DNA of 64,000 nucleotides. Origin: Vulcanimicrobiales bacterium (GTDB lineage Bacteria; Vulcanimicrobiota; Vulcanimicrobiia; Vulcanimicrobiales; Vulcanimicrobiaceae). Both the position numbers and the translations under genes were made by a program. Shown piece by piece: positions 1-64,000 of the stretch (position 1 is its first letter; each line of letters opens with the position of its first letter). The stretch covers positions 15,946-79,945 of the forward strand of contig JBBQQR010000008.1 of NCBI GenBank assembly GCA_038215615.1, in the 5' to 3' direction. The notes under the pieces were generated by a model. The model worked only from the letters and a program-made list of their open reading frames with translations, was not told the origin of the DNA and did not search any database.

Positions 1-1
1 G

Positions 2-391
2 ATGGTGCACAACGGCATCGAGTACGGTTTACTGCAAGCCTACGGCGAGGGATTCGAGATCCTCAAGAAGTCGCAGTTCCCGTTCGATTTGAAGCAACTG
101 GCCGAAATATGGCGCTACGGCAGCGTCATCCGGTCGTGGCTGCTGGACCTGGCCGTGCTTGCATTCCAAGCCGACCCCGATCTGAAAGATATTCGCGGCT
201 GGGTCGACGACACGGGCGAAGGGCGCTGGACGGTGCAAGCTGCGATCGACGAAAACGTGCCGGCGCCCGTGATTACGCTTTCGCTGCTCGCGCGTTTCGC
301 GTCACGTCAAGACGAATCGTATAGCGCCAAAGTGATCGCCGCGCTGCGCAACCAGTTTGGCGGTCACGCGATCAAATCCGAAAAGCCCTGA
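2..391 (+). CDS. gnd: 6-phosphogluconate dehydrogenase (decarboxylating, short type), 5' end outside window
   Basis: MVHNGIEYG, GSVIRSWLL, GEGRWTV and ALRNQFGGH motifs; directly upstream of zwf. Confidence 0.95.
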   Translation: MVHNGIEYGLLQAYGEGFEILKKSQFPFDLKQLAEIWRYGSVIRSWLLDLAVLAFQADPDLKDIRGWVDDTGEGRWTVQAAIDENVPAPVITLSLLARFASRQDESYSAKVIAALRNQFGGHAIKSEKP

Positions 392-1950
392 TGGCCAAAA
401 CGATGGCCACCAAGACCGCCGGGGTGGCGCACGCGGCCCCCAACCCGTTACGCGAAGGTATCGAAAGCAATCGCGTACCGGATCCGTGCACGATCGTTTT
501 CTTCGGCGCCAGCGGCGACCTATTCAAGCGCATGCTGATCCCGGCGATTTACAGTTTGCGCGCGGACGACATCCTGCCGATCAACTTCGGGCTCATCGGA
601 TTCGCGCGCACGCCATATACCGACGAACAGTTTCGCGACTACTGTAAACAGGCGGCGCAGCAAGATTTGGGTCAAGACGCGATCAAAGAGCCGCTCTGGG
701 ACGACCTGGCGAAACGCATCAGCTACATCACCGCCGATTTTGACGACACCTCGCACTTCGAAGCGCTTAAAACGCGGCTTGACGAGTACGAGAAACAGTT
801 TGGAGCCGGAAAAAACCGCCTCTTCTATCTGGCGACTCCGCCACCGGTTTTTCCGAAAATCATCGATCAGTTGAAAAAAGCCGGATTGGATCCGGCGGCC
901 AACCCCGACGGCTGGACGCGCATCATCGTCGAGAAACCCTTCGGGACCGATCTCGCGTCGGCGCGGGCCTTGCAAACGGAAGTTGAGAAGGTTTTCACGG
1001 AGCGTCAGGTCTACCGCATCGACCATTATCTAGGCAAAGAGACGGTCCAAGACATCATGGCGCTGCGTTTCGCCAACACGATTTTCGAGCCGATTTGGAG
1101 CCGCAATTATATCCAGTCGGTGCAGATCACTTCGGCGGAAACCCTCGGCGTGGAGGCTCGCGGGGCGTACTACGACAACGCGGGCGCTCTGCGCGATATG
1201 ATTCAGAACCATGTCCTCAACTTGTTGGCGCTCGTCGCAATGGAGCCGCCGGCGAGTTCCGACGCCGATGCAATCCGCAACGAAAAGTACAAAGTTTTTT
1301 CGGCGATCGAGCCACCGGCTCACGAACGAGTCTTCGACATGTCCGTCCGCGGCCAGTATGGGCCGGGCACGATCGGCCGCGAAAAAGTCGCCGGCTACCG
1401 GTCGGAACCCGACGTCAGCCCGACGTCGAATACCGAGACATATGCGGCCGTGAAGCTCTATATCAACAGCTGGCGCTGGGCGGGGGTTCCGTTTTTTCTG
1501 CGCAGCGGGAAGCGGCTGGCGCGCAAAGTTTCCGAAATCGCTATCACCTTCAATCCGATTCCGCACCGTCTTTTTGGCGAGAAAAGCGATACGATCGAAC
1601 AAAACGTCTTGGTGATCAAAATCCAACCCGACGAAGGCGTCTCGATCCGTTTCAACGCCAAAGTCCCCGGACCAAAAAATCACATTCGCGGCGTCACAAT
1701 GGACTTTAACTACGGCACGGGATTCGGCGTCCAGTCAGCGCCCGCGTACGAACGACTGCTCTCCGATGCGATGCGCGGCGACGCGACCCTCTTCACGCGC
1801 TGGGATGCGGTCCAGCGCGCCTGGGAAATCGTCATGCCGATTCTCGACGTCTGGCAATCGATCAAAGACCGCTCGTTCCCCAACTACGCCGCGGGAACCG
1901 AAGGCCCGGAAGCGGCGAACGCGCTCAATTCCGGCTGGCGCACGCTGTGA
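391..1950 (+). CDS. zwf: Glucose-6-phosphate 1-dehydrogenase
   Basis: GASGDL, EKPFG, YRIDHYLGKETV and RDMIQNH motifs. Confidence 0.98.
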   Translation: MAKTMATKTAGVAHAAPNPLREGIESNRVPDPCTIVFFGASGDLFKRMLIPAIYSLRADDILPINFGLIGFARTPYTDEQFRDYCKQAAQQDLGQDAIKEPLWDDLAKRISYITADFDDTSHFEALKTRLDEYEKQFGAGKNRLFYLATPPPVFPKIIDQLKKAGLDPAANPDGWTRIIVEKPFGTDLASARALQTEVEKVFTERQVYRIDHYLGKETVQDIMALRFANTIFEPIWSRNYIQSVQITSAETLGVEARGAYYDNAGALRDMIQNHVLNLLALVAMEPPASSDADAIRNEKYKVFSAIEPPAHERVFDMSVRGQYGPGTIGREKVAGYRSEPDVSPTSNTETYAAVKLYINSWRWAGVPFFLRSGKRLARKVSEIAITFNPIPHRLFGEKSDTIEQNVLVIKIQPDEGVSIRFNAKVPGPKNHIRGVTMDFNYGTGFGVQSAPAYERLLSDAMRGDATLFTRWDAVQRAWEIVMPILDVWQSIKDRSFPNYAAGTEGPEAANALNSGWRTL

Positions 1951-2843
1951 CGACGGCTACCGCGTCAAGCACGACCGTCAATCTGATCGCATTTGTCGAG
2001 GATCCGGCTACGGTTCCGCGGCTGCGCGACCGCTTTTCTACGTTTGCTGAAAAGCACTCGTGCCGGGCGATCTTTCTGAACGCGACGCGCTCCGGAGACG
2101 GCCCGAATGAGACAGAGCTCGGCGTAGCCAGCATGCCAGCCGACGAGCTCCGCTCGACCGTCCACGATCTTTTGATCGGAGGCGTTGGTTCGGCACTCTT
2201 TTGGGCTGGGCGCACCCTGAACGATCCCCGGTTCGAAGCGCTCGCGTCGCTTGGGACGACGGTCGTCGTCGACAGCTCGCGCGCCGCCGACGGCAAAGCT
2301 TCGCTTCAAAAACTGGCCGAGATCAGCTCCTCCACGGATCGCTTCGTGCGCGATCTCTCGTATCTCCGGCTGCTGCCCTGGCAAGACATGGTCGCACAGT
2401 TTTTTGACGACGCCGAGCTCGCGCAGGAGCTTCCGCGTATTGCCGGCGTCGAAGTCGTCAGCGGTTCGGAGCCCGAGGCCTACTATTTCGCCGGGTGGCT
2501 GGCCAGCCGTCTGCGCTGGAAGCCCTGCGGCCGGAACGAACTCTGCAACGACGCGGGCGACATCATCAAAGTCGAAATAGAACGCCGCGGCGAGCCAAGG
2601 CGCGTACTCAGTGTCGCGTTACGGAGCGAGCAGTGCGCCTTCTCAGCCGTACTCGAGGCAGACGCGGGCGATCTCGTTTGTCTGAGCGTAACCGGAAAGC
2701 CGCAACGGGACAAGCGGTGCGCGCCGCTGCACGACGTCGATTTGGTTTCGCTCGTCGAACAAGCGATGTTCGTTCCCCACAACGATCCGGTCTTTGCCGA
2801 CGCGCTAAAGATGGCGCGCGCCATTCTCGACTCGGAACGGTGA
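1947..2843 (+). CDS. opcA: OpcA-like G6PD assembly/activator protein
   Basis: Between zwf and pgl with overlapping start/stop codons; VVVDS, DLSYLRLLPW and GWLASRLRW motifs. Confidence 0.85.
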   Translation: MTTATASSTTVNLIAFVEDPATVPRLRDRFSTFAEKHSCRAIFLNATRSGDGPNETELGVASMPADELRSTVHDLLIGGVGSALFWAGRTLNDPRFEALASLGTTVVVDSSRAADGKASLQKLAEISSSTDRFVRDLSYLRLLPWQDMVAQFFDDAELAQELPRIAGVEVVSGSEPEAYYFAGWLASRLRWKPCGRNELCNDAGDIIKVEIERRGEPRRVLSVALRSEQCAFSAVLEADAGDLVCLSVTGKPQRDKRCAPLHDVDLVSLVEQAMFVPHNDPVFADALKMARAILDSER

Positions 2844-3577
2844 CGGCACCCCAGCGGGGCGAACTCCGAGTTTTTGATACGCCCCAAGCCGTCGCCGAGG
2901 CCCTCGTGGAGCTTTTTCTTGAACAGGTGCGTACGGCGATCGAAACACGCGGTTTGTTTTATGTCGCTTTGGCAGGCGGGCGTACGCCGCAATCTGCGTA
3001 TTCCTTGCTTGCCGGAACGCAACGGCGCGACGCGATCGACTGGCCGCACGTGTTTATCTATTTCGGGGACGAACGGTGCGTGCCGCCCGAGAGCGATGAA
3101 TCGAACTACAAGATGGCGTTCGATTCATTTCTTTCGCACGTTCCGGTGCCACCGCAAAACGTTCACCGCATGCACGGCGAGGACGAACCCGGTCGGGCGG
3201 CGCGCGCTTACTCGCAGGTGCTTGTCGAGACGATGGGCGAGCTGCCACGTTTCGATCTGATGCTCTTAGGGATGGGCGACGACGGACATACGGCCTCGCT
3301 CTTTCCGGGAACAGAGCCGAGGGCCGATGAGGATAAGCTCGTGCGTGCCGTTCTCGCCGAAACGCGCGACCCTCAGCGCCTAACGATGACGCCCCTCGTC
3401 ATCAATAACTCAAGGCATGTCATTATCGCAGCTGAAGGCGTGGGCAAAGCGTCAACCCTGCGAGCCGTGCGCGAAGGACCTTACGATCCGGTCAAGTATC
3501 CCGTGCAGATCGTTTTGCCCGTCGACGGCACTTTAACATGGCTAGCGGACAAAGCCGCCGCCGGCCTAGCGGGTTAG
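2840..3577 (+). CDS. pgl: 6-phosphogluconolactonase
   Basis: LAGGRTP, FGDERCVPP, SNY and GMGDDGHTASLFP motifs; GTG at 2840 overlaps the opcA stop (ORF-track start 2495 is too long). Confidence 0.95.
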   Translation: MTAPQRGELRVFDTPQAVAEALVELFLEQVRTAIETRGLFYVALAGGRTPQSAYSLLAGTQRRDAIDWPHVFIYFGDERCVPPESDESNYKMAFDSFLSHVPVPPQNVHRMHGEDEPGRAARAYSQVLVETMGELPRFDLMLLGMGDDGHTASLFPGTEPRADEDKLVRAVLAETRDPQRLTMTPLVINNSRHVIIAAEGVGKASTLRAVREGPYDPVKYPVQIVLPVDGTLTWLADKAAAGLAG

Positions 3578-5275
3578 AATCGTTCCGGTCGCGCGCTGAA
3601 TTTCAACGACCGCTTTATTGAGGTCGGTCTGCGCCTGTAATTCAAGACCGCGATTATTGGCGACCGCGATTTCTCGCTGCAGCACGAGGTATGTCGTGGA
3701 CTCTCCGGCGCGAAAGCGACGCTGTTCGCTGGCAAGCACGGCTTCGGATGCTTGACGCGCTGCGCGTGCCGCGCCTAAGCGAGCAAGGGCGCTTTGATAG
3801 GCCTGAAGAGCATTGCGCACTTCGACCGTCACGCGCTGGATCGTGGATGCCTCTTGCAGCTGCGTGATCGTCTCTTGCTCTTGCGCGATCGCTAGGTTTG
3901 CTTTGGCGGTGTGATCGCCGACGGGAAACGAAACCAGCAGCCCTGCCGTGTAAACCGGAAACCTGCTGCCCAACAGATTGCGGATCGACTGGGCGAGTCC
4001 GCCGGAAAGATACGAAGGCACTGGGGTATTCGAACTCGGGATCGGCGCGATGCGCTGGTTCACGGGCAGCGTGGGGTTGACTGCGGCAATCAGCGCGTTT
4101 ATTGCACTCAGCTGCTGTGCGCTGCTCGCCGCAAACGGACTGTTGGCCGGATTGGTTGGAATGCCGGCAAACCCGTTGCTCGCATAGCCGGCTTGCAAAT
4201 CCACTTGGGGTTTCGTTTGATTCTGCGCGTAACGAAGATTGACGTCGGCCGCCGCGCGCGCCTGGCGCAACTGCTCGATCTCGGGACGGTTGCGGAGCGC
4301 CGTCAAAACCAATTCAGTAAGCGACGGCTCTTGCGGTAACTGCAAGACTTGGCCGGTCGGAACCAGGTTCGCGTTCCAAATCGGATCGGCCGGATTGTCG
4401 CTGAGCAGGCTCTTCAACTGGTTCTGCAGGCCGCCGACACGCGCAAGCGCGCCGTAGATGTTTTCTTGAAACACGGAGATCTGTGTATTGGCCTGCACGA
4501 CGTCTATCGGTGCGGAAACGCCTTGCTGCGCAAGCCTCACGTTGCTATGCTGCTGGGCAACAGTCTCTCGCAGGGCCTGTTCTTGAATCGCAGCATTGCG
4601 CCAAGCGGCGACCAGATCCCAATACACGTTCTCGACTTGAGCCACGGTATCGGCGGTCGCGCTGCGCGCACGCTGCGCGACGCTGCGATCGTTGATTTGC
4701 GCCAGCTGCAAATTGCGCGAGAAGTCGTTCGTGCCGCGGCCGCGCCCCAACGGCTGAGAAAAGTTGACGGAAAACACCGTGGGGTAGGCTGGATCGAACG
4801 CGTTAATCGTGGTGTTGTCGTACGTTTGCCGGCCCGATGCATTGACGCTATACTGCTGGCCTGCGGGAGTCACGCCTTGCGCGCCCGCGCTCACCGAGGT
4901 TGTGCGCTGTATGATCGATCCAAAGTCGGGTCCGGCGAAAAACGCGTTTTGCGGTGCCGCAGTCACATACTGATATTGCGGCTGCAGCATAAAGCGGATG
5001 TCGTATGCGCCCTGCGCCGCCACGATCTGATAGTGTGCGATGCGCCGGTTTGCTTGCGCGATTTCGAGGTCGGGATTTTTCGACAGCGCCATCCCGACGG
5101 CGTCGGGGAGCGATATTCCGACGAATTCCTGCTGCGTCACGCCGATGACGTTAGGCGAAGCGGCTGGCAGGGGCGGCGCCGCGTACCCTGGTGCAACGGT
5201 TGGAATGCGCGGAAGAACCGGAGCGGGCGCAGGCGTCGGGACGGCGGCCACCGCGAGCAGCAGAGCTAGCAGCAC
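3566..5275 (-). CDS. TolC-family outer membrane efflux protein
   Basis: Hydrophobic leader; two OEP-like helical repeats (ALSKNPDL, ALRNRPEI, RFRAGESTTYLVL); follows HlyD gene. Confidence 0.9.
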   Translation of the reverse strand: MLLALLLAVAAVPTPAPAPVLPRIPTVAPGYAAPPLPAASPNVIGVTQQEFVGISLPDAVGMALSKNPDLEIAQANRRIAHYQIVAAQGAYDIRFMLQPQYQYVTAAPQNAFFAGPDFGSIIQRTTSVSAGAQGVTPAGQQYSVNASGRQTYDNTTINAFDPAYPTVFSVNFSQPLGRGRGTNDFSRNLQLAQINDRSVAQRARSATADTVAQVENVYWDLVAAWRNAAIQEQALRETVAQQHSNVRLAQQGVSAPIDVVQANTQISVFQENIYGALARVGGLQNQLKSLLSDNPADPIWNANLVPTGQVLQLPQEPSLTELVLTALRNRPEIEQLRQARAAADVNLRYAQNQTKPQVDLQAGYASNGFAGIPTNPANSPFAASSAQQLSAINALIAAVNPTLPVNQRIAPIPSSNTPVPSYLSGGLAQSIRNLLGSRFPVYTAGLLVSFPVGDHTAKANLAIAQEQETITQLQEASTIQRVTVEVRNALQAYQSALARLGAARAARQASEAVLASEQRRFRAGESTTYLVLQREIAVANNRGLELQAQTDLNKAVVEIQRATGTILTR

Positions 5276-6517
5276 TTAGTGGACCGCAACCGCGGCTTCG
5301 ACCGACATGCCAGGGCGCATCGGATACTTTTGCGGATCGGCGTCGTCGATCGATATCTTGACCGGAATGCGCTGCGTTACTTTCACGAAGTTGCCCGTAG
5401 AATTTTGCGAGGGCACCAATGCGTACGTGTTCTGCGAAGCGGGGTTAATGGCGATGACGCGGCCGTGGAACGTCACGCCTTTGTAAGCGTCGACGTGTAG
5501 GTCTACAGGTTGTCCCGGATGCATATCCCCGACTTGCGTTTCTTTATAGTTCGCCGTGACGAAAACACGATCCGGAATGAGCGTCAAGAGCGGCATTCCC
5601 GCGCTGACGGTTTGTCCAACCGCGACGTGTTTCTCACCGACATATCCGTCGATCGGCGAGGAGATGCGCGTGTTCGTGAGATTTTGCAGCGCAATCGACA
5701 CCGCGGCCTGCGCCGCAGCAACCGATGCCGGACTCTGCACCGCCGAAAGCTTTCCCTGCGCCGTTTGGACACCGCCCTGGGCGGCGCCGACGCCGGCCTG
5801 CGCCGAACTGATGCGTTGCTGCGCGGCATTCACATTCGCGATGGCAACGTTGACGTTATCTTGCGTGGCCGCATATTGTGATTGCGCAGCGGCCAACGCA
5901 GCGCGTGCCGCGTCGAGTTGCTGGCGGGGAAGATCGCCGCTGTTGACGAGCGAGAGCGTGCGCGAATAGTCGGCGCGCGCGCGAGCGAGACCCTGTGCGG
6001 CGCCCGGCAGCGCGGCCTGCGCAGCCTGCACTTGCGCCTGGGCCGCCGAAACGCCGGCCTCCGCCAGCGGAACTTGCGCCGCTGCGCCCTGGACCTCGGC
6101 TTGGGCTTGATTCACGGCGCCCGAGCCTTGCTCCACGCCGGCTACCCGGTTTTGCATCGCCAGTTCCAAATTGGCGCGCGCTTGATCGAGCGCGGCGCGC
6201 TCGGATGCGCTATCCAGCACGACGAGCAGCTGTCCTTTGCGGGTGCGCTGATCGGTGTCTAGCACAATTTTGTCCACGCGTTCGCTGATCTTGCTCGTGA
6301 TACTGACCGTATTTGCATCTATCCGCGCATCGTCGGTGGACTGATGCACTCGAGCGTAGCTGTACCAGCGCAACCCGAACACGACGATCAGAATCGCAAT
6401 GGCGACGCCCGCCGCAATAAAGAATGGCCGTAGATTCCTTTTCGATGCGGTGACTTCGACGCTCTCTTCAACCGGAACGTCACCGCGTGTCACGGGAGCC
6501 TGCTCGCGAGTCTCCAC
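5276..6517 (-). CDS. HlyD/EmrA-family membrane fusion protein
   Basis: Single N-terminal TM, STDDA, ANYKETQ and NSTGNFVKVTQRIPVKI (EmrA-type signature). Confidence 0.92.
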   Translation of the reverse strand: METREQAPVTRGDVPVEESVEVTASKRNLRPFFIAAGVAIAILIVVFGLRWYSYARVHQSTDDARIDANTVSITSKISERVDKIVLDTDQRTRKGQLLVVLDSASERAALDQARANLELAMQNRVAGVEQGSGAVNQAQAEVQGAAAQVPLAEAGVSAAQAQVQAAQAALPGAAQGLARARADYSRTLSLVNSGDLPRQQLDAARAALAAAQSQYAATQDNVNVAIANVNAAQQRISSAQAGVGAAQGGVQTAQGKLSAVQSPASVAAAQAAVSIALQNLTNTRISSPIDGYVGEKHVAVGQTVSAGMPLLTLIPDRVFVTANYKETQVGDMHPGQPVDLHVDAYKGVTFHGRVIAINPASQNTYALVPSQNSTGNFVKVTQRIPVKISIDDADPQKYPMRPGMSVEAAVAVH

Positions 6518-7119
6518 TAACCCTTCCTTGCCCCGTTCAGGAAGAGATCTACCTGAAATTCGACTACCTGATCGGGCTCGGTGGCATACTCTTCGGGAAA
6601 ACGCTTGCGCCCCATGACGTACGAGAAAACCATGCCCATAAAGAACCGCGCTAAGAACAAAGGTTTCCCGTAGAGTTCGCCCTTGGCAATGCGTTTGGCC
6701 ATGTAATCGGCCACGATCTTCTTGATGGCCGTCGGCGTACGCCAGGCCGCTTCACCCACGCTGCCGTCGCCGTCTTCTTCCGCCAGCGACATGACGATCA
6801 GGTCGCGAACGCTTTCCATGCGCTGCATCAGCGCCGAAGCGATGCGCCGCAGGTCGCGTTCGAGATCCCCGTCGAGGCTCGCAAGCAATTCTTCGAGCTC
6901 GACCGTCCGGCAATAATGCTCGACACACGCTTCGACGAGCGCGTCTTTGCTGCCGAAGTGCCGGAAGAGCGTGGCCTCGTTCACGCCGGCCCGATCGGCA
7001 ATCTCGCGGGTGGTCGTTCCTCGCCGGCCTTTTGCCGCCAGCAAACTCCTCGTAGCCGCCAATAACCGCAGACGGGTTTCCCCCGGCATCCGGTTTGTTT
7101 GCAGCTGCGGTATCGCCAC
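6517..7119 (-). CDS. TetR/AcrR-family transcriptional regulator
   Basis: N-terminal HTH TTTREIADRAGVNEATLFRHFGSK. Confidence 0.93.
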   Translation of the reverse strand: MAIPQLQTNRMPGETRLRLLAATRSLLAAKGRRGTTTREIADRAGVNEATLFRHFGSKDALVEACVEHYCRTVELEELLASLDGDLERDLRRIASALMQRMESVRDLIVMSLAEEDGDGSVGEAAWRTPTAIKKIVADYMAKRIAKGELYGKPLFLARFFMGMVFSYVMGRKRFPEEYATEPDQVVEFQVDLFLNGARKG

Positions 7120-7794
7120 TTAGTTCTTGCCCGTGAAGACGGAGTCGGCGACAGGAACGTTGGTCTTATACGGATCGAACGACGACTCTGCGACCGCGCG
7201 CACGCGGTAGTGTACGTCGACGTGCTGTGACGCCACGACGCTGAAGCCCGATTCGTTCCGGTAAGACTGCGTCATAGAAATCGAACCGCCGTTCGTATAA
7301 TGCCATTCCATGCGCGCGACCTGATAGGTCGACGGATCGACGTACGCAACAGTATCCTTAATCTGGTCGCTGTAAATTTTCTTAGTCATGATCAGCACGA
7401 GATACTGGTGGCCGGCAACGTTCTGAACGCCGCGGAACGCGATATTCGAATCTGCTATCCAGCCGTTCGGATCGGCGATGTCGGCAAAGAGCTTGTTAAA
7501 GCCCTTTGCGTACGACGGCGCGTTGGTGAAAACGACCTCATACTTTCCGGGACGTTTGTAATACGCGTTACCGTCGAGACGCGGCGACAGGAACGGAAAG
7601 CTCGTCATCCGCACCTGTACGTGAATCCCGGTTTGGAAAGAGTGAAGCGACGGATTGCGCGCGTTGATCCGCTTGATAACCTCGGCTGCGGTACGCGGCG
7701 CCGTGGAACTCTGCGCAAATGCCGGCACTGCGGTTATAGCCCCGGCAAGCAAGAAAGCGGCAGGGCGCTTGAAGGTCAGAATGCTCATCGTCAT
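7120..7794 (-). CDS. Secreted LolA-like (outer-membrane lipoprotein-sorting fold) protein
   Basis: Signal peptide ending AFA; YYKRPGKY motif and beta-strand pattern resembling LolA-like proteins. Confidence 0.55.
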   Translation of the reverse strand: MTMSILTFKRPAAFLLAGAITAVPAFAQSSTAPRTAAEVIKRINARNPSLHSFQTGIHVQVRMTSFPFLSPRLDGNAYYKRPGKYEVVFTNAPSYAKGFNKLFADIADPNGWIADSNIAFRGVQNVAGHQYLVLIMTKKIYSDQIKDTVAYVDPSTYQVARMEWHYTNGGSISMTQSYRNESGFSVVASQHVDVHYRVRAVAESSFDPYKTNVPVADSVFTGKN

Positions 7795-7810
7795 CTCTCA
7801 GGGGTTTAAG

Positions 7811-7828
7811 TGCAAGTACTTACTTGCA
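7811..7828. promoter_or_regulatory. Palindromic operator, probably bound by the TetR regulator of this operon
   Basis: Perfect AT-rich inverted repeat TGCAAGTA-CT-TACTTGCA, 16 bp upstream of the first gene of the operon. Confidence 0.7.
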
Positions 7829-7897
7829 TAACGCTCATTTGCCCTGCTGGGTTCCAGCCGGGCGGTCCGGGAGGCCCCCACGGGAAAAGAGTGGCCG

Positions 7898-8683
7898 ATG
7901 CTGACCCCCGAGGCGGTCCTGGAAAGCGCGGCGCGCGTTGGATTGTCGCCCGCAGCCTTCGTTATCGCCCGGCTCGACAGGGAGAGCGAACGCATCGCCA
8001 TCGACGCCGGCCATTACTTCTATCCCGCAAGCATGATCAAGACGCCGCTCGCGTTAGCGGCCTTCACGCTCGTGCAAGACGGCGTCATCAACCTCGACGA
8101 GACCTACCCGGTCACGCAAGCGAATATGACGGCCAACGATAAGGACTCGCCGCTGGTCCCGGGCTACACTGCACCATTGCACCAGCTCATCGAACTGATG
8201 CTGACGATCTCCGACAACGTGGCGACGAACGTGCTCTTCGATGCGCTCGGACGCGAGCGCGCGACGCAGATCGTGCAGCAGCACTACGGTCTGGAGAATA
8301 CCGCCTTCTATAGAAAGCTCTCCGGCAGCGAACCGCTCATCGTCGACCCCGGCTGGGACAAGGCGCACCGGAACTCGCACTCCGCCGCCGACGCCGCCCG
8401 CCTCTTCGAACTCATCGCGCGCGATGAAGTTCCATTTGCACGGTTGTTCCGCGGAATCTTAGACCGCCAGCAGTGGAACAATAAATTGCCGGCGGGCCTG
8501 TATCCCGGAGATCGATTCGCGCATAAAACGGGCGACACCGATGAAGTCACCCATGACGGCGGGATTTTGGATACGCAAGAAGGCGCGTCTTACGTCGTAG
8601 TCGTGTATGCCGGCATGCATTCGAACGACGCGAACAACGCGAAGTTCGGTCCCTTTATGAGTTCGATCCGCTCGCTGCTTTAA
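7898..8683 (+). CDS. Class A beta-lactamase-like serine hydrolase, no evident signal peptide
   Basis: SxxK (ASMIK), SDN (ISDN) and KTG (HKTG) motifs. Confidence 0.85.
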   Translation: MLTPEAVLESAARVGLSPAAFVIARLDRESERIAIDAGHYFYPASMIKTPLALAAFTLVQDGVINLDETYPVTQANMTANDKDSPLVPGYTAPLHQLIELMLTISDNVATNVLFDALGRERATQIVQQHYGLENTAFYRKLSGSEPLIVDPGWDKAHRNSHSAADAARLFELIARDEVPFARLFRGILDRQQWNNKLPAGLYPGDRFAHKTGDTDEVTHDGGILDTQEGASYVVVVYAGMHSNDANNAKFGPFMSSIRSLL

Positions 8684-9896
8684 GTGCTCCGCCGACGAAC
8701 GTCTCGCGAACCGCTCCTGGCTGTGCGCGGTAAACAAGCGCGTTGACCAGTGGGGACTCGGGCGCAGCGAGGCGATCAAGATCAACGACAGCGTAATCCG
8801 CAAATGCGCCTACCCGAAAATCGCCCGCGTCGACGCCGAGCGCTTGCGCACCCAGCGACGTAGCGAGCCGGAAGGCGCGTGCCGCATCGAACGCTCCCGC
8901 ATCGCGGCGCGCCAGTTTCTGGAGAAACGAAGCGGCACGCATTTCATCCAGAATCGATGCATTGACGTTGGCGTCTGTTCCCAATCCGACAGGTACTCCG
9001 AGTTCGAGCAAGCCCGCAACGTCGGATATTCCGTCTCCCAAGTACTGGTTGGTCACGGGATTGTGAACCACGGATGCCCGCGCGCTCGCCAGCATCTTCT
9101 TCTCGTCCGCCTCCAAATAAATTGCGTGAACGGCGACTAGCCGTTCGTCCACGACGCCGAGACTCTCGAGCAGGCGCATCGGCGCCATGCCGAATTGTTT
9201 TGCGGTTTGTTCGCCTTCGTATGCAGCTTCGGCAACGTGGATGTGCAGGCGGCAGTTCGCCTCGCGCGCAAACTCGCCGGCCGCGCGGATCATCTCAGGC
9301 GAAGCGGCGTGTACGGAGTGCGGAGCGACGCAAACATTTGCCTCGGGGAAACGCGTCATCAGCTCGCGCGTGCGCGCCGCCGCCATATCGATCGGCTCGC
9401 GAAACGCCGCCGGAGCGGTCGGCGCATCCATCCAGCAGCGCGCCAGCACCAGCCGAATGCCCGTCTCGCGGGCCGCTTGAACGACCGCCTCGGCGTGCGA
9501 GTTGCCGCCCCCGTTGAGGTAGAAAAACTCTGCAACGGTCGTGATACCGCCAGCCAGCATTTCGCGGAATGCCGTCGCAAACGTCCGGCGCACTTCTTCG
9601 GGCGAAAGTCCGGGGACGATCCTATACAGCGCCTCATCGCGCCAGCGCGCAAACGGCAAATCGTCACCGATGCCACGCAGCAGTATCTGATAAGCGTGGC
9701 TGTGACAGTTTATGAAACCAGGGATGAGGGCAACGGCGGCGCCGTGCTCGCGAAAGGCCGCATCCGGAAAACGTTTGCGCAATTCCTCGAACGGCGCGAT
9801 CGCCGCAATGCGTTCGTTTTGAACCGCAAAACAAAAGTTGCTGCGTTCCTCGGCTTTAACGAGCGCCAGATCGGCGCGAACGATGACCGCACTCAC
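8655..9896 (-). CDS. hutF: Metal-dependent amidohydrolase, probably formiminoglutamate deiminase
   Basis: HSHAYQ, GITTVAEFFY, APHS, HIHVAE and GTD motifs; last gene of hut cluster. Confidence 0.7.
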   Translation of the reverse strand: MSAVIVRADLALVKAEERSNFCFAVQNERIAAIAPFEELRKRFPDAAFREHGAAVALIPGFINCHSHAYQILLRGIGDDLPFARWRDEALYRIVPGLSPEEVRRTFATAFREMLAGGITTVAEFFYLNGGGNSHAEAVVQAARETGIRLVLARCWMDAPTAPAAFREPIDMAAARTRELMTRFPEANVCVAPHSVHAASPEMIRAAGEFAREANCRLHIHVAEAAYEGEQTAKQFGMAPMRLLESLGVVDERLVAVHAIYLEADEKKMLASARASVVHNPVTNQYLGDGISDVAGLLELGVPVGLGTDANVNASILDEMRAASFLQKLARRDAGAFDAARAFRLATSLGAQALGVDAGDFRVGAFADYAVVDLDRLAAPESPLVNALVYRAQPGAVRETFVGGALKAASGSNS

Positions 9897-11086
9897 GAGA
9901 ACCGCACGCCGCCGCGGAAGACCGCCGCGGCCAAATTGCCTCCAAATTGAAATCCGAACTCGTCGGGCGATCCCAGTGTCAGCGCCACGAAGTCCGCGGG
10001 CTGTCCGACGCGAATGCGCCCCGCCTCTGCCCGCAGCGATTTAGCTGCCGCAAGCGTCATTCCGTACAGCGCTTCAGCTGCGCTTAAACCGTAGAGCCTG
10101 CGGCCATAGTTCGCGACCGTTTGCAAATTAAAACACGGCGAGGTTCCGGGATTGTAATCGCTAGCCAGGGCAACGGATCCGCCACGCACGAGAATCTCGC
10201 GCACCGGGCATGGCGGGAGCCCGAGATATACGGTCGTAGCGGGACACGCGACGGTCACGATACGGGCGGCAACGAGCGCTTCGATGTCGTCTTTGCGGAC
10301 GAAATTGCAATGGTCGACGGTGTCGGCTCCGGCCTGCACTGCCGCCGCTGCCGCCCCGCTGTAAGACAGCTCGTCGCAATGTGCGCGCAGCCCGAGATCG
10401 TGCGAGCGCGCAGCCGTGAGGTAGATCTGCGTTTGCGCAGGCGAAAAGAAACCGGGCTCGCAAAACACATCCGCGTATACCGCACCGTGTGCCCGGGCTT
10501 CCGGCAACACTTCCCCGATTAAGTAGTCGGTATACGCGTCCGCGTCGGGAAATTCGGACGGCACGGCATGTGCACCCAAGAACGTTGCGATCAGGTGCGG
10601 CAATCCGGGCTGATCTTTGTGCGCATCGATCAGGTCGAGCATGTGCAGTTCGCCGGCCTTCGTCAACGCGTAACCGGTTTTCACTTCGGCCGTCGTTGTG
10701 CCGTGCGCGAGCATTAATCTCAGACGGCCTTCGACCGTGCTCCAAAATGCGGCCGGGTCCAAAAGCGCCTCGCGCGTCCTTTGCACCGTGTGCAGCATCG
10801 TTTCGCCGGGTTCGCGCATCCCGGCAAAGAGCGGGTGCGTATGCGCATCGACAAATCCGGGCACGACCACGCAATCGGGCAAGTCGAATGACTGCGTGCG
10901 CCCCTCGACCTGCGCAACTGCGTCGCGCTGCTCGGGATCCTTCGACAAGCTCAGGATGACACCGCGAGCGTCGTCGATCAGAATTGAGCCGTCGCGAATC
11001 AGCCCCAGTTGTTCGAAAGTGATTCCGTTTTGTGGCGCGTCCGTATCGCAGGTAACGATCGCCCCCGCGCGGACTAAAAGCGCCAA
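9893..11086 (-). CDS. hutI: Imidazolonepropionase
   Basis: [27 protein letters not shown] and ASDYNPG motifs; adjacent to hutU. Confidence 0.9.
10898..10963 (-). repeat. Composite palindromic (REP-like) element lying in frame in hutI
   Basis: Minus strand GGTGTCATCCTGAGCTTGTCGAAGGAT-CCCGAGCAGCGCGACGCAGTTGCGCAGGTCGAGGGGCGC; 48/66 identical to 27592..27657 by hand alignment. Confidence 0.85.
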
Positions 11087-12726
11087 TCGATGCCTTTTGC
11101 GTCGGCCGTTTCGATCGCGGACTCATATCCGGCGTCGGCATGACGCACGACGCCGAGTCCCGGATCCGTCGTCAGCACGCACTGCAGGCGGTCGCGCGCG
11201 TCGTCGGTTCCGTCGGCGACGACGACCATGCCCGCGTGCAAACTGTAGCCGATTCCGACTCCGCCGCCGTGATGAAACGAAACCCAGTGCGCGCCCGCAG
11301 CCGTGTTCAGCAACGCGTTGAGAATGGGCCAATCCGCAATTGCGTCGCTGCCGTCGCGCATTGCTTCGGTTTCGCGATAGGGCGAAGCGACGCTACCCGC
11401 GTCCAAGTGGTCGCGGCCGATCACGATCGGCGCCCGCAGCTCGCCGGAACGCACGAGTTCGTTGAAACGGACGCCGGCGGTCGCGCGCTCGCCGTACGCC
11501 AGCCAGCAAATTCGCGCCGGCAGACCTTGGAAGGCGACGCGATCGCGCGCGAGCGTAATCCACCGCCGCAGCGCTTCATCTTCCGGGAAAAGCCGCAGCA
11601 ACTCTTCGTCGCAGCGCGCAATGTCTAGCGCGTCGCCCGAAAGCGCCGCAAACCGGAACGGTCCGCTTCCGCGACAGAAAAGCGGCCGGATAAAAGCCGG
11701 GACAAAGCCGGGGAAATCAAACGCGCGCTCGACGCCGGCGCGCTGTGCCATCGCGCGCAGATTGTTGCCGTAATCGAAAACGACTGCGCCGTCTCTCTGG
11801 AAACCGAGCATTGCCCGGACGTGATCGGCGACCGTCGCAAACGCCCGCTTCTCATATTCTTTTGCATCGCGCGCACGAAGCTCGGCTGCTTCTTCAACCG
11901 AAAGGCCGGCTGGAATATAAGCCCCGATCATGTCGTGGGCGGGAGTCTGATCGGTAACGACGTCCGGCTGCAAGCCCTCCGCCAGCAGTGCGGGAAACTC
12001 CGAGCCCGCATTTCCGGCGTAGCCGATCGACACGGCGCGGCCTTCGCGCCGCGCGGCTTCAATTTCGCGAAGCGCTTGCGCCCGCGACGCGACCACGCGA
12101 TCGAGATACTTTAGTACGCGCCGGCGTTCGAGCCGCTGCGGGTCGACGTCCACGATCAGCGCGATGCCTTCGTTCATCGTAATCGCCAGCGGCTGCGCGC
12201 CGCCCATGCCGCCGGCGCCGGCGGTCAAACAGACGCGTCCACGAAGACTACCGCCGAAATGCCTGCGCGCAAGCTCGGCAAACGTCTCGTAGGTGCCTTG
12301 CACGATGCCTTGCGAGCCGATGTACATCCAAGAGCCCGCCGTCATTTGGCCGTACATCGTTAACCCTTGCGCCTCGAGCTCGCGGAAGGTTTGGAGATCG
12401 GCCCACTTCGGCACGATGTTGGCATTGGCGATCAGAACGCGCGGAGCGCGCGCATGCGTCTTGAAGATCGCGACCGCTTTGCCGCTTTGCACCAGCAGCG
12501 TCTCGTCGTTTGCCAAGCGCTTGAGCGCGCGCACGATCTCTTCGAAGGCTTCCCACGAACGCGCCGCGCGGCCGTTGCCGCCATAAACGATCAGTTCCTC
12601 CGGCCGTTCGGCAACGTCGGGATCGAGATTGTTCATGAGCATGCGCAGCGCGGCTTCCTGCGGCCAAGCTTTGCAAGAAAGCTCCGATCCCCGCGGTGCG
12701 CGCACGGTTCGCGAAAACGTCTTCAC
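11074..12726 (-). CDS. hutU: Urocanate hydratase
   Basis: [26 protein letters not shown] and HHGGGVG motifs; preferred GTG at 12726 has GGAG upstream (alternative start 12744). Confidence 0.97.
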
Positions 12727-12827
12727 GTTGACCGTGGCTCCCACAGCTCGATGCGATTACATTCATTGAGCGCTTCCGGGTCCTTGGCCGTAAAGAATAT
12801 TCCGCCGACTCCAGCGATGCGTTTCAT
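12723..12827 (-). pseudogene. Internally deleted VOC/glyoxalase-family remnant (34 aa)
   Basis: MKRIAGVGGIFFTAKDPEAL (VOC-like N-terminus) fused to NRIELWEP (VOC-like C-terminus); ATG overlaps hutH stop, TGA overlaps hutU GTG. Confidence 0.75.
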
Positions 12828-14359
12828 TTTGTAGCGGCATTTTCGGCAGCGTTCACGATTTCGCCGCTCGCGATCAACGCGCGGGCAGCGGTGATGTCGG
12901 GAGCGGGAGAGCGGTCCTCGCGCCATGCCGTGATGCTCTTGCGTGCCGCGTCGTACGCGGCTTGCGTGCCAACCCCAGAACGCAGCGGACGCCGGAAATC
13001 CGTGGCCGCGAGCGCTGCAAGCAACTCGCAGGCCAGCGACCCTTCGACGTTGTCGAGAACTCGGTCGAGATTGAGCGCCGCGGTCATGCCCATGCTGACG
13101 TGGTCTTCTTGCCCGGCCGACGTCGGAATCGAATCGACGCTGTTCGGCCACGCCAATCCCTTGTTCTCCGAAACGAGCGCAGCCGACGTGTACTGCACGA
13201 TCATCAGACCCGACTGTAATCCCGAGCGGCCCGTGAGGAAAAGCGGCAAGCCGCGCTCTTCGGCATTCAGTAACAGGTAGAGCCGGCGCTCGCTGATCGA
13301 GGCCAATTCTGCAAGAGCAATCTTCAGCACGTCGCAGGCGAGGGCCACCGGTTGGCCGTGGAAGTTTCCGCCGCTCAGGAATTCACCGTCGTCAGGAAAG
13401 ACCAAAGGATTATCGGTAACGGAAATCGCTTCCGTTTCGATCGCGGTACGCGCGTAGGCGGAAGCATCACGCACGGCGCCGTGCACGACCGGGATGCAGC
13501 GGTACGAGTACGGATCTTGAACGCGGCCGCATTCGCGATGCGATTCGATGATCTCCGAGCCGCGCAGAAGGGTCCGCAAGTGCTCGGCCACGGCCGCCTG
13601 TCCGGGATGGGGACGCAGCGCGTTGATGCGGCGGTCGAAGACGCGATCCGTACCGAGAAACGCTTCAAGCGACATCGCGCCGATAACGTCGGCGGCGTCC
13701 AATAAGGATTCGGCGCGCAACAGCGAGAGCGCGGCGATGCCCGTCATCGCTTCGGTGCCGTTGACCAGCGAAAGTCCCTCTTTTGGAGCGAGTTTTATCG
13801 GATTTAGGCCAGCGAGCTGCAGAGCTCGCGCGCTCGGCATCTTCTCACCGCCGAAATACGCCTCGCCTTCGCCTATGAGCGTCAGCGTCATGTGTGCGAG
13901 CGGAGCGAGATCGCCGCTGGCTCCAACTGAACCTTGCGACGGCACGTAAGGCGTAACTCCGCGGTTGAGCAGCGCTGCCAAAAGATCGAGCGTCTCTTCG
14001 CGGATGCCTGAATGGCCCGCGGCAAGCGAACTCACGCGCAACACCCCGGCGGCGCGCACGAAGCGATCCGAAAGTGGCAGCCCCGTGCCGGCCGCGTGGC
14101 TGCGTACTAAGTTCAGCTGCAATTGCTCGGCGTCGGCGCGCGCGATCGGAACCTGGGCCAGGCGCCCGAAACCGGTCGTGACGCCATAGATCGCTTCGCC
14201 CTGCGCTATTTTTTCGTCGACCAGGCTACGGGCGGCCGCAACCCGGCGCCGCGCACCGGACGAGATCGCCACCTGCGCCCCGTTAACGGCAACCGCGTGA
14301 ATCGCTTCGAGGGGCAGGTGCCGCCCGTCGAGTTCGACGGGCGGAGGAACGGACTCCAT
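12824..14359 (-). CDS. hutH: Histidine ammonia-lyase
   Basis: YGVTTGFG, MIO-forming GSVGASGDLAPLAH, QDPYSYRC, GGNFHG and QEDHVSMG motifs. Confidence 0.97.
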   Translation of the reverse strand: MESVPPPVELDGRHLPLEAIHAVAVNGAQVAISSGARRRVAAARSLVDEKIAQGEAIYGVTTGFGRLAQVPIARADAEQLQLNLVRSHAAGTGLPLSDRFVRAAGVLRVSSLAAGHSGIREETLDLLAALLNRGVTPYVPSQGSVGASGDLAPLAHMTLTLIGEGEAYFGGEKMPSARALQLAGLNPIKLAPKEGLSLVNGTEAMTGIAALSLLRAESLLDAADVIGAMSLEAFLGTDRVFDRRINALRPHPGQAAVAEHLRTLLRGSEIIESHRECGRVQDPYSYRCIPVVHGAVRDASAYARTAIETEAISVTDNPLVFPDDGEFLSGGNFHGQPVALACDVLKIALAELASISERRLYLLLNAEERGLPLFLTGRSGLQSGLMIVQYTSAALVSENKGLAWPNSVDSIPTSAGQEDHVSMGMTAALNLDRVLDNVEGSLACELLAALAATDFRRPLRSGVGTQAAYDAARKSITAWREDRSPAPDITAARALIASGEIVNAAENAATK

Positions 14360-14363
14360 GACG

Positions 14364-14900
14364 TTACGGTTTTTGGTTGACCATGAGGTGCGCGTAAGGC
14401 GTGCCGGCCCACATGATCCAGGTCCCCGAGTCTTTCGGAACCGTAGCGAGACCGCTGGCCGCCGTTACGGGCCACATCACCATCCAGTGCGGCGGCTCGT
14501 GAATCGGGTTTCCCTTGGTGGCCCAGGGGTTGCTCGCGCTCCAATCAGTGCCGCCCGCCAGCATGTAGATGATTCCGGGCTTCGCGTTGGCCGGATGCCT
14601 CTTGTGCGCCATCCACGAGCCGACCCATTGCATGCCGGCCGCGTCCGCGCAAAACGGGTCGCCGCCGACGGCACCGGGGTGACCTACGAAACAGGTGAAC
14701 CCGTTCCCGCCCTGTTTTAGAACCGTCACCTTGCCGGTGGCGTCGCTCACGTCAATGAAAGTCGCGACAGCGGCGACTGCCGGAGGTGCGGCGGTCTTTC
14801 CGCGCGCTATTTTCGCTTGGAGCGATTCGGCGGCTTGTACCTGAAGGACAGCCAGTGCCCAAACGGCGGCGACCGCCGCCATCACACGATATATTTTCAC
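14364..14900 (-). CDS. Conserved-looking secreted hypothetical protein
   Basis: AGGAG SD before GTG; signal peptide; GNGFTC, YMLAGG and GTPYAHLM motifs. Confidence 0.75.
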   Translation of the reverse strand: MKIYRVMAAVAAVWALAVLQVQAAESLQAKIARGKTAAPPAVAAVATFIDVSDATGKVTVLKQGGNGFTCFVGHPGAVGGDPFCADAAGMQWVGSWMAHKRHPANAKPGIIYMLAGGTDWSASNPWATKGNPIHEPPHWMVMWPVTAASGLATVPKDSGTWIMWAGTPYAHLMVNQKP

Positions 14901-14916
14901 TTATGCTCCTTGTGGC

Positions 14917-15423
14917 TTACAGAAGGCCCCAATTGGGTTTGCGCGAGACCGCGAAGGGCGGTCCGGATTCGATGACGATCGTTTCATGGTTTTGCAGCGG
15001 GATACGTTTGGGATCTCGCGTCCACACGCGGCCATTCACGAGGAATCGCAGGCTCGTGCCTCGGCCCGCGCTAAGCCCGCCGGCTTGCGAGCGGCTCAAG
15101 TTCACCGCCCAAATATCAAAGAACTGACCCAGCGTAAAGAGTTGATTCACGGGCGATTCGATATGAATCATGCCGTTGTTGGAATGCGTGTGCATCCAGT
15201 ATAGGCAGCCGGCGCCGATCGGAATCCCGATATTCGAAGGGACCGTCTTCTTTCGGCCGCGGTCGTACATTTGGAGGTTGGCATGGATGTGCAGCGCGGC
15301 GCCTTCTCCGGATTCGCAGCGAATGCCGTCGACGGGAAGGCCGCCCAGCATGCTCTGTGCGCGGCCCGAAACCGTAAGTAATACCAGCATTAGCGCGAGG
15401 CTAACCGTGGAACGTCTGTGCAT
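14917..15423 (-). CDS. Secreted His-motif hypothetical protein (possible metal binding)
   Basis: Signal peptide from ATG 15423; HIH, CLYWMHTH and GMIHIES motifs. Confidence 0.75.
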   Translation of the reverse strand: MHRRSTVSLALMLVLLTVSGRAQSMLGGLPVDGIRCESGEGAALHIHANLQMYDRGRKKTVPSNIGIPIGAGCLYWMHTHSNNGMIHIESPVNQLFTLGQFFDIWAVNLSRSQAGGLSAGRGTSLRFLVNGRVWTRDPKRIPLQNHETIVIESGPPFAVSRKPNWGLL

Positions 15424-15469
15424 AACTAAACTTTGTTGTGGAAACGTTGTGAGTACATCGAGCAGCCTA

Positions 15470-15499
15470 TTGCATACGACTTTTGAGCCGTGATACCAT
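15470..15499 (+). promoter_or_regulatory. Sigma70-type promoter for candidate ncRNA
   Basis: TTGCAT-18 bp-TACCAT with extended -10 TG; no long plus-strand ORF follows. Confidence 0.55.
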
Positions 15500-15501
15500 C
15501 C

Positions 15502-15705
15502 ATTCACTTCGATAAAACGGAGGGCGATGAACGTATCGGTCGCGACTGGAACATGTTGACGAAGGCCGGGATGACCGGCAATCTGAGTGACTCAGTTAAA
15601 CCGCCGGGTACGGCGTCAGTGGGGCTCCGTCACGGGAGTCAAACAGGCGAAGACCGGTGAGTGAATACGTCGGGGCCCCGGAGAAATCTGGGGCTTCGTC
15701 ATTTT
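15502..15705 (+). ncRNA. Candidate structured ncRNA of ~200 nt (6S RNA-like or undescribed)
   Basis: Non-coding gap with promoter and terminator; end pairing ATTCACT/AGTGAAT, ATCGGTC/GACCGGT, TTGAC/GTCAA; four internal hairpins. Confidence 0.55.
15671..15705 (+). terminator. Intrinsic terminator-like hairpin
   Basis: 12-bp stem CGGGGCCCCGGA-GAAA-TCTGGGGCTTCG whose mismatches are G-U only on the plus strand; short T run follows; abuts WYL stop. Confidence 0.7.
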
Positions 15706-16685
15706 CCGCCGTACATTCCGGCGATCTCACCGGCCAGTTCGGCAATGCGATCGCGCGCGAGCGCCGGAGATACGATTTCGGCTTGGGCGCCCCAACTCAA
15801 GACCCACCGCGCCAGCTCGTCAACATCGGCCACGCTGTACGTTATCTCGACCGGCCCGTCGCCGTCTTGGGAAACGGCGCGATCCGCGACGATGCGCGCC
15901 GCGATTGCGGCCTTCGCTACCCGCGGAGCGAAGCGCACGCGAACGTCGGTCGTTTCATCGCTGTGAAGCACCCCGCTGATCGAGCTGGCTGCAAACGCCT
16001 CGACATTGAACGAAGCCGGCTTCACGAACGTCTGCGCGGTCACCTTAAGGTCCGAGATGCTGTCGACGGCAAAGGTGCGCTTGTCTTTGCGGGCGCGATC
16101 GTAGGCGACACAGTAGACGCGCCCCGCGCTCACGATGAAGCCATAGGGGTCGGCCTGCCGCTTCGAGCGGACGCCTTCCTTATCGCGGTAGGTGAAGCGG
16201 ACGCTGCGCGAGCTGCGCTCCGCCGACGATAGCAGTCCGAAGATACGTTCGCCTTGTTCGTCGAGCCTGATCTCGCTGAGTCTAAATGTCATGGACGAAG
16301 GCGTTTCGAGTCGCTCTTTTACGCCCGTGCCGGTCGAGCCCACGATTTTTGCGGTGACTTCGTCCACGTAGGAGCCGATCGTGCCGCCCAGCGTCGCGCC
16401 GATCGAGCGCAGCGCCACCAGCCCGAAGAGTTCGTTGCTGTTCAGCTCGAGCCGTTTGAGGCTATAGCCGCCCGCGAAGCGGTAGACGTTGGCCGCGCGA
16501 TCGCAGTACCACGGAAACCCCGCTTCGGCCAAGATGGCGAGATAGCGCCGAAGGCTGCGCGTGCTGGGACGCCGCTCGCCTTCCGCGATACGGTCTTTCA
16601 GATCCTCAAATGAAAAACGCCCCTCATCGATAGCGTTGAGGAGCCGCACGAGCAAAACGGTTTTCGGCTCACTAGGCCGTTCCAC
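15699..16685 (-). CDS. HTH-WYL-WCX transcriptional regulator (PafB/PafC/YafY-like)
   Basis: N-terminal HTH (STRSLRRYLAIL), WYL core (DPYG..YCVAYD..RTF.VDSI), C-terminal WVLSWGAQAEIVSP. Confidence 0.9.
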   Translation of the reverse strand: MERPSEPKTVLLVRLLNAIDEGRFSFEDLKDRIAEGERRPSTRSLRRYLAILAEAGFPWYCDRAANVYRFAGGYSLKRLELNSNELFGLVALRSIGATLGGTIGSYVDEVTAKIVGSTGTGVKERLETPSSMTFRLSEIRLDEQGERIFGLLSSAERSSRSVRFTYRDKEGVRSKRQADPYGFIVSAGRVYCVAYDRARKDKRTFAVDSISDLKVTAQTFVKPASFNVEAFAASSISGVLHSDETTDVRVRFAPRVAKAAIAARIVADRAVSQDGDGPVEITYSVADVDELARWVLSWGAQAEIVSPALARDRIAELAGEIAGMYGGK

Positions 16686-16716
16686 GTCTTCATTGTGCCA
16701 TTTTTCTGGCGCTCTG

Positions 16717-18375
16717 TCAGCGGGCGGTCGGCTCGGGTAGCGGCGAAGCCTGCGGCGGCGGCGATGATTGCGGCGAGGCCTGCGGCTTCGGGAAACAGCC
16801 GTTCGGCGCCGTGATGGGCGGCGGGTTTGGCGACGGCGGCGCCGCCGTCAAGCCGACCTCGAGCGGATAGAACGAGCCGCCGTCCGTCATGGTCTGGATC
16901 TGAATCGAACTCGCACCCGGTGGCGTCTGTATCGCGTCACCGATCTGATAATGCTCGGCGGCCCGCGCGCATTGTATCTCGATTGCTCGAGTCGCGCCAA
17001 AGGCGGTTACCAGGAAATTGCTGCGCACCGGGCCGCCCATCGGCTGCTCGTAGAGATAAAGTGCCGCAGTCCGCCCGGTCGGATTCGTGACGGAGAAATT
17101 CAGCGTGCGCCAGACGCCGTACTCGCCGAAGTCACGGCCATCAGGCGGTTCGAGGGTCGGCGGACTGTGCAAACCGTAGTCGAGCGAAACGTCGTCGCCG
17201 CCGACCCGGTACGCAAGCGTGTCCCGGGCGTATCCGTCGATATTGAAGACGCCCGTACGGTGATGGCCGTCGCCCGGAAGCTTTGGTTGCGTCAATAATC
17301 CCGGAATCGCAGAGTCCGGCGTATTCTGCGCGACGGCCAGAACCGTCACGTCGAGCGCGCCGCCGGAAAGAATGCGCACGTCGATATTGCCGGCGACTCC
17401 GTTTAGAGGCTGCATCGCAAATCTCTGTGCGATATAGGGAGATTCCGGGGCGACCGTGATAACGAGCCCCTCGTTGATCGGCTTGCGGCTCAGGAAGTCG
17501 CGCGTGACTGCGTGACCGACCTGCATGACGTCGATGTTCGGGCCGGCCGACGCATCGATCAGCTGCACGGTCGATGCGCCGGAAGGCGCTGAAAACACGA
17601 CGGCCAGGTCGCGCGGCTGCGCGTTGTCGTCGTGGTAATAGTAGAGCCGCGCCGGCGTTGCGGGGTCGATATGCCCGCGATAGAGCACGCCTTCCATCCT
17701 TATGTGCTCGGGATCGTCGTCGTAGAAAAGGACGGGCGCCGCAAACGTTTGCGCGGCCACGTTCTGAAGGTTGACGTTGACGAGCCCACTCATGGGATAG
17801 TAGTTATCGCTGCCCGCCACTTGCACCTGAGCGTCAAACGCGCCGATGCTTCCGGGCGCGAGTGCGGCCGGAAGATTGAAACTCGTTTGCGCTTGGACTC
17901 CGGGCTGCAACTGTACGTTGCGCAGTATCGACCGCTGTACCGTCTGCTGCAGCCACGATAGATCGACGGGATTTCCCGTGTACTGTACCGACAGTGTTTG
18001 CGAAAGAAGTTTGGCCGCATCGACGGCCACGCGGACCGGAATCAAAATGCGCTGCGCACTTCCATCGGAAATCGTGAGCACGCCGCGGCCGAGCGTTTGC
18101 CCGGCGGTTAGCGTAACGACGTGCGCGTTTTGGTCGATGTTCCAGGTGATGATCGGATTATCGATCGACACGCCGATCGACCCCAGCGAATTAGCAACCG
18201 CTACCGGAAGCACGCCGCCCGGATATAAGTGGTCGGCCGCAAACGGCTGCGCGCTCAACTGCGCCGAGGGAGCCTGCGAAGCGATTGGCGAGGGTGACGA
18301 GGTCGGCGATGGTACCGGCGAAGGCGGCACTTGCAGCAATGCCGCAAGCAAGCTCGCTACGAGTGTCTGCACCAT
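16717..18375 (-). CDS. Secreted hypothetical protein with Pro/Ser-rich termini
   Basis: 552-aa ORF with hydrophobic leader and beta-rich body; co-oriented between clpC and WYL. Confidence 0.75.
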   Translation of the reverse strand: MVQTLVASLLAALLQVPPSPVPSPTSSPSPIASQAPSAQLSAQPFAADHLYPGGVLPVAVANSLGSIGVSIDNPIITWNIDQNAHVVTLTAGQTLGRGVLTISDGSAQRILIPVRVAVDAAKLLSQTLSVQYTGNPVDLSWLQQTVQRSILRNVQLQPGVQAQTSFNLPAALAPGSIGAFDAQVQVAGSDNYYPMSGLVNVNLQNVAAQTFAAPVLFYDDDPEHIRMEGVLYRGHIDPATPARLYYYHDDNAQPRDLAVVFSAPSGASTVQLIDASAGPNIDVMQVGHAVTRDFLSRKPINEGLVITVAPESPYIAQRFAMQPLNGVAGNIDVRILSGGALDVTVLAVAQNTPDSAIPGLLTQPKLPGDGHHRTGVFNIDGYARDTLAYRVGGDDVSLDYGLHSPPTLEPPDGRDFGEYGVWRTLNFSVTNPTGRTAALYLYEQPMGGPVRSNFLVTAFGATRAIEIQCARAAEHYQIGDAIQTPPGASSIQIQTMTDGGSFYPLEVGLTAAPPSPNPPPITAPNGCFPKPQASPQSSPPPQASPLPEPTAR

Positions 18376-18485
18376 ATCCTAGAAACGCTAGGAAACACGA
18401 TCGTATCGCACGATGCTGTACAGCGCGCGATAGGTTTCGCCTGCCGGCACGGAAGCGGTTAAGCCGAGGAAAAGCGCAAGCGCGG

Positions 18486-20984
18486 TCAGGTCGTCGCGTG
18501 CTCCGGCTCGCGCGGCGGCGGCGGTTCGATGCCCGGAATTTTGCTGAACCGCAGTTTCTCGGGATTGTCGGCATCGACTTCGGCGAGAATGCGATCGCCT
18601 GCGCCAAAACGTCCGCGCAGCATCTCTTCGGCGAGTTCGTCTTCGACTTCGCGTTGGATCGCGCGGCGCAGCGGACGCGCGCCGAATTGCGGATCCCAGC
18701 CTTTGCGCGCGAGCAGCCCCTTCGCTTCCTCCGCGACTTCGAGTTCCATGCCCTGGGCCTTGACTTCGCGCATGACTTTTTCGAGTTCGAGTCCGACGAT
18801 CTCCTCGATCTGCGGACGCGTCAGTTGATGGAAAACGACCGTTTCGTCGAGACGGTTGAGAAACTCAGGCCGGAATGTGTGCTTCACTTCTTCCAGCACT
18901 TTGTTCTTCATGCGCTCGTACGCGCGCAGTTCGTCTTCTTCCGTGTTCTTCTGCGTGCGGAAACCGATATCGGTCGTCGTTTGCATCCCGGTGGCGCCGA
19001 TGTTCGACGTCATCACGATGACCGTGTTTTTGAAATCCACTTGGCGGCCTTGCGAATCCGTTAAGCGGCCGTCGTCGAGCACTTGCAGCAGTAGATTGAA
19101 AACGTCGGGATGCGCTTTTTCAACTTCGTCGAGCAGAACGACCGCGTACGGACGGCGCCGCACTGCCTCAGTCAGTTGACCGCCTTCTTCATAACCGACA
19201 TATCCGGGCGGTGCGCCGACGAGTCGCGAGACCGCGTATTTCTCCATGTACTCGGACATGTCGATGCGGATCATCGATTCCTGATCGTCGAATAAGAACT
19301 CGGCCACGCTGCGGGCGACCTCGGTCTTGCCGACGCCGGTTGGGCCGAGGAACAAGAAGCTGCCGATCGGGCGATTCGGATTTTTTAACCCCGCGCGAGA
19401 GCGCCGGATGGCGCGCGTAATGACCTCGATCGATTCATTTTGGCCGACCACGCGCTTGTGCAGCGACGCCTGCATGTTGAGAAGTTTCTCGGTCTCGGCC
19501 TGCGCCAGGCGGCTGACCGGAATCTTCGTCCATGAAGAGACGATGTGCGCGATATCTTCTTCGGTAACTTTGGAAATCGTATCGCTTTGCGCGCGCTTCT
19601 CTTGCCATTCTTGCTCGAGGCGCGCTTTTTCGAGCCGCAATTTTTCTTCACGGTCGCGCAGCTCGGCGGCCTTGTCGAACTCCTGCGCCTTGACGACGGC
19701 CTCTTTTTCGGCGACCAGTTTGCGCAGCTGCGTCTCGACGTCGCGGATTTCTTGCGGCGGCATACCCGCCTGCAGGCGCACGCGCGAAGCGGCTTCATCA
19801 ATTAAATCGACGGCCTTGTCCGGCAAGAAGCGATCGGTGATATAGCGATCGCCCAAGCGCGCGGCGGCGGCTAAGGCCTCGTCGGTGATCTCCACTTTGT
19901 GGTGCGCTTCGTAGCGATCGCGCAAACCTTTGAGAATCTCCACGGTTTCCTCAACGCTGGGCTCTCCGACCATAACGGGCTGGAATCGGCGTTCGAGGGC
20001 CGAGTCTTTCTCGATGTGTTTGCGAAATTCGTTGAGCGTCGTCGCGCCGATGCATTGCAGCTCGCCGCGCGCGAGTGCGGGCTTGATGATATTGCTCGCA
20101 TCGATCGCGCCTTCCGCGGCGCCCGCGCCAACCAGCGTGTGCAGTTCGTCGATGAACAGGATGATCTCGCCGGCGGCGCCGCGGATCTCGTCCATGACGC
20201 GTTTCATGCGCTCTTCGAATTCGCCGCGATATTTCGTTCCGGCGACCAAGCCGGCGAGATCGAGCGTAATGACGCGCTTGTCGCGCAGCGGTTCAGGGAT
20301 ATCGCCCTTGATCACGCGCTGCGCTAACCCTTCAGCGATCGCGGTCTTGCCGACGCCGGGTTCGCCGATCAGCGCGGGGTTATTTTTCGTGCGGCGAGAC
20401 AGAATCTGGATCACGCGCTCGATTTCGCTGGCCCGTCCTATGACCGGATCGAGTTTGTTGTCGCGCGCCAGCTGCGTGAGATCGCGTCCGTACGCGTCGA
20501 GCGTCGGCGTTTTGCTCTTCCCTTTGGGCGGCGACGGCTGGCCTTCGGCGCCGAGCAGGGAGGTCGTTTGCACGCGAACCTTCGCAGGATCGACGCCGAG
20601 GTTCGTGAGCACGCGCGCGGCGACGCCTTCGCCTTCGCGGATCAATCCTAAAAGGAGATGCTCGGTCCCGATGTAGTTGTGATTAAGCTGCCGCGCTTCT
20701 TCAAACGCCAGTTCGATGACGCGCTTGGCTCGCGGCGTGAAAACCATTTCTTGCTGAACGGTCTGGCCGCCGCGGCCGACGATCGCTTCTACTTCTTGGC
20801 GAACCTTGGCAAGATTGACGCCCAGCGTTTCGAGCACTTTGGCCGCCAGGCTCTCACCCTCGGAGATGATGCCGAGCAAAATGTGCTCGGTGCCGATGTA
20901 ATTGTTACCAAGCCGCTGGGCCTCTTCCTGAGCCAGCACAATGCTGCGCCGCGCGCGCTCGGTGAACGGTTCCCACATCGACAT
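18486..20984 (-). CDS. clpC: ATP-dependent Clp protease ATP-binding subunit ClpC
   Basis: Two Clp_N repeats, [11 protein letters not shown]-like [17 protein letters not shown] loop; AGGAG SD. Confidence 0.97.
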
Positions 20985-21076
20985 GTTCTATCTCTCCTAC
21001 TCTCCTATACCCGTCCGGGCTCCTAGAGGTTGAACTATTAACCCCGCCCCGCTGTTACCAGCTGCACTCACTCTGC

Positions 21077-21526
21077 TTAGAAGCTGAAGCGCAGGCCGGC
21101 AAAACCGGCCGTGGCACCAAAGTCGGTAGTCTGCCGGTAGAGCCGGAGTTCGATCGAGGTAAACGGGGCCACCGACTTGCCGGCAAAGACCGTAAAGACG
21201 GCCCCGGTAGCCCGGTTGCGCGAGAGATTGGCGATTCCGCCGCCCGCCCCGATATAGGCGCCGCCGAAGCCGCCGCCGGTAAAACCGCGAATCTCGCCCG
21301 TTAGGGCATAGCCCCCGCCTCCGCCAATCGCGGTCAGGAGCGAGGCCTGCACTTCGAGCGGGACGGCTGGGATCGAAGCGCCGCTGCTCACAATGACGGC
21401 GCCGCCGGTCGAGGAGGGCGCATTCGTCGTAAAGCCGCCGGCCGCCACGGAAACCGAGGCCGAGGCACGCAGCGGCAACGCCCCGAGCACCGCGAGGGTT
21501 GCAGCCAGTAACAGTGTAGGACGCAT
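21077..21526 (-). CDS. Small outer-membrane beta-barrel-like protein
   Basis: Signal peptide from ATG 21526, Gly-rich amphipathic strands, C-terminal GLRFSF. Confidence 0.6.
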   Translation of the reverse strand: MRPTLLLAATLAVLGALPLRASASVSVAAGGFTTNAPSSTGGAVIVSSGASIPAVPLEVQASLLTAIGGGGGYALTGEIRGFTGGGFGGAYIGAGGGIANLSRNRATGAVFTVFAGKSVAPFTSIELRLYRQTTDFGATAGFAGLRFSF

Positions 21527-21586
21527 GGGCGGAGTTTTTGCCACTCGAAGGCGAGGGCCTCGCAGGAGGCAAGAAAGGGTCACACG

Positions 21587-21898
21587 ATGCCAACGGTCGA
21601 TCAGGTTCGCGAAGCACTAGCGGAAGTCAAAGATCCCGAGCTGCAGCTCGGCATTTTGGAGCTGGGACTCGTCTACGATGTTGCCGTCGCGGGCGATGGT
21701 GGCGAGCATGTCGTCGTGACGATGACACTCACTTCGCCGATGTGCCCGGTCGGCCCGATGTTCAAGCAATCCGTGGAAGATCGCGTCAAAGCGGTTGACG
21801 GAGTCAAAGACGTCGTCGTTGACATCACATTCACGCCGCCATGGGATCCCAAAGAAATGGCTAGCGACGACGTGAAGGCGCTGCTCGGAATTTGGTAG
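21587..21898 (+). CDS. DUF59/SufT-like metal-sulfur cluster assembly factor
   Basis: DPEL..I.ELGLVY, TLTSPMCP and PPW motifs. Confidence 0.92.
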   Translation: MPTVDQVREALAEVKDPELQLGILELGLVYDVAVAGDGGEHVVVTMTLTSPMCPVGPMFKQSVEDRVKAVDGVKDVVVDITFTPPWDPKEMASDDVKALLGIW

Positions 21899-22127
21899 CC
21901 GCGTAGGCGAATCCCACCAACAATTGCGGGATCGCGTAAACCCATCCAGCGGCCGGCGACCCATGCCAAAACAAGACCAGGAAAATAGCATACCAAACCG
22001 CGGCGATCGCATAGAGCGCGCGACGCGTTCCATCCGATTGCGTAACGCTAAAGCCGGTCTCGATTGCGGCAACCATCGGCGCCGCCAGCACGACGCTGAT
22101 GACAACCACGAAGAGCGTGTGCCCCAT
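21861..22127 (-). CDS. Small membrane protein
   Basis: ATG 22127 overlaps the upstream TAA; about three hydrophobic segments. Confidence 0.6.
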   Translation of the reverse strand: MGHTLFVVVISVVLAAPMVAAIETGFSVTQSDGTRRALYAIAAVWYAIFLVLFWHGSPAAGWVYAIPQLLVGFAYAATKFRAAPSRRR

Positions 22128-22486
22128 TACATGCGCGGGAAGATTTCGGCCGCGTCGATATCGTCGTGGAGCAGCAGTTTGCCGACCCGCTGTCTTACCG
22201 AGAAAAATCCGCGCACCGAGATGCGCTCGCCTTCGTACATCGACGTGTGCTCGCGCATGAAAACCTGTACGCATCGACCGTTACATAAATAAAACGTTTC
22301 GGCGAGCGTTCCAAACGACGCGCCGCGGAGCTGCCGTACGCGCGCTACGCTGCCGGTAACGATGACCGGACGGCCGGAATAATAGGGCGGGTCGGCGATC
22401 AGCGCGCTTGGTGTGGCCGCGTATTCGACAAATGGAGCACAGCCGCCGAAAAGCGGGAACAGCAGGCACGTCAGCGCGTGAATCAT
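22127..22486 (-). CDS. Hypothetical lipoprotein, possibly OB-fold
   Basis: Lipobox-like FGGC; YSGRPVIVTGSV and GERISVRG strands; coupled to GGDEF gene. Confidence 0.55.
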   Translation of the reverse strand: MIHALTCLLFPLFGGCAPFVEYAATPSALIADPPYYSGRPVIVTGSVARVRQLRGASFGTLAETFYLCNGRCVQVFMREHTSMYEGERISVRGFFSVRQRVGKLLLHDDIDAAEIFPRM

Positions 22487-23670
22487 CGCGGAAACTTCGC
22501 GGCGCTGCCGAGCAGGCGTTTTTGCGCGTAGAGCTGCGCGTCGGCTTGACGCAGCGATCCATCCACGTCGAGCGGATTAAACGGGGCAATTCCCCACGAC
22601 ACCGAGAGCTGAACGGGTTCGTGCGCTTCGATAATGTCAAGCGACTTTGGCGGCTCCATACGCGTGACGCGGTCGCGCGTTTGCTCCGCGGTCAACCCGA
22701 AGAGGAGTAAAACGAATTCGTCGCCACCCCAACGGAACACGTAATCTTGCGCGCCGACGACCTCGCGCAAGCGTTGCGCGACGCTCAAAAGCGCGCGATC
22801 CCCGTTATGGTGGCCGTAGGTATCGTTAATGCGCTTGAGATTATTCAAGTCGAGAATAACGACGTTGCCCCGATCGCCGCGGGTGCGCAAGCCGTCGGTC
22901 AGTGTGTAAAATGCATAGCGGTTGTGCAATCCGGTAAGCGCGTCGACCTTCGCGGCAACTTCTAGACTGCTAAGCGCGCGATTCAGGGCCGCGTTTCCGT
23001 CTTCAACTTCTATGCGCAACTCGTCGAGCAGCGTGATCAGCTGCCCCATTGCGAGCATCGTCGCCAAGATGCCGCCGCCGACCACTTCGGCCGACCAATA
23101 AAGCGCGTTCAGTTCGGCGTGCTGAAAACCCAAGACGGCCGACGCGAAGAGCGTGCGTCCCATCATGAGCGCGAGCAGCAGGGCGGAGATGAATATCGGG
23201 CGCACGCCGCTGAGGCGCCGCTCACCAAGAAACGGATAAATCGCAATGCAGACGCAGATCATCGAGACGAAGAGCGCCACTTCTGGACCGATCAAGTCGG
23301 CGGTGAGATCAGTGCGCGAGGTTACCAGGAGTGCAGCAATTGCGCCGAAGACCACCATGCTATTGGCCCACAGCGATACACCTTTGGCCTTCGCGAACTC
23401 GTAACAGCCGGCGACCGCGCCGTAACCCGCCGCAATACACAGCAGGGTGCCAACGTATGCCATCGCGCTCTCGACGCCCGCATTGTGTTGGCCGATGGCT
23501 TCGGCAGCAAGAGCAAACGCAAAAAGCGTCCATCCCCGGAACCACCAGCGGCCGCGCTCGTCCTTGGTGGCGCCCATGAGCAGCAGGAAGAACCCGGCGA
23601 TGATTGCCATCGCCACGCTCTCGATAGTGAGGATCAGCTGCAGGAGGCTTTGCGCGCCGAGTTCGATCAT
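22483..23670 (-). CDS. Membrane-bound diguanylate cyclase (GGDEF)
   Basis: Multi-TM N-terminus; DALTGLHNR, KRINDTYGH and RWGGDEF motifs. Confidence 0.92.
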   Translation of the reverse strand: MIELGAQSLLQLILTIESVAMAIIAGFFLLLMGATKDERGRWWFRGWTLFAFALAAEAIGQHNAGVESAMAYVGTLLCIAAGYGAVAGCYEFAKAKGVSLWANSMVVFGAIAALLVTSRTDLTADLIGPEVALFVSMICVCIAIYPFLGERRLSGVRPIFISALLLALMMGRTLFASAVLGFQHAELNALYWSAEVVGGGILATMLAMGQLITLLDELRIEVEDGNAALNRALSSLEVAAKVDALTGLHNRYAFYTLTDGLRTRGDRGNVVILDLNNLKRINDTYGHHNGDRALLSVAQRLREVVGAQDYVFRWGGDEFVLLLFGLTAEQTRDRVTRMEPPKSLDIIEAHEPVQLSVSWGIAPFNPLDVDGSLRQADAQLYAQKRLLGSAAKFPR

Positions 23671-23724
23671 CTCGGGAAAGCCGCCTTATAGGAGAAAACG
23701 CCCATCCGTTCAAGCCCAGAATCG

Positions 23725-25278
23725 GTGAGGAGCAACCAAGCAAAGTACGCCGAGCTGAAGCGCAAACGCGAGCTCTCGCAAGCGCCTGCCGGCGCGCAGG
23801 CAATAGAAGCCCAGCACCGTCGCGGCAAGCGAACGGCGCGGGAGCGTGTCGACGCTCTCGTTGACGAGAAGTCGTTCATCGAACTGGATCGTTTCGCAGT
23901 GCACCGCACAATCGCGTTTGGGCTGGGCGAACGGGAATTCTTAGGCGATGGTGTCATAACGGGCCGCGCCACCATAGACGGCCGCCAAGTCTTCCTCTTC
24001 TCGCAGGATTTTACCGTTCTCGGCGGTTCCCTGGGTGAAGTTTTCGCAGAGAAGATTTGTAAGGTCATGGACCTGGCTCTGCGCACGGGCTCACCAATCG
24101 TAGGTATCAACGATTCCGGCGGCGCGCGCATCCAAGAAGGCGTCGTCAGTTTGGGCGGCTATGCCGAGATATTCTGGCGCAACGTCCAGGCAAGCGGCGT
24201 GATTCCGCAGATCAGCCTGGTCGCCGGACCATGCGCGGGCGGCGCGGTCTATTCACCGGCGATTACGGATTTCATCATCATGACCGAAGGCATCGGTCAG
24301 ATGTTCATCACCGGTCCGGAGATCATCAAGACCGTAACCGGCGAAGAGGTGACGTTCGAAGAACTCGGGGGCGCGACGACGCATGCTACCAAGAGCGGCG
24401 TCGCGCATCTGGTCGCCTCGGACGAAGACGACATGAGCGAATTGGCCAAGACGCTTCTTTCGTACTTGCCGCAAAATAACATGGACGATCCGCCGCGCTT
24501 TGCGTGCGACGACGACCCCGAGCGCTTGGTCAGCGAACTCGACGGTGTCATTCCCGAATCGCCCAACAAGCCGTACGACATGCACGCGGTCATCGGCCCG
24601 GTGCTCGACGACGGCGACTTTTTCGAAATCCAGCCGCTCTATGCGCCCAATATCATTACGGGTTTTGGCCGCGTGAACGGACAGAGTGTCGGCGTCGTCG
24701 CCAACCAGCCCAACGTGCTGGCAGGCGTGCTCGATATCAAGAGCTCCGTTAAGGCGGCGCGCTTCGTGCGTTTTTGCGATGCCTTCAATATTCCGCTCGT
24801 GACGTTCGTCGACGTCCCTGGTTTTTTGCCGGGCACCGCTCAGGAGTACGGCGGCATCATCACACATGGCGCGAAACTGCTGTACGCATTTGCCGAAGCG
24901 ACCGTTCCGAAGATCACCATCATCACCCGCAAAGCGTACGGCGGGGCGTACGATGTTATGGCGAGCAAACATATTCGCGCGGACGTCAACGTTGCGTGGC
25001 CGACGGCTGAAATTGCCGTTATGGGAGCGGAAAGCGCCGTCAAAACGATTTTCAAGCGCGAACTTGCGGCGGCTAAAGATAAGGACGCCAAAATGCAAGA
25101 GCTCGTGGAAGATTACCGGGAGCGTTTCGACAACCCGTTCATCGCAGCCGAGCGCGGCTACGTCGACGACGTCGTGGAGGCGCACATGACACGCCGCGTC
25201 ATAGCAAAGTCGCTGGAGATGCTCGCAAATAAGCGAGTCGAACGCCCCAAGCGCAAACACGGCAACATTCCACTGTAG
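23725..25278 (+). CDS. pccB: Acyl-CoA (propionyl-CoA) carboxylase carboxyltransferase beta subunit
   Basis: [36 protein letters not shown] and KHGNIPL motifs. Confidence 0.95.
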
Positions 25279-25292
25279 GCGAGGGAGAGAGA

Positions 25293-26072
25293 TTGACCTT
25301 ATTAAAAGGAAAGCGCGCGCTCGTCACGGGCGTAGCCAACCGCTGGTCCATCGCGACCGGCATCGCACGGCAGATGCACGAGCACGGCGCCGAGCTGGCC
25401 TTCACCTACCAAGGCGAACGCGTCAAAGATGAGGTGGCCAAACTTGCGGCCGAACTGGGCGGCGGTCCGGTCATCGAGTGCGACGTCTCTTCCGATGAAT
25501 CGCTGGCACGCTTGCGGCCGGCGCTGGCACCGTTCGGCAAACTCGATGCGGTCGTGCATTCGATAGCGTTTGCCAACAAAGAGGTCTTAACCGGAAAAGT
25601 CCACGCGACATCACGCGCCGACTTCAATCTCTCGCTCGATGTCTCGGCATATTCGCTGATCGCGCTCGTGCAAGCTCTGCAGGAAGAACTGGCGGACGGC
25701 GCCTCAATTATGGCGCTGACGTACCTTGGTGCGACGGCCATCGTCCCCAACTATAATCTGATGGGTATCGCGAAAGCTGCGCTAGAATCGGCCGTGCGTT
25801 ATCTGGCGTTCGATTTGGGCGATCGCGGAATTCGCGTGAACGCGATCTCGGCGGGCCCGATCAAGACCGCAAGCGCCCGGCAAGTCGCGGGGCTGTCGAA
25901 AATGCTGGAAGTCGTTGCAGCGACTGCGCCCTTGCGGCGCAACATGACCATCGACGATGTCGGTAAAATGGCGGTTTTCCTGGCCTCCGATCTGTCCGCT
26001 GCCGTCACAGGCGACGTGCATTTCGTCGACGGTGGATTCCACGCCATGGGAATGTACCCGCCACCGCAATGA
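25293..26072 (+). CDS. fabI: Enoyl-ACP reductase (NADH)
   Basis: GVANRWSIA, HSIAFA, YNLMGIAKAALE and RVNAISAGPIKT motifs. Confidence 0.95.
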   Translation: MTLLKGKRALVTGVANRWSIATGIARQMHEHGAELAFTYQGERVKDEVAKLAAELGGGPVIECDVSSDESLARLRPALAPFGKLDAVVHSIAFANKEVLTGKVHATSRADFNLSLDVSAYSLIALVQALQEELADGASIMALTYLGATAIVPNYNLMGIAKAALESAVRYLAFDLGDRGIRVNAISAGPIKTASARQVAGLSKMLEVVAATAPLRRNMTIDDVGKMAVFLASDLSAAVTGDVHFVDGGFHAMGMYPPPQ

Positions 26073-26275
26073 GCGACGAGGAAGACATCCTCGCGATCGT
26101 CACCGCGCTGGAGTTCTTGGAAGCGCGTCATTCGACAGGCTCAGGTCAGACCGCACCGGATTCGCAGTCGCGGTGGAAGACGTCGGGGCGCATCACTTGG
26201 TGTCATGGTGAGCCTGTCGAACCATGGCCGAGCTTGTCGAGGCCCGAGCGTAAGCGTACGTGGAAAAACTCTTAG
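26069..26275 (+). CDS. Putative acyl-CoA carboxylase epsilon subunit with repeat-derived segments
   Basis: EEDILAIVTAL..SRWKTSGR pattern resembles AccE/PccE; overlaps fabI stop and carboxylase start. Confidence 0.6.
   Translation: MSDEEDILAIVTALEFLEARHSTGSGQTAPDSQSRWKTSGRITWCHGEPVEPWPSLSRPERKRTWKNS
26131..26244. repeat. Cluster of three REP-like units
   Basis: TTCGACAGGCTCA (26131-26143) is a perfect inverse of TGAGCCTGTCGAA (26209-26221); units ATGGT-GAGC-CT-GTCGA-ACCAT and GGCC-GAGC-TT-GTCGA-GGCC in tandem. Confidence 0.85.
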
Positions 26276-27999
26276 TCGCTAATCGCGGGGAGATTGCGGT
26301 GCGCATCATGCGCACGGCCCGCGAAATGGGATTGAACACCGTCGCCGTGTATTCCGAGATCGATCGTGATGCGATGCACGTGCGTTTCGCGGACGAAGCG
26401 TATCTGCTCGGGCCGGCCAGTCCATCGCAAAGTTATCTCAACGTCGAGCGCATCTTAGAGACCGCTCACCGGGCGCAGGCCCGCTACATCCACCCCGGAT
26501 ATGGCTTTCTCGCCGAAAACGCCGCCTTCGCGCGCGCGGTTTCGCAAGTGGGGTTTATCTGGGTCGGTCCGCACGCCGACGCCATCGATGCAATGGGCGA
26601 CAAGATGCGCGCGCGGCGGGCGATGATCGCGGCCGGCGTTCCGGTCGTACCGGGTGGAACCGAAGAAATACTGGACGTTGAAGCCGCGGAATCCGCGGCA
26701 AAAACATATGGATTACCGTTAGCGCTTAAAGCCTCGGGCGGGGGCGGCGGCAAAGGCCTGAAGGTCGCGCATTCGATCGAGGAGATCGGCGCCGCGTTCT
26801 CCACTGCAAAACGCGAAGCCGAAGCGTATTTTAAGAACGGCGCCATCTATGCCGAGCGGTACCTCGAGAACCCCAAGCACATCGAGCTGCAAATTTTGGC
26901 CGACAAACACGGTACGGTTCTGCACGTCGGCGAGCGCGATTGTTCGCTGCAGCGGCGCCACCAGAAATTGTGGGAAGAAACGCCGCCGGCAGTTTCATCC
27001 CGCGTGCGCGAAGGCATTCGTGAAGCGGGCATTCGCGCGGCCAAAGCGATCGGTTATGACAGTGCGGGCACGATCGAATGGCTTGTGAGCGGGGAAGAGT
27101 TCTTTTTTCTCGAGATGAACACGCGCATTCAGGTCGAGCACACGGTCACCGAAATGGTGAGCGGCCTCGATTTGGTGCGGGAACAGATCCGCTCTGCGGC
27201 GGGCGAGCCGCTCGGTTACGATCAAGGCGCGATCGCATTCCGCGGGCACTCCATCGAAGGTCGCATCAACGCCGAAGATCCGGCCAACGATTTCCGGCCG
27301 GCGCCGGGGACCGTCACCACCTACCGCGAGCCCGGAGGTCTGGGCGTACGCATCGATTCGGCCGCTTTCCCCGGCTTCACGATCGGCTCCGACTACGATT
27401 CGATGATCGCCAAACTCGTCGTCTGGGCGCCCGATAGAACGCAGGCGCTCGGGCGTTTTCGCCGCGCCCTCGACGAGTACGTCATCGAAGGCGTGCCGAC
27501 GACCGTTCATCTTCTGCGGCAGCTGTGCGATCATGCACCGGTCGTGGACGCGACGTACACAACATCGACGCTCGAAACGTTCGCCGCCTCCGGTGTCATG
27601 GTGAGCTTGTCGAACCACCCTGAGCGGCGTGCCGTAGGCACGCCTGTCGAAGGGCATTCCGAACAAATCCCCGTCGAAGTTAACGGCAAGCTCTACCACG
27701 TGCGCGTTTTCGATCGACCCTCGAAGGGTGCGATCCGCAAACCTCGGCGCGGAGCTCGTAACGAACGCGCGGCTGCGGCGAGCGGAAACGACGTCGTTTC
27801 GCCGATGCACGGCGCTGTTGTTGAGATGCCGGTGAGCGAAGGAGCTACGGTCACGGAGGGGCAGGTCGTCGCCGTGGTCGAGGCGATGAAAATGATGAAC
27901 GAGATCCGGGCCCACAAATCCGGCACGGTTTCGAAAATACACGCGCAGCCCGGCGAGACAGTCGAGTCCAACGGAACGCTCGTAACAATCGCGGACTAA
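26260..27999 (+). CDS. pccA: Acyl-CoA carboxylase alpha subunit (biotin carboxylase fused to BCCP)
   Basis: ANRGEIA, HPGYGFLAEN, ERDCSLQRRHQK, EMNTRIQVEH and biotinylation motif EAMKM. Confidence 0.93.
   Translation: MEKLLVANRGEIAVRIMRTAREMGLNTVAVYSEIDRDAMHVRFADEAYLLGPASPSQSYLNVERILETAHRAQARYIHPGYGFLAENAAFARAVSQVGFIWVGPHADAIDAMGDKMRARRAMIAAGVPVVPGGTEEILDVEAAESAAKTYGLPLALKASGGGGGKGLKVAHSIEEIGAAFSTAKREAEAYFKNGAIYAERYLENPKHIELQILADKHGTVLHVGERDCSLQRRHQKLWEETPPAVSSRVREGIREAGIRAAKAIGYDSAGTIEWLVSGEEFFFLEMNTRIQVEHTVTEMVSGLDLVREQIRSAAGEPLGYDQGAIAFRGHSIEGRINAEDPANDFRPAPGTVTTYREPGGLGVRIDSAAFPGFTIGSDYDSMIAKLVVWAPDRTQALGRFRRALDEYVIEGVPTTVHLLRQLCDHAPVVDATYTTSTLETFAASGVMVSLSNHPERRAVGTPVEGHSEQIPVEVNGKLYHVRVFDRPSKGAIRKPRRGARNERAAAASGNDVVSPMHGAVVEMPVSEGATVTEGQVVAVVEAMKMMNEIRAHKSGTVSKIHAQPGETVESNGTLVTIAD
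27592..27657 (+). repeat. Composite palindromic (REP-like) element lying in frame after the biotin carboxylase domain
   Basis: GGTGTCATGGTGAGCTTGTCGAACCAC-CCTGAGCGGCGTGCCGTAGGCACGCCTGTCGAAGGGCAT; homologous to the hutI copy. Confidence 0.85.
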
Positions 28000-28026
28000 C
28001 CGCGGCGGGCAGAGAATACCGCCAGC

Positions 28027-29603
<1,577 letters not shown>

Positions 29604-29604
<1 letters not shown>

Positions 29605-30011
29605 TGGAAATAGATCATGTCGCGATTGTCGTCAAGGATCTGAACGCGACGCTCGCACTCTATACGGGAACGCTGGGTTTCAAGGAAGTGTATCGCGAGA
29701 CGCTCGCCGAGCAAGGGATAGAAGCTGTGGGGCTAGATGCCGGCGGCTGCATCCTCGAACTGCTCCGTCCGCTCAAGGAGGATTCGCCGGTCGCGCGTTA
29801 CCGCGGCGAAGCCGAAACGAGGCTGCATCACACGGCGTATCGGGTTGCCGATTTACAGGCCGAACTGGACCGGCTGAAAGCGGGCGGCGTTCGGCTCATC
29901 AATGATACGCCGCGGCGCGGCGCGCACGGCAACCTCATTGCGTTCTTGCATCCGGCGAGCGCTCAGGGCGTATTGATCGAGCTCTGCCAGCCTAGTAAGG
30001 AACGCCCTTAG
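29604..30011 (+). CDS. mce: Methylmalonyl-CoA epimerase
   Basis: IDHVAIVV, LHH.AY.V, AFLHP and GVLIELCQ motifs; coupled to mutase. Confidence 0.92.
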
Positions 30012-30570
30012 CTCGCTGCGCGCGCAGCGCTTCCATAAACCAAACGAACTCCTTGAAAAACTCCACGTTGCGCGCGCGGAATTTCGGATCGGTGGGTTCG
30101 CCCTGGTCATCGAACGCGCTCCCGACGCGCGCGATCGGCAAGGCCGACGGAATCGCGGGCATTCCCAGCTCGGCGACGATTTCGCGCAGTTGAATTGCCG
30201 CGCGCGCGCCGCTGAAATATCCGCCGGAGTACGAGATGATAGCCGAAGGCCGCCAAAAATACTCTTCCAGGAAGTAGTCGAGCAAGTTCTTCAGCCCCGG
30301 CTGCACGCCGTGATTGTATTCGCCCGTGACGATTGCAAAGCCGTCGGCGGAGCGATAGAGCTCCGCGAGTTCCCGGAGTTTGCGCGGCGCAGTACCGGAC
30401 TCAAATTCCTTAAACATTTTGTCGAGCATCGGCAGATCGTACTCTTTGGCATCGATCAGAACGGGCTCGCAACCGTAGTTCTTGAGTTCGTTGGCCACAA
30501 AACGTGCGGCTTTAATGCCTTGACGTTCCGTTCGCACGGATCCGAACAGCACGGGAACTTTCAGCGCCAC
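29992..30570 (-). CDS. NADPH-dependent FMN reductase
   Basis: GSVR, EYNHG..LKNLLD and SYSGG..GARA motifs. Confidence 0.9.
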   Translation of the reverse strand: MALKVPVLFGSVRTERQGIKAARFVANELKNYGCEPVLIDAKEYDLPMLDKMFKEFESGTAPRKLRELAELYRSADGFAIVTGEYNHGVQPGLKNLLDYFLEEYFWRPSAIISYSGGYFSGARAAIQLREIVAELGMPAIPSALPIARVGSAFDDQGEPTDPKFRARNVEFFKEFVWFMEALRAQRAKGVPY

Positions 30571-30599
30571 CGCTCAGGTATCCGACAGTTGGCCGAAGA

Positions 30600-31499
30600 A
30601 TGCCCGCCGCAATGGGCCGCAGGCTTCTATTCCTTACGATCGCGTTGTTGTTGGCGCTGTTCGTCGCGTGGGCCCTGTTCGGTCAAATGTACCGCATGCC
30701 ACGCCGCCCGGTGGTCTTGCGCGACGCCGTCAGGACCACGGCGCCGATCGAGCCGCCGTCCGCAACGCTTTCGCCGTCAACCCAGACGCCCGGAGCAACC
30801 ACAGCGCCCGCGGCGCCCGCGGCGCCCGCGACGCCGGCCGGAACCGTAACGGTCGCGATTATCATCGACGACTGCGGCCAGTGGCCCGTCACCGAGCGTG
30901 GTTTTCTGGCGCTGCCGATTCCACTGACGCTTTCGATTCTGCCGCACGTTCCTTACACAGCACAGATCGCAAACGACGCGGTTGCGGCCGGCAAAGGCAT
31001 CATGCTGCATCTGCCGATGGAGCCGCTCGGACGCGACACGGCCGGCCCCGGCGAGATCACGGCCGCAATGAACGACGCGCAGATCACCTCAACGACGCAG
31101 GACGACATCGCGCAAGTTCCCGCGGCCCGCGGGCTCAATAATCACGAAGGCAGCAAAGCGAGCGCCGACAGCCGCGTGATGAAAGACGTGATCGCAGTGG
31201 TCAAAGACCACGGACTCTTCTTCATTGACTCAAGGACCAACGCACAGAGCGTCGCTGCGCAAACGGCTCGGGACGCCGGCGTTGCGGAGGCGTCGCGAGA
31301 CGTGTTCCTGGACAATCGTGCGGATGAAGCCCACACCGAGCAGATGCTTGAGCAAACTGTCGAGTTCGCAAAACGCGTCGGCTCCGCGATAGCGATCGGC
31401 CATCCTCGACCCACGACGCTCGCCGCGCTCGCCGCGTTCTATCCGAAAATGCAAGCCGAAGGCGTGCGGTTCGTACTCGCTTCTGAATTGGCGCGCTAG
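30600..31499 (+). CDS. Divergent polysaccharide deacetylase (YibQ-like)
   Basis: N-terminal TM, Pro/Ala linker, IIIDDCG, HLPMEP, NNHEGS, RDVFLDN and AIGHP motifs. Confidence 0.92.
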   Translation: MPAAMGRRLLFLTIALLLALFVAWALFGQMYRMPRRPVVLRDAVRTTAPIEPPSATLSPSTQTPGATTAPAAPAAPATPAGTVTVAIIIDDCGQWPVTERGFLALPIPLTLSILPHVPYTAQIANDAVAAGKGIMLHLPMEPLGRDTAGPGEITAAMNDAQITSTTQDDIAQVPAARGLNNHEGSKASADSRVMKDVIAVVKDHGLFFIDSRTNAQSVAAQTARDAGVAEASRDVFLDNRADEAHTEQMLEQTVEFAKRVGSAIAIGHPRPTTLAALAAFYPKMQAEGVRFVLASELAR

Positions 31500-32210
31500 T
31501 TAGGCGCTCGAACTCGCGGTGCGCACCATCGTGAACGTGCAGTCGTCGGCTCCGAGATGGTGCACCTTGCCGGCTATTTTTCCGTCGCTTAGGTCACCGG
31601 TCATCTGCATATTATCAGCCCAGTCGGCGGGGCGGAGCGTCAGCGTCATCGTCGTGCCGCTGAATTGACCGCCGACGACCACCGGGGTCAGCGGATCGTT
31701 TCGCACCATGCCCGTTAGCGCGCCGTTGGCGCCTTGCATCAAATCGAGCGTACTCTGCCAGCCGCTCCCAACGAACTTGCAGTCCGATGTGAGCTGCCAG
31801 GTGCCGCCCGCCCCAGTCGCGGTCGCGCCACCTCCTCCGGCACTCGGGCTGGATGCAAAGAAGGCCGCGTTGATCGCATTGCCGACGCTCAGAGCACTCT
31901 TAGAGCCGTCGTCGCTCATCACAACCAGTATGTAATAAAATCCCTTGGGCTGTCCGACGCAAAACGCCGTGACCGACACCGATCCGAAAGTGGCGTCCAG
32001 GTAGGCCGGGTTCGTTCCGCCGACGTGCGCTCCGAAGCCTTGAGTTGCCATCGCGGCTTGCGCGCGTTTTACGCAATCGCTAAAAGGCGTCGGCTTGGGA
32101 TCGTTGGCCGTTGAGAAAAACCATCTGCCGTAATCCACCGCGAGCGCGGGCGCTGCGGCGAGCATCGCGAACGCGGCCGAGGCGATCAAAGTACGGCGGA
32201 AAAACATCAT
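31500..32210 (-). CDS. Secreted two-domain hypothetical protein
   Basis: Signal peptide from ATG 32210 (RR..ALA), Gly/Ser linker, C-terminal beta domain. Confidence 0.65.
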   Translation of the reverse strand: MMFFRRTLIASAAFAMLAAAPALAVDYGRWFFSTANDPKPTPFSDCVKRAQAAMATQGFGAHVGGTNPAYLDATFGSVSVTAFCVGQPKGFYYILVVMSDDGSKSALSVGNAINAAFFASSPSAGGGGATATGAGGTWQLTSDCKFVGSGWQSTLDLMQGANGALTGMVRNDPLTPVVVGGQFSGTTMTLTLRPADWADNMQMTGDLSDGKIAGKVHHLGADDCTFTMVRTASSSA

Positions 32211-32295
32211 GAGACCGTCTCCTAAAGCAGCTCTGTCGGTTGGCGTGGTCCTTCGGCTGCGGGGCCTGGCGGCCCCGCCAAAGAACGGCGCTGCG

Positions 32296-32973
32296 ATGCG
32301 TCTCTTAGTAGTCGAGGACGATCCGCGCCTCCGTGACGTGTTGCGGCGCGGCCTCACGGAGCAAGGACACATCGTCGACGAAAGCCCCGACGGTGACGAC
32401 GCCGAGCAGGTGGCTTCGTCGCCCATTTATGACGCAATTCTTCTGGACGTCAACCTTCCCAAACGGAGCGGCCTCGACGTGCTGCGCTCGCTGCGTCGGC
32501 AACAATTTCAGACGCCGGTACTCGTGCTGACCTCGCGCGACACCGCCGAAGATATCATTGAAGGCCTCGATGCCGGCGCCGACGATTACCTGCGCAAACC
32601 GTTCGTCTTCGGCGAACTGGAAGCGCGCCTTCGCTCGATCACGCGCCGCCGTCTGCCGGTCGAAACGACCAATGCCGAACTCCGCTCGGGCGACGTGGTT
32701 CTCGACTTGCGAACTCGCGTTGCACGGCGAGGCGAGCGGCGCATTGATCTAACAGCTCGTGAGAGCGCGTTCTTGGAGTATTTTCTGCGCAATGCCGGCA
32801 TCGTCGTAACTCGGCACGCGATCGAGGACGCCATGTTCGATCGCGCAAGCGAGGCGACATCGAATGTGGTGGACGTCTACGTCAGCCGGTTGCGTTCGAA
32901 ACTCGCAATCGACGGCGAATCACCGGTGCTGCAGACCGTGCGCGGCGCGGGCTACCGGTTCGGTGCCCAATGA
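32296..32973 (+). CDS. OmpR-family response regulator
   Basis: MRLLVVEDD, LLDVNLP, GADDYLRKPF and TVRGAGY motifs; ATG at 32296. Confidence 0.95.
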   Translation: MRLLVVEDDPRLRDVLRRGLTEQGHIVDESPDGDDAEQVASSPIYDAILLDVNLPKRSGLDVLRSLRRQQFQTPVLVLTSRDTAEDIIEGLDAGADDYLRKPFVFGELEARLRSITRRRLPVETTNAELRSGDVVLDLRTRVARRGERRIDLTARESAFLEYFLRNAGIVVTRHAIEDAMFDRASEATSNVVDVYVSRLRSKLAIDGESPVLQTVRGAGYRFGAQ

Positions 32974-34190
32974 CGCACACACGTGCGCTGCGCCTGCGTT
33001 TGATCGCCGTCTACGTCGGAGTACTTTTTGCGGGCCTCCTCTGTTTCGCCGCCGCTGCCGTTTTCGGAATCGACCGCAGCGAACGCGGGGCGCTCGATTC
33101 GCACTTGAGCGCCGCGGCGCGGGCGGTGAGCGCTCTCTTGGACCTGCGCAGCGGACAGCCGGCGATCGACCGCGACGATCGGCGCCAGTTCGTAACGGTG
33201 CTGGGCGCGCAAACCAGCGGGGTTGTAGTCAACGGTTCGCGCAAACTCGTTCTGTCGAACGTCTCGGTTCCCCCGGCCGCCTTGATGGACGCACCGGCTG
33301 CCACCGCCTCATTCATCACAACGGGAACCGGTGAGGCTGCGCTGCGCGCGTTCGTTCTCCCCATCACCAACAACGGAAGGCGGGTCGGCAAGATCGTCGT
33401 CTGGCGGCCGAACGATTGGATCGACGAGACGGATCGGGAAGCGGCCATCGCTTTTTTACTCGCGGCGCTCGTTATTGCGGCGCTCGCGTGGTTTGCGGGC
33501 AACGCCGTGACGCACCGCGCACTCGACGAAGTCGTCGCGCGCCAGCGCCGTTTTACGGCCGACGCATCGCACGACTTGCGCGCGCCGCTCGCCGTCATTC
33601 GCGCGGAATCCGATCTCGCCCTCACCAAGGAACGCGACGCCGATGCATACCGGCAGTCGCTCGCGGCGATCTCTCAGGAAGCCGACCGGATGGAATCGCT
33701 GATCGGCGATCTTCTCTCGATGGCGCGGGCGGACGCGGGTGCCCTCGAGATTGCGCGCGTCGATCTGAGCGAAATAACGCGCGAAGCCTGCACGCGCATC
33801 GCCGGCGCAGCGGCCGCAAAAATGGTGGAAATTGATTTCTCAGCTTCGGGAGTCACGCGAGTGGCCGGTAACGCCGCGGAATTGGAGCGAGCCGTGCTCG
33901 CCGTTCTGCATAACGCCCTGAAACACGCTCCGGCCGGCGGCCGGATCGAAGTTCGCGCCGCAGGCTCGGGCGGCACGGTCGAGGTGAGCGTCCGCGATAA
34001 CGGGCCGGGGTTTTCGCCCGAGGCGCTGGAGCATGGCCTCGAAAGGTTTTGGCGTGGCGACGCTTCGGGAGCCGGCAGCGGCTTAGGGCTGGCGGTCGCG
34101 GACTCGATCGCGCACGCCTTCGGCGGGAAAGTCGGGCTCTCGAACGCGGGAGGGCTGGCGGAAACACGGCTGAGCTTCCCGGCGTCATAG
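32970..34190 (+). CDS. Sensor histidine kinase
   Basis: Two TMs, H-box DASHDLRAPL, N-box NALKH, DNGPG and GSGLGL. Confidence 0.93.
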   Translation: MTHTRALRLRLIAVYVGVLFAGLLCFAAAAVFGIDRSERGALDSHLSAAARAVSALLDLRSGQPAIDRDDRRQFVTVLGAQTSGVVVNGSRKLVLSNVSVPPAALMDAPAATASFITTGTGEAALRAFVLPITNNGRRVGKIVVWRPNDWIDETDREAAIAFLLAALVIAALAWFAGNAVTHRALDEVVARQRRFTADASHDLRAPLAVIRAESDLALTKERDADAYRQSLAAISQEADRMESLIGDLLSMARADAGALEIARVDLSEITREACTRIAGAAAAKMVEIDFSASGVTRVAGNAAELERAVLAVLHNALKHAPAGGRIEVRAAGSGGTVEVSVRDNGPGFSPEALEHGLERFWRGDASGAGSGLGLAVADSIAHAFGGKVGLSNAGGLAETRLSFPAS

Positions 34191-34233
34191 ACCGTTCATG
34201 CTGTAGTAACATTCGGCGGGTATGCTGAGGCCC

Positions 34234-34545
34234 ATGAAAAACGCCCTAATCACGGCGCCGGCCTTAGTCTTCGCATTCACCCTCGGCGACGGAACCGCGG
34301 CCGCTTATCCCGGTCAGATGTACGCCAAACAGGCGACCATTACCATCAGTCAGGCGCGGGCGATCGCGCTCCGCGCGGTTCCCAATGGCAAGATCGTCGC
34401 ACAGGAACTTGAAAAAGAGTCCGGCGGCAGCCGCCTGCGCTACAGCTTCGATGTGAAGCTCGGCGGTAAGACGCGCGAAGTCGGCGTCGATGCAAAGACC
34501 GGAAAGATCCTCGAGAATATCGTCGAGGGCAAGAACCCGGACTAA
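34234..34545 (+). CDS. PepSY-domain secreted protein
   Basis: ITISQARAIAL..ELEKE..YSFDV..VDAKTGKIL pattern; alternative start 34222. Confidence 0.85.
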   Translation: MKNALITAPALVFAFTLGDGTAAAYPGQMYAKQATITISQARAIALRAVPNGKIVAQELEKESGGSRLRYSFDVKLGGKTREVGVDAKTGKILENIVEGKNPD

Positions 34546-34548
34546 GCG

Positions 34549-37500
34549 TTGCAGATTTCCTCGTTCGGCCTGCGTCACAGTAAAACGATTGCGTTCCTCG
34601 TGGCGATGCTCGCCGTCGTCGGCGTGTGGGCCTACGCCGTCACGCCCGCGAGCATTTTCCCCGACATGTCTTTCGCGCGAATCGACGTCGTCGTGGAAGC
34701 GGGCGACCTTCCGCCCGATCAGGTGCGCACGGCAGTCGCGGTTCCTTTAGAGAACGCGTTTCTGGGATTGCCGTCGGTCTCGCGGGTCACGGCGAATTCG
34801 GCGCAAGGCAGCGCCGAATTTTTGGTGACGTTCGATCCCAAGACCGATGCGCGCTTCGACCTGCAGTACGTGAACCAGGCCGTGGCGCAAGTGCGCGCGT
34901 CGATACCGGCGCTCACGAACGTCGAAGCCGTCATCGTAAATCCAAACAGTGAGCCGGTCGTTTCGTACGCCTTGGTCTCTCACTCGATGTCGCAAACGAT
35001 GCTGCGCGAGCTCGCGCAGCAGTCACTCCTTCCGGAGTTCTACGGCACACCCGGACTGGCGCGCATCCTCATGGTCGGCGGCCCGCAGCGCGAATATCAC
35101 GTCACGCTCGATCCGGCGGCGCTGGCGTCGCGCGGACTCACCGCGCAAGACGTCGCAAATGCGGTAGCCGGGGCGAACAACGTCAGCTCGCTCGGAGTCG
35201 CTCAGCAGTATTACCGGCGCAATGTCCTCGTGCTCGACGCCGGCGTCAAGAACGCGGCTGCGATCGCTTCTATCGTCGTTCCGGCGGGCGGACGGGCCGC
35301 CCCGGTGGCGGTGGGACAATTGGGCTCCGTAACGCTGGGTGTTGCGCCGTCAACGACGCAGGTGAGTTACGATGCGCAACATGCGGTCGCGCTCAATTTC
35401 TTCGGGTTGCCGGGTGCGGACGCGGTGAAAATGGCGGCTGGCATTAAAGCCAAGATGTCCGCGCTTTTAGCGCACTTGCCGGGAGACATCACCGTCTCAC
35501 GCTTCTGGGATCAGACCGATCTCGTCGTCGAATCTCAACGCAGCCTCCGCGACGCAATTCTCGCCGGTGCGTTTCTGGCAATTCTGGTCATCCTGGTCTT
35601 TCTTCGCAATCTTCGGATGACGCTCGTCGCCGCAATCGTTATTCCGATCGCTATGACTATTACGGTTTTCGTGATGAACCGCTTCGGCCAAACCCTGAAT
35701 TTGATGAGCGTGGGTGGCCTGGCGGTTGCCGTCGGTTTAATCATCGACGACGCTATCGTCGTCGTCGAAAACATTTCACGAAATTTTCGCGCCTATCCGG
35801 AGATGCGCAAAGCCGACGTTATCACGATCTCCATGGGCGAATTGGCGGCGCCGATGGCGGCCTCGACATTCACAACCGTCGTCGTGTTTGTCCCGCTGCT
35901 GCTGCTCACGGGCGTAAGCGGCTTCTTCTTCCGCGCGCTCGCGCTGACGCTGGCGGCTTCGCTCATCGTCTCACTGTGCCTAGCGCTGTTCGTCGCACCC
36001 ATTTTGGCCGCGAACCTCATACCGGAGAATACGCAGCATACCGAAGATACCGGCTTCATTGCCAGGCTGCTCGCGCGATACGAGCCACTGCTGCGCTGGG
36101 CATTGAGCCACCGCGCGGCGATGTACGGCGGATCGGTTGCCGTGCTGATCGTTACCGGGCTGCTGCTCGCGAAACTACCGAGCGACTTTCTTCCGCACCT
36201 CGACGAAGGCCAGTTCGAAATTAGATATGCTATGCCGGTCGGCACGACGCTCGAGGCAAGCGACACAGCTGCCACCACAATGGAACGCATCGCGCTGCGC
36301 GATCCGGCGATCGAGTCCGTCGGCCGTTTTACCGGGATCGATACCAATGGATTTTCACCCACGCAAGTGCGGCAAGGCACGATCCGCCTGCGCCTGCGCA
36401 CCGGTAGCCGTCCCTCCTACGAAGTCGTCAGCGAGCGGTTGCGCGATGCGTTTACAACCGCGATTCCGGCCGCGCAATTCAACTTCCATCAAATACTCGA
36501 GGACATGATCAACGACATGTCCGGCGCGCCTTCGCCGATTCAAATCACGGTGCGCGGCCCGGATCAAGACCTGCTGATCTCGCTGGCGAACCGGATCACC
36601 GATAGGATCGCCGGCGTGCCGGGACTTGCCGACGCGTTTTCGGGCGTCAGCTACGACGATCCGACTATGCGCATCTCACCTTACGGAGGACGTCTGGCAG
36701 CTTTGAATCTTACAGCCGCCGACTTAGGAAACGCGCTGCAGGCTTCCGCCCAGGGCGGTATCGCCACGAACGTGGCGGGCACGCTGGACCGCGTCCCGGT
36801 GCGCGTGAGTATGGTGAGGCCACCAGGTGGCGCGGCCGCGGGCCTGATCTCGACGCCGTCCGGCGTCGTGGCGCTGAACTCCGTCGCGCAGGTCGCTCCG
36901 AGCCGGCTCTCGACCGACATCAGCGAAATCAATGGCGCACGCGTGATTACGATCACGGCAAATTATGCCGGCGTCACACTTTCGTCGGTGATCGGCGGCG
37001 TCCAAAGAACCCTCCAAAGCATGTCGTTACCGCCCGGTTATTCGGCCAGCATTGGGGGCGCGTACGAAGCGCAGCAGCAATCGTTTCGCGAGTTCGCGCA
37101 GGTCGTACTCATGGCGATCGCACTGGTCTACTTCGTGATGCTGGCGGCATTCAGATCGTACCGGCTCCCGATGGTTATCCTCACCGCTATCCCGCTCGCG
37201 ATTATCGGCGTTGCTATCGCGCTGTTCGTCACGGGGACGCCGTTCAATGTCTCGTCCTTCATGGGAATACTGCTGCTCGTCGGTATCGTCGTAAAAAACG
37301 GCATCTTACTGATCGACGTAGCCAACAAACGCCGCCTGGAGGGCGCCAACGTGCACGACGCGCTCGTGGCTGCGGGACGAACGCGCCTGCGGCCGATCGT
37401 GATGACGACCTTCGCTGCGATCGGCGGTTTGCTGCCGCTCGCATTCGGCATCGGATCCGGTTCGGCGATGGAACAACCCTTGGCTATTGCCGTCATCGGC

Positions 37501-37584
37501 GGCCTTTCGACCGCCACCGCGTTTACACTGATCGTGATTCCCGTGCTGTACGCCGGATTTGCGGGAAAGAGCGCGCTCGAATGA
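34549..37584 (+). CDS. RND efflux permease (AcrB/CusA/CzcA superfamily)
   Basis: 1011 aa; GLIIDDAIVVVEN, GIVVKNGILL and RLRPIVMT motifs. Confidence 0.95.
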   Translation: MQISSFGLRHSKTIAFLVAMLAVVGVWAYAVTPASIFPDMSFARIDVVVEAGDLPPDQVRTAVAVPLENAFLGLPSVSRVTANSAQGSAEFLVTFDPKTDARFDLQYVNQAVAQVRASIPALTNVEAVIVNPNSEPVVSYALVSHSMSQTMLRELAQQSLLPEFYGTPGLARILMVGGPQREYHVTLDPAALASRGLTAQDVANAVAGANNVSSLGVAQQYYRRNVLVLDAGVKNAAAIASIVVPAGGRAAPVAVGQLGSVTLGVAPSTTQVSYDAQHAVALNFFGLPGADAVKMAAGIKAKMSALLAHLPGDITVSRFWDQTDLVVESQRSLRDAILAGAFLAILVILVFLRNLRMTLVAAIVIPIAMTITVFVMNRFGQTLNLMSVGGLAVAVGLIIDDAIVVVENISRNFRAYPEMRKADVITISMGELAAPMAASTFTTVVVFVPLLLLTGVSGFFFRALALTLAASLIVSLCLALFVAPILAANLIPENTQHTEDTGFIARLLARYEPLLRWALSHRAAMYGGSVAVLIVTGLLLAKLPSDFLPHLDEGQFEIRYAMPVGTTLEASDTAATTMERIALRDPAIESVGRFTGIDTNGFSPTQVRQGTIRLRLRTGSRPSYEVVSERLRDAFTTAIPAAQFNFHQILEDMINDMSGAPSPIQITVRGPDQDLLISLANRITDRIAGVPGLADAFSGVSYDDPTMRISPYGGRLAALNLTAADLGNALQASAQGGIATNVAGTLDRVPVRVSMVRPPGGAAAGLISTPSGVVALNSVAQVAPSRLSTDISEINGARVITITANYAGVTLSSVIGGVQRTLQSMSLPPGYSASIGGAYEAQQQSFREFAQVVLMAIALVYFVMLAAFRSYRLPMVILTAIPLAIIGVAIALFVTGTPFNVSSFMGILLLVGIVVKNGILLIDVANKRRLEGANVHDALVAAGRTRLRPIVMTTFAAIGGLLPLAFGIGSGSAMEQPLAIAVIGGLSTATAFTLIVIPVLYAGFAGKSALE

Positions 37585-38765
37585 TTGCAGCGGTCGTCCT
37601 CGCGGCTCTTTCACTCAGTACGGTACTCGACCGCGCCGTAACGGTCTCGCCCGACGTCACACAAGCGCGCGAACGGGTCAACGAGCAGGCCGCACTGCTC
37701 GCCGCCGCACATGCATCCGCCTCGCCCGCGATCACGGCAAACTACGCCCAGTCGCCGCAAGCCGGAAACAACAACGAAACGATCGCTCAGCGCTTGCTCA
37801 CGGTCGGCGGCCAGGTTACGCTGGGCGACTACTTTACGTACTCACCGGTCGTGCGGCAAGCGCAAGCAAACCTCGAAGCGGCGCAGTTCGATCTGCTGGA
37901 GTCGCAACGCACAGAGCGAGTCAAAACCAGCGGACTCTATTTTTCCACCCTAAGGGCGGGAGCCGAGCTGACTCTGCGCGACCAGCTCGTGGCCGGAGCG
38001 CAAAGCGACCTTCGCGCCGCCGAACTGCGTTACCACGCCGGCGACGCGCCGCGCCTCGACATCGTGCGGGCGCAAGTTTCGCTGGCGCGCGCCCAAGGGG
38101 ACCGCAACGCGGCTGCAACCGGCTTGCTCAACGCGCAGACGGCGTTGGCTATCGAGCTGGACGAGCCGGGGAAAATCGATCTTGCCTCAACGTTCTCCGC
38201 AGCCATGGCATCTGCCGATCCGCAAACTTTCGTCTTGCGGGCGCTCGCTCAACGCAGCGATCTCGCTTCCGCGGAGCGCGCCGTTGCGGCGGAGTCGGCG
38301 GCCGTCGGAGTCGCACAGCGCGCAAACATGCCGGCGATCGTGATTAATGCCGGCTATACCGCCGGGACGGACACGGGAATATTCGTCCGCGGTCCATCTG
38401 CGAACGTACAGCTAACGTTCCCGGTGTCGCGCGCGGCCGCAAGCCGGGCCGACGCCGAACGCGCGCGTCTCGCCCAAGCGCAAGCGCGAGTGCAATCGCT
38501 CCGCAAGACGATCTCCGTTGAGGTGGGGAACGCCGCGCGCACGTACACCGAAACTGTCCGCGCAACGCACATCGCAACACGCGCACGCATCGCAGCGCAG
38601 CAAGAACTGGCCGCGACTCAAACGGGATACCGCAGCGGAGCGAGTTCAAGTTTAGACGTGGCCGACGCCAGGCGGACATATGTCCAGGCCGCGCTCGACG
38701 AACTGACCGCCATGTACGCGCGGGCCCACGCGGCGGCAGCGCTGGAAGAGTTGCTAGGACCATGA
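37581..38765 (+). CDS. TolC-family outer membrane factor
   Basis: OEP-like repeats (RYHAGDAPRLD, GYRSGASSSLDV); within RND operon. Confidence 0.88.
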   Translation: MIAAVVLAALSLSTVLDRAVTVSPDVTQARERVNEQAALLAAAHASASPAITANYAQSPQAGNNNETIAQRLLTVGGQVTLGDYFTYSPVVRQAQANLEAAQFDLLESQRTERVKTSGLYFSTLRAGAELTLRDQLVAGAQSDLRAAELRYHAGDAPRLDIVRAQVSLARAQGDRNAAATGLLNAQTALAIELDEPGKIDLASTFSAAMASADPQTFVLRALAQRSDLASAERAVAAESAAVGVAQRANMPAIVINAGYTAGTDTGIFVRGPSANVQLTFPVSRAAASRADAERARLAQAQARVQSLRKTISVEVGNAARTYTETVRATHIATRARIAAQQELAATQTGYRSGASSSLDVADARRTYVQAALDELTAMYARAHAAAALEELLGP

Positions 38766-39901
38766 AAAGGCTGTCACTGCCGGCTGCCGTCTGCCTTTTG
38801 CTCGCAGGTGCCGCTTGCGCGCGCGGCACGAACGCACCGTCGAAATCGGCGTCGGCGGTCGCGCTTGCGACCGCCCGAATCGGCACGTTCGTAGAAACGC
38901 TTTCGGCGACCGGCCGGATCGGCGCGCCTGCGGGTGCGGTAACGAAACTCTCATTCGCCGTACCGGGCATTTTGACGAGTACGGTCGTCGCAATCGGCCA
39001 GCACGTCGGCGCAGGCCAAGCGTTGGCGCAACTCGACGTCAGCGGTCTTTCCCTCACGGCCTCCCAGACACAAGCCGACGCGAATGTCGCAGCTGCCAAC
39101 GCACAGCAATCGGCGGTCGACCGCACGAGCGCTAAGATCGCCGTCGACCGCGCCGCCGTGCAGCGCGCGCAATCGTTGTACGCTGCCGGCGTGGCGCCGC
39201 TCAAGGACGTACAGAGTGCGCGCGCGCAGCTCGCCGCCGATTTCGCCGAAGCGCAAACGGCAATAGCGCAAGTGCACTCGTCCGGAGCGCATGTGCAGAG
39301 CGCGCAGGCCCGAGCCGCATTGGCGCAGCGCGATCTTGCCAACGGCACGCTTCGCTCTCCCATCGATGGGGTCGTCACCGCAATCTATAAACGCCCGGGA
39401 GAGTCCGTGGATATGGCGACGCCGGTGATCGCCATCGCGCCGGGCAGCTCCGGTGACGTGACGCTCGACGTCACATCCGCCGATGCGGCGCGCGTACGTC
39501 CGGGCGACCGCGCGAGCGTCACCGTACCCGGAACCGGTCTGCAGACCGTGGGACGCGTTGCGGGCGTTTCTCCCGCTCTCGATCCGACGACGGAAGCAGC
39601 GACCGTTGTTGTGAGCGGAATCCCGAGCGGCGCGCCGGGCGGAAGCGCCGTTCAAGCAATCATAGAAGTCGCACGCGATCGCGGAATCATCATCCCGCAA
39701 AGCGCCATCGTGGAGGATCCGCAAACCGGCAAAACGCTCGTATTCGTACAAACGACGGGCAAAAACGGCGCCTCAACATTTGCGCAGCGCGACGTAGTCG
39801 TCGCGCAGCGGAACGGGTCGCAAGCGCTTATCGCAAGGGGGCTGCGCGCCGGCGAGCGCGTCGCGGCACAAGGCGGATTCGCACTGCTCTCACCTTTTTA
39901 G
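38762..39901 (+). CDS. RND membrane fusion (periplasmic adaptor) protein
   Basis: Lipobox-like AAC, lipoyl-like GQ.V.AGQ.LA.LD, LRSPIDGVV, GLRAGERV. Confidence 0.9.
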   Translation: MKRLSLPAAVCLLLAGAACARGTNAPSKSASAVALATARIGTFVETLSATGRIGAPAGAVTKLSFAVPGILTSTVVAIGQHVGAGQALAQLDVSGLSLTASQTQADANVAAANAQQSAVDRTSAKIAVDRAAVQRAQSLYAAGVAPLKDVQSARAQLAADFAEAQTAIAQVHSSGAHVQSAQARAALAQRDLANGTLRSPIDGVVTAIYKRPGESVDMATPVIAIAPGSSGDVTLDVTSADAARVRPGDRASVTVPGTGLQTVGRVAGVSPALDPTTEAATVVVSGIPSGAPGGSAVQAIIEVARDRGIIIPQSAIVEDPQTGKTLVFVQTTGKNGASTFAQRDVVVAQRNGSQALIARGLRAGERVAAQGGFALLSPF

Positions 39902-41419
39902 CTAGAGGTTCGGCGCGAGCCCGACTTCTATTCCGGTCTCAAACGTCCGGTTCCACGGCAGCGTGATTTGGATCGCTGCGATATGGTAGGACGGATAGAG
40001 CTGCTTGAGGATCGCCGCGGCCCGGTTCCACAGCGCAGCGCGATTGAGGTCGGCAATCGGCGCGGCTTGTTCGGCGAGCAAATACGTATGGTCCGTAACG
40101 CCTTGCGCGGTGAGCGCTGCATTGATCTGCGGCCGGACGAAGTCATGAAAGGCGTAGTCGTCGACGATTCGGTCGAACGTAAACTCAGCGTGGGCGAGCG
40201 CGTCGTAGGTCCCGCTGCGGCGGCCCGCGCCGGCAGCAACCGCTTCCGCAACCGCCGTGCCGACCGTATTTGCGTTCGTGTTCCACGACGCATAAGAATC
40301 CAGTTTGGTCGCGATCCCGCTATCGAGCAGCCGTTGCGCGAAGGCCGCCTGCACCGAGAACGTATTCCGCAGAAACGTCAAATCCGCAAACGCCACCGAG
40401 CGTCCCGCTTGCTCGTGCGCCTTCATCGATGCCAGCAAGTCGTCATCGTGCGCGGGATCGGTATTGGGAACGCGGACGAACAACGTGATATCCGGCTGCG
40501 CATCGTCGCGCACGGCGCCGCAGAGACGTATGAGTCCGTCTATCGCAGTTTCGATCGGCGCGAACTCCAGCGGATCGTTGAGCCCGGCGCCGCCCGGCAT
40601 CGAGTAGGTCACGGCGACTCGCGGCGTCCATCCGGAGTTGCGCGCGATCGCTTGCGCGACCATCGCCATCCCCAGTTCGTCGGCGCCCGGTTCGATCGCA
40701 ACGCGATCTTCCAAGCCGGCTTGCGCGACCGACGCTTGCAGCGCGCGTACGTCTTTGACGTGAAGGCCAACCGGGCCGGCGTCATCTTGCCCGAGCGCGA
40801 GACGATCGATCGTGCCGGCGGCCACCAGTTTTATCAGGAGATCGTCGACTGCGTAGTCGCGGTAACGCGCGTTCAAATAGCCTTGCAGCGTCTGGTCGCC
40901 AATCAAGGCACGCAATTGCGCCGCCCGGGCTTCTTGCGCCGGCAGAATTGGATCGTGCAGGTTGGCGAATTCCTGTATGTATGTCCAAACCGGATAAGGC
41001 GCGAAAAATGACTGTGCGCGTCCGACGGCGGGAATGCCGGTCGGCGCAAGGCGCATGACGGTTCCAAACGCGCCGATCCAGGCGGTGGGATACCGGCGGC
41101 GCAATTGCTGCAGCGAGCGTAGGCGAAAATACGCGTCACTGTAGGCCGTTTCGGGAACGCGTGAAGCGATCAATCCGCCGTAGGCCAGCATGTCCGCGCT
41201 CACGACGAACTGACCGGTGCGCGCTGCCTGCGAGCCGTTGAGCCACGCGATGATCGCGTCAGGCTTCCCAAAGTCCAAATAATTGCCGAGCAGCGGCAGC
41301 GGGGGCTCGGCTACCGGCACGCCTGCAATGCGCCCCAAAAGTTGGGGGAGCTGTCGCGTGACCGGGCGATCGTCCAGCGGAACGAACGCGATCGCCGCCA
41401 GCACGAACGCCGCCAACAT
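39902..41419 (-). CDS. DUF4127-like protein
   Basis: VPLDDRP, DMLAYGGLIASR, GQDD, PGADE and YASWNT.ANT.GT motifs recalled for DUF4127. Confidence 0.75.
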   Translation of the reverse strand: MLAAFVLAAIAFVPLDDRPVTRQLPQLLGRIAGVPVAEPPLPLLGNYLDFGKPDAIIAWLNGSQAARTGQFVVSADMLAYGGLIASRVPETAYSDAYFRLRSLQQLRRRYPTAWIGAFGTVMRLAPTGIPAVGRAQSFFAPYPVWTYIQEFANLHDPILPAQEARAAQLRALIGDQTLQGYLNARYRDYAVDDLLIKLVAAGTIDRLALGQDDAGPVGLHVKDVRALQASVAQAGLEDRVAIEPGADELGMAMVAQAIARNSGWTPRVAVTYSMPGGAGLNDPLEFAPIETAIDGLIRLCGAVRDDAQPDITLFVRVPNTDPAHDDDLLASMKAHEQAGRSVAFADLTFLRNTFSVQAAFAQRLLDSGIATKLDSYASWNTNANTVGTAVAEAVAAGAGRRSGTYDALAHAEFTFDRIVDDYAFHDFVRPQINAALTAQGVTDHTYLLAEQAAPIADLNRAALWNRAAAILKQLYPSYHIAAIQITLPWNRTFETGIEVGLAPNL

Positions 41420-42309
41420 TATAACTGCTGCAGTGCGCGGCGAAGCGAGCCGCCGTGCGCGTCGAGCTGCGCGCGTGCCTCCTGAGCCGTTAGCGCGCCC
41501 TGCCCCATGACGACCGCAACTTTCACCCGGCCGCCCGCGGATTCCAGCAACTGCGCAGCAGTCGCTTCATCGGTTGCGACCAGCTGCATCACCAGACGCA
41601 GCGCGCGCTTGCGCAATTTGCTATTGCTCGCGACGACGTCGACCATGAGATTGTCGTAGACCTTATCGAGTCTGACCATCGTCGCGGTCGAAAGCGTGTT
41701 GAGCAGCACTTTCTGCGCGGTGCCCGCTTTCAACCGCGTCGAACCCGCGACCGGTTCGGGCCCCGTGTCCAAGACGATCGTCAAGTCTGCCGCGGCGCCG
41801 AGTTCGGTTGGGGAATTATTCGTCACGCCGAGCGTCCATGCTCCGGTCTCGCGCGCAGCCAGCAGCGCGCGGATGACAAACGCCGCGCCTCCGCTCGCGC
41901 TCAGGCCGATCACCGCGTCGCCGGTTTGCACGTGCCCATGCATTTCGCGTTCGCCGGCATCGCCGTCATCTTCGGCGCCCTCGATCGCGTGTGTTAGCGC
42001 GTCGCGCCCGCCGGCGATATGCGCGCAGACCAGCGCCGGATCCGTTCCGAACGTCGGCGGCATCTCCGACGCATCGAGAAACGCGATACGTCCACTGCTT
42101 CCGGCCCCGACATAGTGCATCTTTCCGCCCGACGCCAAACGCATCGCTATTTCATCCACGGCTTGCGCGATGACGCCGCCCACTGCCACGACCGCAGCGA
42201 CGGCCTCGCGTTGCTCGAGAGCGAGCACCGCGACGAGCTCGTCCACCGGCATACGGTCGAGCGAAGTTGTGCGCGGGTTGCGCCCTTCAGTCTGGGGCAG
42301 GTCATTCAT
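41419..42309 (-). CDS. murQ: N-acetylmuramic acid 6-phosphate etherase
   Basis: TE.RNP, GAGSSGR, DASEMPPTFG, GSTRLKAGTAQK and NLMVDV motifs. Confidence 0.96.
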   Translation of the reverse strand: MNDLPQTEGRNPRTTSLDRMPVDELVAVLALEQREAVAAVVAVGGVIAQAVDEIAMRLASGGKMHYVGAGSSGRIAFLDASEMPPTFGTDPALVCAHIAGGRDALTHAIEGAEDDGDAGEREMHGHVQTGDAVIGLSASGGAAFVIRALLAARETGAWTLGVTNNSPTELGAAADLTIVLDTGPEPVAGSTRLKAGTAQKVLLNTLSTATMVRLDKVYDNLMVDVVASNSKLRKRALRLVMQLVATDEATAAQLLESAGGRVKVAVVMGQGALTAQEARAQLDAHGGSLRRALQQL

Positions 42310-43205
42310 AACAAATGCTCCGCGGCGCGGAGTGCGCCCGCAGCCGGAGCGGGATTATCTTTGCGAATAGGCATCTCGGGAAAGTCGTTGAGCAAACGCG
42401 TTTCGAGCAGAAAGGTCAGCAAACTGCTGGCCGAGAGGAGGCCGCCCGAAAACGCAATCGGCGCATTGGAACCTGTCAACCCGGCAGATGTAATCGCCGC
42501 CTTCACCAAGCTGTTCAGTTCCGCGGCCGCCTGCTGCACGATCTTGGAAGCCGAGCGGTCGCCGCGACCGGCGGATTCGATGACGATTGGAGCGAGCGCT
42601 GCAAGAGCGCGTGCCGGCTCTTGGGCGGAATAGACTTTTTGCAACGTTTCGTTGAGTGAGCTGACTTCAAGCGCCGCTTCTAGTTCTTGCGCAAAAGCAT
42701 CGCGCGGCGCACGTCCGTCGTAGGCCCGCAATAATCGATCGACGGCCGCCGCGCCGATACCGAATCCCGATCCGGCGTCGCCGAACAAATACCCGTAGCC
42801 GCCGCTGCGGAATCCCGCGCCGGCTCGCTGCGCGTACGCGATCGCGCCGGTTCCGGCAATGACCACCGTTCCGTCGCCCTCCGGCACCGCCGCGCGCAGC
42901 GCGATGTACGCATCGTCACGTACTTCCACGTTCGCGCCTTCGAAGCGGGACTCAAGCGCGTTTTTTAGCTCGCCCGCAACGCCTTCACGTCCCGCGCCGG
43001 CCGCGCCGACGAAAATAGCGCCCGGAAGAGCGCCGCCGAGCGCAAGTTCGATCGTTTTCGCAATGCTGTCGCCGGCCCGCTCGGCGCCCAGCACCGTTGG
43101 ATTTGCCGAGCCGCCGTACCACACGCCCTTACAATGTCCGTCCATCGAGTAGGTAACGGCGGTTTTCGATCCGCCGGCGTCGACGCCGACCGCTATTCGC
43201 GACAT
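42306..43205 (-). CDS. BadF/BadG/BcrA/BcrD-family sugar kinase (GlcNAc/MurNAc kinase-like)
   Basis: GVDAGGSKT, IAGTG and GGYGYLFGDAGSG motifs. Confidence 0.88.
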   Translation of the reverse strand: MSRIAVGVDAGGSKTAVTYSMDGHCKGVWYGGSANPTVLGAERAGDSIAKTIELALGGALPGAIFVGAAGAGREGVAGELKNALESRFEGANVEVRDDAYIALRAAVPEGDGTVVIAGTGAIAYAQRAGAGFRSGGYGYLFGDAGSGFGIGAAAVDRLLRAYDGRAPRDAFAQELEAALEVSSLNETLQKVYSAQEPARALAALAPIVIESAGRGDRSASKIVQQAAAELNSLVKAAITSAGLTGSNAPIAFSGGLLSASSLLTFLLETRLLNDFPEMPIRKDNPAPAAGALRAAEHLL

Positions 43206-44341
43206 TCAGTCCGCATCTTATCAAGGAGGGCATCCAAATCATGCGGCGCGATTGCGCCCAATACCACGGGGCCGCCCGCGCCGGTCGAGCGCGGCACGTT
43301 TGCCGCGCGTCCCCGCAGAGTCTCGTATCCGAGAATCGCAAATGCCACCGCTTCTTTTGCATCCGCTCGCAGGTTCATGACCTCGGACGATTCGACGCGG
43401 CGATCGGGCAGACGCTGCTGGAGCTCGCGTAAGATGGCCGGATTTTTCGCGCCCCCGCCACTGACCAATACGTGTGCTCCCCGGGCCGCGGAGGCATCGA
43501 TAGCCGCTGCAAGTGACGCCGCCGTCAGTGCGGCAAGAGTCGCCGCCCCGTCTTCGAGTGAAAGCGCGTCGAGCCGGGTCTTGTGCTCGTCCAAAAATTG
43601 CGCGCCAAAGCGTTCACGCCCGGTCGTTTTGGGAGGCGCGATCGCGAAATACGGATCGGCCAGCATCGCTTCGAGCACGGGTTGATTCACGGATCCCCCA
43701 AGCGCCGTTTTGCCGTCGCGATCGAAGCGTTGGGCTCCATTCGTACGGCGGAACACGAACGTGTCTATCAACATATTTCCGGGTCCGCTATCGTAGCCGA
43801 TCACATCTTGCGGCGCCGAACGGCGCGGAATGACCGTGAAGTTCGCGATACCTCCGATATTTACGGCGACGCGATCTTCTGCGTCGCTGGCCAGCAAGAG
43901 CGCATCCACGTAAGGCACGAGCGGAGCTCCCTGACCCCCGGCCGCGCAATCGGCGCTGCGAAAATCGTAACAGACGGTCCGCCCGACGGCTTGCCGGATG
44001 ACGAACGGATCGCCGACCTGCAGCGTCGTGTGCGCGTCGCCGTCGTGATAGATCGTTTGGCCGTGTGAAGCAACGAAATCGACGGCGGCCTTTCCCGCCA
44101 CATAAAGCGCAGCTTTGGCGAACGTTTGGCCGAGCATGCGATGCAGCCGCGCAACGGCGCGCGTCGTGCCGGCATTGGGCGGCAGCGCCTCACGCAGCGC
44201 CGCGCGTTCGTCTTGCGCGTACGGCGTCGTCTGAAAATCGAGCACGTCGACTTCGTACGAACGTCCGCGCGGCACGAGTCTGACCAGCGCCGCATCCACG
44301 CCATCCAGCGACGTGCCGCTCATCAATCCCACCGCGATCAT
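43193..44341 (-). CDS. anmK: Anhydro-N-acetylmuramic acid kinase
   Basis: GLMSGTSLDGVD, SHGQT, DFRSAD.AAGGQGAPL, NIGGIAN and KEAVAFA motifs; ATG 44341 overlaps upstream stop. Confidence 0.96.
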   Translation of the reverse strand: MIAVGLMSGTSLDGVDAALVRLVPRGRSYEVDVLDFQTTPYAQDERAALREALPPNAGTTRAVARLHRMLGQTFAKAALYVAGKAAVDFVASHGQTIYHDGDAHTTLQVGDPFVIRQAVGRTVCYDFRSADCAAGGQGAPLVPYVDALLLASDAEDRVAVNIGGIANFTVIPRRSAPQDVIGYDSGPGNMLIDTFVFRRTNGAQRFDRDGKTALGGSVNQPVLEAMLADPYFAIAPPKTTGRERFGAQFLDEHKTRLDALSLEDGAATLAALTAASLAAAIDASAARGAHVLVSGGGAKNPAILRELQQRLPDRRVESSEVMNLRADAKEAVAFAILGYETLRGRAANVPRSTGAGGPVVLGAIAPHDLDALLDKMRTECRE

Positions 44342-45375
44342 CGAAGACCCAAGTCTTCCACCATCGATTCGTAAAAGGCCGCGCGCAAATCGCGCGTGTC
44401 GTTTCGACCGAAATAGACCGAGTTCGTCAGTAAGACGCCGCTGCAGTCGCGCTGCGGATCCGCCCAAACGCACGTGCCGACGAAACCCGTATGCCCGAAA
44501 GTTTCGCGCGAAAGATAGCGTCCGCAAGAGTTCTCATCGTTCGTCTTCAAAGCCCAGCCCAAGCCGCGGCGCAGAACCGGATCGAACGCCTGCTCCGCGA
44601 GCGCTTCGCGCGCGAGTTGCGGCGGCAGAGCTTTGGCCGGGCGTTCTGCCGCAGCCGACAGATACTCTTCGGCCAGCGCCGCGACATCCGATGCGCTGCC
44701 GAAAATTCCCGCATGTCCGGCCGTGCCGCCCATCAGATAAGCTTTCTCGTCGTGCACGAAGCCTTGGACGCGTCCGCGCCAGCCGTCATCTTCCGTCGCC
44801 GGAATCGAATCTCGCCAACGAGTCGGCGGAACGTAGATCGCCGGACGTGCCAGCGCCCTTAGACTCCGTTGTGCGCGGCGGCGCAAAAGTTCGCCCACGG
44901 CGATAAAACCGAGATCGCTATAGATGACGCGCTCGCCAGGGGCGGCCACCAGGTCGCGCTCCAGCGAAAACTGCACGACGTTGCGATCGCGCAATTCGCG
45001 ATAGTCCGCGCCCGAATTCATCCCCGATGTGTGAGCCAGCAGCATGCGCAAAGTGATCGCCGCATGCGGCTTGCCGCTCCACTCGGGAAAAACATCCTTC
45101 AGCGATCCGTCGAGGTCGAGCCGGCCTTGCGCGACGGCTCGAAGAGCCAGCGTCGCTACGAACGGTTTCGTGATGGAAGCCAAGTCGAAGAGCGTATCCA
45201 CCAAAACTGGGCGTCCTTGCGCGCCCAGACGCGTCACGCCGTATGCGCGCTCAAAACGAAGCTGGCCGCCCTGCTCGATGCGCGCCACGGCCCCGGTAAA
45301 TTGCTTACCACACGCCTCGCGCAAAACGGCGTCGGCGCCTGCGAAGGCTCGATCAACCGCGAGCAAGCGCAGCAC
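44338..45375 (-). CDS. Beta-lactamase-family serine hydrolase (possible muropeptide amidase or esterase)
   Basis: FDLASITK, LLAHTSG, YSDLGF, GHAG and GHTGF motifs. Confidence 0.85.
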   Translation of the reverse strand: MLRLLAVDRAFAGADAVLREACGKQFTGAVARIEQGGQLRFERAYGVTRLGAQGRPVLVDTLFDLASITKPFVATLALRAVAQGRLDLDGSLKDVFPEWSGKPHAAITLRMLLAHTSGMNSGADYRELRDRNVVQFSLERDLVAAPGERVIYSDLGFIAVGELLRRRAQRSLRALARPAIYVPPTRWRDSIPATEDDGWRGRVQGFVHDEKAYLMGGTAGHAGIFGSASDVAALAEEYLSAAAERPAKALPPQLAREALAEQAFDPVLRRGLGWALKTNDENSCGRYLSRETFGHTGFVGTCVWADPQRDCSGVLLTNSVYFGRNDTRDLRAAFYESMVEDLGLR

Positions 45376-46870
45376 CGTTCAATGGAAAAGATCCGCGCGC
45401 GGGTTTCCCGCCGAACAGCACGGCTGCCAGACCGGCGATGCTGGGGGCATCGTCGCCAAAAGTGCACGCGACATGACGAGCTTGCGGAAATTCGAACGCG
45501 TCGAACGGTTCGCGCAATGAAACAAGCAGCGCATCCGGATGCGCGGAAAGTATGCGATCGACCGCGGACCTCTGTCCGGCGTACACGTGCGCGCGCCGCA
45601 TCAGGACGATCGGGCGGCCTCCGCCGATCTCCGCGAGCATTCGATCGATGTCTTCTTCTTGCGGATCCAGTGGTGCGCGGATTTGGCGCGCGTCCGCATA
45701 ATCGGAGAGCGCGGCGTGCCGGTCGTGCGCGCCCTGCGCGCCTTCGGAGGTCGCACTTTCAAAGCTGACGGCGATGTCGTCCGGACCGCCCCGCACTTCG
45801 CCGCGCATGACGGTGACCGCACCGAGCCCGATGCGCGAACCGATTCCGGGGAACGGCGCGGCAGCTTCTAAAGGAAGAGGCGACTGCAGCGCGGAGCGCA
45901 GAGCCCCAACCCGGGAAGCGGCTTCTTCAAGCCGCTCGAGCGAAAGATCCCCATCTTCGGCGGCTCGCGCGATACCGTCGACCGTGCGCGCCGCCAAGTC
46001 GAGATCGTGACTCAACAAGACACAGTCGGCGCCCGCGGCGAGCGCCTCGATGGCCGCCCGTTGGGTGCCGATTCCTTTGGTAATCGCGTCCATCTGCAGG
46101 CAGTCGGTGAAGCAGACGCCTTTGAAGTGCAGCTCGCCTCTCAGCAATTCCGTGAGGGTGCGGCGCGAAACCGTTGCCGGCCGGCCCTCTTCGAATGCAC
46201 GCACGATGACGTGCGCCGTCATGACAGCGCGCGCCGCCGGCAGCAACTCCGCGAACGGAATGAGATCGCGCGCGCGCAGCGTCGCTTCGTCCGCCTCGAT
46301 GACCGGCAGCTCCACATGCGAGTCGGCCGGCGTCGAGCCGTGCCCGGGGAAGTGCTTGAACGTTGCCGTAACGCCGCCACCTTCCAAGCCGGCCGCGAAT
46401 GCTCCGGCGAGCAGCGCGACACGGTGAGGATCGTCGCCAAACGCCCGCGTGCCGATCACGGTGTTCATACGCGTGAGCGCAAGGTCGGCAACCGGAGCGA
46501 AATTGACATTTGCTCCGGCGCGGCGAAGATCGAATGCGACCTGCTCGCCGGCGTCTCGTGCGAGTTGGTCGCTTGCGGCGCCCGCACAGGCCGCCGCGAT
46601 CGCAAGGGCCGACGGAATCTCCTCGACGCCTGCGCGAATGCGCGCCACGCGTCCGCCCTCTTGATCGATCGCGAGAATCGGCGCCGGCAGTAGTTCACGC
46701 AGCTCATCGGTGAGCGCACGAACCTGCGCCACCGACTCCACATTGCCGCCGAAGAGCACGACACCCGCCAGCGGAACGTCGCGCAGAAATGTTTGCAACT
46801 CCGCGCTCACGGTGGTGCCTTCGAAACCCGCACACACGACGCCGGCTGCCAGTTTTCGAACGTCGCTCAC
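45353..46870 (-). CDS. nagZ: Beta-N-acetylhexosaminidase, GH3
   Basis: IDQEGGRV, KHFPGHG...DSH, MTAHV and TDCLQM motifs; GTG 46870 overlaps upstream stop. Confidence 0.93.
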   Translation of the reverse strand: MSDVRKLAAGVVCAGFEGTTVSAELQTFLRDVPLAGVVLFGGNVESVAQVRALTDELRELLPAPILAIDQEGGRVARIRAGVEEIPSALAIAAACAGAASDQLARDAGEQVAFDLRRAGANVNFAPVADLALTRMNTVIGTRAFGDDPHRVALLAGAFAAGLEGGGVTATFKHFPGHGSTPADSHVELPVIEADEATLRARDLIPFAELLPAARAVMTAHVIVRAFEEGRPATVSRRTLTELLRGELHFKGVCFTDCLQMDAITKGIGTQRAAIEALAAGADCVLLSHDLDLAARTVDGIARAAEDGDLSLERLEEAASRVGALRSALQSPLPLEAAAPFPGIGSRIGLGAVTVMRGEVRGGPDDIAVSFESATSEGAQGAHDRHAALSDYADARQIRAPLDPQEEDIDRMLAEIGGGRPIVLMRRAHVYAGQRSAVDRILSAHPDALLVSLREPFDAFEFPQARHVACTFGDDAPSIAGLAAVLFGGKPARGSFPLNGAALARG

Positions 46871-47844
46871 TGAATTGCCGCTCCGCCGGCGCGATCGAAG
46901 CGGCGCACGTGCTCTTGCGGCAGCGTCACGGCGACTTCTTCTCCGACATCCGGAACCGCGGCAACCGGGACCCGCGCGATCAGCTCGCCCTTTGCGGTCT
47001 GCATGCGGACGAACGCGTCGGCCCCCGTCGATTCGACCGTCACAACTCGCCCGCGAAGCGGGCCGCCGTTTTGCAGCCGAACGTTTTCGGGGCGAATGCC
47101 AAGCGTTTCCATTCCATCGTCGATCAGATTCATCGGCGGTGTTCCGAAAAATCTCGCCACGCGCGTGTTCGCCGGATAATCGTAGACGCGCTGCGGCGCA
47201 TCGCACTGCAAGATCGCGCCGTCGATCATAACCGCGAGCCGATCGCCTGCCGTCAGCGCCTCGGCGTGATCGTGCGTCACGTGAATCACAGCTCCATTGA
47301 ACGACCTCGAAAACGCCAAAAACGAGCGCCGCACTTGCGCGCGCAGCGACGGTTCCAAATGCGAAAGCGGTTCGTCCAGCAAGAGAACACGCGGATCGCT
47401 CAGCATTGCACGGGCGAGCGAAGCCCGCTGGCGTTCGCCGGCGGAGAGTTCGCGGGGACGTTTTTGCAGATGCGCGGCAATACCGAGATCGTGCGCAGCG
47501 GCTTCGACGCGATCGTCCCCGCCGCGCTCGCCGCGCAAAGCGAAGACGAGATTTTGGCGCAGCGTCAAGTGCGGGAAAAGAGCGTCGCGATCGAAGACAA
47601 TCGCGACCCGGCGTTCTTCCGCCGGCCGGCTGGCGGCCTCACGGTCGTCGACGAGAACAGAACCTGCATCGGGGCGTTCCAATCCGGCGATAACGCGTAA
47701 TAGCGTCGTTTTCCCCGCGCCGCTCGGTCCCAAAATGACGAGCCGCTCGCGATCGCGCACAGAAAAAGAAACGCGGTCCAGTGCGGTCCGGCGAACTCCA
47801 TTACGGTGAAAATGTTTGGTGAGATCGCGTGCGGCAACCGCCAC
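46867..47844 (-). CDS. ABC transporter ATP-binding protein, MalK-like with TOBE domain
   Basis: GPSGAGKTT, LSAGERQR, LLLDEPLS, VTHD and GIRPE motifs. Confidence 0.9.
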   Translation of the reverse strand: MAVAARDLTKHFHRNGVRRTALDRVSFSVRDRERLVILGPSGAGKTTLLRVIAGLERPDAGSVLVDDREAASRPAEERRVAIVFDRDALFPHLTLRQNLVFALRGERGGDDRVEAAAHDLGIAAHLQKRPRELSAGERQRASLARAMLSDPRVLLLDEPLSHLEPSLRAQVRRSFLAFSRSFNGAVIHVTHDHAEALTAGDRLAVMIDGAILQCDAPQRVYDYPANTRVARFFGTPPMNLIDDGMETLGIRPENVRLQNGGPLRGRVVTVESTGADAFVRMQTAKGELIARVPVAAVPDVGEEVAVTLPQEHVRRFDRAGGAAIQ

Positions 47845-47860
47845 GGCGCCCTAGGTTTTC

Positions 47861-48217
47861 CTAGCGGATGCGGATGATTTGCGCGACGAGCCGTCCGGCA
47901 ACGTCGCTGACATCGATGTCGACGCGCGACCCGCGCGACAATTCGGCGAACGATGCAAAGTCTTCGCCGCGAAAAATACTCGTGCTCGGCGTGACCGCAA
48001 TCGGTACGCGTCCGTGCGATGTTTCGACCAAAATGCTAGCGCTGGCAAAATCGATGCCGACGATGCGACCGGAAACGACTGCATGCGAGCGCGCCGTTCC
48101 GTCCGCGAGCGGTAAGGCATGTGCCCAAGGCGGCGGGTCTGCAACGGCAAATCCCGTACCGGCGGCTCCCAGAACCGCGGCCAGTATTGCCGATACGAAA
48201 ATTCGCAGCCAAGCCAT
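47861..48217 (-). CDS. Small secreted hypothetical protein
   Basis: Signal peptide, DPPPWAH, short beta domain. Confidence 0.6.
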   Translation of the reverse strand: MAWLRIFVSAILAAVLGAAGTGFAVADPPPWAHALPLADGTARSHAVVSGRIVGIDFASASILVETSHGRVPIAVTPSTSIFRGEDFASFAELSRGSRVDIDVSDVAGRLVAQIIRIR

Positions 48218-48306
48218 ATCGCTATGTCAACGGATGAGCCCAAGTCGGCGTTCCCCTTTCGACGAGCCGGCACGGCCGGCATCCCGCCGAAAGCTCGCTT
48301 GCTCTC

Positions 48307-48606
48307 TCACTCCAGCGCTTCCTTATATGAAGCGCGAGCGCCGGCCGCGCCGTCGCCTCCCTTCCGGACGCCCTCGATGATGGCCCGGAAACGCTTCACC
48401 GCGTCGTCATCAGCCTTCTTGCCCGCCAGCACGAGGCGCAGGGCCATGAGCGAAAGATCCGGCGTCCGCGACCCGAGTATCTTTAGGCCCTCATAAAAGG
48501 GCGCTGCGCCCAGGGCCTCCGGCCGTTCCCGGAGGAGGGCCACAACGACTTCTTCCTTCGGCGGTTTGCCTTCGAGAAGGTAGCGGTCGAGCAGAGGGAA
48601 GTCCAC
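48307..48606 (-). CDS. Hypothetical protein
   Basis: Globular-looking helical ORF from GTG 48606; start uncertain. Confidence 0.55.
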   Translation of the reverse strand: MDFPLLDRYLLEGKPPKEEVVVALLRERPEALGAAPFYEGLKILGSRTPDLSLMALRLVLAGKKADDDAVKRFRAIIEGVRKGGDGAAGARASYKEALE

Positions 48607-48610
48607 CGGG

Positions 48611-50014
48611 ATGAAGTTCGCCGTCGCAATCGCGCTCTTCTCTGTCCTCGCCCACATGCGGCAAGCCAACGGCGACATCTATTCCGCGCACATCGCCAGC
48701 ACGGCGGCGGTGACGGTCGAAGGCCAAGCGGCCACGCAGCAAACCGACAGCCAGGGCGTTCGATTTCTCTTGCGCCAGTGCAGCGGCGCAGTTTGCCCGG
48801 GAACCTATTTCGACGGCCACCGTCTTTTCGGCGTAACGATCAATAGCACCGCGCTCCCGCGCATCGAACCGGCCGATGCTTACTTGCGCGCACTGCGCAT
48901 CGTCGGTTCGCTCGAATTCTTGGCTCCTGATTTTGCGCAGCAAGGCGGCCACATTCTTGACGCCGGCACGATGATCGTAGGGGATTGCACATGCCGGCGG
49001 CTCTTGGTCACCGACCCCGACGCGGTACCGATGGAGGTTTACGTCGATCCGCGCACGTGGCTGCTCGCAGCAGCGCGCAGCGCCGGCGGCGCGTTCTACA
49101 CGATGCACGATTATCGCCGCGTCGGTTCGTATATGTTGCCGTTCCGGATCGATCGCGGCCGCGTGCCGATCGAACAGTACACGACGCGCAGCGTCGTGGC
49201 CACCACCCTGCAGCCTCCACAGGGACTGATCGTCCAGTTCGCATCGAAACCCGCCACCGTCGCGCTCGATCTCGACAGCACGACACCCGGCGCCATGTGC
49301 ACGCTCGGCGGAATAACCGTCCATTGTCTTTTCGATACCGGCAACTCCGGCGTCGCTATGAGTTTGGAATTGGCGGAGGAGCTGAATCTGAATCCGGTCG
49401 GCGTCTTTAGCGTGCGCGGGCTCGGATCGTACGCGACGGAGGTCGTGCGGACCGGCCCGCTGGAGATCGGCGGCGCGCGTTTCGGCGACGCGGAATACGT
49501 CGTGCTGAGCGACATCCACCGCTACGGATACGATCTCGTGCTCGGCGCCGACGTTTTTGCGGCAGCTGCGCCGCTAACGGTCGATTACGAGCATCATGTT
49601 CTTTCATTCGGAGTTGACGAAAAACGGACGGCGCCGGCAATCGCGCTCGCGTTTGATAACTTCGTGCCCGTCGTGGACGTGCTGCTGGCCGGCGAGCCCG
49701 CGCGTTTGGCCGTCGATACGGGCGACCAATCGACGGTCAATCTTGCCGATGAATTTTACGCCTTGCATCCGGATATATTCAAGCCGACCCACACGCAAAA
49801 CGTGGGCGGAATCGGCGGCGACAGCATCGAGATGATGGGCACCATTCCGACGCTGCAAATCGGACCGCTCGCTACGGGCCCTCAGGCTATCGGTACGACT
49901 AAGACTCTCCGGGGCACGGCCAACGGGCACTTAGGAGCCGGTTTTCTGTCGAATTTCTTGGTATTGCTGGACTACGCTCGAGAGCGGATGGAACTGTTGC
50001 CTAAGAAAACCTAG
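48611..50014 (+). CDS. Secreted aspartyl protease with two retropepsin-like domains
   Basis: Two DTG motifs (LFDTGNS, AVDTGDQ), each followed by an LG.D/G.F motif. Confidence 0.82.
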   Translation: MKFAVAIALFSVLAHMRQANGDIYSAHIASTAAVTVEGQAATQQTDSQGVRFLLRQCSGAVCPGTYFDGHRLFGVTINSTALPRIEPADAYLRALRIVGSLEFLAPDFAQQGGHILDAGTMIVGDCTCRRLLVTDPDAVPMEVYVDPRTWLLAAARSAGGAFYTMHDYRRVGSYMLPFRIDRGRVPIEQYTTRSVVATTLQPPQGLIVQFASKPATVALDLDSTTPGAMCTLGGITVHCLFDTGNSGVAMSLELAEELNLNPVGVFSVRGLGSYATEVVRTGPLEIGGARFGDAEYVVLSDIHRYGYDLVLGADVFAAAAPLTVDYEHHVLSFGVDEKRTAPAIALAFDNFVPVVDVLLAGEPARLAVDTGDQSTVNLADEFYALHPDIFKPTHTQNVGGIGGDSIEMMGTIPTLQIGPLATGPQAIGTTKTLRGTANGHLGAGFLSNFLVLLDYARERMELLPKKT

Positions 50015-50043
50015 AATACAAAGAAATGATGTACGATTGAGGC

Positions 50044-50550
50044 ATGCCGAAAATCGATCTGGAAAGGCCGCTGAACGAACCCCCCGTTCCCGCGCGCGAA
50101 GCCGCATCGTCCATACTGAGGGACATTGCGGCGAACGCCAACGAGTGGCAAGGTTTTGCGCTGCATCTCAATTTAGGCGAGCTCGGACTGCCCGATGTCG
50201 GTTATGTCGCGATACCGGTTCGCTTGGAGATCGCCGGCGAAGAGTCCGAGCCGCGTCACCAGATGAAAATCACGATTCACGCACGCCGAAGTGCGGAAGT
50301 CTTTCCGGTCTTTCACGGCGCGCTCGGCGTGGACAGTTCGGGGCCCTCCAGCTCTCAAGTGTGGCTTGCGGGCGAGTACGAACTGCCGATGAGCGGGCTA
50401 GGCGCCTTTTTCGATAAAGCCGTCGCGCGCAACGCCGCCGCCAAAACGCTCGAAAATTTTCTGACCGATCTCGCCGAAGCGATCGCCGCGCGCGTTGAAA
50501 AACGGGAACTCGCGCTGGCGCGCTACCGGCTTTTCGGCGCCGGAGATTGA
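50044..50550 (+). CDS. Hypothetical protein (possible START/SRPBCC-like fold)
   Basis: FP.F.G.L strands, GEYELP and C-terminal helix. Confidence 0.6.
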   Translation: MPKIDLERPLNEPPVPAREAASSILRDIAANANEWQGFALHLNLGELGLPDVGYVAIPVRLEIAGEESEPRHQMKITIHARRSAEVFPVFHGALGVDSSGPSSSQVWLAGEYELPMSGLGAFFDKAVARNAAAKTLENFLTDLAEAIAARVEKRELALARYRLFGAGD

Positions 50551-50554
50551 CGGA

Positions 50555-50872
50555 CTAGCCGTCCTTCGTTTGGGTTTCGAGCTTTTCGTACGCTTCTTGC
50601 ATCGTGCGCATGATCTGAGAAAACGTTGTGGCCATCGCGATCGAACCACGCGCGAATTGCGCGACCGATTCGCGTAACTTTCCTCCCAATTCTTCCGAGA
50701 GCGGCACATCGGCGAGTCCGATCAGGTCTTGATACTTACTGCTGGCTACGGACGCGCTCTCGGTTACCCGTTCGACCGTCGCTAAATACTCGATGATTGC
50801 CGACCCCAGTTCGGAAACCGCGGTCCGGCCTTCCAGAATTTGCTGCCGAAGATCCTCGTTTTCGTCCGTCAT
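50555..50872 (-). CDS. Hypothetical helical protein
   Basis: 105-aa amphipathic ORF filling the gap between neighbours. Confidence 0.6.
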   Translation of the reverse strand: MTDENEDLRQQILEGRTAVSELGSAIIEYLATVERVTESASVASSKYQDLIGLADVPLSEELGGKLRESVAQFARGSIAMATTFSQIMRTMQEAYEKLETQTKDG

Positions 50873-50952
50873 CTGCTCGGCCGTTCGCTTCGCCGCAAGG
50901 TTAGCCTTCGTGCAAAGAGGGAACCCTTGCTCCGAAAAGGAGCTCTGAAATT

Positions 50953-51195
50953 ATGGCAGCTCGCAAACGCAAAACAACCCGAAAACCAGTCCGGAAGGCC
51001 GCCCGAAAAACTGCCAAACGCTCGTCCGGCGCGACGGTGCGGCGCGCGCGCAAAACAACGGGCTCGGCCGCCAAGACTGCGTCCAAGACGGCGCGCACGG
51101 TTGCGACCGGTTTGAAAGTCGCAAGTGCGGTGCTCGATGAGAGCGCCAACTTCGTCGACTCTATGGCAGGCGGGAGCAGCCGCAAGCGGCGTTAA
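50953..51195 (+). CDS. Small Lys/Arg-rich basic protein (histone H1-like tail)
   Basis: AAGGAG SD; MAARKRKTTRKPVRKAARKTAKR N-terminus. Confidence 0.7.
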   Translation: MAARKRKTTRKPVRKAARKTAKRSSGATVRRARKTTGSAAKTASKTARTVATGLKVASAVLDESANFVDSMAGGSSRKRR

Positions 51196-52793
51196 GGCGA
51201 GACGAGCGCACTCCAAGAACGCGCTCCGGTTCGAGGCAGCATCCCGGCGTGAACGCGATGGATGCGGCATTCCGTCGTCGCGCCGCTGCGATTGTGAAAA
51301 AACGTCGCAGCGCGCACGATGACGGTGGCGCCGGGTGCAAGATCCAGCGTCAGCGGTTTCGCGTACGCCGGCGCCCTCGAGCTTGGAAGCGTGCCGGTAA
51401 GCGTATAGCGCACGATTCCCGCAATTGGCGAGGAGAGACGCACGGTCAGGGTCGCTGCGTCCGTCCATGCATCGACACTTTGGACTTGCCCCCGCACGGA
51501 TGTGAAGACGACACGGCCTCCGGTGGCGTCGATCGCGGCGTTCGGAACGCGGAACGGATAACCGCGCGCGTCAAGCCACGCGAACTGAGCCGGCAAGCGC
51601 TGCACGAATCCGAGCCAACTTTTATTTTCATGCGGCGTCCAAAGGATCTCGGCCAGCGCGAGCTCGCGCGGCAAGAGCATGTAGAACAGCTGCGCCGGCG
51701 TGCGAATCCGCTCGGTCCATAGCGCGGCTTCGCCGCCCAACACATGCGACCGCTGTCCGGGCGTTAGTCCCTCCGGCATGACGCTCCAGGAATAGACCTC
51801 AGCCAGCGTACTCATGTGCACCGTCGCGCGCGGCTCCTGCGCCGCATCGCCTTGCGCGGCATCGAAATAGAGCGGCCACCCGGTGACGACGGTATCGTTT
51901 CCGCGCCGCGCAGCTTCGGCCGCGCTCCGCATCGAGTTCCACGCCATGACGACCGCGCTTTTCGAAAGACGCGGGCTCAAAATCTCGCTCCAGCCCACCA
52001 TTCTGCGGTTGTGCGCGCGCACGTACGCCTCGACGGGCGCAAAGAACGCTGGCTCGTTGAACGTTCGCGGCACTTCGTCGCCGCCGGCGTGCACGTATTC
52101 GCCCGGAAACAGCGTGAAGACGTGATTCAACGCGGCCTCAAGAAATGCGAACGTGCCCGGTGTCGCGCACAAGAGGTCGCTTCTCCCGCAGCCGTACGCC
52201 GGATAAGCAGCTATTGCAGCTGCCGAATGCGCGGGCATCTCGACCTCGGGCAGCACGGTGACGTAGCGCTGCGCCGCATAACGAACGACTTCGCGCACCT
52301 GCGCGTCGCTGTACGAGTAACCGCGCGCGGTCAAGGCCGGATAGCCCGGAAGCGGCAGACGCCAGGCCTGGTCGTCGGCGAGGTGCCAATGAAACACGTT
52401 GAGCTTGTAGTGCGCCGCAACGTCGACGTACCGCTCGACCGTGCGCACGTCGAAGAAATGCCGAGCGGCGTCGAGATGCACGCCTCGCCACAGGAAAAGC
52501 GGCACATCGCGGATTTGCACCGTATGCGCAGTCGCGCCGCTTCGCGGATCGAGCTGCGCGAATGTCTGCATGGCATAGAAGAGCCCGGCATGCGTGTTGG
52601 CCCACGCTTCCGCGCGCTGCGGCGTTACCGACAACGCGTAGCCCTCGTCGCCGAGCGCGGAATCGCGGTGCCGGTAAATGTGTGTGGCAAGCCGTGGCGT
52701 CTGCAGCCACATGAACGCATCACTTCCCACTCGCACCGATCGCGGCCATGGTACGATCGACGGCATCGCTGCGAGGAGCAACGCCGCGATCAT
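51192..52793 (-). CDS. Beta-N-acetylhexosaminidase, GH20, with C-terminal chitobiase/FN3-like domain
   Basis: WRG.HLD.ARHFF, HWHLADDQAW, PEVEMPAH, HAGGDEV, GGEAALWTE, RYTL.GT.P. Confidence 0.92.
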   Translation of the reverse strand: MIAALLLAAMPSIVPWPRSVRVGSDAFMWLQTPRLATHIYRHRDSALGDEGYALSVTPQRAEAWANTHAGLFYAMQTFAQLDPRSGATAHTVQIRDVPLFLWRGVHLDAARHFFDVRTVERYVDVAAHYKLNVFHWHLADDQAWRLPLPGYPALTARGYSYSDAQVREVVRYAAQRYVTVLPEVEMPAHSAAAIAAYPAYGCGRSDLLCATPGTFAFLEAALNHVFTLFPGEYVHAGGDEVPRTFNEPAFFAPVEAYVRAHNRRMVGWSEILSPRLSKSAVVMAWNSMRSAAEAARRGNDTVVTGWPLYFDAAQGDAAQEPRATVHMSTLAEVYSWSVMPEGLTPGQRSHVLGGEAALWTERIRTPAQLFYMLLPRELALAEILWTPHENKSWLGFVQRLPAQFAWLDARGYPFRVPNAAIDATGGRVVFTSVRGQVQSVDAWTDAATLTVRLSSPIAGIVRYTLTGTLPSSRAPAYAKPLTLDLAPGATVIVRAATFFHNRSGATTECRIHRVHAGMLPRTGARSWSALVSP

Positions 52794-54826
52794 TTCAACT
52801 TCTGCAGCAGCCAGTTTGCCGAGGTATCGTACAGACGCAGTACGTCTGCGTAACGCAGATTTTCGTGCGTCTCATTGGGGAACACCATTTCGACGACTTC
52901 GACGCCCTTGGCGCGCAGCCGCGTCGCGAGATCCACACCTTGTGAAAACTCGACGTTGCGATCGTCGTCGCCCTGGCTCATAAAGACCGGCGAACGCCAC
53001 GTGTCGATCGCCGAAATGGGCGAGGAATCCACGGCGATTTTACGTTCGGCCGCCGTTCCGACGCCGCGGCCATAATCCGCATCGCGCGTCGTGGCCCAGT
53101 TGTGCACGCCGGCCATGTCGACGCCGGCTTTGAAAATGTTGGAATTGCGCGCCAAACCGAGCGCGGTCAGATAGCCGCCGTACGAGAGCCCGTAAATGCC
53201 GATGTGCGCCGGATCGACGTCGGAGCGGCTCTGCAAATAACTCGCTCCGGCGAGGACATCCTGGTATTCGCTTCCACCTTCCGCCCCGTAATTTTTTGCT
53301 TCGCGGAAATCGTGACCATACATGATGCCGCTGCGGTAGTTGATCGAGAGAACGACGCATCCATGGTTGGCGTAATACTGATTCGACTCGTAAAGATCGG
53401 TATAGAACTCGAGGTAATGAAACCCCGGAAGCATTTGGCGGCGCGATCCGCCATGATCGAAAATGATCGCGCAGTGCCGGCCGGCGCCGTCCCGGGGAAC
53501 GAAAAACTGCGCGTGAATCAATAGACCATCCGGCGCATGAAACGTCACGAGTTGCGGCTCGACGAGATCGCCGGCCGGAAACTCCGAAGGCATGGCCGGT
53601 CCTCCGATTGCCATCGCCTGCGCTCCATGCAGAGCGTAGACAGCCGGCGGAATCTTGTAGCCCGCATCCACGTAGGCCACAACGCCGGAAACTAAAGCCA
53701 CCGGACTCCACTGACTATCCGGGCCATTGGTTAATTGCGACGGCGGTCCGCCTTGGAATCGCGTACTCCAAATGTGGCGACGGTCGATGTCGCTTTGATT
53801 GCTCGAAAATACGAGCTGCGAATGGTCGGGCGAAACGGTGACATTCTCCACTTCGAAGTCTCCCGGCGTCAATAGTCCGGCCGCTCCGCCTTGGGAAGAA
53901 AGCGAATACAGGTGACGCCAGCCATCTTTCTCCCAAGGAAAAGCGACTCGTCCGTCGCCAGACCAAAATAATTGGGCGGCGCTGTCCGTTCCATAAAAGT
54001 CGCTGCCCATTCCGCGATCGGCTTGCCAAATTTGGCGCCCGTTGTTGCCGTCGGCATCGGCGGTCCAGATCGACCACGGCTCGTTTATATAATGTACGTA
54101 AGGATCTTGGTTTTCAAGGGTGCCCGGCGTGCGGACGAACGCGATCCGCTTTCCGTCGGCGGACCACGCCGGCGCAAAATCGCTCGCGAAATACGGCGCG
54201 GCATAAGACAGCCGCGCAGTCGTGATATTATAAATCGCGACGAACCCATGATCGCCACGCGAATCTGTAAACGCCAGGCGCGATCCGTCCGGGGAAAAGA
54301 CCGGATCTGAAAGCGAGCCCCGGATCGAAAAAAGTCGCGCCGGCTTTCCGGCGCGCGGAAGGTCGCTACGGGTATTGAGCTCTGCTGAAAACGGTTGGCC
54401 ATGCAGCAGCCAGACAACGCGATCGCCCTTCGGAGAAACGACCGGAGCATAGCCTTCCCCGATGCGAAATGGCTGCGAACCGGACACGGAAACGATCCAG
54501 ATCGTTTGCTTCGGCGGCACGGGCAGTGAAAGCGGATTCGGATACTCGCTGCGCCGGTTGGCGCCTTCGCCGCGCACATAGACAATGGCGCGGCTGCCTG
54601 GAACGATCGCGAGCGATCCGATCACTTGCCCGTCGTCGCTCGAGTAGGCCGTGATGCGCCTCGCGCCCGTCGTTCCGCCGGCAAAGTAGACGTTGTGCAG
54701 ACCGCGCTCGTTCGCGGTAAATGCGATCGAATGACCATCGGGCGAAGCCGTGAGATCATCCACGAATGGGGCCGAGAGCACCTGTGACATCGTAAAGAGT
54801 GACGCGGCGAGTACTACGTGCAACAT
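52790..54826 (-). CDS. S9-family peptidase (beta-propeller plus alpha/beta hydrolase)
   Basis: PD40-like SPDG repeats, HGG, GLSYGG nucleophile motif, GDDDRNV and ETH. Confidence 0.92.
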   Translation of the reverse strand: MLHVVLAASLFTMSQVLSAPFVDDLTASPDGHSIAFTANERGLHNVYFAGGTTGARRITAYSSDDGQVIGSLAIVPGSRAIVYVRGEGANRRSEYPNPLSLPVPPKQTIWIVSVSGSQPFRIGEGYAPVVSPKGDRVVWLLHGQPFSAELNTRSDLPRAGKPARLFSIRGSLSDPVFSPDGSRLAFTDSRGDHGFVAIYNITTARLSYAAPYFASDFAPAWSADGKRIAFVRTPGTLENQDPYVHYINEPWSIWTADADGNNGRQIWQADRGMGSDFYGTDSAAQLFWSGDGRVAFPWEKDGWRHLYSLSSQGGAAGLLTPGDFEVENVTVSPDHSQLVFSSNQSDIDRRHIWSTRFQGGPPSQLTNGPDSQWSPVALVSGVVAYVDAGYKIPPAVYALHGAQAMAIGGPAMPSEFPAGDLVEPQLVTFHAPDGLLIHAQFFVPRDGAGRHCAIIFDHGGSRRQMLPGFHYLEFYTDLYESNQYYANHGCVVLSINYRSGIMYGHDFREAKNYGAEGGSEYQDVLAGASYLQSRSDVDPAHIGIYGLSYGGYLTALGLARNSNIFKAGVDMAGVHNWATTRDADYGRGVGTAAERKIAVDSSPISAIDTWRSPVFMSQGDDDRNVEFSQGVDLATRLRAKGVEVVEMVFPNETHENLRYADVLRLYDTSANWLLQKLK

Positions 54827-54910
54827 CGAGGCGCATGATTCGCCCGGCGGCAGGAGCGCCCTCCGGCGGGGGGCTCAGCAAGCCGCCGTTTCTGCCGACA
54901 CCAAAAAAAG

Positions 54911-56119
54911 ATGGATCGAGAACAGTCCGGCCTGCTTGGCCGCGTCGCGTATCTGGATGGCCTCCGCGCCGTAGCGGTGTTGCTGGTCCTGGCAGATCAT
55001 GCCGTCGGCCGCACGACCCTCGCGACCGCGGGGTGGACCGCTGGTGCCCACGCTCTGCGTGAAGGCGCGCACGGCGTCGATCTCTTTTTCGTCCTCTCGG
55101 GCTTCTGTCTGTCGTATCCGCTTTTGCACCGTCTGCGCCAGGACGGCATCGGCGCATTCGAGTTGCCACGTTACGCCGCCAAACGCATCGTGCGCATCGT
55201 GCCGCCGTATTACGTGGCGCTCGTTGTCTTCTTGATCGCCGCCGTCGCGCTGACGTCTGCGCACATTCCGCTGCCCGGCGGCATGGCGACGCTTCCGCTC
55301 AGCGGGTGGGACGTCTTAAAGCAAGCGCTGTTCTTGGATTGGCACACCAACTTTTTGAACGCGTCGTTTTGGACGCTGGCCGTCGAGTTTCGGTGGTACT
55401 TCATCTTTCCGCTCGCCCTGCTGCTGTGGATTCGCGCGCCGCGCGTTTTTCTCGCACTTGCGGCGGGATCGTCAATTCTGTACGCCTTCACGCGCGTGCA
55501 CGAGCCCGACGTCGGCGTTCTGCTGCCGTTCCTTTTGGGAATCGTGGCGGCCGACTTTTACGCGCGCGGACGAAAACTCGAACGCGGCTTTTGGCTGCTG
55601 ATTCCCGCCTTCATTATCGTCGGCGTACTGGCCGAGCCGCTGGTATGGATGCCCAGCCCCTACGGCATCGAGAACGCGACCTTCGTGCAGACCAATCCGG
55701 CTTGGCAGATCGCGATGTTTGCCTTCGTCGTCCTGGCCGGAAATAGCGGTTGGCTGCGCAACGCGCTTTCGGTGCGGCCGTTAGTTGCGATCGGCACCGC
55801 GTCGTACAGCATTTACCTCGTGCACGAACCGGTCGCGTCGTTCTTTCAAGAACATGTCTTGTGGCCGGGGCCGGGGCGGCTGATCGGCGCCTACGGAACG
55901 GCCGTTATAGCGGGCTTGCTCTTCTGGTATGTCTTCGAACGCGTGTGGATGTACGGCGCCGTCAAAGCGCGCGCGATCGGCACGCTGACTCCGCGTATCG
56001 CTTCGGGAATGCGGTGGCTCGGGATTCCCCCAGCGCTGAAGTTCGGCTACGGCTTGGGTGCGCTGAAAACGGTACGGCCGGCCGGAGCAGAGCTGCCCGG
56101 CCGGCCCGTTAACTCCTAG
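54911..56119 (+). CDS. Acyltransferase family 3 (OafA-like)
   Basis: LDGLRAVA, GVDLFFVLSGF, WTLAVEF and SYSIYLVH motifs. Confidence 0.92.
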   Translation: MDREQSGLLGRVAYLDGLRAVAVLLVLADHAVGRTTLATAGWTAGAHALREGAHGVDLFFVLSGFCLSYPLLHRLRQDGIGAFELPRYAAKRIVRIVPPYYVALVVFLIAAVALTSAHIPLPGGMATLPLSGWDVLKQALFLDWHTNFLNASFWTLAVEFRWYFIFPLALLLWIRAPRVFLALAAGSSILYAFTRVHEPDVGVLLPFLLGIVAADFYARGRKLERGFWLLIPAFIIVGVLAEPLVWMPSPYGIENATFVQTNPAWQIAMFAFVVLAGNSGWLRNALSVRPLVAIGTASYSIYLVHEPVASFFQEHVLWPGPGRLIGAYGTAVIAGLLFWYVFERVWMYGAVKARAIGTLTPRIASGMRWLGIPPALKFGYGLGALKTVRPAGAELPGRPVNS

Positions 56120-56132
56120 AGTATCGCGCTAC

Positions 56133-56609
56133 TTAGGGCTGCATTGCCGCACGCAGCGCGTCCGGCGAGGCGGAGAGTTGCAACAGAATTCGTCCAGCAT
56201 CGGGCGCACGGCGCTGTCCGCCCCCAGGCGGTCCACCTCCGGGCGGGCCCGCGGGGCGCGGCGGCGGTGACGCGCCGTTGTGCGCGGCCGCGTACAACGC
56301 AAACATCCCATCCCGCATCGTCTGGCCGGCGGCGAGAACCGCTTTATCTTCGTCGGGCGTCAGGACGGCATCGATTTGCGCGATCGCGTCGGGAATCGAC
56401 ACGGATCCGCTATTGAACGTGGTGACGATGGCTTGCACTTTGGTGGCGTGATCCGCACTCAGGGCCTTGAAACTCGTGGCTCTTGCCGTGTCGCGGAGCT
56501 TTTGCACCTGAGCCATTTGGTCCGGCGTCATGCCCGGGAAGCCTTGAGCCGCAGCCGCAACGGGCGCCGCGAAAAGCGCCAAAGAAAGGGCGAAAAGAAT
56601 AATACGCAT
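56133..56609 (-). CDS. Secreted helical hypothetical protein with Pro/Gly-rich segment
   Basis: Signal peptide; MTPDQ and LTPDE repeats reminiscent of Spy/LTXXQ-type proteins. Confidence 0.65.
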   Translation of the reverse strand: MRIILFALSLALFAAPVAAAAQGFPGMTPDQMAQVQKLRDTARATSFKALSADHATKVQAIVTTFNSGSVSIPDAIAQIDAVLTPDEDKAVLAAGQTMRDGMFALYAAAHNGASPPPRPAGPPGGGPPGGGQRRAPDAGRILLQLSASPDALRAAMQP

Positions 56610-56688
56610 TCTATCAAGCTACAGGGGCTGGCTGAGAAATCCCTTGGGTTGCAGCTCGTTTAGTCCTGCGAGCGTGCGGGCGCTTCGG

Positions 56689-57800
56689 CTAAGCCGGCGG
56701 AACTACGCCGGTTAGGGAGCCCGGTGCGACGACAACCGCACCACTCGCCGAACTCTTTGCCGCAATTGCCGCTGTAATATCGGGCTGCTTGCCGTCGTGT
56801 TCTTCCACCCAGTGGCATGCTGCGAAGTGTCCGGGGCGATATTCGTTAAACGCCGGCACTTCGGTCTTGCAGCGCTCGAATGCGATCGGGCAGCGCGTAT
56901 GAAAGCGGCAGCCTGAGGGCGGATTGACGGGCGACGGAATGTCGCCCGTCAGAACGATGCGTTTGCGCCGCTGCTCGACGTGCGGATCGGGAATCGGAAT
57001 AGCCGAGAGCAGCGAAATCGTGTACGGGTGAAGCGGCTCTTCATAGAGCGCGTCGCGCGGTGCCATCTCCATCAACTTTCCGACATACATAACCGCTACC
57101 CGCGTCGAGATGTGCCGCACGACCGACAGATCGTGTGCGATAAAAAGATACGTCAGGCCGAGCTTCGCCTGCAGATCTTCGAGCAGGTTGATCACCTGCG
57201 CTTGAATAGAAACATCGAGCGCGGAAACCGGCTCGTCGCAGACGATGAACTTGGGGTCGACCGCGAGCGCGCGCGCAATGCCGATGCGCTGACGCTGGCC
57301 ACCGGAAAACTCGTGCGGGTAGCGGTTCGAGTGGTACGGCTGCAGGCCGACCAGGCGCAGCAGCTCTTGCACGCGCTCGTCCACTTCTTTCCCGGCGGCC
57401 AAATGATGGATCTTCAGCGGCTCGGCGACGATGTCGCCGACAGTCATGCGTGGATTGAGCGACGCGAACGGATCTTGGAAGATGATCTGCATCTCGCGGC
57501 GCAGCCGGCGGATGTCGCCGCGCGAGAGCTCGAGAATCGGCTGCCCGTCGAAACACACTTCGCCTTTGGTGGCCGGCAGCAGACGCAAGATGACTCGGCC
57601 GACGGTTGTTTTCCCGGAACCCGATTCGCCGACGAGCCCTAGCGTTTCACCGCGCGCGATCGTGAAATCGACGCCGTCGACCGCCTTGACGTCGCCGACG
57701 TGGCGCGACATCAGCCCCGCATGGATCGGAAAATACTTGTAGAGACCGGTAACCTCAAGCAGGTTATCAGTTTTGACTTCCGTCGCGCTTTCTTGAGCGC

Positions 57801-57804
<4 letters not shown>
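56689..57804 (-). CDS. oppF: Oligopeptide/dipeptide ABC transporter ATP-binding protein
   Basis: [34 protein letters not shown] and [11 protein letters not shown] motifs. Confidence 0.93.
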
Positions 57805-58841
<1,037 letters not shown>

Positions 58842-58846
58842 GGCGG

Positions 58847-59218
58847 CTATATTCCGGTCAGCGACAGAATTGTGCCGAGCACAACGAACATGACCGCGAA
58901 GACGCCGGTGATGCGCTTGAGCTGTTCTTCAGCGCCCATGCGGCTGTATGCGGACTCGACACGCCCTCCGATCGTTCCCGAGAGCCCTTCCTGCTTCGTT
59001 GTTTGAATCGCGAGCATAACGACGAGCCCGACCGCCGCGATAATGAAGAGACCGGCCAGTCCGTGCGTCAGCCAGCTCGCATGAAGCTGAAACCACGTTT
59101 CCGCCGGCGGCGCGGGAATCCCTTGCGGCGCCGGTTGAGGCTGCTGGATCTGCAGCGGATTCGCCGTCGGTAGGACGGCGGGTTTTGCGGCCGCCGCTGC
59201 GGCAAGAAGCCAAATCAT
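58847..59218 (-). CDS. secG: Preprotein translocase subunit SecG with N-terminal extension
   Basis: TM1, Q..K.EGLSG.IGG loop, then LKRIT and TM2 in the C-terminal ~75 aa. Confidence 0.85.
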   Translation of the reverse strand: MIWLLAAAAAAKPAVLPTANPLQIQQPQPAPQGIPAPPAETWFQLHASWLTHGLAGLFIIAAVGLVVMLAIQTTKQEGLSGTIGGRVESAYSRMGAEEQLKRITGVFAVMFVVLGTILSLTGI

Positions 59219-61122
59219 ACGGGTTCCTCGATCAGTTCGCGGTTGCGCTGTGGCGCGGATTCAGATGCGCGACGAACGCGGGCCGCTACTTCTTCTGCCG
59301 TAAGTCCGAACAGTGCGCGCTGTTTGGGCTGTGAATCGTGCTGTACGAGCACGTTAGGAATGCCGATGCGCTCGACAGTAACTTTCAACGCGCTGTCCGC
59401 GACGAACTCCACGACCGCCGAGCCGAATCCGCCGGCGAGAGAATGCTCTTCGAGCGTAATGAAGTGCGAGTGGTTTGCCGCCAGCTCCAACAGCAGCGCT
59501 TCGTCGAGCGGCTTTACGAAACGCATGTTGACGACGGTTGCCGCGGGAATGAGATCGTAGGCATCGAGCGCGATGTCGACGGTGTTTCCGTAGGCAAGAA
59601 TCGCTACCCCGGACGCCCTGCGCAAGACTTCGCCGCGTCCATGCACGATCGGCGCGACCGGGTCGCGGTGCTTTCCGCTGGTCGAACCGCGCGGGTAGCG
59701 GATCGCCGCCGGACCGTCGAGGGAGAGCGCGTGTTGGAGCATCGGAAAGAGCTCTGCTTCGTTCCGCGGAGCCATGCACGTCATGTTGGGCAGCGTGCGC
59801 ATGTAGGCGATGTCGTACAGGCCCATATGCGTCGGCCCGTCGTCCCCTACGACGCCCGCGCGATCCATGCAAAACACCACGGGCAGATTCTGAACGCAGA
59901 CGTCGTGCACGACTTGATCGTACGCGCGCTGCAAGAACGTCGAGTAGATCGCGCAGACCGGCTTCAAACCGTTGGTTGCTGCGCCGGCCGCAAAGCAGAC
60001 AGCGTGCGCCTCGGCGATCCCGACGTCGAAATACCGGTCGGGAAAAGCTTTGGCAAATTTTGAAAGCCCGGTTCCGTCGGGCATCGCTGCCGTTATGCCG
60101 ATAATGCGCGAATCTTTTTCCGCCAGCGCGATCATCGCGTCGGCGAACACGTCCTGGAATTTAGGAGCCGCAGGCGCCGCGGCTTTCTTGCTGCCGTTGC
60201 GCGGTTCGAACGCATTGGCTCCGATACCGTGGAACGTGCGCGAGTCGCGCTCCGCCGGTTCGTATCCCTTGCCTTTAACCGTGCGCACGTGCAGCAGCAC
60301 GGCGCGCGGAATAGCCTTGGCCGTTTCGAGGGCGTCAACCAGCGCGTCGTAGTTATGGCCGTCAATCGCGCCGATATAGCGAAAACCGAGTTCTTCGAAA
60401 ATCACCGCAGCTTTTTCGGACGGTGCGATAAAACGCATCGCGCCAAGCTCGGCCGACTCGAAAGCTTTCTTGGCCATGCCGCCCAGCGGCAAGTGGTCTA
60501 GCACATGCTTTCCGGTCGCACGCACTTGGTTGGCGAACGGCTTGCTGCGCAACAGGGAGAGATATGACGCCATCGACCCAACGTTGGGCGCAATCGACAT
60601 CTCGTTGTCGTTGAGGATGACGATAAAATTCGTGCGGAGCTGACCCGCGTTGTTGAGCGCTTCGTAAGCGAGACCGCCCGTCAGGGCTCCGTCACCGATG
60701 ACTGCGACGATCGTTTCGTTGCCGCCCGTGAGATCGCGCGCTTGCGCCATCCCGAGCGCGGCCGACACACCCGTACTCGCGTGTCCGGCGCCGAAGCAAT
60801 CATATTCCGACTCGCTGCGCATCGCGAAACCGGAGATGCCGCCGCCTTTGCGCAGCGTCGCGAAACGGTCGCGCCGTCCGGTCAAGAGCTTGTGCACGTA
60901 GGTTTGGTGGCTCACGTCCCACACGATGCGATCTTTAGGAAGATCGAGCGTGCGGTGCAACGCGAGGGTCAGTTCGACCACGCCGAGATTGGGAGCCAAA
61001 TGGCCGCCGTTTTGCGCGCAGACTTCAACCAGTTGCTCGCGGATCTCACGAGCCAGCAGGTCGATCTCCGGGCGGGACAGGGCTTTGACGTCGGCGGGCG
61101 TGTCGATCCGCTCTAGCACCAT
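59215..61122 (-). CDS. dxs: 1-deoxy-D-xylulose-5-phosphate synthase
   Basis: GGHLAPNLG, GHASTG, GDGALTGG, NDNEMSI, YSTFLQRAYDQ and DGPTH motifs. Confidence 0.97.
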   Translation of the reverse strand: MVLERIDTPADVKALSRPEIDLLAREIREQLVEVCAQNGGHLAPNLGVVELTLALHRTLDLPKDRIVWDVSHQTYVHKLLTGRRDRFATLRKGGGISGFAMRSESEYDCFGAGHASTGVSAALGMAQARDLTGGNETIVAVIGDGALTGGLAYEALNNAGQLRTNFIVILNDNEMSIAPNVGSMASYLSLLRSKPFANQVRATGKHVLDHLPLGGMAKKAFESAELGAMRFIAPSEKAAVIFEELGFRYIGAIDGHNYDALVDALETAKAIPRAVLLHVRTVKGKGYEPAERDSRTFHGIGANAFEPRNGSKKAAAPAAPKFQDVFADAMIALAEKDSRIIGITAAMPDGTGLSKFAKAFPDRYFDVGIAEAHAVCFAAGAATNGLKPVCAIYSTFLQRAYDQVVHDVCVQNLPVVFCMDRAGVVGDDGPTHMGLYDIAYMRTLPNMTCMAPRNEAELFPMLQHALSLDGPAAIRYPRGSTSGKHRDPVAPIVHGRGEVLRRASGVAILAYGNTVDIALDAYDLIPAATVVNMRFVKPLDEALLLELAANHSHFITLEEHSLAGGFGSAVVEFVADSALKVTVERIGIPNVLVQHDSQPKQRALFGLTAEEVAARVRRASESAPQRNRELIEEPV

Positions 61123-61206
61123 GAAGGGCCTCCGTTTCGACAGGCTCCTGGGCGGAGCCCCTCACTGCGGCAGGAGCGAGGCAGGCAGGCCAGCCTAGTA
61201 TGGATC

Positions 61207-61848
61207 GTGGCCCATCTGCACCCATTGCTGACTCCGATCCCCATCAAGAACCGGCGCGTCTGGTACGACTTGGCACGTATCCTCTCGACGATCTTCAATC
61301 CATTCCTCACGGCGCTGGCGCTCTTCGTTATATTGTCCCACGTGCGCGCCGCCGGCACGGACGACTTTTGGCGCCTGCTCTTCCTCAGCACGTTCTTCAC
61401 GTCGATCGGACCGATGCTCTTCATCTTCTGGCTCTATGCGACGGACCGCATATCCGATCTCGACATGTCGATCCGCGAAGAACGCGAGAAGGTGTTTTTT
61501 GTATTCGTCATGTTCTATTTGGCCGGCACCGCCACGTTATGGCTGACCCACGCACCGAAACTGCTGGTCGCGTCCATGGCCGGGTATACGCTGGCGACCG
61601 CCGTGGTGCAGTACATCACGCGCTATTGGAAGATCAGCACGCACGCCGTCGGGATTACCGCGCCGCTGGTAGCGCTGAGTCTGCTCTACGGCCGCCAGCC
61701 GCTTCCGTTTCTCGTGCTCATTCCGATGGTCTGCTGGGCGCGCGTCTATTTGCGCGCGCACACCATCGCCCAAGTCGTGGCCGGCGCGTGCCTCGCGACG
61801 TTCAGCGTCGGCGTCTTCTTCTGGCTCTTTCATATCGTCGCGCTTTAG
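61207..61848 (+). CDS. PAP2-like integral membrane protein
   Basis: Multiple TMs with KISTH and ARVYLRAHT motifs. Confidence 0.7.
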   Translation: MAHLHPLLTPIPIKNRRVWYDLARILSTIFNPFLTALALFVILSHVRAAGTDDFWRLLFLSTFFTSIGPMLFIFWLYATDRISDLDMSIREEREKVFFVFVMFYLAGTATLWLTHAPKLLVASMAGYTLATAVVQYITRYWKISTHAVGITAPLVALSLLYGRQPLPFLVLIPMVCWARVYLRAHTIAQVVAGACLATFSVGVFFWLFHIVAL

Positions 61849-62330
61849 TCGTAACGCAGGTTAAAGCGGTGGGGCTCGTAGAGTTCCGGAGGACCCGCGC
61901 GTAACGCACCGGCTACAGCCCACAAACCAAGTGTATCGTCAAATACAAGAGCCGGCTGTTCGACATTGGCCGGAAGCAAGAACATCAAATGTTCCGTCTC
62001 GGCAGCCCCCAGTATCCGGTGTGCAGGAGTGCCCGCGCTCGCGTAGTACGTGCGGCCGCTATTGTCGAAGGCGTGCGCGCTGCGAAGCGTCCACCTGTAA
62101 CGCTCACCGAACGGACAGTACACCCGAACCGCGACTTCGTAGGCGCTCGTCCCGGCCGAAACCGGGTGATGCGCCACTTTGCTCACCGTGAAACCGGTTT
62201 CGTCGACCCACAGCACCGCGCCCAGAGGCACCGGCATCGGCGGGCGGCCGAAGATCGAAACGGCGTACACCGCCAACCCCAGTAAGCATGCGGCGAGCGT
62301 GATCCCCGCCGCCGCAGATAACTTTGTCAT
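61845..62330 (-). CDS. Membrane-anchored hypothetical protein (Ig-like fold possible)
   Basis: N-terminal TM, D.SGRTY and F.LP motifs. Confidence 0.55.
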   Translation of the reverse strand: MTKLSAAAGITLAACLLGLAVYAVSIFGRPPMPVPLGAVLWVDETGFTVSKVAHHPVSAGTSAYEVAVRVYCPFGERYRWTLRSAHAFDNSGRTYYASAGTPAHRILGAAETEHLMFLLPANVEQPALVFDDTLGLWAVAGALRAGPPELYEPHRFNLRYD

Positions 62331-62341
62331 GCAAAGTTATC
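62317..62341. promoter_or_regulatory. Operator-like perfect inverted repeat around a start codon
   Basis: GATAACTTTG-TCATG-CAAAGTTATC, overlapping a TG-N-TAGGAT -10 on the minus strand. Confidence 0.5.
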
Positions 62342-62387
62342 CTACCACGCCCAGGGCTTTAAATCGAGAACCGCCGAAGGGACGTTC

Positions 62388-62903
62388 ATGCATCTGAAAA
62401 GCGTCGCAGTTCTTTGCTTCTTGCTCATCGCGCCGTTAACCGCCGGGGCCCAAGACTCAAGCCGCGATGCGACGCGAACTCAGCTGGCGGACCTTCTGCA
62501 AACGGCCGGAGCGCGCGCCGACGTCGCAGTCGTGTTTCAGCAAAGCACGGAGAACTCGTACAACTTCGTTGGGACGATGACGACCGGCCTGGTGAATTCC
62601 GATTCGCTGGAGATCTTCATCAGCGTTACGAAGTCAGACACGATCGGTTTCACCATCTACCCTCACTATAAAGGCAGATACATCAATATCGGCAGAGCAA
62701 AGCTTGCAACTGCGCTGATGCGCAAGCTGCTGTACCTTAGCGGTCAGAATTTTCTGTTCTGGGGCACCGACGATACCGCGGACGTGTTTTCGGGTTATAA
62801 GATTACGCTCGAATCGGGCTTTCCGGCGGACGCTATCACGACCGTACTTCGCAGCATCCGTTATACCGACAAAGTCGTCGGGCAGCTGAAACCGTTTATT
62901 TAA
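62388..62903 (+). CDS. Secreted hypothetical protein
   Basis: Signal peptide ending AGA; SD-like GAAGGGA. Confidence 0.7.
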   Translation: MHLKSVAVLCFLLIAPLTAGAQDSSRDATRTQLADLLQTAGARADVAVVFQQSTENSYNFVGTMTTGLVNSDSLEIFISVTKSDTIGFTIYPHYKGRYINIGRAKLATALMRKLLYLSGQNFLFWGTDDTADVFSGYKITLESGFPADAITTVLRSIRYTDKVVGQLKPFI

Positions 62904-64000
62904 ACGGCCGGCGTCCGGACATGCTCCGGGCGGAAGCCGACGCCGATCAACCGGGCCGGAATGCGGCGCAGCGGCGGAAAGTATTTAAACGCTTCTAAGA
63001 AGAGCGGCCGTTTCGGCTGTTCTGGTGCATCCGCGCCGCGCAATATACGCGACATGAATGTGTTTTGTACGAGCAGTTGCAAGTTTTGCGTCATCACGGT
63101 CGGAAACGTCCGGCGCCGCTGCACCGCCGCCAAATCGGGAGCGCTGCCGGCCGACAGCGAGGGATATAGGATGTTGGCCGCCGCGACCGCGTCCTGTACC
63201 GCGAGATTGATCCCGACACCGCCGATTGGCGACATCGCGTGCGCGGCGTCGCCGATAAACAGCAAGCCGTCGCTATACCATTTTTCCAGCCGGTCAACTT
63301 GCACCGTCAGTAATTTGACGTCGTCCCAACTTTGCAGCGCGCCGACCCTGCCGGCAACGAACGGGGCCTGTTGAGCTACTCCGGAACGAAACGCTTCCAC
63401 ACCGCGCGCCTTGATCGCCTCGAACGACCCCTTGGGAATCACATACGCACACTGCCAGTACGTATCGCGCATCAGCATGACGAAAATTTTTCCCTGTTTG
63501 ATGTAGCCGAAGACCTGGCCGGGATCCGAAGGTTCGCGGGGCAGCCGCAGCCACAGCACGTCGATCGGCGCGCCGAAATCTTTCACCGGCAGCTGCGCCG
63601 AGTTGCGCAGCGTCGAGTGACGGCCGTCGGCCCCAACAGTGAGCTCCGCGCGGATCTCGATCTCACCTTGCGGACCCAAGGCACGCACGCCGGTGACCTT
63701 CGTTCCCTCGTTCATCGTTTCGAGCGCCTCGGCTTTCATGAGAAGGTGGAACGCCGGATAGTGCCGCCCTCGCTCGGCCAGGAAATTCAAAAAGTTCCAT
63801 TGCGGCATAAACGCCAAGAATTTGCAGTGCGTCGGTACGTGGCTCAAATCGACGAACGGATAGACCTTGTCGTTGACGACGCCCGAGAACTGCGTGATCT
63901 CGCTATGCGGAAGCGCCAGGAACGCATCGAGCAAACCGAGCTCCCAGATGATGTCTAGCGTCGACGGATGGATCGTGTCGCCGCGAAAATCGCGTAAGAA
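62900..64000 (-). CDS. FAD-dependent oxidoreductase/monooxygenase (UbiH-like), 5' end outside window
   Basis: Frame open to the window edge (FLRDFRGDTIHPST); GADGRHS and IGDAAHAMSPIGGVGINLA motifs. Confidence 0.92.
   Translation of the reverse strand, partial: FLRDFRGDTIHPSTLDIIWELGLLDAFLALPHSEITQFSGVVNDKVYPFVDLSHVPTHCKFLAFMPQWNFLNFLAERGRHYPAFHLLMKAEALETMNEGTKVTGVRALGPQGEIEIRAELTVGADGRHSTLRNSAQLPVKDFGAPIDVLWLRLPREPSDPGQVFGYIKQGKIFVMLMRDTYWQCAYVIPKGSFEAIKARGVEAFRSGVAQQAPFVAGRVGALQSWDDVKLLTVQVDRLEKWYSDGLLFIGDAAHAMSPIGGVGINLAVQDAVAAANILYPSLSAGSAPDLAAVQRRRTFPTVMTQNLQLLVQNTFMSRILRGADAPEQPKRPLFLEAFKYFPPLRRIPARLIGVGFRPEHVRTPAV

Follow-up and report, generated by a model that had tools for sequence, protein, structure and literature searches.

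A TGTC-tagged, REP-like double hairpin lies in frame in two unrelated enzyme genes of the 64,000-nt stretch of Vulcanimicrobiales DNA analysed here (the window), and analogy with described repeat and nuclease pairs suggests that it is probably the recognition site of a stand-alone GIY-YIG nuclease that cuts, spreads and rearranges its copies. The window's own genome, of 2.2 Mb, is referred to as G000, and the comparison set comprised 41 genomes, ten of the genus and 31 others.

Anatomy and copy number of the double hairpin

Comparison of positions 10898-10963 (-) in hutI with 27592-27657 (+) in the biotin carboxylase gene gave an ungapped alignment with 48/66 identical nucleotides. In-frame translation of both 66-nt segments gave a 22-aa peptide in HutI and GVMVSLSNHPERRAVGTPVEGH in the biotin carboxylase, reproducing the match and the two peptides reported in an earlier note on this DNA. 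The element proper is 61 nt long. One full copy (10901-10961, -) is in frame at residues ~42-62 of HutI, with a TGTC tag and an inner hairpin in unit 2, and the other (27594-27654, +) is in frame at residues ~445-465, in the stretch that links the biotin carboxylase domain to BCCP. A hidden Markov model (HMM) built from 18 full-length copies, with reporting at E<=10, gave 73 matches in the genome, 22 of them above 46 bits, while the best match in the reversed genome scored 10.5 bits. A structure-aware scan detected 41 tagged units in G000 and 0 in the reversed genome. Merging HMM matches of at least 12.4 bits with the structure-defined units yielded 56 element loci in G000, so that the further genomic copies for which the earlier note had proposed a scan do exist.

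The full form of about 61 nt consists of the TGTC tag followed by unit 1 and unit 2. Unit 1 is ordered as a 4-bp stem, GA, G, a short loop, C, GA and the complementary stem, and unit 2 has the same build with an additional inner hairpin of 6-7 bp. The dominant form is a head-to-tail double unit in which the second unit has no tag of its own, which bears out on full copies the tandem two-unit anatomy described before. The tag is TGTC in 23/24 full copies and TGCC in 1/24. The stem begins with AT, the T being paired in 24/24 full copies and the A mostly unpaired, and is interrupted by a GA/GA mismatch. The 4-bp stem alternates among TCCT/AGGA, TCGT/ACGA and TGGT/ACCA across copies, and the pair beside the second GA between C-G and T-A, with GA/GA constant throughout. 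Across 11 copies, 94.6% of cells pair and 11/19 pairs are altered on both sides, a level reached in 0/500 shuffles; kinship among these copies inflates the result, which is not readable as a probability. The compensatory stem changes claimed at the outset are thus upheld. The C-GNA-G triloop claimed with them fared less uniformly, in that the inner hairpin is present and its loop varies from 3 to 5 nt, C-GNA-G not being constant.

Two-unit junctions number 1-45 per genome in the ten genomes of the genus and 0-4 in the 31 others. The proposed lineage specificity therefore applies to the two-unit 61-nt form, which is genus-enriched, and not to the single hairpin core, which also flanks genes of homologous nucleases in Bacteroidota, Acidobacteriota and further groups. 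In DNA, sheared G-A pairs in tandem are stable, and the opposite strand would carry TC/TC at the mismatch, so the hairpin shape should be strand-specific; the predicted DNA folding energies of the two strands are similar, at -12.1 vs -11.0 kcal/mol. Two other identities for the element were discarded. A kink-turn reading of the tandem GA was rejected on inspection, the 3-nt bulge being absent beside GA. A convergent or shared protein motif was also rejected, as the majority of copies fall outside called genes, the copies use several frames and both strands, and their synonymous sites are conserved.

Coding copies and the fate of host residues

Gene calls from an in-house hexamer codon model place 92% of the genome in coding sequence. 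Twenty of the 56 loci lie wholly within predicted genes with no stop, or 22 when the two copies in a missed 68-aa ORF are counted, and this intragenic share (36-39% of loci) is well below the coding fraction and far above the 2% given for Neisseria NTS in PMC11893778. The earlier note had called for such a count of intragenic in-frame against other copies. Essential genes are among the hosts, which by Pfam comprise LipB, an Lhr helicase, AtpD (ATP synthase beta), PurL (a weak copy), IleRS, a thymidine phosphorylase-like protein, TrpE, RF3, an alpha-mannosidase, LigA, ComEA, NuoG, two xanthine dehydrogenase-like subunits, the LigD primase-polymerase (two copies), HutI and the carboxylase; two host ORFs gave no Pfam match. 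Five of the six reading frames of full copies are usually open, the third sense frame having a stop in 24/24, and genes use both open sense frames as well as the antisense strand (6/20 intragenic copies). The sequences suggest that in-frame copies are likely translated and tolerated. In the Lhr helicase (L087:1004-3724, -), tandem amplification of a 21-nt piece of the element's 5' arm yields CHPELSD repeats at residues ~612-651, and comEA, a competence gene (L096:217-822, +), itself holds an antisense in-frame copy.

The other 36 copies lie outside called genes, 25 of them between co-directional genes, in sense orientation for 17 and antisense for 8, and 7 where neighbouring genes converge, and a TGA inside a copy terminates five genes in G000 (C1:210117, C4:123441, C7:34124, C19:21013 and C24:3403). 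These positions and gene ends would suit hairpins kept for a role at the RNA level, in mRNA stability, pausing or termination, with the coding copies as tolerated by-products, and a similar argument is made for REPs in the accessible part of PMC3733652. We regard this role as very improbable, as both orientations occur inside genes, sites are gained and lost among close relatives, and the origin of the copies would be left unexplained. Three loci searched against Rfam gave no match at E<=1, on which grounds a known RNA family was rejected as the identity of the element.

The imidazolonepropionase gene hutI (9893..11086, -) retains its metal-binding residues. Its best NCBIfam match is TIGR01224, below the cut-off, and it matches 2BB0 at E 2.6e-48 with a TM of 0.92. 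The second host gene (26260..27999, +) encodes a biotin carboxylase-BCCP fusion of an acyl-CoA carboxylase. Both are under purifying selection outside the element, with dN/dS of 0.09-0.15 for hutI and 0.06-0.10 for the carboxylase (0.06-0.15 overall, five congeners each). At the hutI site, element-derived sequence is present in 9/9 genus genomes with a match, six detected by the HMM and three by reading, and in 0/21 from other genera. In G002 and G003, the native GVIxAVGG strand is kept and the element is added behind it. In G001, G005 and G007, the element starts four or five residues past the Gly, in the Cys-His frame, and in G000 and G006 it starts at Gly-Val-Ile itself, in the VILS frame. 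Read from these sequences, the congeners form a series in which the native strand is kept, then partly eroded and then fully replaced. The net gain in HutI length is only 2-4 residues, so ~17-19 native residues are gone.

Analysis of AlphaFold models indicated a strand at 51-57 followed by a helix at 58-65 at this site in an element-free HutI orthologue, and a strand at 43-49 (VILSLSK) followed by a helix at 50-59 in the G000 protein. The pLDDT over the latter two blocks is 90 and 68 (68 at residues 51-60), and the alignment behind the G000 model held element-free orthologues, which can impose the native fold. The element peptide is thus predicted to take over the native strand and helix, in keeping with the earlier proposal that it occupies a normal strand of the small beta domain. 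Between G000 and G006, dS outside the element is 0.94; inside it, 2 of 16.2 synonymous sites have changed. Such low synonymous change fits either constraint at the DNA level or a recent conversion. Behind the HxH motif, HutI of eight genomes of the genus also lacks ~7-15 residues (window ~10790-10820, -; residues ~90-97), which G009 and other genera keep.

The carboxylase linker carries the element in 9/9 genus genomes, in one of them largely in reverse orientation, and in 1/21 others. It brings no net length gain there, native residues being replaced. As judged from the aligned sequences, the element in both HutI and the carboxylase replaces host residues, with exchange among congeners, and is not a simple insertion. 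The original picture of a hairpin family entering ORFs consequently stands as regards in-frame presence in many unrelated genes and absence from nearly all orthologues of other genera, and gives way, for these two proteins, to replacement. Directly upstream, a 68-aa ORF (26069..26275, +) lies between an enoyl-ACP reductase and the biotin carboxylase, overlaps the carboxylase start and is conserved in relatives upstream of the carboxylase. It contains a third, shorter copy (26201..26244, +), in frame near its 3' end, and a fourth, an antisense hairpin remnant (26126..26145, -; STGSG), also in frame; both are absent in G004 and G005. The ORF gave no Pfam match, and its pattern A-I-V-x-A-L ... 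S-R-W-K presumably recalls acyl-CoA carboxylase epsilon subunits.

Empty sites, which the earlier note had proposed to seek among orthologues, occur outside the genus at hutI and the carboxylase and inside it at nuoG, prfC, ligA and atpD. In nuoG, prfC and ligA the element is a near-clean addition of ~14-25 residues, and the site is empty in G001 and G009 for nuoG, in G009 for prfC, and in G001, G002 and G009 for ligA; the species tree favours a loss for the empty ligA site of G002. The atpD genes of G000, G002 and G006 contain an 18-nt remnant; the other six of nine genus genomes covering the site, with proteins 92-99% identical, lack it. In ileS, the element occurs in the 8 genus genomes read at the DNA level. 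Congeners carry differing variants and frames at one shared site, and the copies in hutI of G006 and ileS of G007 are decaying. An independent, differing hairpin variant (CHPERSEA...) stands at both the ileS (L208) and the carboxylase (L040) site in G012, a member of another genus, so these loops are either recurrent targets or uniquely tolerant. Most intragenic sites are common to the genus, and the insertions are therefore old. Inspection by eye at seven genes found no target-site duplication and no clean junction rule.

The hairpin-bracketed GIY-YIG gene

The window holds no GIY-YIG gene, consistent with the earlier statement that a mobilising enzyme is absent from it. The three PF01541 matches in G000 are on other contigs and comprise a long protein (683-aa frame) taken to be UvrC, a YazA-like gene that lacks repeats, and a small gene bracketed by hairpins. 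The last belongs to a cassette (C9:35974-36433) in which two inverted full copies, tags outward, surround the small GIY-YIG gene (C9 ~36078-36365; L061:1492-1779). The repeat-flanked enzyme that had been sought therefore has a candidate counterpart elsewhere in the genome, as a GIY-YIG gene and not as a RAYT/Y1. Y1 transposases (PF01797) were found neither in G000 nor in the 17 other nuclease-bearing genomes, and occur in 6/41 genomes and 0/18 of those with the nuclease; IS110 (PF01548) was not found in G000. Both RAYT/Y1 and IS110 were rejected as mobilisers on these searches.

The nuclease gene of G000 is frameshifted by the lack of one base in an A-run around codon 66, and contigs of one public DNA run show the same frameshift, possibly from the source sample and hence not independently; they gave no joint informative about polymorphism within the population. 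Intact copies of 96 aa occur in G006, G007 and G008, those of G005 and G009 being truncated, and the system may have lost its activity in the present genome. Intact related nucleases have 93-107 aa and a single GIY-YIG domain, with PF01541 over the cut-off, and the positions matching the catalytic Y6, Y17 and E64 of SsnA (residues from the available part of PMC11893778) are invariant in the group. Among the matches listed, the closest named homologues of the G000 nuclease are in Vulcanimicrobiota (Eremiobacterota) assemblies. In several relatives (L072, L073, L078 and L080), the downstream hairpin supplies the C-terminus and stop of the nuclease (ends PSTGSG or PSTRSG).

Nuclease homologues occur in 18/41 genomes, with such hairpins near 20/22 loci. 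The 18 gene-bearing genomes have 73-633 loose motif matches and the 22 lacking the gene (G036 left out) have 21-96, and, within the same family outside the genus, 172-633 in 8 with the gene vs 22-96 in 7 without; the motif has a high background, overlapping matches are counted, and G020 has 96 matches without a gene match. The genomes are related, and gene-hairpin co-occurrence is therefore not an independent test. In the wider genome collection, 76/78 homologues (the best 80 of 549, minus two near-copies of congeners) have hairpins within 500 nt, 57 of them on both sides, vs 3/78 in reversed controls. The flanked homologues of this best-80 sample are distributed over Vulcanimicrobiota, Bacteroidota, Acidobacteriota and a Peribacteria genome.

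Such flanking, together with whole-variant and frame swaps at one site, points to a recognising protein. It argues against reading the copies as relics of an old burst, with covariation and turnover arising from enzyme-free template switching or slippage in quasi-palindromes. Template switching in quasi-palindromes does give paired changes, and an old burst would agree with intragenic sites mostly older than the split of close congeners, with the decaying copies and with the frameshifted local nuclease. The same process should perfect the palindrome, whereas GA/GA and the tag are near-invariant while neighbouring pairs flip, and we judge the relic reading improbable.

Analysis of the ileS locus revealed several states of the cassette: no hairpin in G001 and G009, a hairpin pair without the gene in G003, and the full cassette in G000. 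In G008, the nuclease and a neighbouring cytochrome gene are inverted between inverted copies, and in G005-G007 the nuclease gene is flipped again between inverted copies. Gene order thus records two hairpin-bounded inversions, one of the nuclease gene itself. Across the genus the gene lies at several unrelated loci and is often broken.

These states are relevant to a second reading, in which the nuclease would be an SsnA-like enzyme domesticated as a guard, cutting transforming ssDNA at the hairpins as it enters, and the hairpins would spread and turn over by nothing more than ordinary recombination or conversion during natural transformation. Inversions between inverted copies need host recombination only, G000 carries ComEC and ComEA, and in the accessible portion of PMC11893778 no function other than guarding has been shown for a related enzyme. 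The scattered and often broken gene fits a mobile cassette better, and new sites without prior homology (nuoG, prfC, ligA) require an insertion step, so that a guard with no part in hairpin spread appears unlikely to us.

In the preferred reading, of the hairpin as the recognition site of a nuclease that spreads it, the enzyme would likely nick single-stranded DNA beside the TGTC tag, with strand-specific recognition and cleavage, both by analogy with SsnA. Repair from another copy, through recombination or conversion, could then insert, convert or invert hairpins and might also erode host sequence on the tag side, a polarity that the hutI series and stacks of orphan 5' arms would fit. Selection would keep only frame-preserving outcomes, the peptides presumably being translated. 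Orphan 5' arms lie upstream of the tag in 43/294 hairpins vs orphan 3' arms downstream in 15, a weak test with unequal definitions and non-independent loci; the 79 cases of orphan 5' arms are mostly not copies of the upstream flank. They lie on the side where SsnA cuts, which by this analogy weakly suggests tag-side polarity. Against mobilisation stand the broken enzyme in G000, the age of most sites and the lack, to our knowledge, of any joining activity of the GIY-YIG domain. The more specific proposal, that the mobiliser missing for CGTC-type hairpins with a GA/GA mismatch is a widespread line of GIY-YIG enzymes beyond the Ssn clade tested so far, and that repeated tag-side cutting in this genus makes the hairpin creep into coding sequence, switch frames and replace a core beta-strand and helix of HutI as a working enzyme, is tentative, and we hold it to be possible rather than probable.

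Relation to known repeats and nucleases

According to the available part of Di Nocera et al. 2013 (PMC3733652), CGTC-tagged REPs have a terminal unpaired CGTC, TGTC or CCTC tag, a stem of 8-9 bp whose positions 1-2 are a complementary AT, and a loop of 4-5 nt. They form head-to-head dimers with negligible head-to-tail forms, have no flanked tyrosine transposase in that description, and belong to a superfamily that includes intragenic copies and the R. conorii RPE-4 and RPE-6. Like them (PMC3733652), the element has an unpaired TGTC tag before a stem that starts with AT, the A of which is mostly unpaired here; it occurs in tens to hundreds of copies without a RAYT, and its in-frame copies encode 8-30 aa and reach tRNA synthetases, ligase and helicases as well. 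Unlike the CGTC REPs of the same text, it has a stem broken by an invariant GA/GA mismatch, a head-to-tail double unit and an intragenic share of 36-39% of loci. Its peptides VILS, VMVS, CHPE, CHGE, SLSK and PSTG are not in the CGTC REP peptide list of the portion available, and, compared by description, the phylum, the replacement of host residues and the frame swaps among congeners also distinguish it. Like RAYT/REPtrons as that portion describes them, the cassette has a gene bracketed by inverted REPs and a gene-less pair at the same locus (G003), and the RAYT enzyme is thought to act on ssDNA hairpins, as is presumed here. Unlike them, no Y1/HUH transposase was found, the tag is TGTC and not GTAG, and the enzyme is a hydrolytic GIY-YIG nuclease.

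In the accessible sections of Chenal et al. 2025 (PMC11893778), SsnA binds a hairpin with a CGTC tag in ssDNA form only, and its cut falls a few bases 5' of that hairpin. The activities demonstrated in those sections are ssDNA cutting and a lowering of transformation, repeat mobilisation not being among them, and 2% of the Neisseria NTS are intragenic in N. meningitidis. Shared with the Ssn/NTS system are a stand-alone GIY-YIG gene of ~95 aa bracketed by oriented HGTC-tagged hairpins, many genomic copies, the positions of the catalytic Tyr, Tyr and Glu, and a conserved C after the stem (PMC11893778, same sections). The SRM motif published there has 13 matches in G000, all unrelated and including 0 element copies, and matches 0/22 and 0/78 nuclease flanks.

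Phylogenetic analysis of 44 rows (UvrC, two long-branch rows and 67 near-redundant rows left out) separated SsnA-like proteins (9 rows, 100/98), YazA-like proteins (6 rows, 100/97) and the nuclease group described here (29 rows, 92/78). In blastp searches, the best match of the group to an N. gonorrhoeae homologue was at 2e-10 and that of the G006 copy at 8e-9, near the Ssn threshold of E<1e-10. By tree and blastp the group thus appears to fall outside the tested SsnA/cd10448 clade, a placement near thresholds. The YazA/UPF0213 profile outscores in 96/96 members of the group, and an unfinished 114-row tree placed three alphaproteobacterial proteins with YazA. The identity of a UPF0213/YazA housekeeping GIY-YIG was rejected, since YazA-like proteins, including the other small GIY-YIG of G000, form their own group without hairpins. 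The link of the nuclease to 1ZG2 is one of sequence likeness only. E. bovis, E. tenax, A. hitonicola and C. changwenlii carry the nuclease clade, and in the table of PMC11893778, as far as available, they fail the strict columns and pass the loose PSSM; five other clade-bearing species pass the strict tests of that paper, possibly via a second gene. The hairpins beside the SsnA-group genes on L103 (a Planktothrix plasmid) and L191 (a Spirosoma plasmid) have the GA mismatch and escape the published SRM motif, which means that this hairpin type also exists outside the present nuclease clade.

Long palindromic elements of the Rickettsia RPE-1 type, attributed to Ogata et al., are said to be palindromic DNA read as a new peptide in housekeeping proteins. 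The element resembles them in its in-frame copies in conserved genes, absent from orthologues. It differs in being shorter, in using several frames, in its free-living host and in the presence of a candidate cognate nuclease, and, unlike the surface inserts of RPE-1, the HutI element is predicted to substitute a native structural element.

Compared mainly through text descriptions in the portions available, the element appears to operate as a CGTC REP paired with an Ssn nuclease would, and is strictly a member of neither as published. CGTC-tagged intragenic REPs (PMC3733652) and Ssn nucleases with hairpins (PMC11893778) are already known from these portions. Least ordinary are two features: a structural strand and helix predicted to be replaced, with switches of frame among congeners, and a nuclease lineage matched to the hairpin, apparently outside the tested Ssn clade, with hairpin-bounded inversions. 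Literature searches on GIY-YIG with REPs, Eremiobacterota palindromes and strand replacement by palindromes, with most subscription papers outside their coverage, returned nothing closer than PMC3733652 and PMC11893778, and a search on UPF0213/YhbQ of the same coverage returned no relevant paper.

The available text of PMC3733652 describes CGTC REPs as lacking a dedicated transposase, and a candidate partner nuclease is seen here. The Ssn paper, in its accessible part, put forward mobility as a hypothesis only and left the GA-mismatch hairpin type outside its motif (PMC11893778). A matched pair of hairpin and nuclease, intact in three congeners and accompanied by filled, empty and inverted states, makes the question of mobilisation testable, and adds the enzyme as a candidate for an ssDNA nuclease of new specificity. 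In hutI, the series among congeners offers a natural experiment in how non-coding repeats become structural protein sequence; if the reading is true, selfish DNA would rewrite part of a protein fold, beyond decorating a loop. In G000, the nuclease frameshift falls in an A-run, where ribosomal slippage is one conceivable route to a full-length protein.
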